Shown here piece by piece: positions 1 through 59,887 of a stretch of DNA of 59,887 bases. Under the pieces are notes generated by a model, which made no database searches, was not told where the DNA came from, and saw only the letters and a program-made list of their open reading frames with translations. Origin of the DNA: a virus (taxonomy: Duplodnaviria; Caudoviricetes); the IMG/VR virus record IMGVR_UViG_3300018017_000005, positions 1-59,887 of that record; one strand, 5' to 3'. Numbering within the stretch: the first letter of the stretch is position 1; each line of letters opens with the position of its first letter. The position numbers and the translations under genes were made by a program.

Positions 1-1231
1 CTCCTGTCTGCATACGGCCAAGCCCATAGCCAACAGGGTTCATGAATGTAGCAAGCGGTAGACGCGCCGTCTTTGCCATAGCGGCAGCCGCTTGTTCAAT
101 CGCCGAAGCGTGCTTTGCACCTTTTGGAACGTGTTTGCCAACGCCCATTCTGGTTAGACCGCCACCAATCGTTCCAATTCCTCTAGCGACGCGTCCACCA
201 CCAAGCGCTTTAGCGCGCTGATGCCCAGCGGTACTACCAGCGATAGCACCAGTAACTTTACCAACAGTGCCACCTACGCTGCGCCCCTTGCGCTCAAGGG
301 GTGTTTCATCTTTTGCCGCGGCAATCTTACCGACACCACCGGTTTTTACGAGCTGAAGATTGCCTTTGCCGTCCGTTTCGATACGTGCAAGACCAAGAGT
401 GACGAGATTATTTGCGTAAGCAGCCGAGGTTTTCTGTCCCTCAATACTTGTCTTTTGATTGGGGATGGGCTCTTCGGGTTGCTCTGGATGCTCCACGGCA
501 TCGTTGGTCTGAAGCCCGGTACCAGGGTCAGCAGGACGGGTAGGATCCTTCTGCTGCTCAGGATTTTTGGGAGGCTGCTCTAGCGCTCTACCGCTCTCAT
601 TTGGCTGAAGCGGGGGGTTGGAGCTTACCGCGTGCGTAACATCCAATGCACCAGGGCCTTCCCCAGGACCAACACCCGTCGTTGTTCCAGAATCAAGCTC
701 GATTGCGGCAAGCTTTGGATTCATCTTCTTTGCAATAGAATCCAAGGCACCGGCCAACTTGATGGTCAGCGTTGTAGGCATACTCGTAGGTCGCGCCGAC
801 GCAGTTTTTGTCTGTGTAACCGGAGGCGTACCTCCGTTATTCGCGATTTGACGAGCCGCTTCAAGGCCCACATCGACCCGTGCTGCAGCACCCGCCGTGG
901 CTTGTTTGATCAATTCCTGGAGCGAGGGTCGCCCGGTCATCGTAGGCATCGAACTGTTCTCCTGTACGGACGCAACCTTAGGTAGGAACTCAAGCCCACG
1001 TGGAGCTTGTGATTTTTGAGCGCTGGCTCCCATATCGGGTGTTGGCGGAGTTCCTGTATTCACGCGAGAGTACGTTGTACGGCCACCAAGACCTACCGGC
1101 CCACGCTGTCCAGGCGCAGGTTTATTCTCAATTGCCGTTTGTGGCACAGGCGCTTGACGAGCTGGGGCGGTGCTAGGATCAGGAGTTCCCGACCCGATAC
1201 CATCCGCCAGCTTGTACAAAACCTGCCCCAT
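1..1231 (-). CDS. Probable head/core protein, 3'-partial (runs off the window start)
   Basis: Not in the ORF track because no stop lies in the window. Hand translation from ATG at 1231 (MGQVLYKLADGIGSG...) is open to position 1. It contains KLA, KVAS, KQA, KTAS, KLAG, KLAA, KIAA, KHAS and KTA, plus a Gly-rich stretch. Confidence 0.8.
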   Translation of the reverse strand, partial: MGQVLYKLADGIGSGTPDPSTAPARQAPVPQTAIENKPAPGQRGPVGLGGRTTYSRVNTGTPPTPDMGASAQKSQAPRGLEFLPKVASVQENSSMPTMTGRPSLQELIKQATAGAAARVDVGLEAARQIANNGGTPPVTQTKTASARPTSMPTTLTIKLAGALDSIAKKMNPKLAAIELDSGTTTGVGPGEGPGALDVTHAVSSNPPLQPNESGRALEQPPKNPEQQKDPTRPADPGTGLQTNDAVEHPEQPEEPIPNQKTSIEGQKTSAAYANNLVTLGLARIETDGKGNLQLVKTGGVGKIAAAKDETPLERKGRSVGGTVGKVTGAIAGSTAGHQRAKALGGGRVARGIGTIGGGLTRMGVGKHVPKGAKHASAIEQAAAAMAKTARLPLATFMNPVGYGLGRMQTG

Positions 1232-1249
1232 GACTAAAGCCTTTGGCGC

Positions 1250-2002
1250 TTACGCCGGAACCTGAGACCAATCGATCGGGTAACCAGCAGACTCCATGAG
1301 CTCAAGCGCGCGAACGTTGAGCGTGTGGTCGTAATTACCCTTCGTAGCGGCAGAGGCCGTCTTGTCCATCGGAGGAACACCCAGCGTAAGAAGCGCATTC
1401 AACCGATTGGCGGCGTCGTTGACGTCCATATTGGCTGCCTGCGCCAACTTGAGCGCGTACTTGGCCGCCTGAACGTCAAGGGCAGATGCAGCCTGCTTTA
1501 CAGCAGCCGTTTTCGCCGTAGGGACAACGACAGGTACCTGCTTACCGGAAACCGCAGAAGCTTCAGCCAGCTTGATCTTCTGCTGCTCATCGTGGAGAGC
1601 ATGCGCCATAGTGCGCCCAAGGTAATCAGCTTCAGCAACCTTCTGTTGCCACTCAGCCATTGCATAGGCTTGCGCCTGTGCCTCCTTTTTCTCCTCCTCC
1701 TCTTTTTCCTCTTCTTTCTTCTCTTCCTCTTTCTTCTCTTCGTGCGTCTCCCCCTCGCCGTCCCTGTGCTCACCCTCTTCCTTGTTCTCTTCGAAGGGGT
1801 TCTCACCGGCTTGCTTGGTGAAAGCGCTGTAGAGCTCGGTACGAGCCTCAGGAGTCATAGCCGACAGATCAATTCCGTTGGCCGCCGCTGATTTGGCGAA
1901 CAACTCCAGATGGGCTTGTTTGCGCATCTCTTGATTGACAACATCGCCGTACCCATGAGTATTGTAACGAGCTGCGAGCTGGGGGTTCATACCGGTATTC
2001 AT
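1250..2002 (-). CDS. Probable head core/scaffold-like protein (250 aa) with an E/K-rich tract
   Basis: Lies downstream of the protease, with an AG-rich SD-like leader (AGAGGAAGAGA), an acidic EEKKEEE tract and about 10 K-x-A motifs. Confidence 0.7.
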   Translation of the reverse strand: MNTGMNPQLAARYNTHGYGDVVNQEMRKQAHLELFAKSAAANGIDLSAMTPEARTELYSAFTKQAGENPFEENKEEGEHRDGEGETHEEKKEEEKKEEEKEEEEKKEAQAQAYAMAEWQQKVAEADYLGRTMAHALHDEQQKIKLAEASAVSGKQVPVVVPTAKTAAVKQAASALDVQAAKYALKLAQAANMDVNDAANRLNALLTLGVPPMDKTASAATKGNYDHTLNVRALELMESAGYPIDWSQVPA

Positions 2003-2035
2003 TCTCTTCCTCTTACAGAGCGAGAAGCTGTCTAG

Positions 2036-3679
2036 CTAATGATAAAGTTGTATCATCCGGGACGGCAAGTATGCAACTTCGTCCAGGTATGCATCGCGTA
2101 AGTAACAATAAGACAATGGCGTAAACACCTCTTCAGGAGTAGCTGAAGCGATTTTAAGGATATCAATATCCTTCTTTGTCGCCGTTTTCTGAAGCAGGCT
2201 TTGCGCGTAGGGGGCCATGGCCAGAGCTTGTTTTCTATATCCGTTATAAGCGGCCCCAATCTTACGAAGAAGCTCAGAGTCATGGGAAGTACTCTCCCTT
2301 GGAGAATCCCCAGAAGAGCTAATCACAACAACGCGGCGCTCAATGGCTGGAGCCAGAGCCGTGCGCTGATCAAATAAAGGCAAAAGCATTCGCGCCAACG
2401 CAGGCATAAACGAATCAGGAGACAACGGGCATTCTGCGCTATCCTCCGATTCTGGAAATACCTTGTTGTCTTTTTCTAACGAATCTGCCAACGCCCCTCT
2501 ACCCGCCCTTATCAAAACAATTCTTTGGAACTCTCTGGGGCGCAATAGCATGCCAAGTCCACTCGTTGTGCTTAGAGCACTCGACGTGGGTACACCAGCT
2601 AGCGCACTAAGAATTTCTTTAGGTATATCCGGCTCATTCTTGGTCATGAGCGGGATAGCTTTCGCGGCAGCTGGGATAGGAGTTACCTCTTTATCTATTT
2701 CGGCGTTCTTGTCTTTTGCTGATTTACCCAAGAAGGCAACTTTCAAAGCGTCCTGTGCTTCAGCAACTTTCTCAAAGCCGACGTAACGAACAGAAGCTGT
2801 CTTAGCCTCAGGCTCGCTCTGCACCGAACCATTACGCGCGATATAAACCATCACCTTAGCGGTGCGGTCTGCCCCAATGAACACGAAACTGATATCAAAG
2901 AATCTAGGATAGTCGTTGTAGACGAATACCTTCCTGCCATCAGGCAGGATCTTGTTCATGCTTTTAAGGCAATACTCATCGTAGTCATCCCGGGTAATGC
3001 TGAGACCCTTAATGGGATCTTTCTTGTGGTATTCAAGGACAGCGATACCTGGGTGCTTGTGCTTTTTAGGATCAAACGTCGCCTGCGCTTTGCGGTATTT
3101 ATCCCAATCAAGAGTGATCGAGCTGCAGTCATATGGGACCCTTGTGCCCATGCTGACATCGGCGTATTGCCCAGCCTGCAGCTTATCCCAAACCGGGATA
3201 CCCCCGAACTCGATACAGTTAGCATGGTCTACTCGAACAACGAGCTCGACCCGCTTCATGTGGTCATTCCAAACCGCAAGCTCTACGCTGCCATAAGCGC
3301 GATTTATATCCTTATTTTTGTGGTGGGAAAATACACCAGCGTTGTAAAAGGTAGGAAAGCCATAAGACCAATTAGTGGACAGGGCCCTATCAACACCAGG
3401 GTTATCTGACCAATTCGATGGCTTGTGAACAAGTCCAGCTTCTGTAAATGCATCTCCATTAATATTACTGGAGTAATACTCACTGGCGCCCAACGCGTTT
3501 ACGAGAACGTATTGCGCGTCTTGTCTAGGCCTAAGCCCGGCTATGTATTGCGCGATAGGAGTGAGCAAATGCGAGGCGGCAGTCTTCTCAAACGCCCGAT
3601 CTACCTCAGGAGTGCTAAAGAGAGGTATCGCGGTGTAGCCAAAGTCGTTCTGACGTGAGAAGGTACTGAGCTTAAGCAC
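2036..3679 (-). CDS. Prohead (capsid maturation) serine protease, HK97/assemblin-like fold
   Basis: Motif order is typical of caudoviral prohead proteases: N-x-NGDAF, catalytic His region (VFSHHKNKD), catalytic Ser region (ADVSMGT) and FFDISFVFIGAD. The long C-terminal extension carries K-x-A sites. Confidence 0.8.
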   Translation of the reverse strand: MLKLSTFSRQNDFGYTAIPLFSTPEVDRAFEKTAASHLLTPIAQYIAGLRPRQDAQYVLVNALGASEYYSSNINGDAFTEAGLVHKPSNWSDNPGVDRALSTNWSYGFPTFYNAGVFSHHKNKDINRAYGSVELAVWNDHMKRVELVVRVDHANCIEFGGIPVWDKLQAGQYADVSMGTRVPYDCSSITLDWDKYRKAQATFDPKKHKHPGIAVLEYHKKDPIKGLSITRDDYDEYCLKSMNKILPDGRKVFVYNDYPRFFDISFVFIGADRTAKVMVYIARNGSVQSEPEAKTASVRYVGFEKVAEAQDALKVAFLGKSAKDKNAEIDKEVTPIPAAAKAIPLMTKNEPDIPKEILSALAGVPTSSALSTTSGLGMLLRPREFQRIVLIRAGRGALADSLEKDNKVFPESEDSAECPLSPDSFMPALARMLLPLFDQRTALAPAIERRVVVISSSGDSPRESTSHDSELLRKIGAAYNGYRKQALAMAPYAQSLLQKTATKKDIDILKIASATPEEVFTPLSYCYLRDAYLDEVAYLPSRMIQLYH

Positions 3680-3687
3680 AAAAGGCT

Positions 3688-4245
3688 CTATGGAGTACCC
3701 AAAGACTCCTTAAGGTTCTTTTCCTTCTGCATTAGCTCCAGCGCTTTAACGCGCTCTGCCTGTGCCGCGAGCGGGTCGACCTGGCGAGCTCCAGCAGAAA
3801 GTGCATTACCAATGCCAGGACCAGCGCTGGTGAAAGCTTTTGAGATAGAAGACTGAGGTAGTTCTTTGACTTGACCTCGCGCCTCTGCCGCAACAAGCCC
3901 AGGCGCCTGTGTATTACCCAGCATCTTCTTCATGTACGCGCTGGCGATGAGAGGGTCTGAGGCAAACTCAGGATTCATCTTATGCAGCGCGTTGAACATC
4001 AAATTGAACCTTTTTGGGTCCTGCGCGTGATGCTCCTGCAGCTCTTCATCGTTGGCCAACATATTATTGAAATGGTGGCTCTTAGTAACCGCGTTGTAGA
4101 TTTTACTAGCGGCGACAGGAAGGGCCGCGGCGGCAACAGTGGCACCCGCATGAATACCAGCGTTACGAAGCGCAGGCCCCCAACCGTGCTCTTGCGGACC
4201 TTCGGCTTGCTTCGTCGAGAGGTATTCCTCTACCGGATCCATCAC
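3688..4245 (-). CDS. Hypothetical virion protein (185 aa) with leader MMDPVEEYLSTKQA
   Basis: In the head operon, overlaps the upstream gene by 4 nt, and has an N-terminal K-x-A leader. Confidence 0.7.
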   Translation of the reverse strand: MMDPVEEYLSTKQAEGPQEHGWGPALRNAGIHAGATVAAAALPVAASKIYNAVTKSHHFNNMLANDEELQEHHAQDPKRFNLMFNALHKMNPEFASDPLIASAYMKKMLGNTQAPGLVAAEARGQVKELPQSSISKAFTSAGPGIGNALSAGARQVDPLAAQAERVKALELMQKEKNLKESLGTP

Positions 4246-5204
4246 ACCACCTCAGAGTAATGCTGGTTTACCAAGCGCTCAAAAGTAGTGAGCTGGTTAA
4301 TTCCATCCACGACCTCGTTTCTAGAAGCTCTAAGCTGCGCCAGCTTTGCCAGAGTATCGCAATAAGCGTCAAACGTGACGACTACGGGATGCTTCTCGTT
4401 CACAACAAGCCTTGTCCCAGCCGTCTTCTCAATAGAAGCTCCTAGAGCGTCCCAAGAACTAAAAACTTCTTCTTGCAATCGGGGGCTAAGAAAAGCGAAC
4501 GCTGCTTTTACTAGCTCAGGCTTTGGTGCTAGCGCTTGATTCCACGCTTGCACAATAGCGCCTAGAGACGTTCCAGATAACGCGGCTTGTTTAACTTGGT
4601 GATACATCTCCTCAGATACGCTGAGCAGGTCAACTTCAAGCTCCGACATTTGAGCCGTATGCGCGTCCTTGATCGTGGCGAGCTTGTCCCGAAGATCGTA
4701 AACATCAGCCAATGGCTTCGCGAACGGAATAGGAGCAGCTTTTTGACCTACGCGAAATACCTCAGCCAGAATGTCATCGTCAGCTACAGCCGCCGCCGTT
4801 TTTTCAAAGCCACGTGCAGCAGAAGTTTTTATAGGCGTATGCGAATAATCAGCGATGCCCCTGTCAAACACCGTTCCGCCACCACCGTCATTCAAATCCT
4901 TTATCACTTCGCCAAAATGGGCTGGGCCACCATCAAACACCACGTACTTGCTAGCGGCGCCTTCTTTGTTAAATTCAGACAAGAAGGCACACGTGTTCGC
5001 GAACTCGACTACGCGGCGTACCTGCTCCGGCGCAAGTCCAGCGCTTTTAACCGTTTCCACGACAGCTGCGTTAAGTGTTGGCTGAGCGCCACTGCCGTAA
5101 AGATCCGCAGCATGATTCCCGTAAGTCTCCAGCTCTTCTCCGCTAACAGCGCGTGCTGAAGATTGCTGAATCAGTGTCTGCGGTGGTAGGTCGTACTGGC
5201 TCAT
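4242..5204 (-). CDS. Hypothetical head protein (320 aa)
   Basis: Long ORF in the head operon with many K-x-A motifs (FEKTAA, IEKTAG, VKQAA, VKSA, DKLA). Confidence 0.75.
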   Translation of the reverse strand: MSQYDLPPQTLIQQSSARAVSGEELETYGNHAADLYGSGAQPTLNAAVVETVKSAGLAPEQVRRVVEFANTCAFLSEFNKEGAASKYVVFDGGPAHFGEVIKDLNDGGGGTVFDRGIADYSHTPIKTSAARGFEKTAAAVADDDILAEVFRVGQKAAPIPFAKPLADVYDLRDKLATIKDAHTAQMSELEVDLLSVSEEMYHQVKQAALSGTSLGAIVQAWNQALAPKPELVKAAFAFLSPRLQEEVFSSWDALGASIEKTAGTRLVVNEKHPVVVTFDAYCDTLAKLAQLRASRNEVVDGINQLTTFERLVNQHYSEVV

Positions 5205-5227
5205 CGATTGTCTAAAGAGGGTACAAC

Positions 5228-5932
5228 ATGCGCGAGGACAGCGGAAGTAAAGAGAAAGTTGTAACGCTGCGAGAGACCGCAGAGATTCTTGGGGTGACTC
5301 CGGATCGTGTCACTGGCCTAATTCGTAATGGCACGCTCAAGAGAGTCCCTGGAAATCTGAAGTCAGAAGCGTTGCTCTATGCCGCAGACGTTGAGGCTCT
5401 CTACGAAACGCGCCTAGAAGGACGTCAAGGCCCCACGTCTCTTCAGATAAGAATCGCTACAGCAGAAAAAAAGAATAAGCTATTAGAGCATCGAATAGAG
5501 CTTCTCGAGCGGATGCTCGGCTTGGTCCCTCCGGCCGTACGCTACGACAAAACGGAAATTCTCGACTTTCTCAACCGTGTGCATGAGGCGTTGAAGGAAC
5601 CACCCACCGAGACACTGGAGATCCTTGATTGGTGCGCTTGCCTTTTCAGCATCCACGAAGAGCTGTTTGATCTTATCGAAGCTTATACCAGTAACCCCGA
5701 GCCATGGGTTGAGATCATGCTCTTGGCTGAGAGGATGTACAAGAACAGCGAAGGGCGTTTGGACGATCAAGAACTCTTGAACGCCTATACAGAATTGGCG
5801 GCAGCAAGAAGAAGCCTTCGGCATGCGGTCTTCTTCTACATTTGGCGCCGGCAGGGAAGAGAAAAGGCTACGGAGATTATCCCCGAAGTGAGCCCCGATA
5901 TTTTGCATAAAATTGGTAAATACGTTCGATAG
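5228..5932 (+). CDS. HTH DNA-binding protein (MerR/excisionase-like HTH plus coiled coil); regulator or small-terminase candidate
   Basis: N-terminal TLRETAEILGVTPDRVTGLIRNGTL HTH pattern, followed by a heptad-rich segment (IRIATAEKKNKLLEHRIELLERML). Confidence 0.7.
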   Translation: MREDSGSKEKVVTLRETAEILGVTPDRVTGLIRNGTLKRVPGNLKSEALLYAADVEALYETRLEGRQGPTSLQIRIATAEKKNKLLEHRIELLERMLGLVPPAVRYDKTEILDFLNRVHEALKEPPTETLEILDWCACLFSIHEELFDLIEAYTSNPEPWVEIMLLAERMYKNSEGRLDDQELLNAYTELAAARRSLRHAVFFYIWRRQGREKATEIIPEVSPDILHKIGKYVR

Positions 5933-5945
5933 TGGGGCGTATTGC

Positions 5946-7721
5946 CTAGCTTTGATTGGTTGGCCCCGTATAGGGACTGAGTGGTTTACCATCGGGGCCT
6001 TCAATCGAAGGCGCGATGATGTCTGGGCGGCGGATTACTACCATAGACGACAACCAGCAAAACAAGAATGAGTGAAAGGAATCGTCTGGAGTACCCGCTT
6101 TATGGTCGTATTTGACCATGCGTAACGTGTCATTGTACTCGCTATAAATTGCCGTAAAGTCCTCAGCGAACGGCTTCTTGAACTCGTCCCATTTGGGGAA
6201 CTCGGCTTTACCTTTTTTGATGGCCTCAAAGATGGCGCTCATCACAGCGGTACGATGGACCTTCCAGCGCATCATTTTGACGTCAAATACGACCTTCTTA
6301 TTTATGCGCGCCATGTACTGAAACTGATGAACACGGGCGTTACCAAATGCGCGTACTAGGTGATGGTTCATCCCGAAACCATAGCCGTGGTCACAGCCTA
6401 TTGTGGCGGCATTGAAATGGTTAGCAGTGTCCAGAATGATCTTTATCTGAACGCCTGGATCTGCTTCCTCACCCACAAAGCGGTGCATGTACACGACACG
6501 AAAGCGATCCTTTACGTAAGTCGCTATCGTCATTACAGTGTAGCTGTTATTACCACTCCCCCAATCTATACCAAAAAAGAATGGCTCAGATAACGACTGG
6601 TTACGGATTGATTCCAGCTCCGATATCGAGTGTGTACCACACTGCGCCTGAAGCTGCGCTCTAGTGATTGGGCGAGTGCCGGCCTCATAAGAAATACCCA
6701 AACACTCATTCATAAACTGAGCGCGTGGATAATTTTCGTAGTCGTGCAGAACCTCACCCCAGCTACGGATCTTCCATGGCACCATGAGCTGAGGGATACG
6801 GTAGCTTTCCCAAGGTACCTTCTGCCGTTCTTCATCAGGCTCTACCATCCACGCCCATTGAGATCGTTCGCCTTGTGGATCAATTGCTTTTCCACACTTA
6901 GCGCATATTGGTCCCACTTTACCGATATTCTTCTCACCCAATATATTCCAGTTGCCGCACCCTTCGCAGGGAACAACCCACTCTCCCTGTGTACTCCTAT
7001 TCGCCCGGTACTCCTCCATGATGTTATCCAAGCTTTTGGGCGTACCTGAGTATGTATATCCTTTCCAACGCTCTATGGCGTGTGATGTGCACTGTTCAAT
7101 GATAGGAACACAAGCGCGAAGGATATCCTGGAATTCATCTATGCTTAATCTATCGACGGCGTTACCTCGCGTTCGATCGGCGTTGAGAAACGCATAACGA
7201 AGAACGATCTTTGAGCGGTTTATGAACTGCTTCTCAAAGATATTCTGACTCAGCATCCGCGTAGTAAACTGACTGAGTATGGGACTTGTCTCAATGGGCT
7301 CTTTAATGCGGTCATTCGAAAATGTCTTCGTCTGCGATGCGGAAGGGCTAACATACATTTGACGCAAACCCGCTACGAGCATAGCGTAACAAAGTGATCT
7401 ATTTCCGAGTAATGTCGTCTTTTCAGTCTGACGGGCTGCACACAGCAAAATACGCCGTGCTGGGCTGTCGTAAATTTGCTTTAAGTGCCGGCGTCCAGCA
7501 AAAGAAAAAGGTCCGTACCCAGTGCCGTCATCTTTAGGAATAAGAAATGTTCGCGCTGTGAACTGAGATGGGCGCAGTGCTGGTATACTTGGCGCGGTCT
7601 CTTTAGCTCTGCGCAAGACAATAGACTCTTCTTTAGGAGGTACTTCAGGCACCCAAGGCTCGTCATCAAACCAGGTATCGTCGTAGTCGTCCTCAGGCTG
7701 TATTTGTGCGGAGATACCCAT
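5946..7721 (-). CDS. terL: Terminase large subunit, lambda gpA-like
   Basis: Walker A-like AARQTEKTT, Walker B LSIDEFQD, SGTP coupling motif, CxxC...CxxC zinc finger, nuclease motifs FFGIDWG and PDDSFHS. Confidence 0.9.
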   Translation of the reverse strand: MGISAQIQPEDDYDDTWFDDEPWVPEVPPKEESIVLRRAKETAPSIPALRPSQFTARTFLIPKDDGTGYGPFSFAGRRHLKQIYDSPARRILLCAARQTEKTTLLGNRSLCYAMLVAGLRQMYVSPSASQTKTFSNDRIKEPIETSPILSQFTTRMLSQNIFEKQFINRSKIVLRYAFLNADRTRGNAVDRLSIDEFQDILRACVPIIEQCTSHAIERWKGYTYSGTPKSLDNIMEEYRANRSTQGEWVVPCEGCGNWNILGEKNIGKVGPICAKCGKAIDPQGERSQWAWMVEPDEERQKVPWESYRIPQLMVPWKIRSWGEVLHDYENYPRAQFMNECLGISYEAGTRPITRAQLQAQCGTHSISELESIRNQSLSEPFFFGIDWGSGNNSYTVMTIATYVKDRFRVVYMHRFVGEEADPGVQIKIILDTANHFNAATIGCDHGYGFGMNHHLVRAFGNARVHQFQYMARINKKVVFDVKMMRWKVHRTAVMSAIFEAIKKGKAEFPKWDEFKKPFAEDFTAIYSEYNDTLRMVKYDHKAGTPDDSFHSFLFCWLSSMVVIRRPDIIAPSIEGPDGKPLSPYTGPTNQS

Positions 7722-8112
7722 GCAAAACCTCGAAGAAACGAACGACCCTAGAAAGGCACTTGAGGAAATCTATAGCTGGTTGAGCGCAGGTGGAGACTAC
7801 TTTCTAGGCGGTTGGTCTATGGATACCGACGAAAGAAAAGAGTCGCACAGGGTGACACTCCAGGTTCAGCATATTCCCGCGACGATGCACCGGGCAATTA
7901 AAGGCGTTATTCAAGACGTAGCTTTATGCGTAGGCTGGAGAGCTTTGGCTTTGAAAATCACGAATAGCCTGGTGGAGTTTACGCTCAAACCCTACCCGCG
8001 TGAGGAGCGGACGCGGCGAGAAGCGCGTCGTGAAGAGTATCGTCAAGACGCAAAAAGAAAGCGTCTAGATACGCCGCCAAGTCAAGAAGGTGACCATAAC
8101 CCTGAGCTTTGA
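7720..8112 (+). CDS. Hypothetical protein (130 aa)
   Basis: GGAG precedes the ATG and the composition is plausible. It shares CATG with the terL start and overlaps the next minus-strand ORF by 128 nt. Confidence 0.45.
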   Translation: MQNLEETNDPRKALEEIYSWLSAGGDYFLGGWSMDTDERKESHRVTLQVQHIPATMHRAIKGVIQDVALCVGWRALALKITNSLVEFTLKPYPREERTRREARREEYRQDAKRKRLDTPPSQEGDHNPEL

Positions 8113-8455
8113 ACCACCAGCTTGCTACTTCAGGCGTGTATTTTGCCACAATTCTTGGCGCATCGGCCTTGAAATGCTCCTTAGCTACTACACTAAGCGT
8201 AGCGGCGAACGTGTTGAGCCACCAGTATTCCAATTGTTTGATGTCCCACGCTGCCTTAAGCTTGTCCGACACAAAGAAATGGATAATTACAGCCCTGTCG
8301 TTGAGCGTATGCTCCGCAGTAAAATAACGAAAACTGACAGGAGTAAACGTAAGGGCCTGAGGTACACCCATATGCCCTTGAAACTCAGCTGCAGCAAAGC
8401 TCTCGGGGCTACCATCTGCTACGGCCACTACTCGCTCTGACACGTTACTTGTCAT
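7985..8455 (-). CDS. Hypothetical protein (156 aa)
   Basis: Start overlaps the 3' end of the upstream ORF (8445) and is preceded by GAGG; same strand as terL. Confidence 0.6.
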   Translation of the reverse strand: MTSNVSERVVAVADGSPESFAAAEFQGHMGVPQALTFTPVSFRYFTAEHTLNDRAVIIHFFVSDKLKAAWDIKQLEYWWLNTFAATLSVVAKEHFKADAPRIVAKYTPEVASWWFKAQGYGHLLDLAAYLDAFFLRLDDTLHDALLAASAPHAGRV

Positions 8456-9380
8456 TGTCTACCTCTGTGTGTGCAGGGAGCTCTAGGCTCTCTGTAAAGT
8501 TACCATTGGACAGCGCTCTGACTGTAGGAATTTCATTTAGATCTGTAGTCAACGCCACTAGCGCCAGGTTCTTATTACTTTCTACAATCCCGTCATCTTT
8601 AGCGCGCAGGATATTATCCATATTTACGGCTACGGTAGCTAGATCGCGCGCCTCCGTAGCTGACTTAGGACCACCCCTAAGCAAAGCTTCTTGCACCGCG
8701 ATGATGGAGATCGTCCTAGCCCCTTCTGCCAACGCGCTGTAATCAGCCCTGTTCGGCTTTAGTCCATGCCGCAGCTGAAGCTTCATAGCTGCCAGCTTGG
8801 GCGTTGGTGAATTGACTGCCATGTAGCGCGCGTCGCTGTACATAGCCTGCTTCATCGCTTTGGCACGAATTAAATCCTCTGGGGAGCTACCATCTAGCAT
8901 CATGTCATCAACGCGAATGGACATGAGGGCACGTAACTCTGTGGAGTCTACGAGGCTAGTGTTAAAAAAGAAATGCTCAAAGTACTCGATGGCCTTGGGC
9001 GCAACATTAAACCCAAAGCGCCTAAGGCGCGTACAGATTACAAGCAATGGCTCTTCAACAAGAATAAGCGCTTCTACTAGCTCTTTTGCACGAGGATCCT
9101 CTAGAATACTTAAGGCATTTGTAGCGTGCGCATTACGAAAGAAAAGGTTGTGTACCTTATGCTGCTGCAGAAAAGTGTAGGAGGGAACATCGGACTCCAC
9201 CATAGGGAAAAACGGAGTTGGTGGATGCAACGTAGCTCGCAACTGCGCTAAGTATCGACCGCCAGGATAATCCAAGTGATGCTCGCGCAATGTCCTTATG
9301 ATGTCTTCATCCGACAGCTTGTCGGGTAAAAGCATCAGGTAGCGAATATAGACCTCAGCGGGGCTTCTGCGCACAGCCAT
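8445..9380 (-). CDS. Hypothetical helical protein (311 aa from MAVRR); alternative small-terminase candidate
   Basis: Long ORF upstream of terL. Start trimmed from 9452 to 9380 so that it does not overlap the promoter-like motif and ORF at 9417-9640. Confidence 0.65.
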   Translation of the reverse strand: MAVRRSPAEVYIRYLMLLPDKLSDEDIIRTLREHHLDYPGGRYLAQLRATLHPPTPFFPMVESDVPSYTFLQQHKVHNLFFRNAHATNALSILEDPRAKELVEALILVEEPLLVICTRLRRFGFNVAPKAIEYFEHFFFNTSLVDSTELRALMSIRVDDMMLDGSSPEDLIRAKAMKQAMYSDARYMAVNSPTPKLAAMKLQLRHGLKPNRADYSALAEGARTISIIAVQEALLRGGPKSATEARDLATVAVNMDNILRAKDDGIVESNKNLALVALTTDLNEIPTVRALSNGNFTESLELPAHTEVDNDK

Positions 9381-9416
9381 GCTTAGACCATACACCGTGC
9401 AAAAGATCAGCGCCAG

Positions 9417-9437
9417 CAGGCATAACAGTAATGGAGG
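9417..9437 (+). promoter_or_regulatory. Putative phage promoter motif copy 1 (CAGGCATAACAGTAATGGAGG)
   Basis: Matches copies at 25739 and 39457, each directly before a plus-strand unit at a divergent junction. Confidence 0.6.
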
Positions 9438-9442
9438 AACCA

Positions 9443-9640
9443 ATGACGCCAAAACTGGAAGAGAAGCTTCGTACCCTTAATAGCGAAACCTCGCGAGGTA
9501 TTCTCGAGGCGCGTGAGCTCATTGAGTTCACTGAAAAAATCGCAGACGCTGCACGCGCTGCGAACCGACACGTTATTCGTCTAGCATTACCTGGTTTACA
9601 AATACCTGGAGAACGCTCCAGGTTGTTCTGTGAGCGCTAA
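9443..9640 (+). CDS. Small hypothetical protein (65 aa)
   Basis: Strong SD GGAGG 5 nt before ATG 9443, preceded by the promoter-like motif. Confidence 0.6.
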   Translation: MTPKLEEKLRTLNSETSRGILEARELIEFTEKIADAARAANRHVIRLALPGLQIPGERSRLFCER

Positions 9641-9714
9641 AAGCTCAACACCGTAAACAGCAATGCCCTGCGCCGAAGGCCATAGGTAAGCGCGCTACGC
9701 GCAAAGAAAAGGTG

Positions 9715-11769
9715 CTACCTTTTCTTTAGCTTATAAAACGCGCTTACTCTTGGCGCTATAGTACCAATATGCTTCTTATCACTAGGTGTGAATACAGTAA
9801 CTGTGGGCGTTACTCCGTGCAAGACAGCAATGAGAGGGTTAGCCCTTACATCTACTCTGCTACCTACCGCTGCGCCAATTACTGTACTTGGCGCTTGCTT
9901 TTTCGCTAGTGCAGCTACGCATACTTTTGGTGCTGGCGCATAGCTGTATAAAGGTGGAGCTGCCGGACCTGATAAAGGTGGAGCTGCCGGACCTGGTAAA
10001 ACCTCCGCATCAAACCGTAGCAACGCCGACTGCCGTATAACCAAGTCAGCAGGGCAAAGCACGTATTCGTATTGTCCCCGAGTCAGCGCAGCATGAAAAA
10101 TGGGTGCATCCTGCACCACGCTTATTTCTTCAGACGCGCTTCGGCTATACCCTACACTAAGCCAATTGCTATCGTTTAAGCTGTAAACCGCATCTTGTAA
10201 ACTACGCCATACTTGCAGCAAGTTGCTAACAATGTCGTTAGGCGCACAGGTGCACTCGCCAATATTTATTGCTAAAACAAGCAGTCTGTCTATTGAATCA
10301 ACTTGCGCATACAAGTATTCCGTACCTATACGTACTAAACCGGTACACCGCGTAATAAAATCTGTAGGCGCACTCAGGTACTCCAGTCCAACACGTGTAC
10401 GCGAAAGCATGCGCTGTTGAGTATCCACTAGCGCGTCGATGGTTTCTACCACGTTTCTGTACAACGAGCGCTGCTCATACTCAAAATCAGTCGCAGCGCC
10501 TACAGTGTCATAAATAGCTCTATACTCATTGCAGGCTCTAGCAGCTACATCGGCTATTGGTGCAAGTGGCTCTGATGCTGCGCGTGTACCGGCTACTACA
10601 CGTACAGCCACGTCTGACACCGCCATCAACGCTTCCGTCAAAACTCGCAGGCCATAAAACACACGAGCTGTAACATCCATAATGGCTGCCACGGATTCCG
10701 TCGCGTACACGTGAAGCACCCGTTGCAGCAGAGAGAAATCCGAGAGTACGCTAAGGCTTTCAGGCAAATAACGATGCAAAACTTGTGCATGCGCCGCCAC
10801 GTCACTTGGTAAGAGCGTGGTCTCGTAAAAGCTCCTACCGAGCGTAGTTGCTCGTATAAAAGCATCTGTAGTAGCAGCTACACTCTCAGGCTCACCCCTA
10901 ATATGCGTAGCTGTACGCCCAAGAGAGTCTGTAGGCGCAAGCACATTCTCAGAGTATCCCCTAGTCAATACCTGTGTTCTGCTAAATGCGTCTATTACCG
11001 CACTTGTACTTTCAGAAAAACCGCGGTGTAGAACCTGAACTTTAACCAAGCCATCCGTTACCGCAGATACTGATTCAGCAAGTGTACGGGTAAGTATCTG
11101 TGCACGCGATGAGGAATCTGCAGTGGCCGTGACTGTTTCTGCACCAGCTCGATACAAGCCACGTGCGCTGCTAGGTGCGTCTATAAACGAAGACATCGTT
11201 TCACTGACCGCGTTGATTAATACCTGGGTACGCCCAACGGAGTCGATCAATACCAATATAGACTCCGCGGCACCACACTGCAGCGCTTGGGTACGCGTAG
11301 GAACATCCGTAGGTGCCAGCGCTGTCTCGCTAGTACTATTTGGTATCGTTACCGCACGCAACACAGAATCAGTAAACGCACTTACAGCTTCTGTACCACC
11401 GCGCGCGAGTGTACTTACTCGTACCGGCGCGTCTGTTAGCCCAATTGCACTTTCTGCAGCATTGCGAGATTCTGCCGCAACACGCGTTGGAGTATCAACA
11501 GGAATAAAAACCGTATCTGCTGCATTTCGCCCCAGTGCATCTACTCGAGTAGCTGCATCCGTTAGAATGCTGACGCTATCGTTTGAACCACGAAGTAGCG
11601 TCTGTGCTATGGCAGGTGCAGCTGTAGGCGCACTTACGTTTTCGCTACTTCCTTTAGAAAGCTTAAGAATAAACGGTTCATCAATATCGAACCAAATAGG
11701 CGCGGATAAATCCTTGTCAAACCAGCCGAGAGGTCGCGCATCCGCTTCGAACGTAGCTAGGTTTGCCAC
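9715..11769 (-). CDS. Fibre-associated repeat protein (684 aa) with 26 tandem 21-aa repeats
   Basis: Residues 39-584 parse into ungapped 21-mers with consensus R-x3-[ED]-x6-D-x3-R-x5. Lies downstream of fibre-like genes. Confidence 0.75.
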   Translation of the reverse strand: MANLATFEADARPLGWFDKDLSAPIWFDIDEPFILKLSKGSSENVSAPTAAPAIAQTLLRGSNDSVSILTDAATRVDALGRNAADTVFIPVDTPTRVAAESRNAAESAIGLTDAPVRVSTLARGGTEAVSAFTDSVLRAVTIPNSTSETALAPTDVPTRTQALQCGAAESILVLIDSVGRTQVLINAVSETMSSFIDAPSSARGLYRAGAETVTATADSSSRAQILTRTLAESVSAVTDGLVKVQVLHRGFSESTSAVIDAFSRTQVLTRGYSENVLAPTDSLGRTATHIRGEPESVAATTDAFIRATTLGRSFYETTLLPSDVAAHAQVLHRYLPESLSVLSDFSLLQRVLHVYATESVAAIMDVTARVFYGLRVLTEALMAVSDVAVRVVAGTRAASEPLAPIADVAARACNEYRAIYDTVGAATDFEYEQRSLYRNVVETIDALVDTQQRMLSRTRVGLEYLSAPTDFITRCTGLVRIGTEYLYAQVDSIDRLLVLAINIGECTCAPNDIVSNLLQVWRSLQDAVYSLNDSNWLSVGYSRSASEEISVVQDAPIFHAALTRGQYEYVLCPADLVIRQSALLRFDAEVLPGPAAPPLSGPAAPPLYSYAPAPKVCVAALAKKQAPSTVIGAAVGSRVDVRANPLIAVLHGVTPTVTVFTPSDKKHIGTIAPRVSAFYKLKKR
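9948..9995. repeat. Perfect 24-bp tandem duplication (ATAAAGGTGGAGCTGCCGGACCTG x2)
   Basis: Read directly from the sequence. It is in frame and gives GPAAPPL twice in the 684-aa protein. Confidence 0.95.
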
Positions 11770-11779
11770 GAGCTAAACC

Positions 11780-12811
11780 CTAACTGTACTGATCAACAAT
11801 CCAACATCCAGCAGATCCATTACCGCCAGTACGCACAGCAGACGCACCAGTAAACGCGCCGCTGCCGCCTGCTCCATACCCTGTTGCATTATTTCCATTA
11901 CCGACAGCGTTAATACCCAACCCACCCGCACCAAGTGGGCTTGATCCACCATTACCGCTGACTCCAATAGGCGTAGCAACAACCAACGTTACACCAGGGT
12001 AACCAGGATATCCTGCTATATTCACGTCACCGTTTGTAGATACAGCGCCACCAGCGCCGCCTAGATACGAAATAAGCGTCGTAACCGCAGTTGCTACAGG
12101 AGCACCCACGCCACCGTTCGCTGTATACGTAGTCACGCCAACAACAAAGGTGCTATTCGTGCCGTTGCCACCAAGTGCACCGCTAGCCCCAGCTCCTGCT
12201 GGACCGCACGTGTACGCATAAGAAGTATTAGGAGATACAGCAACAGTCTTTTCTATGTAGCTTCCAGCGCCACCTCCGCCACCGGCAGCAGCCGCAGATG
12301 CCAAAGAAGTGCATCCAGCACCACCTGCTCCGCCACCTACACCGCGAATACGGATTGTGCTGCAACTACCCGTCGTAGTGAAATTTCCAGAAGCCGAAGT
12401 AAGCAACGTGCTGCCAAGGTATCGACCGGTAAGCGGTGTCTGTATCTTACCGCCACTAGAATCATAAAGAGACCAATCAACGCCCTCTTCATAACTAAAC
12501 GTGTAGCTCGGCTGTAACGCAAATGAGAATAGTGGCTCAACGTTTGTGCCATCCGTATGCTGAAGCGTGATAACGTTCGAGGATGCCCCACCGTTACGAA
12601 CAGTAATTTTCTTTACGTTGGTATACGTGCTCGATGCCACCGCAGGTGTAATCTGCGTCGTTGTAGCCGTCGAGATTGTAGCTGTATTTTGATACTCTGG
12701 CGTTACAGTAGTGCCGCTAATGCTTACGCATGAGACATGCGCATTGATCGTCCCGGCCGACCCGGTAATCAGATTTATGAGCGATCCGGTTGTACAAAGC
12801 AGATATCCCAT
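11780..12811 (-). CDS. Glycine-rich tail-fibre-like protein (343 aa)
   Basis: Gly-rich C-terminal domain (GGGAGGAG, GGGGGAGSY, GYGAGGSGA, GGNGSAG-CWIV) typical of phage fibre tips; Thr/Ser-rich beta N-terminus. Confidence 0.7.
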   Translation of the reverse strand: MGYLLCTTGSLINLITGSAGTINAHVSCVSISGTTVTPEYQNTATISTATTTQITPAVASSTYTNVKKITVRNGGASSNVITLQHTDGTNVEPLFSFALQPSYTFSYEEGVDWSLYDSSGGKIQTPLTGRYLGSTLLTSASGNFTTTGSCSTIRIRGVGGGAGGAGCTSLASAAAAGGGGGAGSYIEKTVAVSPNTSYAYTCGPAGAGASGALGGNGTNSTFVVGVTTYTANGGVGAPVATAVTTLISYLGGAGGAVSTNGDVNIAGYPGYPGVTLVVATPIGVSGNGGSSPLGAGGLGINAVGNGNNATGYGAGGSGAFTGASAVRTGGNGSAGCWIVDQYS

Positions 12812-12821
12812 GTCTGCTTAG

Positions 12822-13670
12822 CTAGTTGATTGTGATAGTGATCGTCTGCGCAACGGTATCCCCTGCCGCCAGCACTGCGTTAGGCGACTCGCTCGATTCG
12901 AATGGCATAACCCCAAGGTTAATAACCGCTGAGCTGAATTCAGCTTCCTCAGCTACAGTTGCAGAACCTGTAGCTGTAAACGTATGTGTCAGCGTGAACG
13001 TTGTTGCATTGAGCGCGTGACTCCAAGAACCAATAGCTCTTGTAAGTCCGCTGCCAGAAAACTCTGAGTTAAGCGTCGTATCTGATGTGGCTGGAGCTCC
13101 GACGTTCGAAGACAGAGCAAGAAACGCAGCAGGCCCTTGAACAAAAAGGATCTGATACGAGCACGTACCGTTCGGTGGTGTTCCTACCGCGGCACCCGTT
13201 GCGCTAGCTGGGTTGTACCACTGATCAATCGTCAAAACAGTTGCGGTGTTCGAGGTAATGTATCCCCAGGCTACAGCTCCCGCACCACTGCTGTTAGGTC
13301 CTGCTGCAACAATGCAACCGGAAAGGCCAAGACCGGTGGTGGGGAACGCAGCACCCGTATTTGTAAGAGACGAGGCAGAAGTCGATGTAGCGTTACCTGT
13401 TGCGGTGGCAAATGCCGCAGCAAGACCATTACCCATCGCTGCAGCTTCCCACTGGCGCCTACCCGTATACCCAGCTGCTGCGTCTGTTGTAAGATTATGG
13501 ATCCAAGGGGACTCTTCGACCGTGCCATCCCTGCGGTAGATCGTGTAAGACACATGAGAGTGAATAGACGGGCCTCTGGCAGCTTGTCTAGAAGCTCGCT
13601 CGATAGCCTGCTCAAGTGTCATATGCCCTCGCCGAGAACGACGGGCGCTTACTCGTCGAGCGTTGCTCAT
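12822..13670 (-). CDS. Fibre/tail-associated beta-rich protein (282 aa)
   Basis: Thr/Ala/Gly-rich. C-terminal motifs PATSDTTLNSE and GDTVAQTITITI resemble phage fibre/collar-type structural proteins. Confidence 0.6.
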   Translation of the reverse strand: MSNARRVSARRSRRGHMTLEQAIERASRQAARGPSIHSHVSYTIYRRDGTVEESPWIHNLTTDAAAGYTGRRQWEAAAMGNGLAAAFATATGNATSTSASSLTNTGAAFPTTGLGLSGCIVAAGPNSSGAGAVAWGYITSNTATVLTIDQWYNPASATGAAVGTPPNGTCSYQILFVQGPAAFLALSSNVGAPATSDTTLNSEFSGSGLTRAIGSWSHALNATTFTLTHTFTATGSATVAEEAEFSSAVINLGVMPFESSESPNAVLAAGDTVAQTITITIN

Positions 13671-14173
13671 GACGCCACCTTATCCTTAAGCCCAAGCTTT
13701 GCGCGCACGGTAGCCGTAGTGTCTTCTACTGTTCTATACGCCTCTACAAGTTGCTCAGCGTGCTCTTCTAGGATGCTTCCAGCTGAAATATGGTCTGCGA
13801 TCTTTGCACGAAACGCAGCCTCTTCCAGGTATGGGTCATCGTGCACGCTAGCATCAGTAACCCAATTTACTTTGACCTGAAGGTCCACATGAGTAGGTAG
13901 AATTACACGATGCAACGCGCGTGCAGCTGCTTGGGACCTTGTAAGCATTTCGAAATCATGGAGGTGTGCATCAATAATATGCTCCATAATCATGAGCTCA
14001 GAAATTGTACCGATCACCGACGTCGGGCCAGGCTGAGGCACACGCATCAGATACCCACCGCCTTGCTTGTTGGGTTTAACAACTTTTTGCTTGATATGCG
14101 CAGGCGTCACCGTAACTTCGGGTGGTACGGGTTTCCAATCATAAAAATGGGAAACTTTGATCTCGAAGTGCAT
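13667..14173 (-). CDS. Hypothetical protein (168 aa)
   Basis: AGGA/GAGG upstream; 4-nt overlap with the next gene. Confidence 0.65.
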   Translation of the reverse strand: MHFEIKVSHFYDWKPVPPEVTVTPAHIKQKVVKPNKQGGGYLMRVPQPGPTSVIGTISELMIMEHIIDAHLHDFEMLTRSQAAARALHRVILPTHVDLQVKVNWVTDASVHDDPYLEEAAFRAKIADHISAGSILEEHAEQLVEAYRTVEDTTATVRAKLGLKDKVAS

Positions 14174-14202
14174 ATTACTATCCTTTTACCTCATGCAAAG
14201 TG

Positions 14203-16497
14203 TCAAGAACCTTGGAAACCAAGTATCTTAAGTCCTTCAATCACCTCTTCTGTAGAACGTACAGCCCGCTCTAGCGCCGACTGAGGAACATTAGAAAGAC
14301 CCAAACGTACTGCGAACAAAAGCTCGCACATTTTGGTCTGCACATCCTCGATGTCGGGCAGATAACTGATGAAAGTCATGATGTTCTCGGGATTGATAAA
14401 TCCCAAGGACAGCACGGTATCTACCATCTGAGGATCTGGGAAGCTGGCGGCCTCTTTGAGTAGCAATGGCTGCTTAAACCCTGCTACAGATTCCACGATA
14501 CCAGCAGCTTTTTCTAGCGCTTTCTCCAACAAGTCTTTCTTGAGCTCGATCACACGCGCAATCTTTATCAGACTGGGCTGCTTGAGCGCGATTGCCTCCG
14601 CCAACTTTTTGGTTCCGTACTCCAGCTCAACGCCAAGCCCGGCCAGCAAGAACAGTGTGTCATCCAATGACAAAAAGCTCTTCTGTTCCGTAGCTAGCTT
14701 CATAAGGGGCACGCCGCGCAGCGTGAACGAATCTCCATCCGATATCACTTCGACCTGCGCTAACTTGTTCTCCATATTTGCGGATTGCGCTTCTTCGCTA
14801 CTAAGCAACGCAATATGATCCGCACCGTCCAATGGAAGCCATTTCCAAGTAGCTGGAATGAGCAGCTTCCCTTCTTCCGCTGGAGTCACGTCGACTATGT
14901 TGGGTTGTACAGAGACCTCAACAGGCTCACCCGAAAATGAAGTGCCACTGTAAGTACGAGGTTGCCCCTCTTGAGACACAGAGTCCTGCAGGTCGAAGGG
15001 CACCGTCATGCGAACGCCACCCTCTGCTTCCGTGTAGAACGCTCCGTGCTTCCCAATAGGCCCTGAGGGTAGACTGACGCTGCCAGAGCCCGCGGGGACG
15101 CCGTGGATGTCGCTCTGCACCGCTACTGCGCTGCCATTGGTGAACAGAGCAATAGGTACCTCGTTACCACTGACGTCGATAAGAGAGGGCACGACATACC
15201 CAATCAACTCCTTACCTTCTGTGTCCATAACCTTGTAGACACCAGGCTTTACCACTGCCTCCGCTACAGACGCCTCCCCATCCGCGGCCTTAACAAGACC
15301 CTGTGCGAAAGTGCAGCTCCCGGTAAGATCCGCCTGCATGGCTACTTTAGCGCCGTACCTGCGCACCACATCGCCGCGATCTGCTATTACTTCTTTAGGC
15401 GACCAGTACCTATAACTGGCGGTCTTAATCGTATATCCGCTTGCTGTCTTTTGTACTTGAGCCACGTCGGGCTTAAGCCAATTTTCCCAGGTAGCGTGAT
15501 CAAGCGAGTCTTTAGGCCGCTCCATGAGCAAAGACAGCGCAGTGTGAAAGCGCGAGGAGGCAACCTTAGGACGACTGTAAAGAACGTCGGCGTCTTGAAT
15601 CACGGCATCCTCAATACGAGAGCCGTCATCCACACTTAGTGTAGGAAGAATTACCTCCAGGATGGATGCCTTCTTGACCTTATCCCTTACAGAAGGAATT
15701 GAAGATCGAGCTGCTAGCCCAGGATATTTCTTTGCTACCGCAGCATGAACTTTTGCCTGTTCTTCAGGATTTCCATGCTTTGCAACCATAGACAAAGCTG
15801 CCCTAGCATGGAACTCATCGTGAATAGGATACGATCCTGTCCCACCAGGGCCATTACCCTTAGGAATAGCAAAATTCTTGGGCTTGATCTTTTCGCGCCC
15901 AGCTTGAGTAAGTACAGCCGCATTTTTCTCAGGATCTAAATACTCCTCAAGTGCCGAACCGACCTTACCGATGCCCATGCCACCTGCGGCATTCATTGCG
16001 ATACCACCACCGCCGAAGCCATAATTCTGACGGTACGGCGGATAGAGCTGCCCTATCATGCTCTGATCGCCTGGAGTACGGCTAGTCACATCAAAGGCCT
16101 GTGGCCGAAAAAGCGCTTGGCGTAGACGGTTCTCCGTGAGAGGAATCGTCGCACCGGTATCGTTGATCAAAAGATCGAATGGACTGAGCTTCTTCTCGCG
16201 AATTACGAATGGAATGCGGACGGTACGGATGCCCGCTGCTTCAAGTTGCTCCTCAGGCGTGTCCATAGGAGCTTCTGTCTGATTCTTGATCTCAACGTGC
16301 CCCAAACCGTAACCGCGCTCGGCATCTACGCGAGCCATCACGACATGCGGCTGATAGTCCGTAATGTAAGGTACTTGTTTGTACAACTCTTGAAGAATGT
16401 TCTCCGGCCACTGATTAGGGTCGTCGGGGAGATCGACTTCGCCCGCTGTTTTCTCAAAGAATGCAATGGGCTCGTAGAAGAGGGGTTGTACAGTCAT
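14203..16497 (-). CDS. Large head/core protein (764 aa) with an internal DUF6582-like module
   Basis: About 14 K-x-A motifs. Internal module NFAIP...SYPIHDEFHARAAL resembles DUF6582 (recognised by eye). Confidence 0.75.
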   Translation of the reverse strand: MTVQPLFYEPIAFFEKTAGEVDLPDDPNQWPENILQELYKQVPYITDYQPHVVMARVDAERGYGLGHVEIKNQTEAPMDTPEEQLEAAGIRTVRIPFVIREKKLSPFDLLINDTGATIPLTENRLRQALFRPQAFDVTSRTPGDQSMIGQLYPPYRQNYGFGGGGIAMNAAGGMGIGKVGSALEEYLDPEKNAAVLTQAGREKIKPKNFAIPKGNGPGGTGSYPIHDEFHARAALSMVAKHGNPEEQAKVHAAVAKKYPGLAARSSIPSVRDKVKKASILEVILPTLSVDDGSRIEDAVIQDADVLYSRPKVASSRFHTALSLLMERPKDSLDHATWENWLKPDVAQVQKTASGYTIKTASYRYWSPKEVIADRGDVVRRYGAKVAMQADLTGSCTFAQGLVKAADGEASVAEAVVKPGVYKVMDTEGKELIGYVVPSLIDVSGNEVPIALFTNGSAVAVQSDIHGVPAGSGSVSLPSGPIGKHGAFYTEAEGGVRMTVPFDLQDSVSQEGQPRTYSGTSFSGEPVEVSVQPNIVDVTPAEEGKLLIPATWKWLPLDGADHIALLSSEEAQSANMENKLAQVEVISDGDSFTLRGVPLMKLATEQKSFLSLDDTLFLLAGLGVELEYGTKKLAEAIALKQPSLIKIARVIELKKDLLEKALEKAAGIVESVAGFKQPLLLKEAASFPDPQMVDTVLSLGFINPENIMTFISYLPDIEDVQTKMCELLFAVRLGLSNVPQSALERAVRSTEEVIEGLKILGFQGS

Positions 16498-16499
16498 GT

Positions 16500-17129
16500 T
16501 TACACCGAAAAGAGTACATCGAATGCAGCTGAAGCCGAAGGTTCGGGGCTTAGCATTACGATACCGAGCACGGTGTCCGTGGGCAAAACTACGTTTGCGC
16601 CATCAACCAATCCGGTAGAAAATAACCCGGCGATCTCATCGCCTGTAGCTGCCAGCGTGTCACTGTCAAACGTGAACGCAAATACCGACGCATTCATGGC
16701 TGCGGTCAATGAAGCTATAGCAGCTAGTGCTGGAATCTTTACGGCTAGCGCTAGCTGAATTGCTTGTTGCAAGGCACCGAGCTGAACAGATAATGTACCT
16801 TGCAGCGCCATAGACGCACTAAGCTGTGCGCTAATTTGAACGGAGGGAATGGGAAATGCTAACGCAGCAGACAGCGCTACTTGAATCGAAGCTAACGACG
16901 CTAAGAGTGCTTCAAGCGCCGCGAACGGGTCCCCTACCTGGATAGCCAAGCTAGCCGACGCAGCAAGAGCCGCATTGAGCTGAAGCCCTATATCTAGCTG
17001 AAGTGGACCAAGCCCAGCGGCTATAAGGGCGTCAATCTGCCCGGCCGCTGGAATCAAAGCGTTAACACCCAAGGCTAAGCCTACGTTAAAACCGCCTAGT
17101 GTACCGCTCTTTACTTGGTGCAGAGGCAC
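16500..17129 (-). CDS. Hydrophobic Ala/Leu-rich protein (209 aa), baseplate-adjacent
   Basis: GTG start directly after the spike gene; almost no charged residues over long helices. Confidence 0.65.
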   Translation of the reverse strand: MPLHQVKSGTLGGFNVGLALGVNALIPAAGQIDALIAAGLGPLQLDIGLQLNAALAASASLAIQVGDPFAALEALLASLASIQVALSAALAFPIPSVQISAQLSASMALQGTLSVQLGALQQAIQLALAVKIPALAAIASLTAAMNASVFAFTFDSDTLAATGDEIAGLFSTGLVDGANVVLPTDTVLGIVMLSPEPSASAAFDVLFSV

Positions 17130-17132
17130 TGG

Positions 17133-18398
17133 TTACGGGCCCGGTACAAGAACTGTGTTACTACCATCTGCAACAAATCCAGTCATCATCGCTCCTGACA
17201 AGATTGTACCAGCACCCACTGTAGTCATAATTGGCACAGGGGTTGAAATTAGGATACTGACGGCAGAACCGACGCAGGCAACAGGAGCAGAACCACCATT
17301 AATCGCTACGGCACCGCTACCACCACCCAACTGAAGACCGCTTGCGCCGTTAATCGACACACCCTGAGCTGCATTAATTGTCAATGACTGCTTTGTTGTC
17401 AGAGTGATCCCTTGGTCAGCCGTTATCTGAAGCTTTTGCTTTATACGGATATTAACGCTTGCTTCTGAGCGAAGAAAGCCGGCTCCGGTGCTGTCGAAGA
17501 ACATCTTCAGCTTAGTCAAATTAGCAATACCATCTACAGGAGAGCCTGCTTCCGCATTAAAACCTGCGGGAGCGATTACAAACTCAGCGACGATAGGACC
17601 ATTTGTCCCAATGTTCAAGCTGGCATTTGTAGAGGCCTCTCCAGCATCTCCTGAGGGCTCGGGAACAGGTTGATGCACCTGTCCGATGGCTACTCGAAGA
17701 GTTGCTTGGTCGTCGTTGGCGAATAATCGAAAAGTTTGACGAAATTCGGTCTGAGGATTTGTATCCGTAAAACTTGTGGACAATCCCCAGTTAATAGACC
17801 CGCCGGTATTGTGGTGCTCATAGTTCTGGCTAATGTCTGTGATTATGTTGCCAAGGGGTATGTAAATACGCTGGGCTAGCTGCGTTGAGCCGACTTGAAG
17901 GACACCGCCACGGTGCATGATGACAAAGTTGCCATCGCGCCCCTGCCAGACCATATCTCCTGGCTTACCGCGAGTACGCCCACCAGCAAATACGGCTCCC
18001 TGATTCGTGCCCGTTGTATCAGCCGCTTGCTCTGCCGCGGTGCTTGTGGATGGATCTTCTGGGATCTCCATCGGCATAATAAACGCCAGCACAAAAGGCG
18101 GTGGGCCATCGCTTGGGATGCACACGAGACACTTCGCGTTAACTTCTGGTAGGCAGTACCAGCCCTCACCACGATTTGAGTGTAGGTATGGCCCTGCTAC
18201 TTGAATATTTGGATAGTATTTCTGGTCAAACTGAGAGCGCACATCGACAGTCCACGTTTGCAGATTAATGTCGATTACCCTCGCCTCATGAATGAACGCA
18301 GGACCGCCGCCATGCGGCTGCGTCCAGGACGTCCGCATACTGGTACGCTCGAGAGGCGTCGGCGTTGGCGTATGCGGATCTGTAATATAGCGAGACAT
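17133..18398 (-). CDS. Baseplate central spike (gp5/gpV/VgrG-like) with PAAR-like C-terminus
   Basis: N-terminal OB-fold motifs (ARVIDIN..TWTVDV, GWYCLPEVNAKCLV), beta-helix-like repeats (LQITADQGITLTT, INAAQGVSINGA) and C-terminal INGGSAPVACVG...ADGSNTVLV. Confidence 0.7.
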   Translation of the reverse strand: MSRYITDPHTPTPTPLERTSMRTSWTQPHGGGPAFIHEARVIDINLQTWTVDVRSQFDQKYYPNIQVAGPYLHSNRGEGWYCLPEVNAKCLVCIPSDGPPPFVLAFIMPMEIPEDPSTSTAAEQAADTTGTNQGAVFAGGRTRGKPGDMVWQGRDGNFVIMHRGGVLQVGSTQLAQRIYIPLGNIITDISQNYEHHNTGGSINWGLSTSFTDTNPQTEFRQTFRLFANDDQATLRVAIGQVHQPVPEPSGDAGEASTNASLNIGTNGPIVAEFVIAPAGFNAEAGSPVDGIANLTKLKMFFDSTGAGFLRSEASVNIRIKQKLQITADQGITLTTKQSLTINAAQGVSINGASGLQLGGGSGAVAINGGSAPVACVGSAVSILISTPVPIMTTVGAGTILSGAMMTGFVADGSNTVLVPGP

Positions 18399-21300
18399 TA
18401 GTACGCGTGAGTAGGAACGTCTTTAAGCTCAGTATGCGTAAATCGATTGGCCGATGTAAGACCAAACTGGGCTCCGTAAGCCATGCCAGGTATAGGCGAT
18501 ACGCCGTGCAAATCTGACACAGCGCCCAAAGCGGCACTGCGCATAATACCTTTTCGCAAACCCTCGGTATTCAACTGCGCCATCCAGTCTTCTTGAACCT
18601 CGTGCGGAAGAACGTCGATACCCTTCATAATAGGCGTGTGCTGAATTGGCTGAAGACCTTGTGCAACCAATTGTTTATTGGCCTCTTGAACTTTAGCACG
18701 CGAAGCGTACTGTCCCTTTACCATAGTTTCATGGTCTCCTGGGTCAATAACGCGCGTAAGGTCACTGATAGCGCGTACTACAGTCTCCGTATTTTGGCGA
18801 CGGACACCCTCCCTACCGTAAATATCGTGTAGCTCCGTAGCCAAATGCTCTTGAACCTTCGCCATGTTTCCTGTGACTTCGTACAGGTCGTGCGGATTTA
18901 CGTGCGTGCGCGACGGGTCGGTCAGCATATCCCCGGCGTTAACCTTCATACCGACCTTGATTCCAGACCAAGTGTCACCACCTGGAAGACGCGTAGCCTC
19001 AACACCAGGTAATGGCTTAAACAATGGATTGCCACGAGCATCGTTAGGCAAATGGTGCGCCACGCCACCAATCCAAGCTACGTGGCCTGTAGGATCCTCT
19101 TCAATTTTCTCAATGACCCCAGACTTACTTGCCAGTTGTGCCTGATCAGCGATTACTCGTGGCAGTTGAGTCAACTCTTGCACGCGGTCAAAGTCATTCA
19201 CCAAGCTAGAATTACGCTCAGCAAGCCCTCCTGAATGAAATTGTTTGAGCGTAAGCTGAGTAGCTCTTTCTCCTAACGCCTGCGTAGAGAGAATGCCGAC
19301 GTTGGTTCCCAAGGCGTAGTGCTGTCCATTCGATGCAAGCCCAGCACACTTCTGGCAAACGCCTGTACCATTGTCACATTTCATAGTAGATCGCACAAAC
19401 AAAGAGGCGTTTTTGTCTGCTGCTTTTATCGTTGAAGCAAGCTGTGGCGTAACAATGGTGTCTTTCTTGTAAGTCACCCCACCAATCGTGTGGTCTTGCG
19501 CAAGCGTGCGGTCGAATACATCCTGAGAATGTACAGGGATAGAAATACCGTTCTCGGTACCGCAATCATGCGCAGTTACCTGCAACCCCATGGTTGTGTT
19601 CATAAGCTGCTTGGTGAAATAACCAGGCTCTCTCACCTCTTGCACTTTGAGCACAGAACCACGACGGGCACCCGACATCGAACGCCAGTAAGAAGCAAGG
19701 TCTAACCCCTCCGTATAGCTCTTTGTAATAGGATCGGGGATGACATGGTTATTGCTGTCCACCATCAGCATAGGCGCCAAGCGCAGCTGACGATATTGAA
19801 TCGCGCTGGGCTTTACACCTGCCTGCTGCATCAACGCCAAATTATTTGGATTCTTAACGTTCTTAGCCGCGTGCTCTTTCTCCATCTTCTCTGTAGCGTC
19901 GAACCAGGCAGTCACAACGTGATGCTCCTTCTCAGCATCACTGAGGTCTGTACGCGCCTGAATCTGATCTACCTTTTTCTTAGCTTCGGCTACGATAGGA
20001 TCCCTAAGCCCTTTGTCGGGAGTAAAATCGTTAAGGCTGAATGAGTGCGTGCCCACAGCTATGTCTGTGCCGTTCAGCGCAGGATGCGTCATCGGGATTA
20101 CACCGAAAGAGGTATTGAACCCCAAGCGCATGAGCTTAGAAGCTGAATCTGCAAAATCTGGCTTATGGTCTTTAGCAAGTTTCGTGTAAAGCTTATCTAC
20201 TCCTTTTTTATCCAGTGTCATACCCAGATTATGCAGAACGTCTTGCTGCATTGGAGCCGGGACAGCGGCAGACAAAAGCACACGACCCGCTGTAGTTACT
20301 TTGTTACCTACAGTTGCCTGATCTGTAACGCTAAGATGCCCCTCTTGTACAGCTTTCAATAAATCTTCGTGCGTATCAAAGACCTTTTTGCTGTCCCCAG
20401 TAACGCGCGAAAGCTTGAACAGACCAAGATTTGATTCCAGCGTAGGCTGATAAACAACCCTACCGCTCGATTCGCTGGTGATGTTGTTTGAGGGAAGCAT
20501 GCGCTTTGCCTCTTCTACCGCATCATGTCCTATGGGCACGAATGCAGCCATCGTGTCCCAGACAACCAAACCGCCGTTTACGGCAAAAACTTTTGTCTCT
20601 GGAACAACCAAGTCGTACACGCGTTGTTTACCCAGAGACACTACAGAATCAATCAGGTCCCAATGAACGTCTGTAGCCAACACTAAGCGCCCCCACGCAT
20701 CGATACCTTCAATATTGGCGGCTTTTAGATAACCCAAGGCTTTTACAGCAGACGCTCTTGACAGGTAAGGTGCCTCTTTACGAACGGATTTAACAGTCGC
20801 TAGCTCGCTAGAAAAGGACGCGTCGGCGCCACATGGTTCCTTACTCAATGCGAGCAGCTCAAGTAATCTATGCGTGATCGGTACAATGTCTAAGTTATCC
20901 TTAAGTAACGTAGAAGGCGCCGAGATAAAGCTATTAGAATAAGGCCCTTCATGCGGAATATGACGCAAGACCGGAGAAAGACGTCCTATAGCCTGCGCTG
21001 GCGATAAATCTCGTACCTCTCCAGTCTCGTGGTCGTATACACATAGAGATTCATTCATGGAGGCTTCTACACTTAGACCCCTACGCATCGTGATGCGTGC
21101 GGTATCGCAGCCTTCTTCGATAGTAATATCTGTAGCCTTAGCCATTATACTATCTGCTGTCGCATGGTGGTAAGACCAAACCTCAATACCGGGCGGGAGC
21201 GAGTAAACAGACGCACCGTGCCTATCTACGCGACGTGTCGCTGCGAGATAAGGAATGTCCTTCAGCGCTGCATCTACCAGGTAACCCTGCGATGTCCTTG

Positions 21301-24300
21301 CAAGGATCTTCGTACTACCAGCAAATTTCATAGGTGACTCCTGAGGCCTAGCAAGCGCCTCAGGAGAGTCACGCCATAGCGCTTCAGGAATTGTCAAGGC
21401 TACTCTTGTACGACCTACAAAACAGTTACCATCAAAGTCCGCACCGAGGCCACCTGTTACTAGTGGGTGTATTCGAATTGCTTTACCTGGAGCGCGCTGC
21501 GCCCAAAATGCTTGAACACTGTGCTTATGCAGAACTGGGTCTCGCTTAAGCAAAACAGGTCGTTCCGCCATAACTCTATCCAGCGCTTTGTAAACAAGAG
21601 GATCTTTCTTACCTTGTTCAGCAAGCAAGGTATGCGCCTCTCGTGGAGTACTGGCGGCACCTAGCTCTTGAAGCTTTTGTACGACAAAAGGTCGAAACAG
21701 ATCCAACGCCTTCTTTTCTGGCAATCCGACGTAATCCAAATGAAGCCCGGCGTCTGGGGTTATTGTTCCGCGCATAGATAGGTCTTGTCGCCGGGACAAA
21801 AGAGTATCCTGGAACATACCTGTTTTAGGCGCACGGCCAGCAATCTGTAAAAGGATTCCCTTGGGATTCGTTCCGCGCTTTTCCCAGTTCTCTCCAACTC
21901 CCATAAGCGCCTTTACACTATCGTACAAAGCAGCTCTGTCTTCTTGTTTATCGTGGTCGCTCAAATACTTATAGTTGGGCCCCTGCATCTGAGATGCGAT
22001 ACCACCCGCTTGAACATAGAGCTTATTCAGATCCGCCTGCAGAATGTTGCCATTAGGCAGCACGCCAACAGGGCGCATAATAGGAGGAATAACAGGCAGA
22101 TTATTTAGGATATAAGCGTCTTTTGGATGAATTCCCGCTGTATCCAGCGCGGACAAATATCTTACGCGCTTTGACAGCGCATCGATCTTTTCTGTCCCAG
22201 TTCTATGCGCTATATTCTCTGGGATCTTGTACTTATCCAAATCCTTTTGCGCCTGAGCCAACTCTGCCTTTAGGTCAATGCGCTCCAACAAATGCGCGAT
22301 GCCAGGCCCTCCTGCTTTGGCGCCCTCAGTGCCTAAAGGTACAATCTTCCCATCCTTTACCGCGGATTTGCCCTCGATAATATCCGCATAAGCACCCTGT
22401 TTTAGCCCTAGTACCTTTTGAATAGCATCTTCAAAAATTGGGTTAGGCACAGGCTCTGGTAATTTGATGTGGGACCAATTGGTACCATTTAATCCGCCCG
22501 TAATTACAGGATCAAGCACTCCGCCTTTTCTAGGTACAGGCTCCCCGTGCCTATCCATTTTTGTGTAAAGGGCATAAGCCGGCTCAGGCAGCTCCCCCTT
22601 GCTCATGGACAACACCTGCTTATCCGTCATCGGCATGACTTGAATTTGATGCCCCTTTTTTACGACATCAATTCCGGCCGCGCGGAGCATGTCCTCGAAT
22701 TTCTGGAAGGCAAATGTCTTCTTGGGTGGTGGCGGAGTCTCTCCTGTTTGAATCGCTCGCCATACTTCGTTATGAAGACTGTCCCACTTCTCTTTACGGT
22801 CTGGACCTTCGCTCTTCCAAGTTTGGAATTCCCTTATATTATGTACCGCTCCATGTCCGAGAAGGCCGTACATGCCTAGATTACCCATGGACTGCCCACC
22901 CGTCTTACCTCCTTGAGATGGCAGCAGTGTCTCCGCGTCATAAGACTCAGGCTCTGCCCCTTCCAATGGCATACCCGACCTGGCGCTCACCTTTTTATCG
23001 ATCTGGAAATTGAGCTGAAGCATGTGCTGTTTACCTGTAAGCGCATGCCCCAAAGAGTGACCGCTAATTGGATCAATCAGCTCTTCTGTGTCCGATAATC
23101 CATGAGTAGCCAGCTCCTTTTTGACCCTATCGAGCGCATCAACACCGGGCTCAAAATTGTTAACGATGTAGGGCTTACCTGTCTTCTCAGCGATCTTAGA
23201 CGCGACAGTTTCAAGTATCTGTCCAGGATTAATACGCCCTGGGACACCGCTTGGGCTAAGGAGAGCTTCTAATGGAGTCCCGTCCACCGTATGTGGCATA
23301 TCTTTGTCTGGCAAGATACATGAAATTACGCCTTTGTTGCCCGCTCTTGCACTGAGCTTAGACCCTACCTGGAGAGGCTCTACTGTCTTTACGTGCACAG
23401 TTACATTGCCACTGCTATCTCTGCGCACACCCACTACTTCTCCTGGGTGATCACCCTTCCAAGCAAGGCTGGTGTCTAGCGTCTGGCTACCTAGGCTTTT
23501 ACGAATTTTACTAAGCGAAAAAGAGCCGTGGGATTCAAATGGCCTTGAAGCCACAACGAGCGGATCGCCAGGCTTAACTATCTGGCCTACGCGAACAATG
23601 CCCTCGTCATCCAGCCCAGCGAGCTGGCTCTTTTCATACGCAGTAGGGTGCAGTGCCTTAAACTTCGATAGGCCGGTAATTGCGTCTGGGCCCAAGGTAA
23701 CTGATGGCTTATGCATGTGCTCGCTAGCCATTTTCTGAGCCGCGGTTTCGCTAACTACAATCCCATCCTCAAAATTCAAGCCCTTGTAATTTACGTAGCC
23801 AACCCTGAGGTTCTTGCCTAGAGCCAACGTGCCATTACGCGTGAAGTTATTATCAGCCAACAGCTGCCCACTCTTTACCTCATCACCTTCTTTAACAACC
23901 GGGGTGCTGTGCAAAACAGCCTTAGCGTCATTAAGCGGGTAATTGTTATAGATGCTAACGCGCTGTTCTTTACCATCTTTTCCTGTGAGCGTAATAGCAT
24001 CAGGTGTTACTGAAGTAACCTTACCCTCAATAGGAGCGATGTGAGCCGACTGGCGTCCAATAAAATCCTCAAAGGTCCGAACACCTTCTTGGCGCCCTGT
24101 ACCTGACTGAACGAGCGGCGCATCACGGTCATGAAGACTAATAGCCTGCTCGATGTGGTGTGTGGCGTAGCTGACCCTATTCCCAGAGTTATTCCCCATA
24201 AAAGGGATGAGGTTAGTGGTGTAACTAAATAGCTGACTGGGACTACGCATTACGTAGTCGGCGTCCTCAAACTTGCCAGTACCCAGATCATTACCCTTTT

Positions 24301-25687
24301 TTGACAGGGCTACGGTTTTAGCGACAGGAGTGGGCGTGTTCTTGTTCCATGTAACCTGGTCAGGAAGAACAACTACTGAATTGTGGTAAGCAACTGGGTC
24401 AATCTTGTCCATCTTCTTTGTCTTCAGGTTAAAGACAGAGATAACTGGATTGTTGCCCTCTTTAGTAACTCCTAGAGGAAGGCGGCAAGTAATACCTGTC
24501 TTACCACCTTCTGGCGTCGCCAACCCATCCAAAAAACCGAGATGGCTAGGACTTACCAGTTTGGCCGAATCGCTAATAGCGTTCTCGCTTTGAATTCCAC
24601 CAGGACCCATAATGGTGGTTTGAAAGCTGGAGGAGAGCATCTCAACGGGGTTTACTTGGTCGGCATCTCTAGCCAACGAGTTTGCTGTAAACGTGGCTTT
24701 TACCGGTGCGTCGAACATGCCCCCGCGAACTACCTGACGAATACTTGTAGCGGTGTTGATCTGCCTATCCGTGCGTGCCTTCAATGCCGCCTTCGTCTTC
24801 CAGGCGCTTAAACTGTCTTTGGCGAAATCAGCTACTGTACGAAGATCCTTAAACGCCAAACTATCCCGCTCATCTTCTGGGATATCACCGCGCTGCACCC
24901 CAATCATTTTTGTGGTGGTGTCGTGCAGCACAGCACCGTTTACATTGGCGTAAGGCTTGCCTAACGTGATGAGTGTAGAATCAGGACGAAGCTTAGACTC
25001 TGCCATGGTATCAATGAAATACTGCCTCGCTTCTTCCGTGCTACCTGGCGCCCTCTTCTTGTCTGCCTTATAAAAGCGCTCCAGAGCCGTACCCGTTGCT
25101 CTTGCGCTTCTATTAGCCGCCAAGATGCCCTTACCCCAGGATTTCTGAAGAGTGTCGTCATCGACACCAAGCTCTTTCATCAAGGGATATACGGGGATAT
25201 TCTCAGAGGTACCGCGCGACATAGAAAAAACGTGTGTCTTTGGGTCCAACGTAACGTCAAAACGGTTCTTACCCTGAACATTGAACTGAGTTTTTAGCTC
25301 GCCGTTCTCTTTACGCTGCGTGTACGCACCAGGCTTAAGACGCCACTGGTTATCGAATTGGCACTCGCGGCCATCGACAATGTACGAATAGCGCTGTGTC
25401 ATGTAGGGCAAATCGGTAAGCTTGATCGTCTTTTTATCAACGACCGCTCCTGTGTCGTTGTTTTTCATAACAAGCGTACCGAAAACAGGCACTGCCCAAG
25501 ATTGTCCATTGATCTTGGCTTGATGCTGACCTGTAATGTCAGACATGTCCTTATCGCCCTCGCGGACATCCAAGGATTCCAGGTGAATGCTCTGCTTGGA
25601 CCCCACGATAGGAAAATGAGATCGAATCCCATCGACTACGTTTTGCTGCAAGTCGGCAAACGCTTTCTTAGGGTCTAGATAGGCCAT
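18398..25687 (-). CDS. rpoBC: Fused beta-beta' multisubunit DNA-directed RNA polymerase (2429 aa including intein-like insert)
   Basis: Beta motifs: TPEGGKTG, NLIPF, LALGKNL..GLNFEDGIVVSE, GSKLSARAGNKGVIS, GVPGRINPGQILE, GGQSMG. Beta' motifs in the same frame: LPVIPPIMRP, VLLKRDPVLHK, GADFDG, bridge helix SGARRG..GYFTKQL, CxxC Zn site, trigger loop QLTLKQFHSGG. Confidence 0.95.
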   Translation of the reverse strand: MAYLDPKKAFADLQQNVVDGIRSHFPIVGSKQSIHLESLDVREGDKDMSDITGQHQAKINGQSWAVPVFGTLVMKNNDTGAVVDKKTIKLTDLPYMTQRYSYIVDGRECQFDNQWRLKPGAYTQRKENGELKTQFNVQGKNRFDVTLDPKTHVFSMSRGTSENIPVYPLMKELGVDDDTLQKSWGKGILAANRSARATGTALERFYKADKKRAPGSTEEARQYFIDTMAESKLRPDSTLITLGKPYANVNGAVLHDTTTKMIGVQRGDIPEDERDSLAFKDLRTVADFAKDSLSAWKTKAALKARTDRQINTATSIRQVVRGGMFDAPVKATFTANSLARDADQVNPVEMLSSSFQTTIMGPGGIQSENAISDSAKLVSPSHLGFLDGLATPEGGKTGITCRLPLGVTKEGNNPVISVFNLKTKKMDKIDPVAYHNSVVVLPDQVTWNKNTPTPVAKTVALSKKGNDLGTGKFEDADYVMRSPSQLFSYTTNLIPFMGNNSGNRVSYATHHIEQAISLHDRDAPLVQSGTGRQEGVRTFEDFIGRQSAHIAPIEGKVTSVTPDAITLTGKDGKEQRVSIYNNYPLNDAKAVLHSTPVVKEGDEVKSGQLLADNNFTRNGTLALGKNLRVGYVNYKGLNFEDGIVVSETAAQKMASEHMHKPSVTLGPDAITGLSKFKALHPTAYEKSQLAGLDDEGIVRVGQIVKPGDPLVVASRPFESHGSFSLSKIRKSLGSQTLDTSLAWKGDHPGEVVGVRRDSSGNVTVHVKTVEPLQVGSKLSARAGNKGVISCILPDKDMPHTVDGTPLEALLSPSGVPGRINPGQILETVASKIAEKTGKPYIVNNFEPGVDALDRVKKELATHGLSDTEELIDPISGHSLGHALTGKQHMLQLNFQIDKKVSARSGMPLEGAEPESYDAETLLPSQGGKTGGQSMGNLGMYGLLGHGAVHNIREFQTWKSEGPDRKEKWDSLHNEVWRAIQTGETPPPPKKTFAFQKFEDMLRAAGIDVVKKGHQIQVMPMTDKQVLSMSKGELPEPAYALYTKMDRHGEPVPRKGGVLDPVITGGLNGTNWSHIKLPEPVPNPIFEDAIQKVLGLKQGAYADIIEGKSAVKDGKIVPLGTEGAKAGGPGIAHLLERIDLKAELAQAQKDLDKYKIPENIAHRTGTEKIDALSKRVRYLSALDTAGIHPKDAYILNNLPVIPPIMRPVGVLPNGNILQADLNKLYVQAGGIASQMQGPNYKYLSDHDKQEDRAALYDSVKALMGVGENWEKRGTNPKGILLQIAGRAPKTGMFQDTLLSRRQDLSMRGTITPDAGLHLDYVGLPEKKALDLFRPFVVQKLQELGAASTPREAHTLLAEQGKKDPLVYKALDRVMAERPVLLKRDPVLHKHSVQAFWAQRAPGKAIRIHPLVTGGLGADFDGNCFVGRTRVALTIPEALWRDSPEALARPQESPMKFAGSTKILARTSQGYLVDAALKDIPYLAATRRVDRHGASVYSLPPGIEVWSYHHATADSIMAKATDITIEEGCDTARITMRRGLSVEASMNESLCVYDHETGEVRDLSPAQAIGRLSPVLRHIPHEGPYSNSFISAPSTLLKDNLDIVPITHRLLELLALSKEPCGADASFSSELATVKSVRKEAPYLSRASAVKALGYLKAANIEGIDAWGRLVLATDVHWDLIDSVVSLGKQRVYDLVVPETKVFAVNGGLVVWDTMAAFVPIGHDAVEEAKRMLPSNNITSESSGRVVYQPTLESNLGLFKLSRVTGDSKKVFDTHEDLLKAVQEGHLSVTDQATVGNKVTTAGRVLLSAAVPAPMQQDVLHNLGMTLDKKGVDKLYTKLAKDHKPDFADSASKLMRLGFNTSFGVIPMTHPALNGTDIAVGTHSFSLNDFTPDKGLRDPIVAEAKKKVDQIQARTDLSDAEKEHHVVTAWFDATEKMEKEHAAKNVKNPNNLALMQQAGVKPSAIQYRQLRLAPMLMVDSNNHVIPDPITKSYTEGLDLASYWRSMSGARRGSVLKVQEVREPGYFTKQLMNTTMGLQVTAHDCGTENGISIPVHSQDVFDRTLAQDHTIGGVTYKKDTIVTPQLASTIKAADKNASLFVRSTMKCDNGTGVCQKCAGLASNGQHYALGTNVGILSTQALGERATQLTLKQFHSGGLAERNSSLVNDFDRVQELTQLPRVIADQAQLASKSGVIEKIEEDPTGHVAWIGGVAHHLPNDARGNPLFKPLPGVEATRLPGGDTWSGIKVGMKVNAGDMLTDPSRTHVNPHDLYEVTGNMAKVQEHLATELHDIYGREGVRRQNTETVVRAISDLTRVIDPGDHETMVKGQYASRAKVQEANKQLVAQGLQPIQHTPIMKGIDVLPHEVQEDWMAQLNTEGLRKGIMRSAALGAVSDLHGVSPIPGMAYGAQFGLTSANRFTHTELKDVPTHAY
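20555..21424 (-). mobile_element. Atypical intein/Hint insert (290 aa) inside the RNAP catalytic motif
   Basis: Starts with CFVGRTRV (block A) and ends VYDLVVPETKVFAVNGGLVVWD before T-M. No LAGLIDADG motif was recognised. Block B reads SMNES and the C-terminus is WD rather than HN. Confidence 0.85.
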
Positions 25688-25738
25688 ACCGGCTAGCGTA
25701 CCGCGAGAGGGTTACAAGCCGCAAGAACGCTGAGCTTT

Positions 25739-25760
25739 CAGGCATAACAAGTATGAGGAG
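25739..25760 (+). promoter_or_regulatory. Putative phage promoter motif copy 2 (CAGGCATAACAAGTATGAGGAG)
   Basis: Lies in the divergent gap between the RNAP gene and the plus-strand unit; matches 9417 and 39457. Confidence 0.6.
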
Positions 25761-25765
25761 AGACC

Positions 25766-25924
25766 ATGCCTGACAAGAAAAGTACACAGAAGGCGCAGCT
25801 CGAGCAAGATGTTGAAGACTTGCTCGGATTTGATGAGGGCACAGAAGTATGCCCTCCGACACTGCCAGACCCAGACTGCCAAAAGCTGCTAGAGGAGCAG
25901 CGTAAAGAGCAGGAGAAGAAGTAG
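25766..25924 (+). CDS. Small acidic protein (52 aa, MPDKKSTQ...EQEKK), below the ORF-track cutoff
   Basis: Hand-translated. SD GAGGAG 5 nt before the ATG; first gene after the promoter-like motif. Confidence 0.6.
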   Translation: MPDKKSTQKAQLEQDVEDLLGFDEGTEVCPPTLPDPDCQKLLEEQRKEQEKK

Positions 25925-26018
25925 TTGTTCATATTCGCGGTGGCGGTCGGTGTACTGCAGGGCGTAGCCCTGTGGCTCATCGACCATAGCCGCTTTTTAC
26001 CCTACGAGGAGGCACGAC

Positions 26019-26633
26019 GTGCATCAAATAGGCAACGAAGGGCTCAGAATAATTCCAGGAACACGCCTCCTATCGTCATCCGACTTAGTGGGCAGTAAAT
26101 TCTCAGATCCCAAAAATCCGCATAGGGTGTGGGACATCAATAATGAGCTTTACCCCACCGAAGAGCGTAGTGGCAGGCGGCTTCGTATAAGCGACCAACG
26201 CGGATTTGTGTCGTTTATTACTGAAGCTGACTACCTGCTGCTTAGCGGTCAAGCAAAACCAGGAAATCTCAATTCGTGGTCTGGCGAAGAATTTGGCGAT
26301 ATAGGGGATTACAGACGTGGATGGACTGGGCTACGCGCGTCTTTCGAGGATTTAGAAGATGATCTCTATCTTCGCGAAGCAGACTTGCGAACACAGCATG
26401 CTCGCTACTTTTATCAATGTGTGGGCCGTTGGCCCATAGAGCAAGAGCGCGTCCTTGCAGGTCCGTTTCACATTCAGCGTCTTGTGCATAGGTCCAACAC
26501 CGTAGATGAGCTGCACCACGACTTATTTCTACGTGATGCCCACCCAATTACAGGAGAATACCCCGATACTTCCTTCGAAAACTTGAAGTATCGCTGGGTA
26601 CATGAAGGACAGGAGGCTGTTAAATGGCAATAA
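26019..26633 (+). CDS. Hypothetical protein (204 aa)
   Basis: SD GAGGAGG before the GTG start; overlaps the next gene. Confidence 0.75.
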   Translation: MHQIGNEGLRIIPGTRLLSSSDLVGSKFSDPKNPHRVWDINNELYPTEERSGRRLRISDQRGFVSFITEADYLLLSGQAKPGNLNSWSGEEFGDIGDYRRGWTGLRASFEDLEDDLYLREADLRTQHARYFYQCVGRWPIEQERVLAGPFHIQRLVHRSNTVDELHHDLFLRDAHPITGEYPDTSFENLKYRWVHEGQEAVKWQ

Positions 26634-27256
26634 GCGTGCTCGCACAAGAGCATTTGGCGGACAAACAAGTAGAAAAAGAGGGGCACCTGTGCGGTAGCTG
26701 CGGAGAGCATACGTACTCTCGCGTACCGCTTTATCTTCTACATATCGGCCGCGCCGGCGTTCAATACGACGCATCAGGACGACCATCGCAAAAGATTGAA
26801 GCGCTGCTACTAAGTGATGGCTCTTACCGGCATCAACCCTATTTCTTGCACGAAGACTGCTGGGACGAGGCTAAAGACTCTCTGCAGGAGCTACACGAGG
26901 ATCAACCAGCTGTTAAAGTTGATGCATCCAAAGTACTCGTTTTTGCAGAGTGCTTATCCTGCGGCTCTCATATTCTTACTGGAGAGGTAATGGGTGTCAT
27001 CTACGCAGGAGAACTTAGTCTATCTCCACGTGTGCCCAGCGGCCAATGGGCACTCGATTTCGAGACGGTACCACCGTTCGAGTACGTCTGCCTCCCCTGT
27101 CTTAATGACATCAATATGACTGTAATAGAGAATCTATGGGGAGAAGGGCAGCGCATTCTACAAAATAACGAATGCTCTGCAGGCATTATGTCACGTTGTT
27201 GGCGCAACGGGGCATGCGACCAAAATGCTGGCTATTGCACAGCAACAAAGGGGTAA
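26624..27256 (+). CDS. Cys-rich zinc-binding protein (210 aa)
   Basis: CGSC, HEDC, CLSC and CLPC motifs plus a C-terminal Cys cluster; SD AGGAGG. Confidence 0.75.
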   Translation: MAISVLAQEHLADKQVEKEGHLCGSCGEHTYSRVPLYLLHIGRAGVQYDASGRPSQKIEALLLSDGSYRHQPYFLHEDCWDEAKDSLQELHEDQPAVKVDASKVLVFAECLSCGSHILTGEVMGVIYAGELSLSPRVPSGQWALDFETVPPFEYVCLPCLNDINMTVIENLWGEGQRILQNNECSAGIMSRCWRNGACDQNAGYCTATKG

Positions 27257-27567
27257 TGAAGCCAGAACGCGTTTACGTAATTCGACATGCGCTCGATCGC
27301 TTACGTGAGAGGTGGCCTGAGGCTACCGCCTTGAGCGATCGAGCCTTGCGGCAACAAATAGAAGGCAACATCGCAAAGGCAGAAAAACAGCAAACAGCGC
27401 TACGCACCCCTGGAGGTACTTATATACCGTTTCTATTAGGGGACAAGCACGGTTTTCTCGTCGTTCAAAACAGCAAAGTAATTACTATTTTAGGCTCCGA
27501 ATATTGCGGAGACGTGACTGATTTTCTTACAGAGCGAAAGCAGGAGAAAGAGAATGGATCGATTTGA
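27256..27567 (+). CDS. Small protein with HA-x2-R-x2-ER motif (RelE/BECR-like fold candidate), 103 aa
   Basis: Start trimmed to ATG 27256 (TAATG coupling). Has the RHALDRLRERW helix and terminal strand KVITIL. Confidence 0.55.
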   Translation: MKPERVYVIRHALDRLRERWPEATALSDRALRQQIEGNIAKAEKQQTALRTPGGTYIPFLLGDKHGFLVVQNSKVITILGSEYCGDVTDFLTERKQEKENGSI

Positions 27568-28786
27568 GTCTCTTATGGTTGTCTGCATGTCTACACCGCT
27601 AGCCTCAGGGCCTGACGCGCCATACCAGCATGGAAATATGGGCATCAACCTGAACGCCATTGGAGGTTCAGGCGTAGGAAAAAGCGCACGCATCCGTGAA
27701 ATCGGTAAAGCGCTAGGCCTCAACGTTTACTCTATTTTCACAGCAACAAAGACACCTGAACATATTGGTGGCTTTCCAGTAATGACACCGCGCGGCTTCA
27801 CACTGGAATGTGCCATGCCCCAAATTAGGGCAGCTATTAGCGACGAGCGCGCCATCATATTTTTGGACGAGATTTCCTCTGCGCCAAGAGCTGTACAAGC
27901 AGCTATCCTTTCATTTCTTAACGAACGAACTGTGGGTGAATACACACTGCCTCCAGGTATTCGTCTGGTTCTCGCAATGAATCCGCCTGATATCGCCGCA
28001 AACGGTAGGGATCTTGAAGTACCCCTAGCCAACAGAGTGCTTCACTTCCAGTATGAGACACCAGCGCTAAACCAGTGGAAGGAGTACATGATGGGTACTT
28101 ATGACCCTGGTATTTCCAAGATACATGACAGCGACGAATTGGTACGGCTTAATTGGCGCGCGCACTATGTAAACGTTCTTGGTACAACCGAAGGCTACTT
28201 GGTAGCTGCGGGGGGCAAGTACAAAGAAAAGAACGAGGCGGGCGAAGAGGTAGAACGCTCCAAGCTCTACGATCAGCCTGAAGCAGACAGTCCGCGTGCA
28301 TCCAAGGCATGGCCATCTCATCGTACCTGGTCCTGGGCCGTAAACGGGGTCACAACCGCGCGATGCCTAGGGATGGGTATCACCGTGCAGACAGATATCG
28401 TGGAGGGCCTGGTGGGCAAAGGGTTGGCCGCAGAGTGGACGGCCTATGCTAAGAAAGTCAATCTGCCCCATCCGTTGGATGTTCTATCCGGCAAATGGCA
28501 GATCCCCAAGCAACTCGATGTAGTGCGCACCGTGTTGTCCTCTTGCGCGGTTTACGTAGCCCAAGAAAAGAATGCGGAGCTAAAAGCACAGCTCGGTACT
28601 GCGTGCTGGGCATTATTGCACACAGCTGCAACAGCTGGTTATGCTGACTTGAGTGTTAGACCAGCTGGTACCTTGCTCCACGCAGGTCTTGACCTTGCCA
28701 GCCCTGTTGAAGCTGTTCGAGACGCAGCAAGCAAAATGCTAGAGCTCCTTAACGACAAAGACCACACCAAGTACATTCCTCGATGA
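27554..28786 (+). CDS. MoxR/dynein-related AAA+ ATPase
   Basis: Walker A GGSGVGKS, Walker B IIFLDE, sensor LAMNP, Arg finger LANR, PSHRTW. Confidence 0.88.
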   Translation: MDRFESLMVVCMSTPLASGPDAPYQHGNMGINLNAIGGSGVGKSARIREIGKALGLNVYSIFTATKTPEHIGGFPVMTPRGFTLECAMPQIRAAISDERAIIFLDEISSAPRAVQAAILSFLNERTVGEYTLPPGIRLVLAMNPPDIAANGRDLEVPLANRVLHFQYETPALNQWKEYMMGTYDPGISKIHDSDELVRLNWRAHYVNVLGTTEGYLVAAGGKYKEKNEAGEEVERSKLYDQPEADSPRASKAWPSHRTWSWAVNGVTTARCLGMGITVQTDIVEGLVGKGLAAEWTAYAKKVNLPHPLDVLSGKWQIPKQLDVVRTVLSSCAVYVAQEKNAELKAQLGTACWALLHTAATAGYADLSVRPAGTLLHAGLDLASPVEAVRDAASKMLELLNDKDHTKYIPR

Positions 28787-30144
28787 TAACGCCACAAGAC
28801 GAGCAGCGCGTAAGAGAAAAGCTATCTCTCGGACGTGCTTATGTACTATCTAGAGCGGATTACTACAGTAGTATTCTACTAGAAATGTCTGTCGAGGTTG
28901 TTAGCAATGCCACCGTAACTATGGGAGTTACCAAAGGATTGGTGCTGTACGTTAACGGTGAATGGCTGCTTAACGACCCTGAGATGCAAACCGATGAAGT
29001 AATAGGTGGCTGCCTTGTCCATGAATGCGAGCATCCATTACGTGGGCTAGATCGTCTGGAGGCACTACCCGATAAAGCTCTAGCTAACATTGCTGGGGAC
29101 GAAGCCATTAACCTCAATCTGCGCGAAGAGCAATGGCAATTACCTTCTTGGGTTGTTTATCCTGAACGATATGGGCATCCCCCAAATTTAACTCTTGAGC
29201 AGTACTACGCGTTGTTGAGCGACCAGTTGCTGCAAGAAAATAAAACGCTAGAGCAGCTAATGGCCGACGCCCCTCAAGGCGGAGGTGGAACAAAGGGCAA
29301 CGGGAAGAACCAAAATAAAGGTAGCGGTCTAGGCAATAAGCAACAAAAACAATGGACGCCTAAAATAGGCGCAGGTGGATGTGGTTCTGCTGGCGGATAC
29401 GCCGTAGACGAAAGTCTTGAAGCAGAGCTTGACACCGCCTATGGCAAAGGCCCTAGTGAGGTAGAAAGCGCGCGTAGACAAACCTTTGATGCAATTGAAA
29501 AAGCGCTAGAATCTGGAAAAGGCTGCGGAAACATACCTGGGCGCTTCAAAGAGCTTCTCAAAATTAGGTACCAAGTGCCAGACGTCAACTGGCGCTCTTT
29601 TCTACGCCGCATTCTTCAGCGCGCATTAGAACGCACAATTGGAGACAGCGATTACTCTCTAAGCAACCCTAGCTTAGGAGGTCAATTAGCTGGCTGTATA
29701 ACTTCGGGCCTAGTCGACCAGAAAATCAACGTAGTTATCGCTGAAGACACATCTGGATCGATGGGTGAGCCACAGTTACTTAACGCGCGCAGCGAGGCAT
29801 ATCACCTGATACGCGCCGTAGGTATCGATGAGGCCATCCACATCCAATCCGACATGGTAGTGCAACACGAGAAGCGCATAAGACTGCGTGACCTACCTAA
29901 GTTAGCCTACCATGGACGCGGCGGCACCGACTTTAACGCTGTTTTTGAACGCGTTAATAAGCGGTATCCAGAAACCAATTTGCTAGTTTATTTCACGGAT
30001 GGCGATGGGCGCGCGCCAGCTAAACCGCCACGGAACTTCGATGTAGTTTGGTGCATTATTCGAACAGAGCACGCCAGACGTCCCGCTCACTGGGGACATG
30101 TTGTTGTATGCGATAAAAATCAAAAGCTGGAGGAACCTTACTAA
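28783..30144 (+). CDS. vWA-like protein with N-terminal HExxH metallopeptidase (DUF2201-type)
   Basis: HECEH, NIAGD..IN, MIDAS DTSGSM, GRGGTDF and YFTDG motifs; adjacent to the MoxR ATPase. Confidence 0.88.
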   Translation: MITPQDEQRVREKLSLGRAYVLSRADYYSSILLEMSVEVVSNATVTMGVTKGLVLYVNGEWLLNDPEMQTDEVIGGCLVHECEHPLRGLDRLEALPDKALANIAGDEAINLNLREEQWQLPSWVVYPERYGHPPNLTLEQYYALLSDQLLQENKTLEQLMADAPQGGGGTKGNGKNQNKGSGLGNKQQKQWTPKIGAGGCGSAGGYAVDESLEAELDTAYGKGPSEVESARRQTFDAIEKALESGKGCGNIPGRFKELLKIRYQVPDVNWRSFLRRILQRALERTIGDSDYSLSNPSLGGQLAGCITSGLVDQKINVVIAEDTSGSMGEPQLLNARSEAYHLIRAVGIDEAIHIQSDMVVQHEKRIRLRDLPKLAYHGRGGTDFNAVFERVNKRYPETNLLVYFTDGDGRAPAKPPRNFDVVWCIIRTEHARRPAHWGHVVVCDKNQKLEEPY

Positions 30145-30145
30145 T

Positions 30146-30499
30146 ATGACAATCCATGTGCAAGAAATCGAGCTTCTACTCAGCCGTATTAAACACGACT
30201 TGGACGATAATCATACATTATACTCTTCTGTACTAGACTATACCGTCGGGTATTTGACCGATATGGTATCTATGTATCGCAGTCAAAATGATGACGAAGA
30301 GCGTCTTGACCGCTATCGTATAGCGGCTATTCCAAGCGTCATGACGGCGCTAGTACCGTTCTTGCCTACTACCCCATGTAACATGGGCGACGTCGCCGAT
30401 AGGGTGGATAGCCTAGCTAGATGCTTACTTTTCAGAGCAAAAGCCGCACAGCGTAACGATTCTGTAAGCCAGCCCGCGCCTCAAAGCGTACAAAGCTAA
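30146..30499 (+). CDS. Hypothetical protein (117 aa)
   Basis: Start trimmed to ATG 30146 after the vWA stop; GGAGG upstream; ends just before a terminator. Confidence 0.6.
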   Translation: MTIHVQEIELLLSRIKHDLDDNHTLYSSVLDYTVGYLTDMVSMYRSQNDDEERLDRYRIAAIPSVMTALVPFLPTTPCNMGDVADRVDSLARCLLFRAKAAQRNDSVSQPAPQSVQS

Positions 30500-30506
30500 A
30501 TAACTT

Positions 30507-30528
30507 GAAAAGCCCGAAAGGGTTTTTC
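30507..30528. terminator. Probable bidirectional intrinsic terminator
   Basis: GAAAAGCCC-GAAA-GGGTTTTTC hairpin with A and T tracts, between convergent genes. Confidence 0.75.
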
Positions 30529-31170
30529 TTAGCCCTTGTTTTGTGCCAGCTTCCTTGCGGTGCTCGCGTTTCTAGCGTTCGTGTAATGAATAACCATAGA
30601 AACGACTGAGACAACGAGCCCCAATACTGCGATGACTTCAATAACGTAGTCACGAAATGTCTTCCCAGTATTCTGGGCGTTGGCTACCGTAACTGTTTCT
30701 AGCCGCGTCACTAAATTATCAGCGCGATCCATAAGGCCATCTACACGATCTAAAAGCTGATTGGCGTCTGCTACTGTTGCCTTACGCTCTTCATCTGTTT
30801 TTGTAAGCAGATTCGCGGCAATGCTCTCAACGCGTTGCTCTACGTCAAAGGCCATCGTGTGCTCAGTTCGTACTACCTGATTAAGCCCCTTTTGTTCCTC
30901 AATTAGTATGGGCTTAGCAACTACTGGGACACCTGCAGCAATCGCTTGAGCACCAGCGTCGACTAGATCAGCAACAATGGGAGGTCCTTGAACAGCAACA
31001 GCGCTAAGTGCGCCTGCTGCCACCGCATCTCCGGCACCTTGAAGCACCTTTCCTGCGGCGCCACAGCCTATAAGGTGGAGTAACAGGACGCCAGTAATAC
31101 AGATGGCAGCTAACAGCGAAGCTACGCTGAATGGTAACCGCCCTATAGGCGTAGAAACACGACGTATCAT
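30529..31170 (-). CDS. Lipoprotein with C-terminal transmembrane helix (u-spanin-like architecture)
   Basis: Hydrophobic signal ending in lipobox LIGC (Cys36), coiled-coil middle, and C-terminal TM YVIEVIAVLGLVVSVVSMVIHY with a basic tail. Confidence 0.55.
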   Translation of the reverse strand: MIRRVSTPIGRLPFSVASLLAAICITGVLLLHLIGCGAAGKVLQGAGDAVAAGALSAVAVQGPPIVADLVDAGAQAIAAGVPVVAKPILIEEQKGLNQVVRTEHTMAFDVEQRVESIAANLLTKTDEERKATVADANQLLDRVDGLMDRADNLVTRLETVTVANAQNTGKTFRDYVIEVIAVLGLVVSVVSMVIHYTNARNASTARKLAQNKG

Positions 31171-32657
31171 GTTGCTTCCGCATTAGGTAGCAGAGCCTTC
31201 ATTTGGTTAATAAGAGCATCTTTCTTGCTACTGAGTGCAGCTAAATATTGGTCCGAGCTTCCGCCAGTATTTTTACCTAAAATTGCGCCCGATAACCCTG
31301 TACGTTTTGGTCTCGTCGCCAAGTAATTCTCGATGAGTACCTTACGCTCTGCCTCGGGCAGATGCTCGTGGCTACCAAAACGGATACCTCGCCCTTCTAC
31401 TTGACGCAGCTTCTCATTATTCCAATGGGGATCCAGCACTTGCATTAGCCGCGTGCCTTTGAGGTCGAGCCCTTCGCCACCGGCTGAGGATAAAAGTAGC
31501 GCTTTTAGCTTACCTTCGTTGTAGTCGCGAACCATTTGGTCGCGCTCTTTCTTGGGCATTTCGCCTGTGAACAAACCGTGCGGTATACCAGCTTGCTCCA
31601 GCTTTTGATGATAAGGGTTCAACCCACTTTCGAGGTAATTTGAGTAAATTACCGCGCGCGCATTAGGGTTCTCCTTAAAGGTGTTCTGCAGGCTTCCAAA
31701 AGCTGTTTCTATCTTGGGCTCATGGGGTGTCTGACCTGGAGCAAAGCCACGCGTGGTGTTCGACACTTGCCTTACCGCGTTGATAAAGGCGTTAAGATCT
31801 TTCGACTCCTGCTTACTAGGAGGTAGTCCTTGCTTGACCTTATACCGTACCCAAGCTGGCGCATTACCCATTAAAGCGTCGTAGACTTTAAGCTGCTCAT
31901 CGCTCATAGGGACTTCGACGTTCTTACGCTCGACAGTAGGAAATCCCTCTGTGCTGCCTGGATGGTAATCCACCCACTTCTTGAACGTGTTCTTGAGCTC
32001 CGGCACCGCCCTGGGATTAACTATCTCCTCCATCCCTGGTTTCGCACCATGAGCCAAGCTACCCCACAGCGATGGCTTTACCTGCTTCTCGGAAATATAC
32101 CGCTTATTGAACTCAGTCTGGTCATTCGGCAAAACATTATGACCTGCGGCCATGTTAATAAGCGGGGCAATATCACTCGGCCTATTGTAAAAAGGACTAG
32201 CTGTAAGAAGCATTCGCTTCTGCGTACCCTTCAGACTGTCCCTCAGGTTCTGATACGTGCTGGAGCCGACCTCACGAGCTCTATGCGCCTCATCTACGAT
32301 AGCCATGGGGTGTTCTGCAGGCAGCGTTCCGCCGGCCCGTGACAGCGCTTGCAGTGAGGAAACGGCTATTGGTTGCTCTGTGCCTGGTACAAGGTGCTTC
32401 GCCCGCTCCTTCTCGTAGTTCGTTTGAAGCGCCGCGGGCAGAATAACGTTAGCAGGCATGCCTAGGGCATCTTGCGCCGCCATTGATGCGAGGCTCTTAC
32501 CTGATCCGAGCCCATGTGCGACAACTAGCCCCGGTTGGTCATCCTGAAGCATCCTATCGACAACGCGCTGCTGATGTGGCTTTAAACTAGTAGCTACATC
32601 AGCAATTTTGGTAAATTCGTCGCAGAAGGCTTTGAATAAAAGCACGACTAATCCCAC
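31167..32657 (-). CDS. SNF2-like SF2 helicase/translocase
   Basis: HGLGSGKS, VDEAH, LLTASP, GGEGLDL and DPHWN..RQVEGRGIR motifs; N-terminal KAFCDEFTKIA leader. Confidence 0.9.
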   Translation of the reverse strand: MGLVVLLFKAFCDEFTKIADVATSLKPHQQRVVDRMLQDDQPGLVVAHGLGSGKSLASMAAQDALGMPANVILPAALQTNYEKERAKHLVPGTEQPIAVSSLQALSRAGGTLPAEHPMAIVDEAHRAREVGSSTYQNLRDSLKGTQKRMLLTASPFYNRPSDIAPLINMAAGHNVLPNDQTEFNKRYISEKQVKPSLWGSLAHGAKPGMEEIVNPRAVPELKNTFKKWVDYHPGSTEGFPTVERKNVEVPMSDEQLKVYDALMGNAPAWVRYKVKQGLPPSKQESKDLNAFINAVRQVSNTTRGFAPGQTPHEPKIETAFGSLQNTFKENPNARAVIYSNYLESGLNPYHQKLEQAGIPHGLFTGEMPKKERDQMVRDYNEGKLKALLLSSAGGEGLDLKGTRLMQVLDPHWNNEKLRQVEGRGIRFGSHEHLPEAERKVLIENYLATRPKRTGLSGAILGKNTGGSSDQYLAALSSKKDALINQMKALLPNAEAT

Positions 32658-32962
32658 TTATTACCAATCGAATCCCAGTCTGGCAAATCAACTGTCTGGC
32701 CTGCCATCGAATGGGTGCAGTCCTTCAAATATTGAATGCGCCCATTCGTAACGTAGGAGTGGCAGAGAGGCCATCCTTTATAACCATCCTTATCGGGCAC
32801 TTCGTGTTGAAGCACAGAACCTGTAAAGGTAGGGGCTTCTTGATTCCCGTTGAATTCCCAGCGATTGTCGCATTGGTGCGGAGACTTGCATGCTGGGCAA
32901 AAGAACACCCAACTGCGATGCTCCCCACTTGCTTTCGTTTGTTCTATCAGCTTATTGCCCAT
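32648..32962 (-). CDS. DUF6527-like protein (104 aa)
   Basis: FFCPAC..H, WEFNG...PTFTGSV and CHSYVTNGRIQYLKDCTH...GQTVDLP match the family pattern as recalled. Confidence 0.7.
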   Translation of the reverse strand: MGNKLIEQTKASGEHRSWVFFCPACKSPHQCDNRWEFNGNQEAPTFTGSVLQHEVPDKDGYKGWPLCHSYVTNGRIQYLKDCTHSMAGQTVDLPDWDSIGNKWD

Positions 32963-32964
32963 AG

Positions 32965-35022
32965 CTACACCAACGCTTGCATGCGCCTTGGCGGAAGCAT
33001 GCCTGGTAATGGACGTTGATCTACATTACCTGTGTCTGACCCGCCTTGCGCACCGCCAAGCATTAGAGCTTGACCCGCTGAGCCCTTTTGAATTTTAGCT
33101 AAATCCTCAGCGACCAAATCAGCAAGATCCTGATTTTGAGCCGCTATAGCATTGAGGGCCATTTCCTGCATATCTGGCTGAAGATCTGATATTTGCGCAG
33201 CGTAACCTTCGGCGAGCTGAATGAGATCTACTGGCAGCTTCTCACCACCAGCTTCCGCACCTAGGTCTTGTCCCTGGCTCAACGAGCTGGCGGCACTTTG
33301 CGGAATAGAAGACGACCCACCGCCTTCTGGGGGTGCTGGGAGCATAGGGGGTAACGGGGGCTGCTGGCCTTGCTGCTGAGCCTGAGCAGCGTTCATTGCC
33401 CCCTCTGGCCCATCTGGCTCGCCAGGTGCAGCAGGCTGCTGCTGTGCCTGGGCCATAGTTTGCTGAGCTTTGGCCTGCATCTTCATCATGATGACCTGGC
33501 TCTCGCCTTGAATTTCGGCCATAGCAAGCTGTTGCTTCTTGACCGCGGCAAGACGTCTCGCGCTCTCGCGAACCATGATGTCGTTCTCTTCTTCCATATC
33601 GAGATCGGCATCAGCAAGTAGGGTCGTATCACTAACTTTGTTTCCTGCGTTAAGCTGGAACAAGTAGCTCTTACGCTGCATATCGTCGGCCATCTTAAAT
33701 GGCTTAAGCCGCACGTTGACCTTCGGCCATCCCATAAAATGAGAGACCAAGCTCATAATCCATTTCAGCTCTTGGCGACGCCTACCAATGTAGCTTAAGA
33801 AGGAGTTTTCTACCATACGCATAGACACGTTGGTACCGCTCCAGCTTGCTCCACCTTTTATGAACTCAATCGGAACACCTAAACCGTTAATGATGCTCTC
33901 GCCAAGCTGTTGCATTTCTTGACCAAGCAAAAGAGCTTTACCATCACCACCTATAGTTTGATTACCAATAGGTAATGGAACTATAGGCACGTAGGCATTA
34001 TCCTGTCTCCAACGGGCTATTTCCATAGCCACTTGATCCCGCCAATCAAGTAAATTGATACTAGAGAACGGGTCCGTTGACCCGGAAGCAGCTTGTGGAA
34101 ATAAAATGCGTAGTGGGACGATATGTTCTAGCATCAGACTTTCTGACGCCTTTTTCATTATTTGAAGATAAAACGCGTCCTTAAGTACAGGTAAGATCAA
34201 GGGAATCCCCCATCCTCGATCTTGAAAAGCAAGTGTGGCGCGCTTCATTACAAACAGATTCGCTTTGCTGAATACCACACCTTTTTCTTGCCGAATTGCC
34301 TGCAAGAAAATCTGAGGCATTCCCTCAACGATATCTTTCTTACCCAGCGTAATATCCGCGCGCATGGGGGCAGGGATCGTATAGAAATACGTAGTATCCC
34401 CGCTAATATCGTTATAGCTGACTTCGACGTCCTCTACGTTCCAACGCACTGGACGCACAGAGCTTGCGTCGCGGTAGTACCAATCCTTAGGCGTTGCTGC
34501 CCCAGTTTGTCCGCATTTAGGACAAGAGAGTCGAAACTCATTACTGGTGTAGAGCCAATACTCTCGAATTTTGCGCGCCTGCTCGCTAAAGCCACACGAT
34601 GTACAAGTCAGATACTTTTGAAACGGAAAGGATAGACTTACGGCGCTTGTACCATAACAAAAGTAGTCTAATCCGCTCTCGATCTGATGCGATCGAATAC
34701 GAATTGTCTCGTTGAAATACTCTGACCACATCCGCACCACTTCTGGGTCTTCGTGATCGACAACGACATCCGTAATAGGATATTCAGACAGCTTGGTAAT
34801 ACACGCGTTGATGATAGGGTTGGTTAGAAAGTAATACCGACAAAACTTGAAAAGCTGCTTAACCGTTGTCGGCAAGTAGGTATGCGCAATATCAAAGAAG
34901 GGGCTAGGGTAGTTAACTCCCTGAACGTTACTTCCGTTGATACGCCCGCGCGTCATCCCGCCTTGGAAGCGGCCTGGGCTTGTAGGGGATCCTAACGCAA
35001 AATTGCCGAAGGAGAAGCTCAT
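32965..35022 (-). CDS. Portal protein (685 aa) with Zn-ribbon insertion and low-complexity tail
   Basis: NPIINACITKLSEYPI, RGWGIPLILPVLK and IINGLGVP..F...G.S motifs typical of portals; size and context fit. Confidence 0.75.
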   Translation of the reverse strand: MSFSFGNFALGSPTSPGRFQGGMTRGRINGSNVQGVNYPSPFFDIAHTYLPTTVKQLFKFCRYYFLTNPIINACITKLSEYPITDVVVDHEDPEVVRMWSEYFNETIRIRSHQIESGLDYFCYGTSAVSLSFPFQKYLTCTSCGFSEQARKIREYWLYTSNEFRLSCPKCGQTGAATPKDWYYRDASSVRPVRWNVEDVEVSYNDISGDTTYFYTIPAPMRADITLGKKDIVEGMPQIFLQAIRQEKGVVFSKANLFVMKRATLAFQDRGWGIPLILPVLKDAFYLQIMKKASESLMLEHIVPLRILFPQAASGSTDPFSSINLLDWRDQVAMEIARWRQDNAYVPIVPLPIGNQTIGGDGKALLLGQEMQQLGESIINGLGVPIEFIKGGASWSGTNVSMRMVENSFLSYIGRRRQELKWIMSLVSHFMGWPKVNVRLKPFKMADDMQRKSYLFQLNAGNKVSDTTLLADADLDMEEENDIMVRESARRLAAVKKQQLAMAEIQGESQVIMMKMQAKAQQTMAQAQQQPAAPGEPDGPEGAMNAAQAQQQGQQPPLPPMLPAPPEGGGSSSIPQSAASSLSQGQDLGAEAGGEKLPVDLIQLAEGYAAQISDLQPDMQEMALNAIAAQNQDLADLVAEDLAKIQKGSAGQALMLGGAQGGSDTGNVDQRPLPGMLPPRRMQALV

Positions 35023-36140
35023 GTCATCAGGTTATCCGGGGGTTTCCCCTGTGCCGCGTTAGACATCACACGTTCAACTTGAGGACTATCTAGCCCAGGT
35101 TGCGCTCCAGGGGTAGATGCACCGCCACCAAGGTACATTTGCGGCTTTGGTTTCACTGCGCCGATAACATGATGAATTCCTTGTCCGATTGTACCCCCTA
35201 CAGCACCACCGGCTCTGCCAACAAGCTCTCCACCCGTAGAACCGACAAATGGAGTAGCCGTAGACGCCAAGGCGCTACCAAGCGCGTTACCTACCCGTTT
35301 ACCCTTTTGCGGGTTATCAGGGTCATCAGGCTGCATCGCAGTGAGCGCCGCTGCGCCTACTGGCAGAGCCGCAGCGGTTAAAGCACCTTTAGCGCTTATA
35401 TTGCCGAGCCCGTGCTGAAGGATTTCTTTACCGCCTTCGCGCGCACCCTTCTGACGAATTGTATTCGCTAATCCTGCCAAGCTTGACTGCCCCGCTTGGG
35501 CCTTTGACAGAATATGTTCTCGCTGCTCCGCCAGCATCTTGGCCTTTGTTAGTGCTGCCTCGGATTTCGCAGCAAGCGTTTGAACACCCCCAATGTTCGC
35601 TTGATGCAACCCTTTGGCATATTCCGCGGTACCTCTAGCGGCACCACCTGGAACAAGGCCTGTAATAGAATGGAGTTTCTGCTGTCCTTGTCGCGCCGCC
35701 ATACCCAACGGATTATGCAACCCTTGAGTAAGCTTGTTAACCATTTTGGTGCCTCGGCCTCCAGAGGCCAAACCAGCAGCACCCCCTAGAGCCGTACCAA
35801 TGGCAGCACCTCTGCCCGCCCCTGAGAGAGCGCCGAGCCCAGCTCCTAGGAGGTTGCCACCTCCCTCCTCTTCCGGCTTGTTGTACGCATTGTACGCGCC
35901 TCTGGCGCCACCTATAAGACCACCTGCAGCCGCGCCCAAACCCATGCCTGCTCCTGTATTCGTAGCAGAGCGAGCAATGTGCCTACCAGCTGCTTGGATA
36001 GCTGACTGAGTAGCTGGACTATTGATTTGATTCCTAGCTGAGGAAACGGCACCGCGCGCCATATTTCCAAGCAATGCTGGATTAAACGCCTCTTTCCTCA
36101 TCTCCTCGTGCATAAACTGGAGAACAATAGGATCAATCAT
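35019..36140 (-). CDS. Gly/Ala-rich (glycine-zipper) probable internal virion/ejection protein (373 aa)
   Basis: Repeated GxxxG helices (GAAAGGLIGGA, GTALGGAAGLA); leader MIDPIVLQFMHEEMRKEA. Confidence 0.7.
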   Translation of the reverse strand: MIDPIVLQFMHEEMRKEAFNPALLGNMARGAVSSARNQINSPATQSAIQAAGRHIARSATNTGAGMGLGAAAGGLIGGARGAYNAYNKPEEEGGGNLLGAGLGALSGAGRGAAIGTALGGAAGLASGGRGTKMVNKLTQGLHNPLGMAARQGQQKLHSITGLVPGGAARGTAEYAKGLHQANIGGVQTLAAKSEAALTKAKMLAEQREHILSKAQAGQSSLAGLANTIRQKGAREGGKEILQHGLGNISAKGALTAAALPVGAAALTAMQPDDPDNPQKGKRVGNALGSALASTATPFVGSTGGELVGRAGGAVGGTIGQGIHHVIGAVKPKPQMYLGGGASTPGAQPGLDSPQVERVMSNAAQGKPPDNLMT

Positions 36141-36142
36141 AG

Positions 36143-37060
36143 TTATCCATTACCCGGCCCTAAGTAGGTAGGCAAGCCTCCTAAAGCTTTCATGTCAGCA
36201 AGCGCTTTATTGGCGTGTCTACGGCCGACGTCTTGTAGCGTTTTAGCATACGAAGCCAAATTACTTTGTGGCGTAGTAGGCGCTACAGAGGCTTTCGCTG
36301 GCATTTTAATTAAGCGCTCCAACGAACGCGCTTGTCGTGTACCTGGCTGAACAAGATGTCCACCAACCCCTCCTACTTGCTTCAATAAAGCTGCGGCGCG
36401 AGCGTTCTCTGGATCCTTTCTTAGGCCGGCAAAAGTACTGGCGGCTCTTGGATCCCCATGAATTGCCATACGCTCTTCTAGCAACGGGGTGATACCTGCA
36501 TGGGACGCATAAGGAGCAGGCATGCGCCCACGTAGCATATCTTTTGCCTCACCTAGCTCATGCCTAAAAACTGCATGATGTGTAGTAGCGTCATCAATAG
36601 GGATATGCATGCCTAGTGACTTATTTACCTTTGACGCTAAGCTCTTAGGAAGCATACTAACCACGCCACCTAATGCGTACCTTCCCTGATCTTTTAGGGT
36701 TTCAAACTCTGTATTTGTTTGTGCTTTTACAGCACCTGGACCTACTTGAATCTGCAAACCACCTTTTGGTGATACCCCAGAAGATGCTGCGCCGACATCC
36801 GAGGGGTGCAAATTTACAGATATATTCTTCAGTTTATTAAGCGCGGCTGCTTGTGCAGGAGTTTTAAGCAGCGAAAGAGCTCGCTGCCTACTTAATGCCT
36901 TACCAGCTAATTCAGGCATGGCAGCAAACGATTTTCGCGCGGCTTCTACCGTAGGTGCACCGATATCACCTAAAGAGATATTTCCGGCGGCCAGCTCTTT
37001 CTGCCAACGTGCCAGAGCGATCTTTTCAAGCTCATCTACAAAAGCGGCGTAATCAATCAT
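36143..37060 (-). CDS. Basic probable internal virion protein with HELGE motif (305 aa)
   Basis: Start trimmed to MIDYAAFVDELEKIA (ATG 37060, coupled to the upstream stop); contains HHAVFRHELGEA..SHAG. Confidence 0.7.
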   Translation of the reverse strand: MIDYAAFVDELEKIALARWQKELAAGNISLGDIGAPTVEAARKSFAAMPELAGKALSRQRALSLLKTPAQAAALNKLKNISVNLHPSDVGAASSGVSPKGGLQIQVGPGAVKAQTNTEFETLKDQGRYALGGVVSMLPKSLASKVNKSLGMHIPIDDATTHHAVFRHELGEAKDMLRGRMPAPYASHAGITPLLEERMAIHGDPRAASTFAGLRKDPENARAAALLKQVGGVGGHLVQPGTRQARSLERLIKMPAKASVAPTTPQSNLASYAKTLQDVGRRHANKALADMKALGGLPTYLGPGNG

Positions 37061-37862
37061 CGTAAACCAGCGGAAGCTGAGCATGCATCTGCTTCCTGCT
37101 CTCCTCTAGGATGTTATGGGCTTCCAGCATACGCTGAAGTTGAACATTTTCTGGTGTAAGCCCTTCAGGCGCTTTATTCGCCTTTCGCACTTCCTCCCAT
37201 TTAGCCTTTATCCCTGCAGTGTCTATATCGTACCTAGAAGCATCAACGTGTACGATATCCGTCATAGGCTCGGTGGGGCAAACAATTCCATCGTGCAGAT
37301 AAACAACTTCAAGGAACGTCCTAACCTCAAGGCCGTACTGGATATCCGAACGAATCTTTGCCGCGATATCTACAGCGATCATAGCTTGAGGCACAGTCGG
37401 CGCGGTAAGTACCCTAAATTCAGCATGTACACCGGAAAGCGCCATTGAACAAGGAACAAAGACCAGCCAGCTACTCCAGAAGGTGTCTACCAAGTGCAGG
37501 GTCTTTACGGCTTGAATTTTATCGATGGTTAGCTGGCTTAGGTCGTCGATACGGAAATCATGAGCTATCTTCATCTCGAGCACACTAGGCTCCCAGCCCA
37601 TCCAATCAACACCGTACTTGTGTAGCAGCGCCACATCCAGCACGAACGGATGCGCATCCGGCATCAAGAACAAATTGTCCGATACAACCTTTGCAACTAC
37701 AGTAGTCGTTTTAGCGCTTGGTGCAGGCTCAAGAATCTCTGCGACAACAGTTGCGCTGTCCTCAGGATCTTCGTGCGCAATTTGAAAAGGAGTCTTGTTC
37801 AGCTCCTCGCTCGTACCTCGCGCCGCTTGGCGCTTGGCTTGTTGAATGATGTCGGTCAGCAT
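37053..37862 (-). CDS. Hypothetical protein (269 aa)
   Basis: Long ORF in the morphogenesis operon. Confidence 0.75.
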   Translation of the reverse strand: MLTDIIQQAKRQAARGTSEELNKTPFQIAHEDPEDSATVVAEILEPAPSAKTTTVVAKVVSDNLFLMPDAHPFVLDVALLHKYGVDWMGWEPSVLEMKIAHDFRIDDLSQLTIDKIQAVKTLHLVDTFWSSWLVFVPCSMALSGVHAEFRVLTAPTVPQAMIAVDIAAKIRSDIQYGLEVRTFLEVVYLHDGIVCPTEPMTDIVHVDASRYDIDTAGIKAKWEEVRKANKAPEGLTPENVQLQRMLEAHNILEESRKQMHAQLPLVYDD

Positions 37863-37876
37863 AGCGCGACCTTAGC

Positions 37877-39427
37877 TTACGACATTCGTGTTTCGGTCGC
37901 ATCATTTGCGATGCGCATAAAGACCAACTTCTGGTCGAGCGGGAGCGATTCGAATATAGCCACTGGGTCTTTTTGGAACTCCGTGACTAGCTCTTCGCTA
38001 AAGCGCTTACGCAAGATCTGAGGCTTGGCAGCCGCAATGGCTTTTAGATCCGACACGCGCATATACTCATTGCCAACGACTAGGGTATCTCGAATATCGT
38101 CGTGCTCAGCAACCTTATCGAACGTGGAGAGGTAAGGATCAATAACATCTTGGTCCCAATACTCATCCAACCCAGCCAGCTTATCGATTTCGGTAAGCGT
38201 GCTCGCATAGACTTCTGGTCCTAAAAGACCGCGATTGCTGAAAAGGTCTGTGTAGAGCCTCATAGTATGCGCTGCGCTATGCTCGCTAGCGGTCTTCTCA
38301 TGCAAATTGAACCCCTGCGTATGCGGAGCTAAGAGCTGAAGACGCTGCTCAATGCAAACTTGCAAGTGCTCAGGTGCTGCGTAGTTTGTTTGACCATATT
38401 GCTGCGCTAGCTTGCTCACGCCGATATCCATGGGCGTTGCACGCCGTAGAAGGTTTACGGCAAAGGCGTGCCTATCTTCGGGAGGCAGCATCTTGTGATA
38501 ATTGTCAAAGTACGCGCTAGCAGCTTTGACTTGCCCGTAGCTGTCCAATGGGTACCTACGTGCATAAGGCAGCGCGTAATGCTGCGCGTGCTTCTCTTCG
38601 ATAAGCTGAGAGGGCTCTTTGTCAGTTACGTCGACGTGTGGATGCAAAACCGTTGTGACCTGTGGCTCTGCCTTTTCGTTTTTCTCTTTGACACCAAAAG
38701 CTTGCTCCAGAATCGTATCCGCATCACCTTTGTTTGCTTTGTCAGTATCGACAAGATGCGCGATTTCACCCTCTGCCGTTTTAGCGTAGGACAGCGGCGT
38801 CTTCTTAGTACGAACCAAAGTCTCCTTAGAGCCCTGAGTAGGCATATCCATAGTGCCCACTACATCCGCAGTCTTAGGTACATTAGGAACATGCTCTGGG
38901 CCAGAGAATGCGTTCAAATACTTATTAAGTGCGGAGCGCTCTTCGTCGTCTGCTGGCTCTAGCGCAGCGGTTTTCTGGATATCCCAATGCTGCCCGTCGC
39001 TTCCGTAAATGCCGCCTTCTTGATCTTTCCAAACACGTTGGCGTCCGATAGTTACTAGCGCACCCGTACTGAGCTTCTTCAGCTCTTCTGGTGGCTCTAT
39101 GTCGTACCAACCGCATGCCGTAACCAGATTCTGCGCAGCGACCTTGATTGCCTCAACGGGAAGCTTGTCGAAATTGGACAAAAAGTAGCCGATGTGCAGC
39201 GTAGTATTCCCCGCGTCTACACAGGCGTATTTACGCAGTGTAGTATCTCCTTGCCGCAGTATAAGAGCGAATACGTCATCGGGCAGCGCGTCGAGGTCTT
39301 CCTGAGTCACAGGCTCTGCAGTCTTGATGAAATCAGGGATATCTTCGTATTTTGGATACAGGCTATTGAGGATCTGACCTTCTGAGTCGTCATAAACGTC
39401 AAGAACCAAACCACTGATTTTTTGCAT
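37877..39427 (-). CDS. Head-associated protein with two DUF6582-like modules (516 aa)
   Basis: Start trimmed to MQKISG (ATG 39427). Modules LPDDVFAL..RKYACVD and HYALP..RRYPLDSYGQVKAASAYF; about 10 K-x-A motifs. Confidence 0.75.
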   Translation of the reverse strand: MQKISGLVLDVYDDSEGQILNSLYPKYEDIPDFIKTAEPVTQEDLDALPDDVFALILRQGDTTLRKYACVDAGNTTLHIGYFLSNFDKLPVEAIKVAAQNLVTACGWYDIEPPEELKKLSTGALVTIGRQRVWKDQEGGIYGSDGQHWDIQKTAALEPADDEERSALNKYLNAFSGPEHVPNVPKTADVVGTMDMPTQGSKETLVRTKKTPLSYAKTAEGEIAHLVDTDKANKGDADTILEQAFGVKEKNEKAEPQVTTVLHPHVDVTDKEPSQLIEEKHAQHYALPYARRYPLDSYGQVKAASAYFDNYHKMLPPEDRHAFAVNLLRRATPMDIGVSKLAQQYGQTNYAAPEHLQVCIEQRLQLLAPHTQGFNLHEKTASEHSAAHTMRLYTDLFSNRGLLGPEVYASTLTEIDKLAGLDEYWDQDVIDPYLSTFDKVAEHDDIRDTLVVGNEYMRVSDLKAIAAAKPQILRKRFSEELVTEFQKDPVAIFESLPLDQKLVFMRIANDATETRMS

Positions 39428-39456
39428 AGCGCTACCCGAAATACTAGTTGATTCTC

Positions 39457-39477
39457 CAGGCATAAGAGAATTGGAGG
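39457..39477 (+). promoter_or_regulatory. Putative phage promoter motif copy 3 (CAGGCATAAGAGAATTGGAGG)
   Basis: At the divergent junction that opens the replication cluster. Confidence 0.6.
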
Positions 39478-39505
39478 CAAGCCCGACTAGCCCCCAAGGA
39501 GAAAC

Positions 39506-40282
39506 ATGGAATATGGGCTTTGTCCAAACTGTAACAATGACACAGTTCGGATTGTCGAAAAGAACGACGGATCCGAGGGTAGCCAGTGCTATCAATGTAC
39601 CTGGACGGGTCCTATGTGCTTTGGACGCAAGCACAGCACCGAAGACCCAAAGTGCGCAGGAGGGAACGATCCAGCGTATTGGTCTGGCTCCTCCCACACG
39701 CGAGGACGCTGTTCTTTTTATTCGCGTTGTCAGGAGGCAACCAGAACTATGCTGCCGAGACAGACCTTTGAAATGACCAGCTTACCCACACCGGGCATGC
39801 AATTTACACAGATCCCCGTAACGAACCAGAATGCACCGGCACCAAACTGGGCGCCATTCAACCCGCAGGTACAGCAGGTGCAACAGCCAACACAACAGTT
39901 CATGCCAATAAACCAGTTGGCGTATCGGCCAATGCAACAACAAATGCCGATGCAGGCACAAGTGCAACCACAAGCTCAAATGCAACCTATGCGGGTAGGC
40001 ATGCCACAGCAATATCCGGTATATGGTGGATACGTCGCTGGACAGCAGCAAGGAGCGCCCACCTATTATGTGCCCCCAGAAAACGCATGTATGCCGATGG
40101 CTGTACCACAAAATCACATAATGCCAGGGATGGAAACAGGGTCTTTTTTAGCAAATCCAGAGCCGTATAAACCTGGAGATCCTATTCTACCCATGGCACT
40201 AAAAGCGCTAATGCGATCAATAGGCAAAGCGATCGGTTATACCATTCTAAACATATCCGATTACTTCCCGTGGGGCAGCTAA
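39506..40282 (+). CDS. Cys-rich N-terminal domain plus Q/P/M-rich low-complexity protein (258 aa)
   Basis: SD AAGGAG; CPNC, CYQC and C..C..C motifs, then a QVQQVQQP/PMQQQMPMQ tract. Confidence 0.75.
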   Translation: MEYGLCPNCNNDTVRIVEKNDGSEGSQCYQCTWTGPMCFGRKHSTEDPKCAGGNDPAYWSGSSHTRGRCSFYSRCQEATRTMLPRQTFEMTSLPTPGMQFTQIPVTNQNAPAPNWAPFNPQVQQVQQPTQQFMPINQLAYRPMQQQMPMQAQVQPQAQMQPMRVGMPQQYPVYGGYVAGQQQGAPTYYVPPENACMPMAVPQNHIMPGMETGSFLANPEPYKPGDPILPMALKALMRSIGKAIGYTILNISDYFPWGS

Positions 40283-40291
40283 ACAAGAGGG

Positions 40292-40309
40292 CCCGGGCGA
40301 AAGCCCGGG
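40292..40309 (+). other. Stable GNRA-loop hairpin (CCCGGGC-GAAA-GCCCGGG) without a U-tract
   Basis: Perfect 7-bp GC stem between two genes; may be an mRNA stabiliser or processing site. Confidence 0.6.
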
Positions 40310-40318
40310 TAACCATTT

Positions 40319-40672
40319 ATGGATGCTTCAAAACTTAAGAAGGGCGATACCGTCATATACATTCCGGCGAATAGCAACAGTAAGCAAGAATGTGTAGTAG
40401 AAAAAGTAGGTTCTAAATACGTCTACGCGCATTTCAAAAAATTTTATGCAGAAGACGGCGTTGAGGTAACACGATATGCACCCGCCCAAATACTTACGCT
40501 AGAAGAAGACACCAGAAGAGTACGCGTGCGCATAGCCGCTTATGACATTGCCGAGCTAGGTGTAATCGTCAACGACAAGTTGCTATATGACCATAGTGAA
40601 AAGGCACAGAACAAAATACTAGCTATCCGAGCTGCGCTAGATCCTCTTATCCAAGCTAATAAAGCAAAATGA
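40319..40672 (+). CDS. Hypothetical protein (117 aa, SH3-like beta-barrel N-terminus)
   Basis: LKKGDTVIY...VEKVGSKYVY pattern. Confidence 0.65.
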   Translation: MDASKLKKGDTVIYIPANSNSKQECVVEKVGSKYVYAHFKKFYAEDGVEVTRYAPAQILTLEEDTRRVRVRIAAYDIAELGVIVNDKLLYDHSEKAQNKILAIRAALDPLIQANKAK

Positions 40673-42453
40673 AGGTCGTCCGACGAGATCCAGGATACGC
40701 CTATTTAGACCGATTCCTCTGGATGCCAAAACGCTTCATTGACGTAGCATCCATAAAGAGCGCTCTTACCTATGAAATCCGCAGTAGCTACGGAAATGAA
40801 GGGTATGGACGCTTACTTTACCTGTGGAAAGAATCAGCGCACCACTTACTGCTGCCAAGAGCGTTCTGGGATCCCGTTAGGATACCTTGCCCGGTAATCG
40901 ACTGTCGTCCATGTAGCTACCCGCGTATTATTTTCGTGAGCCGCATCAAGCTCGATCACAAGCTTGCAGACGTCAACGGAAAGCGCGTGCTTGTACCTAC
41001 AGGCAACGATATTCAAACCAAAAGTGTCAAGGCACTAGAGGATACTCAGGGAGGGATTTTACAGCTTTCTTGTGGTAGAGGAAAATCAATAGTGGCGCTA
41101 GAACTTATCGCCAGAAAACAGGTACCGGCCATTGTGCTCCTCGACAATACGCAATTGCTCTACCAGTGGAAACGAGAAGTTGAAGCCTGCTTAGATGTAC
41201 CAGGTGGCATCGGAATCTATGGGGATGGACAAAAAGACTGGAAGAAGGGTCTTGTCTTAGCGACTTACCATTCAATTGCCAATTGGTCTGAAACAATACC
41301 TGAAGAAGCGCGTCGCTGGTTTGGTGTAATGATCGCAGATGAAGCACATCACATAAATGCCCCAGTCTTTTCACGCGCAGCCGATATGTTCTATGGAATG
41401 CGCGTTGGGCTTACGGCCACGCCAAAGCGTTCAGACGGTATGGATGTGCTGGCTGATGGGCACATTGGGCCTGTTGTCTACAAAAACCTGTCGCCCATGC
41501 TTATCCCAAGATTTAGCTTCTTGTGGAGCGGGTTGTCTCTGGATTTACGCGATCCGTTTGTAGCACCCAAAGTGCTAGACATTAACGGCGAAGTACATCT
41601 ATCTAAGCTAAACGGGTTCTTTGGACAGTGGCCAGCACGAATCAACATAATTCTTCAGCTTATTCAAATGGCACGGGCGCAAAATCGTGTAGTTCTAATC
41701 TTAAGTAACAGCGTCGACGAAGTGGCTAACCTCATGAACCTATGGGAAAGACCAGGGCATCCCCTCTACACAGATATTCCCATACCGACACCAGCTGACG
41801 TAGGTGAGCAATTAACCCCTATTGTGCTACCAGACAAAGACTACGCAAAAGTATGTAAACGGATAGATCACATTACTGACCGTTTACAGGACCCGCGTTG
41901 GGTAACCAAAGTGGGCACTGGCGAAGTAGCAAAAATACAGGCGGAGCTTACATTGCTGCAACAAGCTATAAAGCAGCACAAAATTGGTGCCAAAATAAAC
42001 AACGAGCTGGCCCGTAGACAAAAAGCTTACATACAACAGCTTGTCGCCGACTCAAAAACAGCTGGGCTGCTTACCTTTGATGTGGATACAAAGGTAAGGC
42101 AACGATTCGTTGCAACGCGTGACCTTATCTTTGCTATTACCAAATACGGAAAAGAGGGGTATGACTGTCTTCGGCTAGATACAGTCATCTTGTCCTCCCT
42201 ATTTTCTGACCGAAATGGCTTGCAGCAACTAATAGGACGTCCTACACGCCCATTACCGGGTAAAAAGACACCGGCTTTCGTAGCCATTGTAGACGACATA
42301 GGGCCTTGCATAGGCATGGCCAAAAAGCTCATGAATCATTTACGGTCCTGGCCTATCGAGGAGGGCGGACCGCATGAACCTATCCTCTTAGGATTCCCCC
42401 CATCATGGAGATCGAGAAGAACGGACACAGTAGCGACCATCTTTGGGCCGTAG
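40669..42453 (+). CDS. SF2 DEAH helicase (UvsW/ResIII-like)
   Basis: SCGRGKS, IADEAHH, GLTATPKR, KEGYD and QLIGRPTR motifs. Confidence 0.88.
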   Translation: MKVVRRDPGYAYLDRFLWMPKRFIDVASIKSALTYEIRSSYGNEGYGRLLYLWKESAHHLLLPRAFWDPVRIPCPVIDCRPCSYPRIIFVSRIKLDHKLADVNGKRVLVPTGNDIQTKSVKALEDTQGGILQLSCGRGKSIVALELIARKQVPAIVLLDNTQLLYQWKREVEACLDVPGGIGIYGDGQKDWKKGLVLATYHSIANWSETIPEEARRWFGVMIADEAHHINAPVFSRAADMFYGMRVGLTATPKRSDGMDVLADGHIGPVVYKNLSPMLIPRFSFLWSGLSLDLRDPFVAPKVLDINGEVHLSKLNGFFGQWPARINIILQLIQMARAQNRVVLILSNSVDEVANLMNLWERPGHPLYTDIPIPTPADVGEQLTPIVLPDKDYAKVCKRIDHITDRLQDPRWVTKVGTGEVAKIQAELTLLQQAIKQHKIGAKINNELARRQKAYIQQLVADSKTAGLLTFDVDTKVRQRFVATRDLIFAITKYGKEGYDCLRLDTVILSSLFSDRNGLQQLIGRPTRPLPGKKTPAFVAIVDDIGPCIGMAKKLMNHLRSWPIEEGGPHEPILLGFPPSWRSRRTDTVATIFGP

Positions 42454-42827
42454 TGGATTCTGGTACTCGTCGGCTGGTAGGAAAACTGGCGGATCTAGCC
42501 TTTAACGCTGACAGCTCACGGCTGTCAGAGGCCATCACCGTGCACGAAGCGCTCACCCTGCACTGCCAGTCTATTAAGGTGATGACACCTCAAGGCCCTG
42601 GGTATCTCTACGAGCCCAATATGACGGCCGTTGATGGCGCGGACGATGCCGTAGACATTACGGTACGTCCTTCCAGCATCCGGCGCTTTAGTGAGATGGA
42701 CGACAACGAGCGGAACGCCTACAAGGCCATGCGCGAAAACGTGCTGGAAAACCTGCAGCGCAATCGTCTTGCAAGGTTGGGCATCACTCAGGCATCACAG
42801 GTTCCGAAAGGAGGCTTACTGGTTTGA
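42405..42827 (+). CDS. Hypothetical protein (140 aa)
   Basis: In the operon, with a 4-nt overlap with the next gene. Confidence 0.6.
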   Translation: MEIEKNGHSSDHLWAVVDSGTRRLVGKLADLAFNADSSRLSEAITVHEALTLHCQSIKVMTPQGPGYLYEPNMTAVDGADDAVDITVRPSSIRRFSEMDDNERNAYKAMRENVLENLQRNRLARLGITQASQVPKGGLLV

Positions 42828-43696
42828 TTCCTGATGCACGAAAAAGCCTGCCGGTCCTACGCCAAGAGTGGGAGAATTGCACATGCTGCAACCTTGGTGA
42901 GATACGGAAGCAAACTGGGGGTGCCTTCGTTTTCGGAGAAGGCACCCCCGGTACCATCATGTTCATCGGTGAGGGTCCCGGCGTCGATGAGAATGAGCAA
43001 GGCCGCCCTTTTATCGGTAAGAGCGGCCGTTTTCTACGCGACATCCTCGCTAAAATAGGCATCGAGCACTTCTACATTACGAACACCGTTTGCTGTCGCT
43101 CATTCGTTTTTGAGTACGACACAGAGGGGCAGCAAAAGTTTGTCACACGCCATGGGGTGTCTGTACCCGTAGAAAAGGATGAAGCACCAGGCGCGGCACA
43201 GCGCCAAGCATGCCTATCGCGGCTTCAGCAAGAAATATATATTGTCGACCCAATTCTCATTGTGACCCTAGGGGGCACCGCAGCAGAGACACTCCTAGAA
43301 CGAAAGGTTGTCGTCACACAAGAATCTGGGGATCTAAAAGCGGATACAGCCACCACGCTCGGCACAGTCTTACGCCTACCTGGTGCTGGGCACGAAGCAG
43401 TGCTTACGCCAAAAGGCGCATGGAGGCATAAGGTGCGGGGCAACTACGTTATGCCAACACGGCAAAGCACCGTAGTTTACCCCGTGATTCCATTGCTTCA
43501 CCCAGCCTATGTTATGCGCTGCTTATCCGATCGCAGCATCGGTAGCCCAAGAGACATGTTCGCCAACGGCCTAAAGCGAGTGCTGCGTTACTACAACGAG
43601 TACATGAAAATTGCATTCGGCGAAAGTCACAGTAGTGATACTGCTACCACCGACTCTATGGATCTTTACGTGAACGAGGCTGAGTATGATCTATAA
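42824..43696 (+). CDS. Uracil-DNA glycosylase, family 4 (4Fe-4S)
   Basis: CxxCxL, GEGPG..E...GRPFIGKSG, YITNTVCCR, IVTLG..A and HPAY motifs. Confidence 0.9.
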   Translation: MIPDARKSLPVLRQEWENCTCCNLGEIRKQTGGAFVFGEGTPGTIMFIGEGPGVDENEQGRPFIGKSGRFLRDILAKIGIEHFYITNTVCCRSFVFEYDTEGQQKFVTRHGVSVPVEKDEAPGAAQRQACLSRLQQEIYIVDPILIVTLGGTAAETLLERKVVVTQESGDLKADTATTLGTVLRLPGAGHEAVLTPKGAWRHKVRGNYVMPTRQSTVVYPVIPLLHPAYVMRCLSDRSIGSPRDMFANGLKRVLRYYNEYMKIAFGESHSSDTATTDSMDLYVNEAEYDL

Positions 43697-44114
43697 CCAA
43701 GTTCCTGTTGTCAACATTCCAGAAGTAATGGCGTTCGAGCAAGCCAAAGAAGATTTAGCCAGATACAAGCAATGCTACGCTCAGATTGTTCAAGGACTAG
43801 AGGCATGTATCGAACGGTACAACAGCACGCTCGAAGCCGCAGACAAAGCCGTGCGCAGTCTGAAGGCATCCAGCGGCGACTTCGAGTACTATCAAAAAGC
43901 CACCAAGATTGACGCCAAGTCGCTGCATGACGCTGTAGGTCGCGAAACCTTCCTTACAATCGGCGGTACACTAAAAACAGAAACGGTGTACAAAGTTGAC
44001 CCAAATCGACTTCAGCTTGCCGTAGCACAACAAAAAGTAAGTGCTGAGCTTGTATCTGAGGTAACTAAGGAAGAAGCTCGCTACCACACCCCTAAACCTG
44101 CGGTGCTGCCGTGA
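43686..44114 (+). CDS. Hypothetical protein (142 aa)
   Basis: Coupled ORF with an N-terminal coiled coil. Confidence 0.7.
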   Translation: MIYNQVPVVNIPEVMAFEQAKEDLARYKQCYAQIVQGLEACIERYNSTLEAADKAVRSLKASSGDFEYYQKATKIDAKSLHDAVGRETFLTIGGTLKTETVYKVDPNRLQLAVAQQKVSAELVSEVTKEEARYHTPKPAVLP

Positions 44115-44443
44115 CACAACCGGCTCCTGTATGGCAGGCGCTATTCGAACGCTATGGCGTGGCTCCCACTGCTTGTTCTGGCGTGCTGGGAGACCCTTTT
44201 ACGTTTATGGCTGAGGCCGCTCGTCAATCTGCGCAGGCTGAGGATAGACCCCCGTGCACAGTCTCTGTACTGCTATCAACGGCGTCGGATGACTATAGCA
44301 AGCGCCGATGTACCGTTACCATAACGTGTCCGTGCCCTCCCATGGAGAAGGCAATAGAGTTTGCTACGGAGGCCTCCTATATTACCTGCAAAAATCTGCT
44401 GAATAGGGCGGCGGCCGACTTTGGCCTACCCATGCTAGGGTAG
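44111..44443 (+). CDS. Hypothetical protein (110 aa)
   Basis: GTGA-coupled ORF. Confidence 0.6.
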   Translation: MTQPAPVWQALFERYGVAPTACSGVLGDPFTFMAEAARQSAQAEDRPPCTVSVLLSTASDDYSKRRCTVTITCPCPPMEKAIEFATEASYITCKNLLNRAAADFGLPMLG

Positions 44444-44446
44444 CGC

Positions 44447-44776
44447 ATGCCCGTCGATGGCACTAGCCGACTTACGCGCGTGCAGCTCGCAAAAGTCTCT
44501 GTTGACTTTACAAAAAGCCCGGTGGAGATTCAGACCACAGTTGCGCTAAGAGACCCAACAGGAGCCACTGCCACTACAGCACTTTTTTACTGTAATGGCA
44601 GCGTGTGGAGCAAAGATACACGCGAGGCCATGCTGCACTTTGTGGCCTGCTTAGAGCAGGACGTAGCCTCCGTAGTGCTATCTGATGGCGATCTCGTCGG
44701 AGGCAGCACATTCGGTAAGAAGCAGGCAATGGGTCTCGGCGAGCACCTTGCAGGCGAGGATGTCCCCGACCTGTAG
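44447..44776 (+). CDS. Hypothetical protein (109 aa)
   Basis: In the operon; acidic C-terminus. Confidence 0.6.
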   Translation: MPVDGTSRLTRVQLAKVSVDFTKSPVEIQTTVALRDPTGATATTALFYCNGSVWSKDTREAMLHFVACLEQDVASVVLSDGDLVGGSTFGKKQAMGLGEHLAGEDVPDL

Positions 44777-44825
44777 TAGCTCGCGCGCAAAGTAATACAA
44801 CACCTAGTACTGCTAAATTACCCTA

Positions 44826-46331
44826 TTGCACAGCAAAAACGGGGAGCTTACGGTACTCGTCCCTGTCAGTGCGGACACGGGAGAATGGAGAGGTGCAACC
44901 ATTTATTCGTTTCAGGCACAACTCTTGTCGCGCATTATTAAAGCAGGGGAGCTGAATAAAGTTGTACAGTGGGGAATAACACGCGACGACTTCACGATGG
45001 CGGAGACCCAAGGGTTCTTCGACCAGATGATCGCCTACCACAGTGCCGCGGAAACAGCGGGTAGCATTTACGGTGTAAATTCACAGCTCTACCGCTTCCC
45101 TGGATTTGCTTTTTGTGACGACGACTCCATGAGCACAGAAGCCATATGTGTCGAAGTCCGAAAAGAGAAGATAAAAGTACGAACGCGCCAGCTTTTACAG
45201 GATGCCACAGACCTGATTAGCGTAGACCCCCAAGGCGCAGTTACCCTATTACGCGAAAAAAGCGCTGCGTTACAGAACGACTGCACACCTAAAAATCTAG
45301 ATGTGCATATCGCCGATAGTATGGAGCGTGTATGGTCAAATTACTGCGCTGGAGTAGAGGGGAAACGCGTATCTGTATTTAATTGGCCATGGCAACCTTT
45401 GCAGGAGGCAACCCTAGGGGTACGAGAAGCGGATTACATCATCTTCTACGCACGCCCTAAGTGCTTCAAGTCTTGGATGCTCTGTTACCTCGTGGCCTAC
45501 GCGATTTGCGTGAATAGGGATTTTCGTGTCCTTATCTACTCTCGTGAAATGCCGGCCGACGAAGTATTTGAGCGCATAGGCTGCGCCTTAGCCGCTGTAG
45601 ACTATGAACATTTTACGCGGGGGCAGCTAGCACCCAACGAAAAGTTCAGTCTCCAATACAGCCTAAATGAGCTGAGGACACTGCGAGAGCAGATGACCGT
45701 GGTCTGTCTTGACGCGCAAAACGTTAAAACGGGACAGGACACGGTGTCTTGGCTGGAGTCAAAGATCGACAGATATCAGCCTCAAGCCGTGTTCGTAGAC
45801 GGCTTGTATTTAATGAGTGACCAGCAGGGCTCAAAGAGAAACCATGAGCGCGTATCCAACGTAAGCCGTTCTATACGCCAGCTTGTGCTGCATAAGCACA
45901 TTCCCGTCATTGCCACTGTCCAAGCAAATAGAGACGCCGCTAAGAATGAAGATGCGAATTTAGAAGAAGTCGCTTTCTCCGATTCTCTGGGGCAAGATGC
46001 CACAATGTTGATACGCATTGTTAATGAATGGAAACGAAGCGACAACAGCCTTGCTCTTGTAATGGGAGGTGCCAGCAGACGCTTTCGCTTAGACGGTTTT
46101 CGTATCTATGGAATACCTGCGCACAATTTCCGATACCTTGGGGAGCTGAGCGCTAGAGAAGCACAAGCTCTTGTTCGCGCGGACATCGCTGGCGGTAAAG
46201 CCAAAGCTCCTAAACCATTAACTACAAGCAACGGCGCCAGCAAAGCGGAGGACAAAAAGAGAGAAGAAACCATGCTCGCACAAGGAGCAGCCGATATTGC
46301 CGGAATGGTTACAAGCGATGCTCGACATTAG
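44826..46331 (+). CDS. dnaB: DnaB-like replicative helicase
   Basis: Variant Walker A ARPKCFKS, YSREM, VFVDGLYLM, QANR and FSDSLGQDAT; followed by primase. Start position uncertain. Confidence 0.85.
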   Translation: MHSKNGELTVLVPVSADTGEWRGATIYSFQAQLLSRIIKAGELNKVVQWGITRDDFTMAETQGFFDQMIAYHSAAETAGSIYGVNSQLYRFPGFAFCDDDSMSTEAICVEVRKEKIKVRTRQLLQDATDLISVDPQGAVTLLREKSAALQNDCTPKNLDVHIADSMERVWSNYCAGVEGKRVSVFNWPWQPLQEATLGVREADYIIFYARPKCFKSWMLCYLVAYAICVNRDFRVLIYSREMPADEVFERIGCALAAVDYEHFTRGQLAPNEKFSLQYSLNELRTLREQMTVVCLDAQNVKTGQDTVSWLESKIDRYQPQAVFVDGLYLMSDQQGSKRNHERVSNVSRSIRQLVLHKHIPVIATVQANRDAAKNEDANLEEVAFSDSLGQDATMLIRIVNEWKRSDNSLALVMGGASRRFRLDGFRIYGIPAHNFRYLGELSAREAQALVRADIAGGKAKAPKPLTTSNGASKAEDKKREETMLAQGAADIAGMVTSDARH

Positions 46332-47361
46332 AGCAGAGATTCTAAGGGTCATTGACAAATATCTCGAGCGCGTCAGCCCGACGGGCTCCGATAACGTCAT
46401 GGCCCTATGCCCATTCCACGGAGAAGACACTCCCTCCTTTGCAATGAATACAACAAACGGGGTGTACTTCTGCCACGCGTGCCACGCAAAAGGGAATTTA
46501 CTAACCTTTTTACGTGGCGTAGGAGTGTCCAGGCAGCTCATCGATATCCAGTACAAAGAGGTTATCGAAGAGGCCAGACGCTATACACCCCCAGGACCTA
46601 ATCCACTCGACCCAGGAGTAAGAGACCTAGCGCCTATACCCGAAGGCACTCTTGGGCTTTTTGACGGCTATACAATCCCAAGTTTACTCAATGATGGGTA
46701 TGCAGAATCCACGTTGTGCCACTTTGACGTTGGATATGACCGCTGGCATCAACGAATTACCTATCCGATACGTGACGTACAGGGAAAGATTGTAGGAATT
46801 AGCGGTAGGGCGATTCACCCCGACGTAAAACCGAAGTACAAAATCTATAACCGAGAGTACGTCACATGGAATTTGCCTGAGCGTGGTCCATGGGATCGCC
46901 GTAAGGTCCTGTATAACCTACATAATGTTCTACCCACGATGCTCACGCATCAAAAAGCAGACAGCTACATCGTAATCGTCGAGGGGTTCAAGGCGTGCAT
47001 GTGGCTCTGGCAATCAGGCATAAAGAATGTGGTGGCTCTCCTCGGCTCTTATTTTTCTTGGGAGCACCGTTGGTTCATAGAGAAATTCCACGGCGCGGCG
47101 TATTTCTTCTTGGATAATAACTATGCTGGAACGCGAGGTACATACCAAGCAAGCCAGTCCTTACTTAAAACGCCAATACGTAAAAACGAAGAAGTATACG
47201 GTAGCGTCTTGGACCTTTTTGTGGTGGAGTACCCTGAGCGCCTTCAATGCGCGGAGGACGCACAGCCTGATAGCCTAACACCGGAAGAAGTTAGAACGCA
47301 GCTTTTTAAAGCCTTACCTTACCAAAATTGGCTTAGCAAAAAGACGGGCGATGCCCACTAA
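46318..47361 (+). CDS. dnaG: DNA primase (CHC2 zinc finger plus TOPRIM)
   Basis: CPFH..CHAC, GISGR, PKY, IVEG and FFLDNN motifs. Confidence 0.88.
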   Translation: MLDIRAEILRVIDKYLERVSPTGSDNVMALCPFHGEDTPSFAMNTTNGVYFCHACHAKGNLLTFLRGVGVSRQLIDIQYKEVIEEARRYTPPGPNPLDPGVRDLAPIPEGTLGLFDGYTIPSLLNDGYAESTLCHFDVGYDRWHQRITYPIRDVQGKIVGISGRAIHPDVKPKYKIYNREYVTWNLPERGPWDRRKVLYNLHNVLPTMLTHQKADSYIVIVEGFKACMWLWQSGIKNVVALLGSYFSWEHRWFIEKFHGAAYFFLDNNYAGTRGTYQASQSLLKTPIRKNEEVYGSVLDLFVVEYPERLQCAEDAQPDSLTPEEVRTQLFKALPYQNWLSKKTGDAH

Positions 47362-47382
47362 GACGACCTGAGGGTCAAAGGA

Positions 47383-48786
47383 TTGAACATGCCTGGTTTT
47401 GGAAAAGATCCCAATGATTTGAACAGGGTAATCCCCTTCGGTGGGGGTACTATGAGTCAACGCGAGCGCTACTTCGCACAGCAGGAAGCCAAGGCTCGTG
47501 AGAACCGAAAAGCGGGGGGCAACGCTCCGTTTTGGAAAGACACGTTTCGTCTTCCCAAAGACCACACGCGCATGGGACGACTCATTCCCGGAAAGTACCC
47601 CATCAAGTACACGCTGGATGGCGAAACTCTGGTAGACGACATGCTCGAATACGTCGAGTTTGTTGAGCACCGAGATACCGCATCCAAGAAAACGGCTATT
47701 TGCAGTGCGGGCCCCTTCCGTCGCGTAAAAGGAAAACGAGAAGAATGCCTCGGCTGTGATAAGTACTGGGCGGACAAAGACCACATGTCCATGACCATGA
47801 CCACTCGCTATGCCTTTAATTGGTTCGACTATGGCTTGTGGCTCAAGCTGCCCAGCGGCAATACAAACCCTACTACAGGACAACCTTACGTAGACTGGGT
47901 ACCTGTTCCGCCGAATGACTCACGCGTGAGTCAGTATGAGTCCAAGTGGGGCAATTATTTACCTTGGGTAATGCCCTTTACTCACAAGAAGCAGCTCGTA
48001 GGCTTCGCCGAGCTGACTATCAACAATGACTGCGCCACGTGTGGCGGACAGACCACAATTTCCTTGCTGGGTAAATTGTGCGGCAACCCACAATGCCGAG
48101 CCATCTTCTGCGACATGCGCGGAGGCTACCCAGTAGATCGAACCGGTAAGCCCCTGGATGCTCCCGAGCTTGCGGCGCTGTCAGAGCTCATTAAATGCGA
48201 CGTATGCGGCTACGAAGGTTACGTGATCGAGATTCTTAACTGCCGAAACTGCCAGCAAAGCGGCGCCACGCCTAAACGCGCTACGATTTTCGACGAAGAT
48301 CTGGAAGTCATTGCGCAACTGGACGGTAAAGGCGACTCAACCAAGCTTACTGTCCTGAATAGGTCCAACCCACGACCCATTCAAGCACCTGATAATATCG
48401 TGCAGCAGCTGAAGCCGTTGCCGCTCGACAAGAAGTTCACTCCAAGTACAATTCAGCAGCAGGCTGCCACCTGGAATATACGGTTGGGCAATCCTGCGAC
48501 AGGGGCGCCGTCGGCTTCCACCCCCTTCTATAATCCGCAGCAGGCGCCCTACACACCGCCTTTCGCACCACCGCCGCAGGCCATGCCAGGCGCCATTCCT
48601 GGGATGACTCAGCAGCCCTTCCCCGTGCCTGCAATGGGCACACCGCAACCAATGGCCATCCCCTTCGGACAGCCCATGAGCAGTCCAGGAATGGGTACGT
48701 CTACAAATCCGCAAAACCCCACTCCATTTGGTGGCGGATTCCAGGCGCCTACCTTCTGGAATCCTGGCAATAACCAGAACCAATAA
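47383..48786 (+). CDS. Probable single-stranded DNA-binding protein with Zn ribbons and a Pro/Gln-rich tail
   Basis: Lies between primase and Pol and is followed by a terminator. Has a gp32-like GRLIPG..H..C..C region and several CxxC motifs. Confidence 0.55.
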   Translation: MNMPGFGKDPNDLNRVIPFGGGTMSQRERYFAQQEAKARENRKAGGNAPFWKDTFRLPKDHTRMGRLIPGKYPIKYTLDGETLVDDMLEYVEFVEHRDTASKKTAICSAGPFRRVKGKREECLGCDKYWADKDHMSMTMTTRYAFNWFDYGLWLKLPSGNTNPTTGQPYVDWVPVPPNDSRVSQYESKWGNYLPWVMPFTHKKQLVGFAELTINNDCATCGGQTTISLLGKLCGNPQCRAIFCDMRGGYPVDRTGKPLDAPELAALSELIKCDVCGYEGYVIEILNCRNCQQSGATPKRATIFDEDLEVIAQLDGKGDSTKLTVLNRSNPRPIQAPDNIVQQLKPLPLDKKFTPSTIQQQAATWNIRLGNPATGAPSASTPFYNPQQAPYTPPFAPPPQAMPGAIPGMTQQPFPVPAMGTPQPMAIPFGQPMSSPGMGTSTNPQNPTPFGGGFQAPTFWNPGNNQNQ

Positions 48787-48794
48787 TACGGAGG

Positions 48795-48822
48795 AAGGCC
48801 CGTCGTAACGACGGGCCTTTTT
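48795..48822 (+). terminator. Intrinsic terminator
   Basis: AAGGCCCGTCG-TAA-CGACGGGCCTT followed by a T-run. Confidence 0.85.
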
Positions 48823-48833
48823 ACTGTCAATTT

Positions 48834-51800
48834 ATGTGGAACATCAATGCGCCCACAGCGCAGTATCTAGGGCATACCTACCCGACGCTTCCGACACGTC
48901 CAGTAACCAGTCCCTTCGAGATTCAACGCGTAATTAACGAGGTTTACAACTCGCCGTTCGTGGCAATCGATACAGAGACCACAGGGCTTGTGCAATGGCA
49001 AGATGTGCCGCTTTACTGGTCTCTTGCTTGGGGTAACCAACGAGCTACGTTACACGCGGATTTACTACCATACTTCGACGTTTGCTTTAACAACCCAAAC
49101 ATCACTTGGGTGCTAGCAAACGCCAAATACGACATGCACATCTTGGCCAATTACGGACATATCCTCGTAGGTATGTGGCGGGATGTCCAAGTTATGCACG
49201 GCCTTCTATTCGATCACCTCCCGCACAGGCTGAAGTTCATCGCGCAGCAACTACTCAATTGGACGTGGGGTGACTTCCAGGACCAATTTGGAAAGATCAC
49301 TAAGAAACAAACCCCAAGGCAATTGATAGAAAAAGCCGAACAAGAAAACTTCGGTCTGTTGGTCGAATACGCAGCGAACGACGCTTGGGGGACGCTGAAG
49401 GTCTACGAGGCTTTGGAAGCGATGCTCAGGCACGAAGCTACCTTCTCCTTGTTCCGCAAACACCCACCGTACATTGATACATTGTGGGACTATTTCACAA
49501 AGGTAGAATCACCGTTTACTCGCTCACTGTGGAAGATGGAACGTAGGGGTGTAAAGATCGACCGTGCCCGCTTTGCTGCTGCAAAGCCAGAAGCGGAGAA
49601 AAAGCTCGATCAAATATCCCGAGATATGACTCGCTTAGCAGGATTTCCCTTGAACCCCAATTCCCCTGCGCAAGTCGCCAAGTACATGGATTCACAGGGG
49701 TACAAGCCCATTAAATGGACTAAAGGGGGTAAATACGGGGTAAGAAAACCCTCATGGGACGCCGACGTGCTGGAGCACTACGACGAAGACCCCGTTGTCG
49801 AGCTTATTCTTGAGCAACACGCCTATTCTAAGCTTTACGGAACCTATATCGTCGGCTTGGACGAGATGGTTGACCCATTCGATAGGATTCACTCTAGCTT
49901 TAATCAAACACCGCGTACTGGTCGCATATCCAGCAGTACGCCCAACCTGCAAAATTTACCTCGAGCGGAAAATGACCACTGGAATTTAAGAAGCGCATTC
50001 ATCGCAGAACCTGGATGTAAAATCATTGATTTCGATTTTAACCAGTTAGAGATGCGCCTTCTTGCCGCCGGAGCCGAAGAGCAAACTATGGTGGATATCT
50101 TCTTGCGCGGTTGGGATATCCATGCGGGCAACGCAGCTATGATGTTCAACGGAAACTATGAGGACATCAACGCGGCGAAAGACTTACTCAAGAAAATAGA
50201 CAAACTGAAGCTATCACCTGCCGATACGCTAACCGAGTGCGAGTCCGAAAGCCCTGGTATAAGCACCAGAGCTACAGCTGCAGGTAAGTCTTTACTAGGA
50301 TATTTGCACCAATGTGCAGAGGATAGAACTGGGGCAAAGAGTGTCGGCTTCGGGCTAAATTACGGTCTTGGACCAAAGAAACTAGCCAGGCAAATAAAGA
50401 CATCTCAAGCGGATGCCGTGCAGAAGATCGCACTGTACAAAGGCACATACCCAGCCGTAGAAGCCTTCATGAAAGAATCCGTAGAAGAAGGCCGCAGAAC
50501 AGGATTTGCTTTTACTGTAATGGGTAGACGCCGTAATATCCCGATGATTGCTTCTACGATTAAAGGGGAGCAGGCGTTAGGAGAAAGACTTGCCACGAAT
50601 ACCAGGATACAAGGATGCCTACCCGCACATGTGCGAATTTTAACGAAAGATGGATACCTACCAATTAAACAAGCGCCTGAGCTAGGCATCGCGTGGACAG
50701 GTACAGACTTCGCTCCTTACAGGAAGTTGGATAGAGGACCGTCAGAGCTGGCAGAACTGCACCTCAGTAATGGTCAAACACTTGATTGTGACGTACGGCA
50801 TAAGGTGCTTACTGTTGGCACACAGGCTTATGAATTTAAGCATTTTGACGATCTTCGAGAAGGGGATCAAATCTGTACAAGCCTAGCGCGCCCTCTGGAA
50901 TTCGGAAGTAACAATGTGCATGCGGTTCACATGTATTGGATGGGCTTTATGCTGGGTAATGCCTATACAAGCAAGGGCCCAGACCACAGAAATGCGCTAT
51001 CTGTAACCTTTGGCGACAGGTGCAACCGGTACGAGAAAGAAGTACGCGCTAAAGAGTATGTCAATTATATTAATCAAGCATTTGGAATAGCTACCCAAAA
51101 ACCTCGTGTACAAGAAGGCAAAATAACCATCGTTGTAGAAAGCGCTGGTGTGCGCCAATTCTACGAATCGCTAGGATACCCATGGGGCAAAACGGCCGAA
51201 GTTAAGACAGCACCTACAACGGTATGGACCGCGTGTCTAGAAGGAAGAAAATCCTTCTTATTGGGTATGCTAGACGCGGATGGACATTTGCACGCGACCA
51301 GCCCCAACATTCATTTATGTCAACGCCCGTTACTTCACGAGCTGCTTATTCTATTTCGCACTTGCGGTATAGAAGGAACACTACGCGACTTAGCCGATGG
51401 CTCCTACAGGCTTGATCTAGTGGGTAGCCAATGCGCTAGACACCTCAGCTACGGTAGCATACGCCGTAATACTATTCCTATGCCGGCGCCTAAGTGTGTC
51501 TATAAACGCTTTTTAACAGATGCCCCAGGCACAACGCTATCCCATACTGTTCTTCGCTCTAGGGTCCGTAGGGGCGGACACATTGGTGTCTACACGATAG
51601 CCGCCATGTACGAAAATAGCGGGTTACTCTTACCCACACTTTATGCGTCGCGCGCATTGGTACGAAAGGAACGGCTAGGAAAGGTAGATACTACATACAC
51701 CCTTTCAGTACAAGATCCAGGGCACCGTTTTGATTCTGAGGGAGTTATCAGTCAAAACAGTGCAGCAGAAGTAACTAAGATGGCGCAGCTGGCTATCGAC

Positions 51801-52001
51801 ACCGTAGGCTTGGATACACTGTTTAACTGCCACATCGAGCTACAAGTACATGACGAGCTGGTTTTTGAATGCCCCGAAGAGAACGTAGCTAGGGTTATGC
51901 CAGAAATCAAAGAATTGATGGAACATCCGTTCTCCATCGATCTTATCTGCCCACTGAAGGTAGAAGGTGGCTTTGCGAATAGCTGGGGAGAGGCAAAATG
52001 A
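48834..52001 (+). CDS. polA: Family A DNA polymerase with 3'-5' exonuclease and an intein
   Basis: Exonuclease DTET/NAKYD/YAAND; TGRISSSTPNLQNLP; motif A DFNQLEMR; motif B R..AKSVGFGLNYG; motif C VHDEL. Confidence 0.95.
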   Translation: MWNINAPTAQYLGHTYPTLPTRPVTSPFEIQRVINEVYNSPFVAIDTETTGLVQWQDVPLYWSLAWGNQRATLHADLLPYFDVCFNNPNITWVLANAKYDMHILANYGHILVGMWRDVQVMHGLLFDHLPHRLKFIAQQLLNWTWGDFQDQFGKITKKQTPRQLIEKAEQENFGLLVEYAANDAWGTLKVYEALEAMLRHEATFSLFRKHPPYIDTLWDYFTKVESPFTRSLWKMERRGVKIDRARFAAAKPEAEKKLDQISRDMTRLAGFPLNPNSPAQVAKYMDSQGYKPIKWTKGGKYGVRKPSWDADVLEHYDEDPVVELILEQHAYSKLYGTYIVGLDEMVDPFDRIHSSFNQTPRTGRISSSTPNLQNLPRAENDHWNLRSAFIAEPGCKIIDFDFNQLEMRLLAAGAEEQTMVDIFLRGWDIHAGNAAMMFNGNYEDINAAKDLLKKIDKLKLSPADTLTECESESPGISTRATAAGKSLLGYLHQCAEDRTGAKSVGFGLNYGLGPKKLARQIKTSQADAVQKIALYKGTYPAVEAFMKESVEEGRRTGFAFTVMGRRRNIPMIASTIKGEQALGERLATNTRIQGCLPAHVRILTKDGYLPIKQAPELGIAWTGTDFAPYRKLDRGPSELAELHLSNGQTLDCDVRHKVLTVGTQAYEFKHFDDLREGDQICTSLARPLEFGSNNVHAVHMYWMGFMLGNAYTSKGPDHRNALSVTFGDRCNRYEKEVRAKEYVNYINQAFGIATQKPRVQEGKITIVVESAGVRQFYESLGYPWGKTAEVKTAPTTVWTACLEGRKSFLLGMLDADGHLHATSPNIHLCQRPLLHELLILFRTCGIEGTLRDLADGSYRLDLVGSQCARHLSYGSIRRNTIPMPAPKCVYKRFLTDAPGTTLSHTVLRSRVRRGGHIGVYTIAAMYENSGLLLPTLYASRALVRKERLGKVDTTYTLSVQDPGHRFDSEGVISQNSAAEVTKMAQLAIDTVGLDTLFNCHIELQVHDELVFECPEENVARVMPEIKELMEHPFSIDLICPLKVEGGFANSWGEAK
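50616..51758 (+). mobile_element. Intein (381 aa) with LAGLIDADG endonuclease in PolA
   Basis: IQG|CLPAHVRILT...GVISQN|SAA; removal restores NTRIQGSAAE. LAGLIDADG blocks WMGFMLGNA and LLGMLDADG. Confidence 0.92.
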
Positions 52002-52459
52002 GCCCTCAGGGGTATAAGCTGGCGCTGGACACCATGGTCTCTGAGCGCTCTGGGGTTTATCGTCACGTTGTTGCAAAAATCACTACAGCCTTTATCGACG
52101 TCTTGACGGAGCACTTGCTGGAATACAATGAGGTATTCATTCCTAATTTCGGCAAGCTGCGCGCTGTGATCCGTAAAGGGCGTAACACGCGCAGTATCGT
52201 CTCGCATACAACCGGTAAGTCACTAGGCCCTCCCCGTGGCGAAGAAGTGATTATATACTTCTCCAAGTCCGTTCGACTCGCCGCAGCGCATCGCAAGCTG
52301 TTCAAGGAGAAAAACAATGGAAAAGTATGCAGTCCGCGAGGACGTGAATCAGGAGCACTTGGAGAAAATCGCATCTCAAGGCTGCCCGAAGTGCGGAAAA
52401 AGTCTGGAAAAGCACGGACGTGTGCTTCGGTGCCCGATTCACGGGACGGAACCGTTTGA
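51998..52459 (+). CDS. HU/IHF-like DNA-binding protein
   Basis: Helical N-terminus, VFIPNFGKL, arm RKGRNTR, YFSKS..L. The C-terminal ~45 aa overlap the next ORF. Confidence 0.7.
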   Translation: MSPQGYKLALDTMVSERSGVYRHVVAKITTAFIDVLTEHLLEYNEVFIPNFGKLRAVIRKGRNTRSIVSHTTGKSLGPPRGEEVIIYFSKSVRLAAAHRKLFKEKNNGKVCSPRGRESGALGENRISRLPEVRKKSGKARTCASVPDSRDGTV

Positions 52460-52505
52460 AGGAGCCGAATGGCAACCAAAAGAAATGCAAGGAAAGCAGC
52501 AGTAA
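52317..52505 (+). CDS. Small zinc-ribbon protein (62 aa)
   Basis: SD AAGGAG; CPKC...CPIH; contains LEKIAS. Confidence 0.65.
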   Translation: MEKYAVREDVNQEHLEKIASQGCPKCGKSLEKHGRVLRCPIHGTEPFEGAEWQPKEMQGKQQ

Positions 52506-53821
52506 AGCCCCCGGCGAAGAATAAGGGCGTAGCCCTTCCAACTGCTTCAGAGGTAGCAAATCCTATCGCCGGTGGGCAACTTGCCCCAAATGAAACGTTT
52601 ACCCGTGCAACGGACAAAACGTTTGCGGATAAAATCAAGATCCTGAACGAGCTTCGGCAAAAAAACCCCAACACATTTGTTCGTTCTGAGGATTTAGAGA
52701 ACCCCTATCTTCTACGCCGCCCTACTGGAATTATCGAGCTGGATATTCATCTAGGGGGCGGCTTCCCCGCCGGGGGTGCTTGTACCTTGTCAGGCCCGTA
52801 TGGGGCAGGCAAGAGCTGGCTCTTGTGGCGGCTATTTGCCATGCAGCAGCGCATCTACGGCAACGAGTTCGTTGGGGCTATCGCTCACGTAGAAGGCGCG
52901 ATGCACCATGAGTGGATCCGTAGCCTAGGCTGCTTCATCGCCGTTCCTGATGGCGTTCTGAACGGCTGGAATGAGATCCGAAGACAGAGGGGCTACCCCG
53001 CGCTAAACGCCGAGGAGATCGCTTTCTGGAAGATGCAGATTGGTCACGTAGAGACCATCCAAGGTGACACAGGCGAAGAAATCCTTGCTGGCGTCCTAGG
53101 CCTTGTAGAACGAAACGTCTGCAGCGTTATCGGAGTAGATAGCATTTCTTCCTTACAGCCCATAGCCGACGCGGATAAGAACCTAGATGACGCCACGAAG
53201 CGTGCCGCGCATGCCATGATGATGAAGCAATTTTGGCTTAGATACGTGCCTCTTACGCGGCGAGGTAACAATACCACTAGCTTGCTCTTGGTTCAGCAGG
53301 TTGTGGCAAATGACATGTCTCGTATTCCCAGCTACATGCAGCAATACGCCAAAGAATGGGTCGTTCGCGGCGGGGAGTCAACGAAGCATCATAAGCTCAT
53401 CGATGTCGTCCTCTGGAACGGGTCTGTCCACAAAATACCTGCGCCGGGGAATCCAGCCGATAAGCTCGAAATCGGCAAAGAGGTTAAGTACAGCGTCCTA
53501 AAAGGAAAAGCGGGTACGCATGACAACATCCACGGGGATTTCAATTACTGGTACCAATTAAATGGGACAGATATGTACGGCGACCTTATTCGCTCTGCGC
53601 AATTGCGCAAAGTCATCGTACCGATAAACCTTGGGCACCGCATGGTGCTTAAGGTAATTAATGCCCAAACGCAGCAACCTGCAGACGATGGTAACGGCGG
53701 TGCTCTTGCATTCGACGAAGAAACAGATATAAGAAATCGCCTACAGCAGGATGTTCAGTTCGAATTCTTCGTGCGCCGTGAAGTACTGGCGGCTGCAGGA
53801 GTTCAATGCTTGTATCGCTGA
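52469..53821 (+). CDS. recA: RecA/UvsX-family recombinase
   Basis: PTGIIELDIHLGGGFPAG, Walker A GPYGAGKS, GVDSISSL, GGESTKH. Confidence 0.9.
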   Translation: MATKRNARKAAVKPPAKNKGVALPTASEVANPIAGGQLAPNETFTRATDKTFADKIKILNELRQKNPNTFVRSEDLENPYLLRRPTGIIELDIHLGGGFPAGGACTLSGPYGAGKSWLLWRLFAMQQRIYGNEFVGAIAHVEGAMHHEWIRSLGCFIAVPDGVLNGWNEIRRQRGYPALNAEEIAFWKMQIGHVETIQGDTGEEILAGVLGLVERNVCSVIGVDSISSLQPIADADKNLDDATKRAAHAMMMKQFWLRYVPLTRRGNNTTSLLLVQQVVANDMSRIPSYMQQYAKEWVVRGGESTKHHKLIDVVLWNGSVHKIPAPGNPADKLEIGKEVKYSVLKGKAGTHDNIHGDFNYWYQLNGTDMYGDLIRSAQLRKVIVPINLGHRMVLKVINAQTQQPADDGNGGALAFDEETDIRNRLQQDVQFEFFVRREVLAAAGVQCLYR

Positions 53822-54330
53822 GAATTACTCCTTCTATCCCCTCCCCAGCCTATATCACATATCCTATTACTCTCCATTTTGAGCTTGATGGAGCTACAGG
53901 AGAGTATCGTGGTTGCTGGGACGCCATTTCAAGCGCCGCACGCGAAAATAGAAGCATTTATGTTCAGCTCACGAAGCAGAGCACCCTAGCGGCAGCTATG
54001 CCCAATGCAAAACGGGTAAAGCGCGCTTCTATGAAACAAGAGCGTAGGATAGCCGAAGAATTAGGGGGTAGCCGTCAGCAGGGGTCTGGTTCTGTTCCTT
54101 GGCGCAAAGGGGATGGGAGGGTAAAAAACAAGTATCGAATTGAGAACAAATCCTGCTTTTCTAAAGGCATAAGAGTAGCGAGAACCGATTTATCCAAAAT
54201 TCGGTCTGAGTGCTCTTTAGGCGAAGTACCTCTATTCCAAATTAACTTTACGGATAGGGCAACTTGCCGCGTAGAGGATCAATGGATTCTTGTCCCATTC
54301 GAGCATTTCAAGGAGTTGGTTAACAAGTGA
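53806..54330 (+). CDS. PD-(D/E)xK Holliday-junction resolvase-like nuclease
   Basis: QERRIA, GSG...KGD and IENK motifs. Confidence 0.75.
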   Translation: MLVSLRITPSIPSPAYITYPITLHFELDGATGEYRGCWDAISSAARENRSIYVQLTKQSTLAAAMPNAKRVKRASMKQERRIAEELGGSRQQGSGSVPWRKGDGRVKNKYRIENKSCFSKGIRVARTDLSKIRSECSLGEVPLFQINFTDRATCRVEDQWILVPFEHFKELVNK

Positions 54331-54794
54331 GAACACAAGAAGAACTTGTTGCGCGCATGCGCGCTTCTGCACTAGATGATCTCTTTGGCTTCGCCAGGGA
54401 GGTTATCTTTCCCTTTCTCAGCCTAGAAAATGCCAAAGAGTTCACTAAGAAGCCAGAGCTGCTAACGCCTGAAACATGGACGCAACCGCGAGACGAAGAA
54501 GCCGTAAAAAAAGAGTTAGCTAGCTACATGGAATTTGCTTGGGGCAAAGTAGAAAACCATCGAGGTTTATCTGCAAATCGCAGCGTGACAAAGCTTTCCA
54601 CTTTGGTGTGGATACTAGGCGATGACATCACCTGCAAAGCTGTGCATGAGGCAGAATACGCTCAATACGGCGCGCCTATGCTAGCTATTATCTGCAAAGC
54701 CTACAATCTACCAATACCTCAAAACGAGGGTATTCAACGCATGATTAAAGGTCTTCCCTGCACAGACTCCTGCAGTGCCGGGTGCGGCGAATGA
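54327..54794 (+). CDS. Hypothetical protein (155 aa) with C-terminal C-x3-C-x3-C
   Basis: SD AAGGAG, GTG start, coupled overlaps. Confidence 0.7.
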   Translation: MRTQEELVARMRASALDDLFGFAREVIFPFLSLENAKEFTKKPELLTPETWTQPRDEEAVKKELASYMEFAWGKVENHRGLSANRSVTKLSTLVWILGDDITCKAVHEAEYAQYGAPMLAIICKAYNLPIPQNEGIQRMIKGLPCTDSCSAGCGE

Positions 54795-55354
54795 AGTACC
54801 GCGACATACCCCAATTTACGCGTCAGGCAGGATACGCCGTCGATGTCTCCTGGGATTACCTACCCGAGCATATCAAGCACTATCAAAATGATTACAAGCT
54901 TGACCTAGACCCTGATTTTCAACGTCCTCACGTCTGGGACGATACAAAGCGCACGCGCTACGTGGAGTACATACTCCGCGGCGGTATCTATGGCCGTGAT
55001 GTTTACTTGAACTGCACAGGCTGGGATTCGGATAGGATTGGGGCCTGTGTGCTCGTTGACGGTAAGCAGCGCATAGAAGCCGTTTGCCGCTTCTTGGACA
55101 ACAAGCTACCCATTTTTGGTGGTCATTACCGCCAAGATTTTGAGGATAGGCTGCGCATAACAGGTCCAAGCTTTAAGTGGCATGTTAACAGCTTAAAAAC
55201 ACGTGCCGAGGTCCTTTCCTGGTACTTAGACCTTAATTCAGGCGGTGTTGTTCATACCGAAGAAGAGCTAGACCGCGTGCGCCAGCTCCTCGAAGAAGAG
55301 AAAGCAAAGAATGCCCAGGCTACTAAGCATAGAGGACCTGTACGATCCAAATAA
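54791..55354 (+). CDS. DUF262 (ParB-like) domain protein
   Basis: PDFQRPHVW, VDGKQR and LNSGG motifs. Confidence 0.85.
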   Translation: MKYRDIPQFTRQAGYAVDVSWDYLPEHIKHYQNDYKLDLDPDFQRPHVWDDTKRTRYVEYILRGGIYGRDVYLNCTGWDSDRIGACVLVDGKQRIEAVCRFLDNKLPIFGGHYRQDFEDRLRITGPSFKWHVNSLKTRAEVLSWYLDLNSGGVVHTEEELDRVRQLLEEEKAKNAQATKHRGPVRSK

Positions 55355-56168
55355 CGATTGGAAGCCGTTACTGGATCACATCGCTTCCCTTGACCTGCTG
55401 TATAAACGATACAGGGCGGCACGAGAGCAGGCGCACACAGTAACAGTATTTTTTGGCGGTACTACAAGTAGGGCTCAAGGCCTTCATGCTTCTGAACTCT
55501 GTAAGTGCCTACGGCAGGCTACGTATTCGTTGCTAGGCACAGAGAAGCGGATCGATGCAGAGAATGCTGATGTCAATATGCTCATGCGCTTTGATATCGG
55601 CACACTCGTACACGCAATGCTTCAAACCGATTTTCATAGCATGTGCGGCCTAACCGACGGGCATCTACTCTTCGAAGATGAGGTAAAGATTAGCGCCCGC
55701 ACGAATGCCCTAGCTGCTCAATACCAATACGCGTCTCACTGCGACGGGATATTCACTTTTTTCGACCAAGGATTTAACCCGTATATTCGTATTGGTCTAG
55801 AGATCAAAACCATGAGTGGGCCGGAGTACGAGACCGCCAAAAAGCCTAAAGAAGAGCATATCGCGCAGGCAATGCTCTACCAGAAGGTGCTCGACCTACC
55901 ACTCATATGGTATCTCTACTACAACAAATCGAACAGCAACTTTGTCTCACCCCGCACGCCATGGCTTGTACCCTACGATAAGAACACATGGAACAGGATT
56001 GAGAGCCGTTCTCAGCAAGTTCATTTAGCGATCGCTCAGGGAGTATTGCCTGAGCGCGAGGAAGGAAGGCACTGTACCTGGTGCCCCTATCCATGGACAT
56101 GTGAACCGGCTTGCATTCGACGCACCGGTGGACGGCCCACCTCTATGGTACCTAGGAGATTAACCTAA
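55311..56168 (+). CDS. Cas4-like PD-(D/E)xK exonuclease
   Basis: HASEL.KC.R, GTLVH, HCDG, LEIKT, Q..LY and C-terminal CxxC...C. Confidence 0.82.
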   Translation: MPRLLSIEDLYDPNNDWKPLLDHIASLDLLYKRYRAAREQAHTVTVFFGGTTSRAQGLHASELCKCLRQATYSLLGTEKRIDAENADVNMLMRFDIGTLVHAMLQTDFHSMCGLTDGHLLFEDEVKISARTNALAAQYQYASHCDGIFTFFDQGFNPYIRIGLEIKTMSGPEYETAKKPKEEHIAQAMLYQKVLDLPLIWYLYYNKSNSNFVSPRTPWLVPYDKNTWNRIESRSQQVHLAIAQGVLPEREEGRHCTWCPYPWTCEPACIRRTGGRPTSMVPRRLT

Positions 56169-56169
56169 A

Positions 56170-56748
56170 ATGACACTACAAGTTCCTAGTAATTTAGGAC
56201 TTGGACAAAGCCAAGAAACTGCTACGCATACCAACTGGGATAGCTACGAAGATATAGCGAGATATCTATCTCTTCGTGGCTTTGCTCCTGTTGGTCAACC
56301 CGAATTCGCAAGACCTGTCATCGACCCGCGTTGGTACGCCAAGCTCGAAGGTGAGAATTACTCCATACTCATGGGGCAAATTGACAGATGGTTTGAGTAC
56401 ACGCGCTGTGTACAAGCTGAGCTTGAGGGTAGGCTAATTACGGTACAGAACGAGATGGAGATGATTGGAGTCGACCTCCGCGCGGCCTTTCGCCAAGAGG
56501 TAGAAGCCGGCTTACGAGAAAAAATGTCCGAAGCGGCTATGAAGGATTTAGTAAAGGAAAACACGAGGCATCGTGCCCTACTTAAATCCGAACAAGACTT
56601 GAAGATCGCACAGAAACAAGTAAACGCTATTCTTGAAAGCCTTGAGCGCTACGCCAAGGGGCTCAGCCGTCAGGTTACTGTCCGTGGGCAAGAAATGACT
56701 TTGACTCAAATGGACGCAGGGCGGGGACCACGTAGGCTAGTACCATGA
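56170..56748 (+). CDS. Coiled-coil protein, possible UvsY-like recombination mediator
   Basis: All-helical, SEAAMKD motif, located in the recombination cluster. Confidence 0.45.
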   Translation: MTLQVPSNLGLGQSQETATHTNWDSYEDIARYLSLRGFAPVGQPEFARPVIDPRWYAKLEGENYSILMGQIDRWFEYTRCVQAELEGRLITVQNEMEMIGVDLRAAFRQEVEAGLREKMSEAAMKDLVKENTRHRALLKSEQDLKIAQKQVNAILESLERYAKGLSRQVTVRGQEMTLTQMDAGRGPRRLVP

Positions 56749-57203
56749 TATCTGTACACATTCCTTTCTTTCCGCCGTCTACCAATCACGCCTACCTAAG
56801 CACAAGTCATGGGCGCATATTGACCAAAGAAGGAAAAAGGTACAAAACAGAAGTACAACATTTCTTAGGACAGCACTGCCCTGGTTTTATTGCTTTCTTC
56901 AAACCAAATATCGAGTACGAGATCCTATTCATGCTCTACTTCGAAGCGGGGTCCCTGTACACGAAGAGCTGGCCAAAAAATACTGAGGTATCCAGGCATA
57001 AAAGAATTGACGCGACAAATCGCGTTAAGCTATTAGAGGACGTGATTACAGAAACAGCCGGGTACAACGACTGCCAGCATTTCGCGTTTTCTGTAGTAAA
57101 AACGGAGGCTTCTGTAAATCAACACCCGTTTACAGATGTCTATGCATGGGACGAGCAGGAAGATGGACCCCTCGCAAGATACCGACACACAAGGATTGGC
57201 TGA
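56745..57203 (+). CDS. rusA: RusA-like Holliday-junction resolvase
   Basis: PPSTNHAY..LTKEG..YK, DATNRVKLLED and ND motifs. Confidence 0.8.
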   Translation: MISVHIPFFPPSTNHAYLSTSHGRILTKEGKRYKTEVQHFLGQHCPGFIAFFKPNIEYEILFMLYFEAGSLYTKSWPKNTEVSRHKRIDATNRVKLLEDVITETAGYNDCQHFAFSVVKTEASVNQHPFTDVYAWDEQEDGPLARYRHTRIG

Positions 57204-57558
57204 GCTATTCGTTCGTATGAATCGAACGGAGCTTTATCAGCACTGTCGCAGCGCGGGCTTGTCGGTACAACCGAATTGGCGAAGAGAGGATTATTTAGCT
57301 ACCCTTCTTGGTCCTACACCGCCTAAAACGGTGAATGTAATAGACGAGCTTCGCGAAGGCATTATCTTGTTTATCGGAGAATTCTGGAACACGCTACAAG
57401 CACAGCTGAAATGCCCCGCTAAGAATTTGCGTAGTCCAGACCCAGATAAAATAGATCCAAAACCTTGTTACCACTGTGTAGACATGCAAGTGGTGGCCTG
57501 CTGGAGTAATTTGTCTCCGGCGCATCAACAACGCCTTGTTCAATTAAGGAGAAAATAA
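57163..57558 (+). CDS. Hypothetical protein with C-terminal Cys cluster (131 aa)
   Basis: Start trimmed to MDPSQ; CPAK..CYHC..C. Confidence 0.65.
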   Translation: MDPSQDTDTQGLAELFVRMNRTELYQHCRSAGLSVQPNWRREDYLATLLGPTPPKTVNVIDELREGIILFIGEFWNTLQAQLKCPAKNLRSPDPDKIDPKPCYHCVDMQVVACWSNLSPAHQQRLVQLRRK

Positions 57559-58355
57559 TGTCTGGTCCGCCCGACATTCAAGCGATTATCGATGCCGCCC
57601 CTAGGGGCCTCGAAGAGATTGAAGCTACCTTACAGCTGTACGACCAATTCAGACTTCTGAACGGGCTGGGTTGGCTGTGTACGGAAGAGCAGCGCGCTGC
57701 TTTCACAAAACGCACTATGCGCGAACGCGCACAAACTGTTTACGAAGCATTGACCGATTACGACAAAAAGAAAGGCGGTACGAATACTATGAATAATCAG
57801 CCCATGGGACCAAACAACCAGATGCAACTCCCCGGTGCGCAAGGATATGGGCAACAGGGTATGGGAGGAGGCATGGGCCCTGCCATGGGAATGCCCCAAC
57901 AAACGAGCATGGGAGGTGGCATGGTAGGCAACGCACCTGTTATGGGTGGCCTCGGCGCTCCGCAAGGAGCAATGGGCATGGCACCCCAAGGCATGGGAGT
58001 GGCTATGAGTGGCCTTGGCGCACCCATTGGAAGTAGCGCACCCATGCCGCAGCCGGCGCAAGGTACGTCAGCATCCGAAGACCTTCATGCTGTGTGCACG
58101 ATCGTTGAAACTCTGGTTACTGCGGTAGACGCTCTGACCAAGAAACTGAATGCCGTATCGAATCTCACCTCTGCAAACTTGCTCGCTACAGTTATTGGGC
58201 TGGAGCGACTGTACGGTTCCAATGGAGCCAACGCGGATCGGCAGGGCGTTGTTCAGTTCTTGGCAGATACCATCAAGTCTGGTACCGGCAAAGCGGTAGG
58301 AGATAGCCTTATTGCCGCGTTCCCTACCCAACCGCAGCAACAGAAGAAAGCCTAA
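57558..58355 (+). CDS. Hypothetical protein with M/G/Q-rich low-complexity core (265 aa)
   Basis: SD AAGGAG; GQQGMGGGMGPAMGMP tract. Confidence 0.75.
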   Translation: MSGPPDIQAIIDAAPRGLEEIEATLQLYDQFRLLNGLGWLCTEEQRAAFTKRTMRERAQTVYEALTDYDKKKGGTNTMNNQPMGPNNQMQLPGAQGYGQQGMGGGMGPAMGMPQQTSMGGGMVGNAPVMGGLGAPQGAMGMAPQGMGVAMSGLGAPIGSSAPMPQPAQGTSASEDLHAVCTIVETLVTAVDALTKKLNAVSNLTSANLLATVIGLERLYGSNGANADRQGVVQFLADTIKSGTGKAVGDSLIAAFPTQPQQQKKA

Positions 58356-58530
58356 ACTTATCGTTATGGCCTGGGTGCGTCCTACCTAAACCAGAGGATC
58401 TTGTAGAAGTCAATGAATCGGCGCCCGAAGCCGTGCTAAAAGGCGTTGTGGCCTCTTTGGGCCTAGAGGTCTTTGGATCACCAGAACACGCGCTACGCCG
58501 CCTCCTGAGCGCTGCGTATACACCGTGAGA

Positions 58531-58561
58531 AAGGCGGAGACTACACTGGTCTCCGCTTTTT
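58531..58561. terminator. Intrinsic terminator between convergent units
   Basis: AAGGCGGAGAC-loop-GTCTCCGCTTT followed by a T-run. Confidence 0.85.
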
Positions 58562-58568
58562 ATTAGCC

Positions 58569-58763
58569 TTAGTTTACACGTTCATTAGCCTGCTGGCTAC
58601 GCACAAAGTTTTGAGATCCCGCGTTCGTGGGGTCTGCGGTGTGGGCTTGCACATAGTAGTTCGTGTACGGGGAGCTTGCATTCTGCGCCACGCTCGCCCA
58701 TGTCGTCCCCTGGAAAATCAGGTCCCAAATAGCTGCCTGTGCGGCATTCGATAAACCAGCCAT
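58569..58763 (-). pseudogene. Truncated fibre-subunit gene (64 aa, MAGLSNAAQ...HTADP)
   Basis: Strong SD TAAGGAG. Resembles the N-terminal half of common phage L/A-HTADP...YARV proteins, but similarity ends after GSQN and a stop follows. Confidence 0.55.
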
Positions 58764-58771
58764 GATACTCC

Positions 58772-59191
58772 TTAGGTGTAACCGAGAACGGCGTAGGCTG
58801 CGTTCGCGCCCGCGAACGTCAATGCAGCGTTCGTGAAGGACGTGTAGAGACCGAAGCTCAGTCCGTTCGCGAACGGGAGGCCCATCGGGAACGTGATAGG
58901 TGCCGGCTGTGCCGCAGTGTTCGCGGGCACGTACACCACCTGCGTGATGCCCGTGGGAGTCGCTCCCGGAGCTGCTGCCGTATCGGTGAGCACCAACCAA
59001 AGAGCGCTCGCCGTGGCGTTCACCACGTTGACGGTGAAGAGCTTGGCCGGCGCTCCCGAGTTTGCAGCAACCCCCGCACCCGTAGCCCATCCCTCATAAA
59101 AGGACGCAGGTGCTCCTCCGTAAGGGTTGCCAAATACATCTTCGAGGATGACGGGCTGAGCTTGTCCAGAGATAGGCGGTACGTGTGCCAT
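58772..59191 (-). CDS. Fibre-associated beta-sandwich protein (139 aa)
   Basis: AAGGA upstream; Thr/Ala/Gly-rich; GLPFANGLSFG motif. Confidence 0.7.
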   Translation of the reverse strand: MAHVPPISGQAQPVILEDVFGNPYGGAPASFYEGWATGAGVAANSGAPAKLFTVNVVNATASALWLVLTDTAAAPGATPTGITQVVYVPANTAAQPAPITFPMGLPFANGLSFGLYTSFTNAALTFAGANAAYAVLGYT

Positions 59192-59200
59192 TGTGAGCTA

Positions 59201-59224
59201 TCCTTTACGGTCCTTTACGGTCCT
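59201..59224. repeat. 10-bp tandem repeat TCCTTTACGG x2.4
   Basis: Read directly. It duplicates the stop codon region of the upstream gene and the SD of the next. Confidence 0.9.
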
Positions 59225-59886
59225 GCCATCTTGTACGCGACGCCGTTCGACGAAAGCCAAAACAGATCCCCGCCCGTGGCGTAGAGGATTCCTCCCCCCT
59301 CCGGTGTGCCGGCGGGAACAACGGAGCAGTTTCCAAAGAACACAACCCCGGCGCCACGTGTCGCAGGTGGACCCACTGAGTTGATCAAACCTACAACACC
59401 TGCGGAACCACCCGTGCCGCCCGCTCCCGGATAAATCAGAACGTCCCCGCCGATATTGGATGCATTCGAGCTGGGGTTGGTGTTGTTGCCTCCTATGATG
59501 GAGACCACACCGCCTTGGACAGCCGAGGGAGAATTCGCGCCTGACACGTAGACGGCGCCACCTTGTTTCCCTCCCGCACCACCCTGGATAACCGCATAGC
59601 CACCAACCCCGGAGGTAGAAGATGTGGCGGCACCTCCCAAGATGGTAGCGATGCCGCCCGTAACCGCTCCGCTTGCTGCAGTTGCGGCACCTCCTGTGAT
59701 ATTGGTCGCGCTTCCGTTACCCGAAGCATTCGCGGTGGGCTGAACAGTGATGGCGGAAGAGGTTGGGGACGCAACGCTCGAAACAGTGATCGAGGTAAAC
59801 GTGGGAGACAGACCGGAGGTGGTCGAAGTAAGACTGCCCGAAGAGTCCAGCGCGAGGAGAGAGGAGCTCGCAACGTTCCTGGCCGA
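59215..59886 (-). CDS. Gly/Ser/Thr-rich tail-fibre protein, 5'-partial
   Basis: Hand translation shows the frame stays open to the window end, beyond the track's TTG at 59640. Contains GG-x-V-x-I-x-GG repeats and a C-terminal PEGGGILYA motif. Confidence 0.75.
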   Translation of the reverse strand, partial: SARNVASSSLLALDSSGSLTSTTSGLSPTFTSITVSSVASPTSSAITVQPTANASGNGSATNITGGAATAASGAVTGGIATILGGAATSSTSGVGGYAVIQGGAGGKQGGAVYVSGANSPSAVQGGVVSIIGGNNTNPSSNASNIGGDVLIYPGAGGTGGSAGVVGLINSVGPPATRGAGVVFFGNCSVVPAGTPEGGGILYATGGDLFWLSSNGVAYKMAGP

Positions 59887-59887
59887 A

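Follow-up and report, generated by a model that had tools for sequence, protein, structure and literature searches.

The window analyzed here, a 59,887-nucleotide stretch of a Caudoviricetes virus record (IMG/VR record IMGVR_UViG_3300018017_000005), contains a single open reading frame with matches to RNA polymerase (RNAP). This frame of 2429 aa is uninterrupted and includes the full set of RNAP domains, in which Pfam recognized RNA_pol_Rpb2_6 (E 2e-53), Rpb1_5, Rpb1_2, Rpb2_3, and Rpb1_1. Since it carries both Rpb2 and Rpb1 domains, we identify it as a fused beta-beta' RNAP. Its catalytic loop is interrupted by an insert, around which the protein reads GADFDG-N/CFVG...(290 aa)...LVVW-D/TMAAF, with slashes marking the ends of the insert. 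Without these 290 aa the protein would measure 2139 aa, and its nine nearest homologues, all intein-free, are ~2150 aa long and share 66-72% identity with the exteins over ±400 aa. The features of the locus are listed in Table 1.

Table 1. Positions of the RNAP gene, its insert, and individual residues in the window.
Feature	Position	Strand	Remark or basis
Fused beta-beta' RNA polymerase gene, intein host	18398..25687	minus	ORF of 2429 aa and Pfam domains
Catalytic loop D-F-D-G-N	21425..21439	minus	Third metal-ligand position Asn (AAC), not Asp
D1417-F-D-G	21428-21439	minus	Codons read
N1421 = AAC	21425-21427	minus	Residue -1 of the intein
Putative mini-intein Cys1-Asp290, 290 aa, no homing endonuclease	20555..21424	minus	AF2, Foldseek, Pfam
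N-terminal splicing region, residues 1-165, including Cys1	20930..21424	minus	phmmer stretches 1-160 in relatives; conservation table
C1422 = TGT (intein Cys1)	21422-21424	minus	
E103 of the intein	21116-21118	minus	
Block B, S122-M-N124-E125-S126	21047..21061	minus	Glu at the canonical His B:10 position
Helical linker, residues 166-250	20675..20929	minus	AF2 helices; gap in the alignment with relatives that carry the endonuclease
C-terminal splicing region, blocks F and G: W255, D271 (F:4), K278, G285, W289, D290	20555..20674	minus	Conservation; alignments
K278, at the His F:13 position	20591-20593	minus	Alignment to the Ssp DnaB intein, K opposite H
W1710 = TGG (intein W289)	20558-20560	minus	
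D1711 = GAC (intein D290, terminal)	20555-20557	minus	
T1712 = ACG, Thr+1	20552-20554	minus	Presumed C-extein nucleophile

The insert is predicted to adopt the HINT fold. Its AF2 model scored a pLDDT of 85 and a pTM of 0.83, and all 33 Foldseek matches in the PDB at E<=0.001 were structures of inteins or intein homing endonucleases (best 5o9i, E 1e-7), in agreement with an earlier note that, from the sequence alone, had recognized the interruption of the DFDGD loop as intein-like and of HINT type. Pfam Intein_splicing (PF14890) reached 23 bits, under its cut-off of 35.8, and NCBIfam returned only a weak match to a DnaB-with-intein model. As in class 1 inteins, the insertion is in frame at a conserved host site that is uninterrupted in homologues, with a nucleophile at position 1 (Cys1) and another at +1 (Thr1712). 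Several canonical catalytic residues are replaced, as the earlier note had recognized for the block B and penultimate His: the T-x-x-H of block B corresponds in spacing to an S-x-x-E (S122-M-N-E125), position F:13 is Lys278 rather than His, and the C-terminal His-Asn (G:6, G:7) is Trp-Asp. Block F nevertheless keeps D271 (F:4), which aligns with the VFD of Ssp DnaB. No LAGLIDADG or HNH endonuclease domain was matched by Pfam inside the insert, which sets it apart from homing inteins. Its relatives carry the endonuclease domain PF14528, of which ~205 aa of core are absent here (alignment A2); the helical linker is what remained after loss of the LAGLIDADG core. We read the insert as a true mini-intein that lacks an endonuclease and whose splicing is putative.

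To place the insert among other inteins, we searched 1.84 billion representative proteins with phmmer and recovered 222 homologues at E<=1e-3, a number far beyond chance expectation. Every C-junction that was read in these homologues runs on into the beta' continuation. The insert thus appears to belong to a large intein family targeting the DFDGD loop in beta' modules of phage RNAPs, a family of which we found no description in the literature. Among the 156 members with both junctions, the residues flanking the N-junction were N/C in 132, D/S in 17, D/C in 3, D/T in 3, and D/K in 1. The N/C members occupy one side of a branch, implying a single change (SH-like support 100; FastTree, unrooted), and the insert falls by sequence in this major clade, hereafter the N clade. 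The clade is invariant for N(-1), C1, and N124 (132/132 each) and nearly so for E125 (121/132), K278 (122/132), and Glu or Asp at 103 (131/132); in the place of the catalytic His residues it has Glu at B:10, Lys at F:13, and Trp or Tyr at G:6. In the sister D clade, D(-1), H103, and H125 (His B:10) were each found in 24/24 members and D124 in 19/24. Other positions are common to the whole family. Position 1 is Cys, Ser, or Thr in 155/156 members (23/24 of the D clade), D271 is invariant (156/156), Asp precedes the Thr at 187/190 C-junctions, and an aromatic residue precedes that Asp in nearly all members. Residue +1 is Thr or Ser at 189/190 C-junctions, versus Ala in 8 of the 53 intein-free alleles (Fisher p 2.5e-5).

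N-clade members are highly diverged (median terminal branch 0.71), and the near-invariance of the splicing residues across all 132 of them therefore indicates purifying selection on these residues. N(-1) appears to be functionally part of the intein, having changed together with E103, N124, E125, and K278. Because the N clade arose once, giving one independent pair, this co-variation is a single event and not a statistical correlation. By homology with His B:10 and His F:13, N(-1) would be expected to contact E125, E103, and K278. The earlier note had proposed testing homologues for joint conservation of N(-1) and the W-D end; N(-1) and an aromatic-Asp end do go together, in 132/132 N-clade members. 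Its picture of one reciprocal Asp/Asn exchange fared less well: the terminal Asp is shared with the sister clade, which retains Asp(-1), and the two substitutions were therefore separate events.

Could the Asn codon be an artifact? AAC and GAC are a single transition apart. We found no evidence of faulty sequencing or assembly, of a private mutation, or of RNA recoding such as A-to-I editing of AAC. Both junction codons were identical in DNA contigs assembled from three independent metagenome runs (X2, X3, X4), which over 1401 compared bases had one mismatch (A>C at 21152, X2 only) and no indels or joints. No joint was seen either in the RNA contig, which spans only 20738-20976. In ten IMG/VR intein loci, the Asn codon was AAC in six and AAT in four, following Gly codons GGC, GGA, or GGT; editing would therefore have no fixed nucleotide context. 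Together with Asn in 132/132 clade members, these observations leave a negligible chance for error or editing, and they dispose of the assembly error, private mutation, or decayed allele that the earlier note had entertained.

It is also very improbable that the domain no longer splices, whether as a dead allele or retained within a functional polymerase. The loss of three canonical His residues, the terminal Asn, and the endonuclease, as well as the sub-threshold Pfam score, would suit such a state. However, the 2429-aa frame is intact, possesses all RNAP domains, and is the only RNAP match in the fragment, while the 132 diverged clade members show little or no variation at N(-1), C1, N124, D271, D290, and T/S+1. 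Moreover, 290-500 aa left within the loop that binds Mg would be sterically implausible.

The next question was which residues are excised. P0075, a canonical intein occupying this very site, has a C-terminal part EQHVFAIFGGVIVHN before TM, and this part aligns without gaps to the ETKVFAVNGGLVVWD that precedes TM in the window intein. This gapless alignment of blocks F and G puts D290 at the position of the terminal Asn, and the junctions are, on this homology, probably the canonical ones, N/C1 and D290/T+1. The primary product would therefore be DFDGN-TM, just as the earlier note had deduced for canonical junctions. The note had also considered excision one residue upstream, in which N-C...W would leave (Gly/Asn and Trp/Asp junctions) by a new ligation chemistry and the terminal Asp would be the catalytic Asp of the extein. 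Such a register would give the right DFDGD product in both clades, leave the extein codons uninterrupted in DNA, and account for the invariance of Asp before Thr. Yet we know of no precedent for Asp as the +1 nucleophile in splicing, and Trp, Tyr, and Phe are unable to cyclize. Given also that nucleophiles are conserved exactly at position 1 and at +1, and that the gapless alignment contradicts the shift, we consider it quite improbable.

If the junctions are canonical, the Asn must be reconciled with the polymerase. A strict motif search showed an uninterrupted DFDGD-(T/A/S)M in 53/53 intein-free homologues. In IMG/VR, no intein-free RNAP allele with DFDGN-T was found: DFDGNTM matched 5 stretches and ADFDGNT 43, none of them in an RNAP, in contrast to DFDGDTM, with 87 within RNAP among the at least 118 matches listed. 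The lack of intein-free Asn alleles could also reflect the rarity of precise intein loss. The nearest intein relative, P0003, shares 54% identity in the intein and only 51% in the exteins, and N(-1) accompanies the intein as it passes between lineages of RNAP in which the intein-free alleles have DFDGD. As the intein moves among lineages whose nearest relatives have DFDGD, these RNAPs cannot be pre-adapted to Asn.

The main rival to a conversion of this residue is that splicing is canonical, the mature RNAP keeps the Asn, and a DFDGN enzyme works. The Asn carbonyl oxygen would ligate Mg-A, perhaps with altered metal dependence, and N(-1) would have only a structural role, as the partner of Glu125. 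Canonical junctions are read most simply in this way, and our literature search found no deamidating step for any intein. The change from D(-1)/D124/H103/H125 to N(-1)/N124/E103/E125 resembles hydrogen-bond dyads with inverted polarity and would need no extra chemistry; the exchange of Asp and His for Asn and Glu may compensate in structure alone, in which case Asn would persist in the product. Against it stand the exclusive Asp of the intein-free relatives, the Asp(-1) of the entire D clade, and the Asp triad itself, which is described as universally conserved and whose three Asp all coordinate Mg-A in the account of PMC13198411. We regard tolerance of Asn as possible but doubtful.

In the route that we favor, Cys1 and Asn(-1) would form a thioester, from which the acyl group would pass to Thr+1; the terminal Asp would cyclize and release the intein, and DFDGN-TM would arise as the primary product by an O-to-N shift. 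Its Asn would become Asp while splicing proceeds or shortly afterward, either through residues of the intein itself (Cys, Glu, Glu, and Lys) or within the metal site of the RNAP, and DFDGD would be regained. We infer, rather than prove, this conversion, because every other RNAP that we know of needs a Mg-binding Asp at the third metal-ligand position. Spontaneous deamidation of Asn-Thr is slow. Taken alone, the conversion has in our judgment slightly better than even odds; the whole explanation, canonical-junction splicing of an N-clade mini-intein followed by conversion, we hold to be evenly balanced. The further idea of the earlier note, a self-processing switch that gates activation of the phage RNAP, is speculative.

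A more specific form of this conversion is tentative: the N-clade intein may carry the third Asp of the RNAP masked as Asn and unmask it by itself, giving DFDGD-TM. The thiol of Cys1, freed once the N-extein has been transferred to Thr+1, could hydrolyze the side-chain amide of Asn(-1) with the help of Glu103, Glu125, and Lys278; together, these four match in kind the Cys-Glu-Glu-Lys set of amidases in the nitrilase superfamily. Alternatively, a succinimide at Asn(-1)-Cys1 would activate the scissile bond in place of His B:10. Self-unmasking would likewise account for why Asn(-1) goes with Cys1 and Asp(-1) with Ser1, since an Asp adjoining the thioester would promote premature cleavage. If true, this would be the first intein to chemically edit an extein residue.

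Inteins are assumed to leave the sequence of the host protein unaltered. Here, a mobile intein clade comprising 132 or more sequence clusters invariably specifies Asn in place of the Mg-binding Asp that known multisubunit RNAPs need, and also dispenses with the residue held to be the most conserved in inteins, His B:10. Coupling of splicing to Asn-to-Asp conversion would be new protein chemistry and a possible built-in masking and unmasking step for protein engineering; a multisubunit RNAP working with an Asp-Asp-Asn triad would instead revise a textbook rule. The family also shows that a sizeable group of phage inteins escapes the standard intein models.

Among described inteins, those of class 1 that end in Asp or Gln (Amitai, Dassa & Pietrokovski 2004, cited in Mills, Johnson & Perler 2014) share with this family the HINT fold, the position-1 nucleophile, Thr, Ser, or Cys at +1, and a cyclizable terminal residue. 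Because terminal Asp or Gln can cyclize according to Mills et al. 2014, the terminal Asp may be explained without new chemistry. Unlike in those inteins, it is fixed family-wide and preceded by an aromatic residue, and the major clade lacks His B:10 and His F:13 and has Asn for the extein Asp(-1). His B:10 is the best-conserved residue of inteins; the 2014 review knew of just two inteins that lack it and named Tko CDC21-1 as the single functional one. Tko CDC21-1 uses a Lys outside the conserved blocks, whereas Glu occupies B:10 itself here, and in a whole clade, along with E/D103, N124, K278, and Asn(-1). The canonical Ser1...His-Asn inteins P0075, P0079, and P0108 use the same DFDGD/T site and Thr+1 and align without gaps in blocks F and G; unlike the window intein, they retain Asp(-1), both His F:13 and His G:6, and the Asn at G:7, and phmmer with the window intein did not retrieve them. 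The closest solved structures are the Ssp DnaB mini-intein by sequence (PDB 1mi8; block F, E 0.007, profile A2) and the TFIIB Mvu mini-intein by fold (PDB 5o9i; target TM-score 0.82), both at 9-13% sequence identity and both with canonical catalytic residues, unlike the window intein. Finally, class 3 inteins, as described for mycobacteriophage Bethlehem DnaB, are likewise a phage-borne mechanistic variant of protein splicing, but they have no position-1 nucleophile and use a block F Cys, whereas the present clade retains Cys1 throughout and has Asp271 at block F position 4.

Sequence comparison and a structural model identify the 290-residue insert in the catalytic loop of the fused beta-beta' RNA polymerase (RNAP) as an intein. 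The AlphaFold2 model (51-row alignment) had a pLDDT of 85 and a pTM of 0.83, and all 33 matches from a Foldseek search against the PDB at E<=0.001 were structures of inteins or intein homing endonucleases, led by the TFIIB Mvu mini-intein (E 1e-7). The Pfam Intein_splicing profile scored 23 bits, below its cut-off of 35.8; Pfam gave no LAGLIDADG match in the intein, and an NCBIfam search returned nothing useful. In an alignment with five IMG/VR relatives, ~205 residues of the LAGLIDADG endonuclease core were gone from the window copy, which makes the insert a mini-intein unable to home by itself. It is a member of an intein clade that we did not find in print, with a strongly non-canonical active site and an Asn that alters the extein.

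Features of the window discussed in the text (window coordinates unless RNAP residues are named)
Feature	Position	Strand	Details
Fused beta-beta' RNAP, 2429 aa	18398..25687	-	ORF and domain content
D-F-D-G-N	RNAP residues 1417-1421		Asn codon AAC, 21425-21427
Insert, 290 residues	starts Cys1422 (TGT), ends Trp1710 (TGG)-Asp1711 (GAC, 20555-20557)
C-extein after insert	Thr1712 (ACG)-Met-Ala-Ala-Phe-Val-Pro
ORF downstream of RNAP, 421 aa	17133-18398		start shares one base with the RNAP stop (18398); no Pfam match
Protein, 453 aa	28783-30144	+	DUF2201_N (putative metallopeptidase) and VWA-like DUF2201
Family A DNA polymerase gene	48834-52001		Pfam DNA_pol_A broken into 3 stretches
Second intein, 381 aa	50616-51758	+	within the DNA polymerase gene

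The 59,887-base record has an estimated completeness of 32% and also encodes a terminase and helicases, and peat and wetland metagenomes of many studies contain DNA near-identical to it. Intein-free members of the fused RNAP family are ~2150 aa long, and the family is found on 100-270 kb contigs.

The residues and codons that the earlier note had read at both junctions are exact. DNA contigs from three independent runs span both junctions with zero differences there, and no indels or joints were reported in them. An RNA-library contig covers only 20738-20976, within the insert; it spans no junction and does not by itself prove transcription.

To place the splice junctions, marked here by a slash, we compared the intein with that of a homologous protein, P0075. 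The alignment of P0075 (...EQHVFAIFGGVIVHN/TMSAYVP) with the window (...ETKVFAVNGGLVVWD/TMAAFVP) is gapless, pairing K278 with His F:13, W289 with His G:6 and D290 with Asn G:7. Nucleophiles are conserved at intein position 1 and at +1, the first C-extein residue. The residue following DFDGD in intein-free homologues is T in 43, A in 8 and S in 2; among the matches listed, Ala at this place is thus seen in 8 of the 53 alleles without an intein but in 1 of the 190 that have it (Fisher p 2.5e-5). Together these observations place the junctions at N/C1 and D290/T+1, with DFDGN-TM as the predicted primary product. The earlier proposal of a register shifted by one residue, with N...W as the excised piece, would restore DFDGD directly, but the gapless alignment and the two nucleophiles speak against it, and we consider it unlikely.

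We next surveyed the family. The loop region, used as query in a word-indexed search, gave at least 120 homologues; the intein by itself, compared exhaustively by phmmer with 1.84 billion representative proteins, matched 222 of them at E<=1e-3. The census drew on the 120 listed homologues and the best 150 of the 222 phmmer matches. Both junctions were visible in 167 of 195 intein-matching proteins among the matches listed; 12 were dropped because the N-junction pattern had caught the endonuclease's LDGDG motif, leaving 155 proteins plus the window (n=156). Among these listed matches the N-junctions were N/C in 132 (the N clade), D/S in 17, D/C in 3, D/T in 3 and D/K in 1 (the D clade). At the C-junction, 187 of 190 listed matches had a terminal Asp and 189 of 190 a Thr or Ser next; the endings were YD/T (83), WD/T (82), FD/T (9), WD/S (4) and YD/S (4), with nine others once each. 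In an approximate FastTree phylogeny, whose root is not known and from whose input the junction residues were left out, a single branch (SH-like support 100) separates the 132 N/C rows from all others, and terminal branches have a median length of 0.71 substitutions per site. Despite this very deep divergence, every N/C row thus retains Asn(-1), the residue preceding the intein, even though a single transition would give back Asp. The Asn is a family trait, as the comparison with homologues suggested by the earlier note bears out, and its recurrence in 132 listed members, with the agreement of three independent runs, rejects error or decay of a single allele. As to RNA editing, the codons of the Asn and the preceding Gly vary among relatives; error or editing is unlikely.

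The Asn goes with the intein rather than with the polymerase. Back-translated patterns for DFDGNTM and ADFDGNT matched 5 and 43 stretches of IMG/VR, none of them in RNAP, while DFDGDTM matched at least 118, with an RNAP continuation in 87 among the matches listed. Three loci flagged as RNAP context by a loose regular expression (L138, L142, L147) and an edge match (L160) were not RNAP by eye or translation. Many ADFDGNT matches are explained by a recurrent phage protein unrelated to RNAP (...MPPANQASVGNDALIRNVG..TFTVADFDGNTIV...; loci L128-L131, L136, L137, L143-L146, L149, L151, L153, L155, L157, L161, L162 and L164). The exteins nearest to the window's are those of nine intein-free proteins (66-72% identity over +-400 residues), and those of P0029, a D-clade host, are 60% identical. 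The closest intein relative, P0003, is 54% identical in the intein, yet its exteins are only 51% identical. From these comparisons, the intein has spread, along with its Asn, among RNAP lineages in which the remaining alleles carry Asp.

The two clades also differ within the active site, in a co-variation that represents one evolutionary event and hence a single independent pair.

Residues distinguishing the two clades, by intein position, among the matches listed
Position	N clade	D clade
-1	N 132/132	D 24/24
1	C 132/132	S 17, C 3, T 3, K 1
103	E or D 131/132	H 24/24
124	N 132/132	D 19/24
125	E 121/132	H 24/24
278	K 122/132	W or L

Position 125 is that of the block B His (S-x-x-E versus T-x-x-H), and position 278 aligns with the His of block F in the Ssp DnaB intein. 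Common to both clades are S122, S126, W255, D271, G285, D290 and T/S+1. The idea of one reciprocal Asp/Asn exchange consequently does not hold, since the terminal Asp is shared and Asn(-1) occurs in one clade only. The terminal Asp has a precedent in the review by Mills et al. (2014), where a terminal Asp or Gln can cyclise instead of Asn. Our literature search found no precedent for the loss of all three His together with Asn(-1), and no description of this family or its Asn(-1) rule, although supplementary files could still list such inteins; two jumbo-phage papers describe inteins in PolB and GyrA.

What becomes of Asn(-1) bears on catalysis. Published accounts treat the Asp triad of NADFDGD as universally conserved, and in PMC13198411 all three residues are Mg-A ligands. 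Being long, intact and conserved, the host genes must yield working enzymes; a domain that does not splice is unlikely. We lean towards conversion of Asn(-1) to Asp during or after splicing: the universal triad and the Asp of all D-clade members favour it, as do the presumed working enzymes and the lack of an intein-free Asn allele among the matches, the intein having invaded RNAPs not pre-adapted to Asn. The main alternative, which we consider less likely, is that the polymerase tolerates Asn and that the Asp/His to Asn/Glu replacements are only hydrogen-bond dyads of inverted polarity. Conversion could, speculatively, proceed through the N-clade-specific residues Cys1, Glu103, Glu125 and Lys278; the catalytic set of nitrilase-superfamily amidases consists of the same residue types. 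An Asp(-1) could otherwise attack the thioester, and masking of such an Asp would fit the observed combinations, Asn with Cys1 and Asp with Ser1.

In cultured phages (50,697 records), tblastn with the loop and intein found no intein; 33 records matched, in the N-extein part only. The fused RNAP had no close cultured relative in this collection, the best tblastn identities being 30-43% over the loop-proximal 122 residues only, and megablast of its gene gave no cultured-phage match. The sole match running beyond the loop, Vibrio phage 1.031.O, is intein-free and reads NADHDGDTMAVH.

The DFDGD/T position is a hot spot for inteins. Among homologues it houses at least two other types, all keeping Asp(-1): a canonical type in P0075, P0079 and P0108; one lacking the position-1 nucleophile in P0067, P0081 and P0093 (D/Q, D/A or D/D...SN/T), which may be class-3-like; and an intein in P0064 ending ...RN/T. 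Many fused homologues exceed the intein-free form by 400-1500 aa and have extra LAGLIDADG/Hom_end matches (P0009, 3367 aa; P0021, 3696 aa; P0029, 3060 aa, whose beta part has such a match at residues 624-689), so RNAP genes with more than one intein are common in this phage group. The intein in the window's DNA polymerase is inserted in a polymerase motif (...NTRIQG/CLPAHV...VISQN/SAAEV) and has Cys1, Gln rather than His at the penultimate position, Ser+1 and the LAGLIDADG-like motif LLGMLDADGHL. Canonical inteins occupy the very site of the window's RNAP intein in other homologues, as D/S...H-N/T, and the DNA polymerase intein of the same genome keeps the canonical terminal Asn, whereas the RNAP intein does not.
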